Assembly (NCBI GenBank): GCA_051294375.1
Contig: JBJCIZ010000465.1
Coordinates: 1 to 14,138, forward strand
Direction: 5' to 3'
DNA: 14,138 bases
Source of the DNA: Paraspadella gotoi
Taxonomy: Eukaryota; Animalia; Chaetognatha
Position numbers and translations under genes: made by a program. Positions 1-14,138 of the stretch are shown one piece after another; positions within the stretch are counted from its first letter, which is position 1; every line of letters begins with the position of its first letter. Under the pieces are notes generated by a model. The model was given only the letters and a program-made list of their open reading frames with translations. It did no database searches and was not told the origin of the DNA.

Positions 1-31
1 TTTTTTTGTGTCGTTGAGGTCGCGGGTTTCT

Positions 32-1315
32 TTAGTTTTGGGTCACGTGGAGCTTGAGTCTTCTCCTATGATATTTTAGCTTTTGGCCGTTGACCGAGAC
101 AACGTAGTGATTGCCGTCTCTCTCGATGACTCTATGTGGCCCAGAATAAATTCTTTTGACCTTGTTCTCAGCCGTTGTAGTTCCGGTTACTATGAGGTCG
201 CGTCTTGCTAAAACCAGATCACCGACTTTGATGTTTTCCGTTTTTTTGTAGGGGTTGTTCCGGGCCGATTGTTTATACAGCTTAGTTCTTTGGTCTGCGA
301 TTTCGGCCCGGGCTTGTTCCTGCCTGTCTGCCCTTTTTTTGATAAAGTCGATTAGGTTTCTTTTGGTAAAATCGTCCGCGGCTTCAACTATCCTTGGCCT
401 GTGCCCGAATTGGATTTCGTGTGGGGACATTTCGGTTTTCCAACCGATTATCGGGGTGGCGTTGAGGAGTAACATTAGGTGTGGGAGTTGATCTAACCAT
501 TTTCTGGGTTGGTCTTCTACTGTTTTTCTGAGTGCTTGTCTAATTCTGCCGATGTCCCTCTCGGCTCTGTTGCTGTCTTTTCTGCCGACTAATACTCGTC
601 TCCCAACTGTATCTAGGAGATCTAGTATGGACCTCATGGCTTTTCCGTTGAGTTGTGTCGCGCCATCAAAGTTAATCTCCATGTAGGATCCGTGATGAAG
701 GAAAATTTTCTCGTCTAAGGCCTTGNNNNNNNNNNCGGCGTCGGCTCGGCGCAGGGGGATAGCCCAGGTGTAAGCCGACGCATTGTCCGATGCTACGAGG
801 ACGTAGCTGAATCCTGCCACTGTTGGGAGATGCATTACGTCGATGCTGAGTGATTCCCACGGTGTGATGGNNNNNNNNNNTGCTGAGGGCGTCTCGTTGT
901 GCCTTCTCGTATCTGTAGCTTTTGCACAGTTTTCGCAGTTTCTGACACATTTGGCGGCGGCGTTTATTAAGCCTGGTGATGAGATATACTGCGCTGTGAT
1001 GAAAGCCGTACGGTCTCGGCCGGGGTGTCCGAAGTGGTTGTGTAATTTGATAGCCATTTCCTCCTTCGGCTTTGCTGGGGGCACAACGAATTTGGTCGTT
1101 TGATTATTGTTTTTAAAGCCTCTGATGATGAGGATGCCGTTCTCGGTGACGTCCAGATCGGCGAGGCAGTTTGTTAAATATCTTTCGGTGAGATTTTTCC
1201 TTTTTTCCATTTTTTTATTTAAGAAATTTTCTGCGGTCGGTCGGTCATGCTTTTGTAAAGTGTTTATGACGAGTTTGAAAAGTTCATCTTTTTTCTGCCA
1301 GCTTTTACGTTGATG
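32..1315 (-). CDS. Retrotransposon integrase (C-terminal part of pol)
   Basis: HHCC finger (LHNHFGHPG...CENC), DDE core (SIDVMH / NFDGATQ / SNRAERDI), GPY/F-like motif (YSGPHRVI), no chromodomain. The frame is open upstream of the track's Met to 1315 (KSWQKKDELFKLVINTL, a typical pre-IN helix) and is the same frame as RT. Two 10-N gaps at 726-735 and 871-880. Confidence 0.95.
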   Translation of the reverse strand, partial: HQRKSWQKKDELFKLVINTLQKHDRPTAENFLNKKMEKRKNLTERYLTNCLADLDVTENGILIIRGFKNNNQTTKFVVPPAKPKEEMAIKLHNHFGHPGRDRTAFITAQYISSPGLINAAAKCVRNCENCAKATDTRRHNETPSAXXXXITPWESLSIDVMHLPTVAGFSYVLVASDNASAYTWAIPLRRADAXXXXKALDEKIFLHHGSYMEINFDGATQLNGKAMRSILDLLDTVGRRVLVGRKDSNRAERDIGRIRQALRKTVEDQPRKWLDQLPHLMLLLNATPIIGWKTEMSPHEIQFGHRPRIVEAADDFTKRNLIDFIKKRADRQEQARAEIADQRTKLYKQSARNNPYKKTENIKVGDLVLARRDLIVTGTTTAENKVKRIYSGPHRVIERDGNHYVVSVNGQKLKYHRRRLKLHVTQN

Positions 1316-2179
1316 CTAAGGGCAGTAGATCTTTTTGCTTTGTGTGAGGTTGCTTTGTTTCCTCGTTTATTTCCGCTTCCGTGGCGTCGATGTCTGCCTC
1401 CATGGTGCTGTCGATCATTACTTCTCCATCCGCTTGTGGCCAGGTCGTCTCTACTATGTCAACTGCCTGCATGCTCGGGACGGGTGGGCTGGGCGTCTCC
1501 TTATTCTTTGTTTTGTTGTCTTCCAGTTTGATGTTGATGAGGTCGAGGGGGGAGCCGGTCGGCGGGGTGTGTGGCGCTGGTTGGTTGTTTGGGTCTCCCT
1601 CGACGCTCTGGGGGCTTGAGGTTGGCAACGTTTGATGGTTTGGATGGGATGTTCGCGGGCCGTTGTGGTGTTGCATCACTGACCAGGCTGACCTGACCTG
1701 TGATGGTTCTGAAGATCCTAACCTTCCTGTCTCCATCTGGTTTCCGTCTTTTCGTATTTACAACCAGCCTGCTGCATTGATTCTTCTTCCATCAGAACGA
1801 TCGTGATGCCCGTCATCTCGTTCAGGAGTTCAAGCTCGGGGTGGCCTAAGCTCCAGTCCTTGGCAGCAATCGTTCTGATGAATGTGTCTGTGTCTTTGGT
1901 CTTAGGTTTGCCATATAGCCTTTCCATGTTTGGTTTTCTTTCGGCAAACTTTTGGCGGACAAACTCGAAGAATTTTGATCTGAACGCCTTTGTATCCTCT
2001 TGAAGGATATTTGCCATGAGGGTCAGCGTTGGCGCATGCCCGGTGATCAAATCGAGGTGTTCCGGGCTTGTTTGTTCTTCGACTGGGTTTTCGGCGAAGC
2101 CTGCTTCATATTGTCCGTCGATGTCGAAACCGGCGGGGAAGAAGGGCGTGTCCAGCGGAGTTACTTGCCCTTGATCAGT
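1316..2179 (-). other. Extra RNase H-integrase insert: OTU-like domain (1678-2050), AT-hook-like motif (1588-1617), Pro-rich/acidic linker; broken by about 3 frameshifts
   Basis: Best translation joins three frames: ...ITGHAPTLTLMANIL...DTFIRTIAAKDWSLGHPELELLNEMTGITIVLM... / RKPDGDRKVRIFRTITGQVSLVS...KPPERRGRPK / PAPHTPPTGSP...EADIDATEAEINEE. Confidence 0.55.
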
Positions 2180-4294
2180 AAATCTTGTAAGAAAGTCAGC
2201 GGGATTGTCTTCGCTCTTGACGAGGATCACTTCCTTTGGTTGACACTCTTGTCGTATTTCGGTAATCCATCGGAGGACGTTGGTGGGGAGAAGTTGCTGT
2301 CTGTCATGTTGCAGATCCATGATCCTTTTAAAATATTGGGAATCTGTGACGAGAGTGACTCTCCTACCGCACGTGTATCCTTTAAACTTTCTGACCATCA
2401 TGTTGAAGGCCAGGGTCTCGAGAATGTTTATGTGCTTAATCCTGTATTCTTCAGGGAAAGACTTTGAGTGAAAAGATAATGGGTACTCAACGCCGTCAGC
2501 AGTGGCGGTGATGAGGCCGCCCATTGCGCTGGTGCTGGCGTCGGCGTAGATCCTGTAGGAGCCATGTTTTATTTTGGCGTCATTAAGGAAGTTTAGTCCT
2601 GGGGAGGATTTGATCTCATCAATGAGCGTTTGTAGCATTGATATGTGTTTCTCCGAGAGTTTGAAATCTTTCTTTTCTAAAAGCGTGAGGGCATGAAGCG
2701 GTTGGGCAATATATGAAAAGCGATGTGTAAAACATCTATAGTAGTTTAGAGAAGCGAGCATCGCTCTGAGCTCCTTTTGGGTTTTGAGAGTTTTGAGTTT
2801 TAGTTCAACCGCTTCAAGTTTGGCTTTTTGAGGCATGAGTTTGCTCTTGGAGATGCTAAATCCCAAGATTTTTATATCCTCTTTGCGGAGAAGGACGCTC
2901 TTGGTCCATTTGAGAACGACGTTCTCATCCCTGCATCTCTGAAGGAGGTCGCGGAGTCTCTGTGCCATGTCTTCCGGTGATTTCGCGGTTAGGATCAGGT
3001 CATCTACGTATACAAGGAAGCTCTTGACATCCGTTCCCAGATCCTGGAAGATTTCGTCGAGAATCGCCTGAAGCACATTTACGCTGTTGACTCCTCCCAT
3101 AGGTAGCTTGTTCATCCACCAGTTGTGGCCGGCTCCCGCAAAGGTAGTGACGGGCTTGCATCGCTCAGCCAGGTTCACCTGATGGAAGCAGGCGAGGATA
3201 TCCACTGAGCATTGGAGTTCATGAGGCTTGTATTGCTCGAGGATGGATGTGATTGTTTGCGGTTCGGTGGCGTACGTTGATATATTGTTGTTGACTGCTG
3301 ATAAATCACAAATAAGCCTCCACTGCTTAGCGAAGGTCTCGTCATTCATTTCGTCTTGACCTTCGGCAATGTGGCCTGGTTTCTTAATGAGAAAGGCATT
3401 CGAGTAGGCCTCGTTCCTGGTCCTGGAGACGATGCCTGCCTTCTCATAAACCTCCAGGTACCTTTTTAGAGCGGCCTTTTTTACAGGTCCCTGGTTTGCA
3501 AATTTTGGCTTTGGCAGATTTTCATTCGTGTAACCGAGGTCAACTCTGTAATTTAAGAATCCCTCCTTGCAATCATTGATTGTTTCTCCGAACACATCTC
3601 TGTATTGCCAGACTATCTCCCAGACTAGGTGAGCTTTTTCTCTTAGGCTGGGGTCGACGTCTTTGAATGGCTTGAGAAATTCTTCTTTGCCTCGTGCGTC
3701 GTGCTTTTCTTTCCTCTTTTGGCGTGCCTCTTCCACAGCTCGCAGTTCTTCTTCTGTGGGTTTGTGGTGAACGATAGTTGTGGCTGGTATGTGGTCTTTC
3801 CTTACTTTTCGTAGTAAGGGTTTATCCCCTGATATATCTGCCTGGACGGGTTCAGCCGTGGCTTCTGTTTCGAGGCCGAGGTCCATCTTTGCCTCATTTG
3901 TGATTAGTGGTCGCGCGAATCCCCATGATCCGGGGTCAGTGTCTATTTCCACTCCCTCGCGGAGTTGGTCTCCATCCACGATGTAGGCTTTTTCATTCGT
4001 AGATTCGATTATCCATTTGGATCCGGAGAGAGTTTTCCAGTAGGGCCGGCTTGTCATGAGTCTGACTGTTCCCTCGGCGTCGCGTTCGGCGTGTACAGGC
4101 AGAGTTGTCTCCTCATCCAGGTTGCCGTGTGCCAGCCATCTGGCGGCCTTTAAGGCTTCATATTTTTCCCTGAAGAGGTGGGTGATGGGTTTTCCAGCCA
4201 TCGATGCTATTTGCAAATTTTCCCTCTGGTTTGAGGGTTGTACCACCCAGAGTTGTTCTGCTGGGCCTGGGTTTGTTACTGCTGTTCCAATGAT
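1718..4294 (-). CDS. pol: pol: end of protease, spacer, reverse transcriptase, RNase H, start of extra insert
   Basis: RT motifs WRLICDLSAVN, VDILACFHQV, KLPMGGVNS and LVYVDDLIL (YVDD at 2999-3010); RNase H motifs YADAS, LETLA, LVTDSQ and NPADFLTRF. Upstream of the track start the frame reads IIGTAVTNPGPAEQLW, the protease C-terminal hydrophobic-hydrophobic-Gly motif. Confidence 0.96.
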   Translation of the reverse strand: MIGTAVTNPGPAEQLWVVQPSNQRENLQIASMAGKPITHLFREKYEALKAARWLAHGNLDEETTLPVHAERDAEGTVRLMTSRPYWKTLSGSKWIIESTNEKAYIVDGDQLREGVEIDTDPGSWGFARPLITNEAKMDLGLETEATAEPVQADISGDKPLLRKVRKDHIPATTIVHHKPTEEELRAVEEARQKRKEKHDARGKEEFLKPFKDVDPSLREKAHLVWEIVWQYRDVFGETINDCKEGFLNYRVDLGYTNENLPKPKFANQGPVKKAALKRYLEVYEKAGIVSRTRNEAYSNAFLIKKPGHIAEGQDEMNDETFAKQWRLICDLSAVNNNISTYATEPQTITSILEQYKPHELQCSVDILACFHQVNLAERCKPVTTFAGAGHNWWMNKLPMGGVNSVNVLQAILDEIFQDLGTDVKSFLVYVDDLILTAKSPEDMAQRLRDLLQRCRDENVVLKWTKSVLLRKEDIKILGFSISKSKLMPQKAKLEAVELKLKTLKTQKELRAMLASLNYYRCFTHRFSYIAQPLHALTLLEKKDFKLSEKHISMLQTLIDEIKSSPGLNFLNDAKIKHGSYRIYADASTSAMGGLITATADGVEYPLSFHSKSFPEEYRIKHINILETLAFNMMVRKFKGYTCGRRVTLVTDSQYFKRIMDLQHDRQQLLPTNVLRWITEIRQECQPKEVILVKSEDNPADFLTRFTDQGQVTPLDTPFFPAGFDIDGQYEAGFAENPVEEQTSPEHLDLITGHAPTLTLMANILQEDTKAFRSKFFEFVRQKFAERKPNMERLYGKPKTKDTDTFIRTIAAKDWSLGHPELELLNEMTGITIVLMEEESMQQAGCKYEKTETRWRQEG

Positions 4295-5603
4295 TGATGT
4301 CTAGATCGTTTTCATCGGCGGATATGTAAAACACAGTTTTTAGCACCCACTTTTGAAACATCACCCTAAGGTCGATTCTTTCGGTTAGGGTGATTGTGCC
4401 TGTGGCGGTTGACAGGCGAAGGGGGGGTCCGTGGTAAATTTTACTGCTGAGAGACCATTTTTCAATGAATTTTCTTGGTACTGTATTTACTGAAGCTCCT
4501 GTATCATATAGACAGCTGGCAGGTACTCCCGCGATGACTGCAGGTATGTAGCTATTTTTCCCAGAGTGACAAATCTTTTCCGTGTCATCCCTGGGTTCTG
4601 GGCCCTGTTCACTTTGAATGATGTTTGTTACTCTTTCAGGGAGAGGAGGCATGTCCTTTTCGTCTTTGGTGGATGCCGGTTTGATTTGGTGGTGGAAGAT
4701 GTTCTCTGGCTGGTGACATTCTAGTTCTACTCGTCGAATAGTGGCCTGGTGGAGTGATTCACCAGTTTGTCCACCTGCTACGATGCAGTATGTAGGATTT
4801 CCCTTATCTCCTGTTGGTCGGAGTTTCCTGAGGCTCGGCCTTTCGTTTCTCCGGTTGGGATTGGGCCTGTTCTTTTGTTTTGGCGGTTCCTCGGTCGGGA
4901 AGGCGAGTGGTAGGTCGGAAAACGGCAGGACGGAAAGTGGGATTTCAGTATCCGGTTTTTTTGTTGTTCCCGGATCTTGTTTTTTAAAGTTTTCGATATC
5001 CTTTCTTTCTGCTCGTCGTGCGAGTTTGGCGCAGGCTTTTGATCTAGAGATCCTGGCTTTTTTTTCACCATCGTCGGCTTTCGTCCAATCTTTCCATCCT
5101 AACTTATGTAGGAATTTGTTTGCCAAGGCAATTTCCTTAGCGTCGAGAGGTTTGAAAAGCTTATGCATTCGCGAAGCTGTTGACCTTCCTCGGAACTGGT
5201 TTGCTGTTTCGGCTAAGTTTTTGATTTTTAGCCTAACTGATTCATCGATGCCATTTGTTTTTATCTCCTTAATTTTATCTCCAAGTGATCTGTAATTCTC
5301 TTTTAGCTTTTTTTGTAAAAGTTCTTTCTTGGATCTAAGATTTTTATGGATAACGCAGTTGTAATAATAAGTATCTTTATTAACATCAATATCATCGGCA
5401 GAGTCAATATCCAGATTTTCCGTTAAGTCTACAATGTCGCGACGATTTCCAAAGCTCGGCCCCTTTTTCCCCCTTTTGTCATCGCGCCAGTTGGATCTTT
5501 TTTCGTTTTTCCAATCCCGGGCTTTGTTGTTGTTGTGTTTGTAAGCCTTTTCTTTCGTAAGCTCTATCCGGGCTGTACCTGTCCCGGCGGTCGTCGCGGT
5601 CAT
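4295..5603 (-). CDS. Gag C-terminal basic region, unknown conserved domain and aspartic protease
   Basis: Retropepsin active site CLYDTGAS (DTG at 4497-4505) and flap LSTATG. A one-base frameshift at about 4295 (gac atc a atc att gga = DI/IIG) joins it to the RT frame. Confidence 0.9.
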
Positions 5604-6927
5604 CGGCGTTCGTAACGGCGTTCTGTTCGTCCTCTTCGTCCTGATTTGTCGAGCTCCTTCTTCATCTCCTTCATCATCTCACTCATATTATTAATCTCCT
5701 GCAGTACCGATCCTTGTAAGACTGTGGCGCTGTTGTTGGGGTCTTTGTCCGTTTGTCCTTTTTGGACAAGGGCGTTCACTAATTTCTCCTTGTCCTCGTC
5801 GGAGACTGTCTTGACAATTTTCTAGCGGCGCCGTCGCCGGTTTTCTTTAGGTAACCGCGCAGTTTATATTCGATTGCTTTACCGAGTCTGCGCGTTTGCC
5901 TTTTTCAAGGAGAGTCGTCCACTCCAGGGTCTCGGATGTGATGCCAGGGACGTAGGGTTCAAGTGCCTCACCAGCATCTGTGCGACGTAGTCAGGGATAG
6001 AGGCTCTGTCTTTCTCCCTGACTGTTTCAAAATTTTCTTTGGCCGCGTTGACAAGGGCTAGGCCGTACTTTGCATGTACTTGAGGGTCACCTCAATTTTT
6101 GCTTCAGCGAGGGCCTCCGCTATGCTCACGGATGATCCCTCGCACAAGGCGCGTAGTCCTAACCACATCGATTGATTGATGGGTTCGATGAACCTGCTCG
6201 CGATTTTATCGCGAGCAAGGAGGGCGCGAAGCTGCTGGTCAACCTTATCGGTTGCTGGAGAGTCTTTAAAAGCTTCGTAGAAGCTGCGGAGGAATTCTTC
6301 AGGTGCTTCGTTGCTCCTCCTTTTTTCGAGCTTGATGGGTTGGTCAGAAGGGTATATGATGGCGGGTCGCTGCGGCCGCTTTCAGAAGGGGCGTCCTCCT
6401 GTTGAGGGCGATTGTCCCTTGTGGGTTGTTGAGTTAGGTAAGAGTTGCTTGGTTGTTGTCGAGCGAGGATGGGGTAGATGGAGGACGGGGGTGGGGTTGG
6501 GCGATTCCGTTAATCGGGGTTGATGCCGTGGTTTTCGTGTTTGTTTGAAATTCGCGATTTTCTTTGCCTATTCGCGGGTTTGGTCATCATTTCCTTCATC
6601 ATTGTATAAGTTCGCCTAGCTTGGATCCGGTTGCATTTCGGTTTGATCCAAGCGTGAGTTTATTTTTGCTTCGCTTCGTCGATCCGTTTGGTTCATTTGC
6701 TGATAATTTTGTTGTTGCTTTAGGTTATTGTCATTCATCAATTTTAGGAATTTGGCGAACACTTTCTGCCTGCTTGTTTTCTTGCAGGCACTGTTCTCGT
6801 AGCGCTCCTGATACTTCGAAAGTGTGGAAGTCCAGGTCGATACTACCGCCTTCGCTTTCGGTAGAACTGCCGGGCGCCTCGGCGGTGCCAGAGCCGTCAT
6901 CATTTCCTTTCTGATGGCGAAGTCCAT
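5604..6927 (-). pseudogene. gag: gag (capsid), disrupted by multiple frameshifts
   Basis: Located between PBS and protease. Manual translation across frames gives capsid-like EAPEEFLRSFYEAFKD (~6306-6259) and an MHR-like FETVREKDRASIPDYVAQM (~6032-5974). Candidate start MDFAIRKEM at 6927. At least 6 frame changes are needed. Confidence 0.75.
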
Positions 6928-6989
6928 CTTCTTGACAGGTGTGGTCGTAGTGGCAAGGCTTTGTCTCTTCTTATTGGAGTCGTGGTTTG

Positions 6990-7010
6990 TCGAATCTACT
7001 CCTGTCACCA
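6990..7010 (-). promoter_or_regulatory. Primer-binding site, probably tRNA-Leu
   Basis: Minus strand TGGTGACAGGAGTAGATTCGA. The plus strand TCGAATCTACTCCTGTCACCA reads as a tRNA 3' end (T-loop TCGAAT, acceptor strand TCCTGTC, discriminator A, CCA), close to eukaryotic tRNA-Leu ends (...TTCGAATCCCACTCCTGACACCA). Confidence 0.85.
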
Positions 7011-7477
7011 CATTTAAGTAAATAGACAGAGATTTCAACATGAAACCAAAAGTGGATTTTATTCTGAGAAATATAACAAGCGAAGAACGGTGTGAGACAG
7101 AATGAAATCAATGCAAAAACGTTTCCTATTTATACAGGGCAACCGGACCAACGACGTGGGCTTCTTTTCCCGATGGCATGAAGCCCCTCTTCTCATTGGT
7201 CAGGTTCCGATGGTGATTCATCCAATCATCGAGTCCTTGGTTGAAATCACTCGAGTCGCCGATCCGATTCAATTCCGATTCGATTCCGATTCTGTTCCTT
7301 CGATGGTATAATGAAAAACAGAGTAAAAAGCCAAAACGATAAAAATAATAACAATAACAACTGGTATTTACATTGGCTGAGAAAAAGATCAGCCATAACA
7401 AGGTCATTAAGGTTCAGGTAAAACAGGTCATTCTTATTGACCACTACGGTACTACGGGTCACAAAGTACAAAGACTT
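7011..7477 (-). repeat. 5' LTR (outer boundary uncertain, ~7372-7477)
   Basis: Directly upstream of the PBS; contains promoter and polyA signals in U3-R-U5 order and a (CCGATT)-like micro-repeat at 7259-7292. The partner LTR is not in the window. Confidence 0.7.
7058..7134 (-). promoter_or_regulatory. LTR core promoter and polyadenylation signal
   Basis: TATAAATA at 7134-7127; TCATTC initiator at 7105-7100 with its A 31 nt from the first T of TATA; AATAAA at 7063-7058; CCAAT at 7199-7195. Confidence 0.8.
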
Positions 7478-7530
7478 CATCGTCGTCTTCGTCGTTGTTT
7501 TCGTCGTCGTTTTCGTCGCCGTCGTCGTCT
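7477..7530 (+). repeat. Imperfect (CGT)n microsatellite
   Basis: tcatcgtcgtcttcgtcgttgttttcgtcgtcgttttcgtcgccgtcgtcgtct. Confidence 0.85.
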
Positions 7531-7560
7531 TTGTTCATATCATTTGATCTCCCAAAATAT

Positions 7561-7658
7561 TAATTAATTACAAAAATTTTAAATTAATTAATTATCTGAT
7601 CAGCTGCTTACCACTAATAATCATGCGCAGATCTGGCATTGTTTGCTTAAACTTGTTT
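7561..7658 (+). mobile_element. 3' end of a HINE/DINE-1-like repeat related to the 10103-11403 element
   Basis: (TTAA)n tract, then GCAGATCTggcattgtttgcttAAACTTGTT (7627-7657), paralleling (TTAA)n plus GCAGATCCaatattttttgctcAAACTTGTT at 11373-11403. Confidence 0.6.
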
Positions 7659-7663
7659 ATCGT

Positions 7664-7677
7664 TTAATGAAACCTAT
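7664..7677 (-). pseudogene. Probable start of the next fucosidase exon, truncated (G|AT AGG TTT CAT TAA = DRFH*)
   Basis: A 54-nt GT...AG intron (7731-7678) in the right phase gives TCG-DRFH, matching the conserved GH29 C-x-D-[RK]-[FY]; a stop follows immediately. The acceptor has a weak pyrimidine tract. Confidence 0.5.
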
Positions 7678-7731
7678 CTTCTTCCGTTGTTGTAATAAAA
7701 TCAATTTTTTCTCCAAAAAATAGTGACTTAC

Positions 7732-7987
7732 CCCCACAAGTCCAGTATCCGCCATGATGACAATAACTCCCAATGCCCCATCGATCATTGACAATGATCT
7801 TGTCCTTGACTGGGCTTTCATTGTAGAGCCAAGTCAAGAATAGCGTGGAGTTCCAATACCAAGGCAATTGGTGCCATGCCCCATCGCTCCAAAGAAGATC
7901 CGGTTCATATTTTTCAATGAGCTCTTGAAGATCTGGATAACTCTTGGTCGTGATAAAATCGTTGGTTTGAAGATTGTTCGCTACGTC
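7732..7987 (-). CDS. Alpha-L-fucosidase (GH29, FUCA1/FUCA2-like) exon containing the catalytic nucleophile
   Basis: cag| DVANNLQTNDFITTKSYPDLQELIEKYEPDLLWSDGAWHQLPWYWNSTLFLTWLYNESPVKDKIIVNDRWGIGSYCHHGGYWTCG |gtaagt; WSDG nucleophile motif, WLYNxSPVKD and VNDRWG; phase 0 in, phase 1 out. Confidence 0.93.
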
Positions 7988-8185
7988 CTGGAATGATTTT
8001 TTTAAAAAGATCGATGGTCAAAAATGAGCCTTTATTTTAACTTTTTTGGACTTTTTTGGCATTAAAGTAAAATTAAAAAGCCTTTGTTAGTATCACTCTA
8101 TGAATATTACTTTAAAATAGATACTAAGCTTAAAACAAAAAAACAAAACAAAATAAAATCAATATCAAATCAATCAAATCCTTAC

Positions 8186-8324
8186 CCTAATATAGAGAGG
8201 ATTGAACCATTCGAACCAAGAGTAATAAACTCCAAACTTCATGTCAGACTTCTTTCTGACAGCATCAGCCATTTCACCGACAATATCTCTTTTGGGACCA
8301 ACATCGAGAGAATTCCAGTTGAAA
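8186..8324 (-). CDS. Alpha-L-fucosidase (GH29) exon
   Basis: cag| (S)[46 protein letters not shown] |gtaag; 139 nt; splices in frame to the 7987 exon across a 198-nt intron. Confidence 0.93.
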
Positions 8325-8546
8325 CTGAATTGAAAGAAAAAATGAAAGAGGGAGGTCATGATAAAAGATTGAGAGGAAATGAAATGAAATGAAAGTAGAA
8401 TTAATAATAAACGGTGAACTTAGGTAATATTTTGCCTGATTAACTAAGCAAAGTGTCACTCAAATTACCAATGTAAAGAAAAGATTTTTCTAAATTAAGA
8501 TAGGCAATTTTTGAATCAATTTTTTTTTAAAAATAAAACAATATAT

Positions 8547-8823
8547 TATGGTGGACTAAAATCCACCGCCCGTTCATCCGTGGCCATTGATGCATGAAGC
8601 GGACTTCCAAACACAACAGCAACAACACTTTCAGGAAACATGCCTCAAACTGGCGATGCACTTTCCGACAACAACACATCAGGTGACATGCCTCAACTTG
8701 GGGATGAACTTTCCACCAACAACAACAATTCACTGAAGAGATGCAACAGACTTCTACCTAGGAGAGGGGGGTATGTATGGAGGACTAAAATCCACCAACC
8801 GTTCATCAGCGGCCATTGGTGCA
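8547..8823 (+). repeat. 48-bp direct repeat pair enclosing a 48-bp tandem duplication
   Basis: 8547-8594 and 8776-8823 match at 42/48 positions; internal tandem units at 8631-8678 and 8679-8726 (tcagg..acatgcctcaa..tgg.gatg.actttcc..caacaaca). Confidence 0.85.
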
Positions 8824-9170
8824 GGTGGCAAGTAATTCAACTCACAACCCAAAAGTCCGAGTTTATAGCCCGGTGGTCACCTGGTAGTTAAGAAAGACGA
8901 GGCGCTTAACCCGCCTGTAACACGGTGTTACTGCCTGATCCTAAGCACAGGGACTGCTTATATTGAACGGTTCTGTCACCAACACACCACTCATTACTGT
9001 CTCTTCATTATGCCTCTTTTTGGATTTGATTTCCTTATTAACTATACTTTTGATTTGTTATTGCTCCATTTTAACCCCAAAAGTACATGCTGCATGAAAG
9101 CATAATAAAAGTAACCGCAGTGATATGGCCTTAAGTATTAAAGCGGGTCAGAATTTAACATTTTTTGCAA
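8760..9170 (+). mobile_element. Possible PPT and 3' LTR remnant of a separate plus-strand LTR element
   Basis: AGGAGAGGGGGG (8760-8771), 2 nt, then TGT (8774); degenerate TATA at ~8959, TCATT at 8991, AATAAA at 9104; locally higher GC. Right boundary is a guess. Confidence 0.4.
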
Positions 9171-10357
9171 TATGAAAAGTCTGCAATAAAAATATTTTGT
9201 CCTTTTACAACCAAATTGACTTATGCTGTTAGATTTTGATTAAATTAATTTTACTCAGGCATGAAAGCATTTTAATATTTAACAATAAATAAAAAATGTT
9301 AAATTTTTTTTAAAAAATTTAATTTTTTAAAAATGGATTCTGATAAACGGGCTAAAATTTGAAAAAGACCTAATAAAATCATCATCATCATTCATTAAAT
9401 TTTATAGTTTTTGTTAATTTTTTTAGATAAATCATTAAAATTTGAAAAAGTTGTAATAATAACCTTCTTCTAACTTTTCAAGCTCTATTAGAATCTGTTA
9501 AAAAAATAAAAAAATATTTAAAAAAAATTGTTTAACATTATATATTATTTGGATAATACAAAATGCAGTACTGGAAACCTAGAATGTCGTAAGTCTGTAC
9601 ATGGAATAACTTTTCCATTTATAGGGTATATAGCTTTAGGATTTTATAGAAATTTGTTTGGATGTCTGGCTATTGCCCTTTGAAGCAATTTTTCAAATAA
9701 ATAATCCTAAACCACTTAAAAATTGAATAAAATTTTTTTAAAAGACTTAATAAAAAAAAATTAATTATGATAGTTTTGTTTCACTTGGTAATTAGATCAA
9801 GAGTTGTTTATATTTTGTGGTAATAACATGTTTAGGGAATAAAAAAATATTATCATTGATTCCTCTATCGATTTTTAAAATTGTCAAAATTTTTTATCTT
9901 TTTTACTATCGTTTTGTAGTATGCTAAATGTTTTTCTGATTACACAAAATAAAATTTAAGAACTAAAAAATTACCAATAGTTAGTGCTATGTTTCAAATA
10001 GATAAAATAAAACCTCATTTAAAAATTTTATCTAGAATAGGGGTAACTAAGTCTTACCAATAGAATATTCCACACCGATCGTTCTTTAAAATATTTTTTT
10101 TTAGTCGGATCTGCTTATCAGCAGATCCCGACTCTATAATTCACTTTGTCGGTCCGCCCCCTCAATATTGTCGGGCACTAACTAATATCATGTCAGAAAA
10201 TCGAATTATGATAAATTATGCAAAAAAAAATGATGTCCGTCCGTCCGTCCGTCCGTCTGTCTGTCTGTCCCACCTTAGCAAAAAACACCAATTACTCGTG
10301 ATTAGACGGATGGATTTGAATAAAGTTTTGTGTGTGGATAGGTAAGTGTGTGATTGA

Positions 10358-11178
10358 NNNNNNNNNNNNNNNNNNNNNNNNNNNNNNNNNNNNNNNNNNN
10401 NNNNNNNNNNNNNNNNNNNNNNNNNNNNNNNNNNNNNNNNNNNNNNNNNNNNNNNNNNNNNNNNNNNNNNNNNNNNNNNNNNNNNNNNNNNNNNNNNNNN
10501 NNNNNNNNNNNNNNNNNNNNNNNNNNNNNNNNNNNNNNNNNNNNNNNNNNNNNNNNNNNNNNNNNNNNNNNNNNNNNNNNNNNNNNNNNNNNNNNNNNNN
10601 NNNNNNNNNNNNNNNNNNNNNNNNNNNNNNNNNNNNNNNNNNNNNNNNNNNNNNNNNNNNNNNNNNNNNNNNNNNNNNNNNNNNNNNNNNNNNNNNNNNN
10701 NNNNNNNNNNNNNNNNNNNNNNNNNNNNNNNNNNNNNNNNNNNNNNNNNNNNNNNNNNNNNNNNNNNNNNNNNNNNNNNNNNNNNNNNNNNNNNNNNNNN
10801 NNNNNNNNNNNNNNNNNNNNNNNNNNNNNNNNNNNNNNNNNNNNNNNNNNNNNNNNNNNNNNNNNNNNNNNNNNNNNNNNNNNNNNNNNNNNNNNNNNNN
10901 NNNNNNNNNNNNNNNNNNNNNNNNNNNNNNNNNNNNNNNNNNNNNNNNNNNNNNNNNNNNNNNNNNNNNNNNNNNNNNNNNNNNNNNNNNNNNNNNNNNN
11001 NNNNNNNNNNNNNNNNNNNNNNNNNNNNNNNNNNNNNNNNNNNNNNNNNNNNNNNNNNNNNNNNNNNNNNNNNNNNNNNNNNNNNNNNNNNNNNNNNNNN
11101 NNNNNNNNNNNNNNNNNNNNNNNNNNNNNNNNNNNNNNNNNNNNNNNNNNNNNNNNNNNNNNNNNNNNNNNNNNNNNN
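10358..11178. other. Assembly gap (N run)
   Basis: All N; the X-rich ORFs here are artefacts. Confidence 1.
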
Positions 11179-11324
11179 GAGAGAGAGAGTGAGAGAGAAG
11201 GAGACATAAAATAAAATAAAATGTAAAATAAAATGTAAACAAAACATTTAATAACTGTCCTGACTCAATTTTAAGGACATCGATGATGACAAGCTGAATA
11301 TAAATTATAATTAATTATTAAAAT

Positions 11325-11366
11325 TAATTAATTAATTAATTAATCGATTAATTAATTAATTAATTA
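11325..11366. repeat. (TTAA)n tract forming a perfect 42-bp palindrome centred on ATCGAT
   Basis: Pairing checked base by base outward from 11345/11346. Confidence 0.9.
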
Positions 11367-12224
11367 TCGTAGGCAGATCCAATATTTTTTGCTCAAACTT
11401 GTTATTTAATACATTTGAAAGGGACTGGTACTGTAACTTCCATGCATTTAACTATAAGATAAATCTTAAATTTGTTTGTTTTTTACGATCTTTAATAAAC
11501 ACATTAACAATATTTATACCAAACTTCTGTTAGTTTGTAACGTGTTCCACCTTATTAAGTATATATGCTACTACCAGGCCCAAAACTGAAAAAAATATTT
11601 TTAGGTGACTGATAGATTAGTAGTTTGATAAATGATAAATTGAAATAAGAGAAAAAGACTCGTAATAAAAATGTGGATGCACAAATTTAAAGATATGCTT
11701 GAAAATATGTAACGTTCGATCAGAAAAATTATATAAAAATATATCAAAGACTCTGCAGAAAATTGTTTCTGATTTTCTATGCTTTGGGTCGCCCGTTTGA
11801 GGCGTCGCCCGCACAAAATGTACAACAAGAGTTAATGTTAATGAATATTTTATTACTGCATCAAAAAAACTCGTAGAAACTTATTTTCATACGAGTAGAC
11901 GTTTTAATGATTCGAACATTAGTTAGAATGACAATATCACAGGAAACCAGACTAAAAATTGACCTTAAAATGCTGATAAAGCTAGTGGTCAGACGGGTTG
12001 ACCAGGAAAAGAGAGAGACTCAAATAATGAGCCTATGCGAGGTAAATTATTCTTCAGATTCAAATCACCCAACATTGCATTGCATCTTATCATCAAAGTC
12101 AAAGCTTACTCGAATTCTTCGCCTCCTCTCATATGATTTACTTGACTCATAATTTAACTGATTATGTAAAAAGATTTAAGATACCTTTGCCGTTTTGCAC
12201 TATTTTTGGCGAATAGAATATCAC

Positions 12225-13066
12225 NNNNNNNNNNNNNNNNNNNNNNNNNNNNNNNNNNNNNNNNNNNNNNNNNNNNNNNNNNNNNNNNNNNNNNNNNNNN
12301 NNNNNNNNNNNNNNNNNNNNNNNNNNNNNNNNNNNNNNNNNNNNNNNNNNNNNNNNNNNNNNNNNNNNNNNNNNNNNNNNNNNNNNNNNNNNNNNNNNNN
12401 NNNNNNNNNNNNNNNNNNNNNNNNNNNNNNNNNNNNNNNNNNNNNNNNNNNNNNNNNNNNNNNNNNNNNNNNNNNNNNNNNNNNNNNNNNNNNNNNNNNN
12501 NNNNNNNNNNNNNNNNNNNNNNNNNNNNNNNNNNNNNNNNNNNNNNNNNNNNNNNNNNNNNNNNNNNNNNNNNNNNNNNNNNNNNNNNNNNNNNNNNNNN
12601 NNNNNNNNNNNNNNNNNNNNNNNNNNNNNNNNNNNNNNNNNNNNNNNNNNNNNNNNNNNNNNNNNNNNNNNNNNNNNNNNNNNNNNNNNNNNNNNNNNNN
12701 NNNNNNNNNNNNNNNNNNNNNNNNNNNNNNNNNNNNNNNNNNNNNNNNNNNNNNNNNNNNNNNNNNNNNNNNNNNNNNNNNNNNNNNNNNNNNNNNNNNN
12801 NNNNNNNNNNNNNNNNNNNNNNNNNNNNNNNNNNNNNNNNNNNNNNNNNNNNNNNNNNNNNNNNNNNNNNNNNNNNNNNNNNNNNNNNNNNNNNNNNNNN
12901 NNNNNNNNNNNNNNNNNNNNNNNNNNNNNNNNNNNNNNNNNNNNNNNNNNNNNNNNNNNNNNNNNNNNNNNNNNNNNNNNNNNNNNNNNNNNNNNNNNNN
13001 NNNNNNNNNNNNNNNNNNNNNNNNNNNNNNNNNNNNNNNNNNNNNNNNNNNNNNNNNNNNNNNNNC
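12225..13066. other. Assembly gap (N run)
   Basis: All N. Confidence 1.
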
Positions 13067-14138
13067 CTCGCGTCCCCCGAACGTTATTGGCAAGTCCTGG
13101 AAACACCTTTCGGTTTCTCGATGAAGGGCAAGCGTCTGTCGGCATCTCGCAGTGACCAACAATTATCCGCGAAGGACGGCGATCTCGCTGCGGTCGATGA
13201 AGGCGGTGGCCGCCAGCGAGCGATGTGCTTCGATTGCCGCAGTCCTCGCCTCTTGCGCTCGTGTCACGCAGAGCTCGTGCCATATGGCCTTGGTGAGAGA
13301 GTCAATGTTTTTTTGGTTGTCCTGCGCGAGCTTTGATGCGGCCTTGTGGAGCGCCTCCATCACCGAGGTGTCTCGCCTCAGGCCTTGGATCCGGCCTTCT
13401 GCGTAGAAGAAATGCAGAGAGGACATCTCGTCGACCACCAATCCGCAGCTGGAGATTCTTGTCTTCCTGCTGGTCAGCCTGAGGGTAAAGGCGGCGTGTG
13501 ATTTTATTCCACTGAATTCCACAAAAGTTCTAAGTCTCGCTCTGGCTTTGCTTTGTTTTGGTCTTCTAGCCTCGTCCTGCGGAGGTGTTGGCGGCGGTGG
13601 TGGCGTTTCCTTCGGTCTGCCGTTTTCACGGTTTGTTGCCTTCTTGCAGAGCTTTTTGCATGCTTTTAAGCGCTTTACATGCGCGAATTTGTCCTTCACA
13701 GAGAAGCTCTTCCATGGGACCTCAGATTCTTTGACTATGGCCGTGGCTAACAGGTGCGTATCTCGCACCCCCAGTGGGGCGAACAACTTGTACAGTCTAG
13801 CTGCTGTGTCTTTGCCCCTGAATTTGATTGCCGTTTTGGCGAAGTTGGCGAATTTCGCCAGGGCTTCAGATGGTTGCCATTTCTTTGTGGCGTTTTTGAT
13901 CCTGTCAGCGGCGTCATTTGCTAGCTTTGCCGCTTTGGCCCTTTCGGGGGCTTTCCTTTCTCTGACTTTGGGCACGGTAATAATAAGTAATTGTAATTTT
14001 CGAAAGCTTTATTAGTGCTTTGAACATCATCTAATTCGTCAGTTACAACTGCGACTTTGCGCCTAAATTCGAATTTATCCCGCCGGAAATTTCTGTCTGT
14101 GCGGGTCTGCCTGCCTTGCCAGCGTTTGTCGTTCCCCC
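13067..14138 (-). mobile_element. Fragment of a second, divergent Gypsy element of the same lineage (Gag C-terminus to start of protease)
   Basis: ORF 13163-13975 aligns without gaps to the pre-protease domain of element 1. The upstream frame reads RRKVAVVTDELDD (cf. RRDIVDLTENLDI). After an in-frame TAA at 13165-13163 the frame continues to DLPITFGGRE, resembling the strand just before a protease DTG, then enters the gap. Confidence 0.75.

What the first reader, a model, noticed from the sequence alone, without database searches (positions are those of the whole stretch)
1678..2050. OTU-deubiquitinase-like domain, apparently catalytically dead, embedded in a Gypsy Pol between RNase H and integrase
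Seen: after the RNase H end (NPADFLTRF) Pol continues for roughly 290 codons before the pre-integrase helix. It includes ITGHAPTLTLMANIL...AFRSKFFEFVRQK...DTDTFIRTIAAKDWSLGHPELELLNEMTGITIVLM and, after one frameshift at ~1745, RKVRIFRTITGQVSLVS. Known: the OTU (peptidase C85/C65-type) pattern is GDGNCLFRA...LRxxxxxxM...FxxYxxxMxxxxxWGGxxELxALSxxxxxxIxV...IxLxYxxxxHYDSV, and OTU domains have been reported in Ginger1 transposons, some Helitrons/Helentrons and RNA viruses, where viral ones counter ubiquitin/ISG15 defence. Inference: all four blocks are present in order and at plausible spacing, but the catalytic Cys position is Thr (GHAPTL, 2027-2029) and the His position is Gln (GQVSLV, 1693-1695). 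This suggests a pseudo-enzyme, possibly a ubiquitin-binding reader fused N-terminal to integrase for chromatin targeting or defence evasion. I know of no described LTR retrotransposon with this arrangement, but could not search.
Basis: partly seen in the sequence, partly recalled or inferred. Interest (0 to 1): 0.85.

Follow-up and report, generated by a model that had tools for sequence, protein, structure and literature searches.

The report
Dead deubiquitinase fold inside Gypsy Pol
A family of jumping genes carries, between the RNase H and integrase parts of its copying protein, a conserved domain predicted to fold like a ubiquitin-removing enzyme but lacking the usual cutting residues, so it likely serves as a binding module rather than as scissors.

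Summary
The finding holds. A very divergent Gypsy-like Pol (RT 22-28% identical to its best hits) has about 397 codons between RNase H and the integrase zinc finger, against 80-151 in 8 other Gypsy proteins. Residues at 1675-2056 are predicted to fold as an OTU domain: rows 1-30 of a 48,161-chain search are OTU-type (Z 7.4-4.2), and Foldseek's best hit is OTUD1 (E 0.008). Sequence evidence is weak; Pfam finds nothing. Eight distant homologues exist (36-53%). None of 6 covering the Cys site has Cys there, and none of 4 covering the His site has His. At least six other sequence types in the same organism keep the domain, with 21 of 30 listed differences synonymous. So this is a maintained pseudo-OTU, not one decayed copy. 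Corrections: the Cys site is Pro (2030-2032) or Thr (2027-2029), and the domain is tied more closely to RNase H than to integrase. The best reading is a non-catalytic binding module; its partner, ubiquitin or other, is untested. My searches found no description of this arrangement.

The parts
4338..4547 (-). Aspartyl protease of the element
   Evidence: Pfam Asp_protease_2 / gag-asp_proteas E 3e-4
2852..3325 (-). Reverse transcriptase core (YVDD)
   Evidence: Pfam RVT_1 E 1.9e-18; best relatives 22-28% identical
2180..2656 (-). RNase H, ending NPADFLTRF
   Evidence: Pfam RT_RNaseH, RT_RNaseH_2; end motif read from the sequence
2057..2179 (-). Conserved connector between RNase H and the OTU-like domain
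   Evidence: Aligns with P0001, P0002, P0005; covered by contigs of other sequence types; low pLDDT in both models
1675..2056 (-). OTU-fold domain without catalytic residues (pseudo-OTU); one frame break in the window near its 3' end
   Evidence: Model residues 49-178 align to OTU structures; homologues; synonymous bias
2027..2032 (-). Position of the OTU catalytic Cys: Pro (2030-2032, helix register) or Thr (2027-2029, loop register)
   Evidence: Register scoring; family columns P/L and T/L/I in 6 of 6 members
1835..1855 (-). W-x-L-G-H-P-E block, counterpart of the OTU W-G-x-x-x-E loop, with a family-invariant Leu and His
   Evidence: D, W, L, G, H invariant in 5 of 5 A2 rows that cover it; aligned to OTU WG-x-E by hhalign and phmmer to 11nq_A
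1757..1765 (-). G-C-K motif with a family-conserved Cys that is not the OTU catalytic Cys
   Evidence: Cys in the window, P0001, P0002, P0003, P0006, P0008; Phe in P0004
1693..1695 (-). Position of the OTU catalytic His: Gln
   Evidence: Gln or Ser in 4 of 4 members covering it; the listed difference in this codon in other contigs is synonymous
1316..1674 (-). Variable Pro/Thr-rich then acidic linker to integrase, with further frame breaks in the window
   Evidence: Other contigs stop aligning at 1674-1682, apart from a short block at 1343-1429; no Pfam hit
35..1315 (-). Integrase: H2C2 zinc finger (917-1069), rve core (617-856), GPY/F-like GPH (134-142)
   Evidence: Pfam Integrase_H2C2 E 4.5e-7, rve E 1.4e-5; GPH read from the sequence

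Best explanation
This Gypsy-like lineage encodes within Pol, just after RNase H, a domain predicted to have the OTU fold that lacks the catalytic Cys and His and is likely kept by selection as a non-catalytic binding module. Shown: position, conservation, absence of the canonical catalytic residues, synonymous bias. Predicted: the fold. Inferred: an ancestor captured an active OTU deubiquitinase, as Ginger1 and Helentrons carry. The triad was lost before the sampled families diverged, and the cleft was filled (Pro or Thr for Cys, Gln or Ser for His, Leu where OTUs have small residues). The domain is made and packaged with Pol and stays on the RT-RNase H side or is released by the element's protease. 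It then binds a host or element protein during reverse transcription or nuclear entry. Within this reading I put ubiquitin or a ubiquitin-like tag as the partner at about 0.4 and another protein, as for FAM105A, at about 0.6.
For: Fold: rows 1-30 of 48,161 chains are OTU-type, best Z 7.4, rmsd 3.1 over 109 residues, first other fold Z 4.1. Foldseek's best hit is OTUD1, E 0.0078, prob 1.00. The shorter in-frame piece alone gave OTUs in rows 1-9. hhalign gave P 6e-4 and 0 of 100 shuffles reached the score. Two of 8 alignment rows hit Pfam OTU weakly (best E 0.073). No Cys at either candidate site in 6 of 6 members and no His in 4 of 4. Constraint: 7 distinct contigs overlap 1899-1917 in run X1; 22 of 30 listed differences fall at third positions and 21 of 30 are synonymous against 0.21 expected; the listed change in the Gln codon is synonymous in 3-4 contigs. 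P0001 has the same RNase H adjacency. Precedent for non-catalytic OTUs as interaction modules: PMC7862380 and PMC10919355 (passages).
Against: The model is of modest confidence (mean pLDDT 53; both catalytic loops under about 55) and every Z is below 8, which the tool says can be a common arrangement. No Foldseek hit reaches E 0.001. The window's segment has no Pfam hit at E 10 and the family HMM barely scores real OTUs (best E 0.04). The synonymous count rests on the 40 best-supported of 116 rows, and alignments need 80% DNA identity, which favours conserved parts. The 8 homologues are short fragments, several degenerate, so loss of catalysis is inferred from few lineages. The family has its own conserved His and Cys, so activity is not excluded. 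No partner has been identified.
Confidence: 0.65

Rival explanations
1. The domain is a purely structural part of this lineage's RT-RNase H (a spacer, dimer surface or protease-site platform) and binds no host factor.
For: Short conserved connector to RNase H; highly divergent RT; purifying selection fits any role.
Against: 8 other Gypsy proteins manage with 80-151 residues in this interval. Repeated capture of OTU domains by mobile elements points to the ubiquitin system (PMC2836005, PMC6431247, passages).
Confidence: 0.17
2. The domain is an active enzyme or metal site with a relocated centre, using the family's invariant His (W-x-L-G-H) and conserved Cys (G-C-K).
For: His invariant in all members that cover it, Cys in 6 of 7. 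USP53 was annotated as inactive and proved active (PMC12037411, abstract start in the listing).
Against: The Cys sits after the I-x-V strand, not at the N-terminus of the helix where OTUs place their nucleophile (established knowledge). One member has Phe there. The region is under pLDDT 50 and I had no model coordinates to measure the distance.
Confidence: 0.08
3. The OTU likeness is a convergent helix-strand arrangement and the domain is unrelated.
For: All Z below 8, identity 5-16%, no Pfam hit.
Against: Thirty consecutive OTU-type rows from eukaryotes, viruses and bacteria head the list; three search methods agree; the W-G-x-E block and helix order match.
Confidence: 0.07
4. The segment is a decayed, neutral remnant of an active OTU in one dead copy.
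For: The window has frame breaks.
Against: Matching contigs show 0 substitutions over 1660-2075; the same non-catalytic residues recur at 36-53% identity; strong synonymous bias.
Confidence: 0.03

Closest known systems
Ginger1 transposases with a C-terminal OTU domain (Bao, Kapitonov, Jurka 2010, PMC2836005; passages seen)
   Same: An OTU domain in one polypeptide with a Gypsy-type integrase; the authors propose a role of the ubiquitin pathway in transposition.
   Different: Ginger1 is a DNA transposon without RT; its OTU lies after the integrase and is recognised by Pfam. Here the domain lies before integrase in an RT-bearing Pol and has no Cys or His.
Helitron/Helentron OTU domains (PMC2836005, PMC6431247; passages seen)
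   Same: An accessory OTU domain inside the main transposition protein.
   Different: Rolling-circle DNA elements; described as OTU-like cysteine proteases, not pseudo-enzymes.
Burro/GYPSM1 giant gypsy-like elements (PMC6431247, section 7 read)
   Same: A Gypsy-like polyprotein with extra domains tied to ubiquitination (MATH/TRAF, Ubi/SUMO-like).
   Different: Those domains are described in the part before protease, dUTPase between PR and RT; that section names no OTU domain and nothing between RNase H and integrase.
FAM105A/OTULINL, human pseudo-OTU (PMC7862380, PMC10318531; passages seen)
   Same: OTU fold with a disrupted triad, thought to mediate protein-protein interactions.
   Different: A large OTULIN-type cellular protein on ER membranes; only rank 20 in the fold search (Z 5.7). 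The element's domain is a minimal OTU closer in size to OTUD1/3 and nairovirus vOTU.
Minimal OTU domains: OTUD1/2/3/5, yeast Otu1/Otu2, nairovirus vOTU
   Same: Best structural matches; the weak sequence hits are also nairovirus-type (11nq_A, E 0.36; L006).
   Different: These are active Cys-His-Asp/Asn hydrolases (established knowledge); identity is 10-16%, so no donor can be named.

Membership tests
OTU deubiquitinases (PF02338) | OTU papain-like fold | tested here: met
   Predicted model only (pLDDT 53): rows 1-30 OTU-type, Z up to 7.4-7.7; Foldseek OTUD1 E 0.0078
OTU deubiquitinases (PF02338) | Pfam OTU score above the curated cut-off (23.3 bits) | tested here: not met
   No hit for the window; P0001 12.9 bits, E 0.16; best of 8 rows E 0.073
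OTU deubiquitinases (PF02338) | Catalytic Cys at the start of the first helix (GDGNC) | tested here: not met
   Pro/Leu or Thr/Leu/Ile in 6 of 6 members; P0001 alone has a Cys two places before the Pro column
OTU deubiquitinases (PF02338) | Catalytic His and His+2 Asp/Asn on the last strand | tested here: not met
   Gln/Ser and Ser/Ala in the 4 members covering the box; no His at neighbouring offsets
OTU deubiquitinases (PF02338) | Hydrolysis of ubiquitin or ubiquitin-like conjugates | not testable with these tools
   Needs a probe or chain-cleavage assay
Pseudo-OTUs (FAM105A kind, as a mode of action) | OTU fold kept under selection with a disrupted triad | tested here: met
Pseudo-OTUs (FAM105A kind, as a mode of action) | Function through binding, with or without ubiquitin | not testable with these tools
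   Needs binding assays
Ty3/Gypsy LTR retrotransposons | Pol order PR-RT-RH-IN with RT_RNaseH, H2C2 and rve domains | tested here: met
Ty3/Gypsy LTR retrotransposons | GPY/F motif in the integrase tail | tested here: met
   YSGPHRV at about 128-148, read by eye from the sequence
Ty3/Gypsy LTR retrotransposons | Paired LTRs and target-site duplication | not testable with these tools
   The 3' end lies beyond window position 1; no genome is held; no long direct repeat in the window
Ty3/Gypsy LTR retrotransposons | Recognisable Gag | tested here: inconclusive
   Upstream ORFs 6058-6381 and 6616-7107 give no Gag family hit
Ginger1 DNA transposons | No RT; OTU or Ulp1 C-terminal to the integrase | tested here: not met
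   RT and RNase H present; the domain precedes integrase

The most novel reading that the evidence does not exclude
A lineage of Gypsy-like retrotransposons has turned a captured deubiquitinase into a ubiquitin reader or decoy built into Pol. It grips ubiquitinated host proteins or nucleosomes, or shields ubiquitinated Pol, without cutting, and so steers or protects the reverse-transcription and integration complex: an OTU-based counterpart of the chromoviral chromodomain.
Probability: 0.27. Interest if true: 0.85.

Novelty: new variant of a known kind. Interest (0 to 1): 0.62.

Why it matters
OTU domains in mobile elements are described as proteases that act on host ubiquitin. Here a multi-family retrotransposon lineage appears to keep the fold after losing catalysis, inside the RNase H-integrase interval of Pol, where Gypsy proteins normally have a short linker. 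That suggests elements can value the binding surface more than the chemistry. It offers a small (about 130 residues), Pfam-invisible pseudo-enzyme whose partner would show which host pathway the element engages. It also marks an RT lineage with no close relative among the proteins searched.

Tried and rejected
Pfam on the segment: no family at E 10. Word-based homologue search of Pol residues 690-860 among 473-1505-residue proteins: 0 of 128 candidates. The profile among longer proteins returned only P0003 of 7,994 scored, so no full-length relative was obtained. The family HMM found no domain in 11 of 11 distant RT relatives (best E 0.085). Locus scans found no true relatives: metagenomes (L022-L025 match only the 8-residue pattern and show no RT or integrase), viral contigs, prokaryote genomes (one 13-residue hit). 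PDB sequence searches gave only chance-level rows; the BDP1 hit is a sum of weak repeats. ESM Atlas held neither query. No whole genome is held. Complex prediction of P0003 residues 1-148 with a giant-virus ubiquitin gave no verdict (score 0.00, alignment not used); this is no evidence either way. No RNA holder was listed, so expression is untested. I first noted that P0003's tail reaches the pre-integrase region by eye, but BLASTP did not support it. The weak Pfam alignment of P0001 starts past the Cys column and does not settle the register. Literature: 10 full-text searches. The 8 on transposable elements gave no paper describing an OTU domain in a Gypsy Pol. Hits checked by passage and found irrelevant: PMC9940879, PMC11943222, PMC7928374. 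Seen only as listings: PMC13403563, PMC11342252. Repbase entries, most subscription papers and all supplements were not seen and could hold such an annotation.

Full report
Setting. The minus strand of 1-7100 is a Gypsy-like element with protease, RT, RNase H, H2C2 zinc finger and rve core in that order and a GPY/F-like GPH motif. It lies in a eukaryotic genome next to two exons of an alpha-L-fucosidase gene. Its RT-RNase H is unusually isolated: the 11 hits among 7,081 candidates are 22-28% identical. No whole genome is held, so copies were observed through contigs of public runs.

Observation. The quoted peptides and coordinates are correct. From the end of the Pfam RNase H match to the start of the H2C2 match the window has about 397 codons. 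In the 8 relatives with both domains that I scanned (8 of the 11 hits; one lacks integrase, two were not scanned) the interval is 80-151 residues. The window changes frame near the 3' end of the domain and again in the linker. Contigs of X1 and X5 cover 1200-2400 in one piece, and X2 covers it in two, with 6-7 substitutions and small length differences in the part where the window changes frame. Over 1660-2075 the X1 and X5 contigs show 0 substitutions. The breaks therefore look specific to this copy or assembly, while the non-catalytic residues are real. One of these runs may be the window's own source; the runs come from three studies.

Homologues. An exhaustive HMMER search of 1.84 billion proteins returned 8 hits, E 1.7e-20 to 1.5e-4, 36-53% identical. 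All are unnamed metagenome fragments in single-member clusters. P0001 begins in the RNase H end and aligns through the connector and the domain (38% over 185 residues), so the RNase H adjacency is shared by a distant family. No distant homologue confirmed the integrase side. Shared motifs are G-[HRC]-x-P-[TLI]-L, D-W-x-L-G-H-P-E, G-C-K and [IV]-[FL]-R-[TS]-x-x-[GW]-[QS].

Fold. Two AlphaFold2 models were made with 8-9 sequence alignments. One used the in-frame 160 residues. The other used 184 residues read through with X at the break (mean pLDDT 53, helical core about 70-85, loops low). The short model already gave OTU domains in rows 1-9 (Z 6.0-4.6). The longer one gave OTU-type chains in rows 1-30 of 48,161, best CCHFV vOTU Z 7.4 (rmsd 3.1, 109 residues) and OTUD1 Z 7.3, with the first other fold at Z 4.1. 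That VCPIP1, A20 and the TYMV protease are OTU-type is my recalled knowledge. Foldseek ranked OTUD1 first (E 0.0078, prob 1.00) with no hit at E 0.001; the second look agreed (Z up to 7.7); the viral library gave weak hits that include named OTU proteins. Independently, the family profile matched 15 natural viral OTUs (fetched; 6 of 6 tested confirmed by Pfam) over 65 columns with P 6e-4, probability 29%, and 0 of 100 shuffles reached the score. Each line is modest and all Z are under 8, but they agree. I put the OTU fold at about 0.93.

Catalytic sites. Scored against the OTU helix after Cys, the Pro column beats the Thr column in 6 of 6 members (mean +3.0 against -7.2) and is the best of nine offsets in 5 of 6. 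With the preceding loop included the two are nearly tied, and the window alone prefers Thr. Structure alignment start points give either. Neither column holds Cys in any of 6 members. The His column is Gln or Ser in 4 of 4, with no His at neighbouring offsets. The aromatic residue upstream of the His loop, which contacts the ubiquitin tail in OTUs (PMC3705208, passages), is kept as Phe in 3 of 4. Against tail binding, the family has invariant Leu four residues into the helix and within the W-x-L-G-H loop, where the sampled OTUs have Ala and mostly Gly. I infer a filled cleft; I had no coordinates to check it. The family's own invariant His and near-invariant Cys keep a relocated active site open as a minor rival.

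Constraint. At 80% likeness, 14 and 15 contigs were laid on 1660-2075 in X1 and X5, and seven distinct contigs overlap 1899-1917 in X1. Of the 30 listed differences in the unbroken frame, 22 are at third codon positions and 21 are synonymous, against 0.21 expected by chance (p about 1e-8). RNase H and connector rows gave 20 of 23. The listed change in the Gln codon is synonymous in 3-4 contigs. Caveat: only the 40 best-supported of 116 rows were shown, and I left out the 9 rows nearest the break. Other sequence types stop aligning at 1674-1682, exactly at the predicted domain end, which marks the boundary independently.

Mechanism. Shown: a conserved, constrained domain in Pol without the canonical triad. 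Predicted: OTU fold. Inferred: capture of an active OTU, early loss of catalysis, and retention as a binding module delivered with Pol. The conserved short link to RNase H and the variable long link to integrase suggest it travels with RT or is released, rather than capping integrase. Ubiquitin is a plausible ligand given the ancestry, but the pseudo-OTU FAM105A does not bind ubiquitin (PMC7862380, passages), so another partner is at least as likely.

Comparison and novelty. OTU domains are described in Ginger1 and Helitron/Helentron proteins (PMC2836005, PMC6431247; passages), and ubiquitin-related domains in Burro gypsy elements (PMC6431247, section 7). Eight full-text searches on transposable elements found no OTU domain, active or dead, in a Gypsy Pol; Repbase and closed papers were not searched. 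Unchecked AI notes from this scan report OTUs in other retroelement positions, none by sequence similarity to this one and none holding all of OTU, RNase and integrase. It is not a member of the active OTU family (Cys and His tests not met). It is a new variant of a known theme: a lineage-wide pseudo-OTU in the RNase H-integrase interval. Interest 0.62.

Noticed in passing
window 13163-14008 (-): A 281-residue ORF homologous to the stretch before the protease of the main element (33% over 95 residues, E 1e-11): a second, related element upstream, cut off by the N gap at about 12224-13065.
   Followed up: partly
window 7667-8017 and 8177-8419 (-): Two exons of an alpha-L-fucosidase gene (Pfam E 8e-17 and 2e-13, profile positions 130-260 of 345). 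The element follows on the same strand and may sit in an intron.
   Followed up: partly
window 3600-4300 (-): A long stretch between protease and RT without any Pfam hit; it may hold another unrecognised domain.
   Followed up: partly
window 1343-1429 (-): A short block in the otherwise variable linker is shared with other contigs, and a four-residue ADGE/ADGK motif recurs in P0003 and P0008 by eye, though BLASTP finds no alignment. It could be a protease site or short binding motif.
   Followed up: partly
window 2852-3325 (-): The RT is only 22-28% identical to anything found and has unusual motifs (LPMG, DILACFHQ): an apparently unsampled Gypsy lineage.
   Followed up: partly
window 7001-7010 (-): TGGTGACAG just before the first ORF may be the primer-binding site; not tested.
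   Followed up: no
window 8547-8823 (+): Two pairs of 46-48 base direct repeats in a G+C-richer island, unexplained.
   Followed up: no
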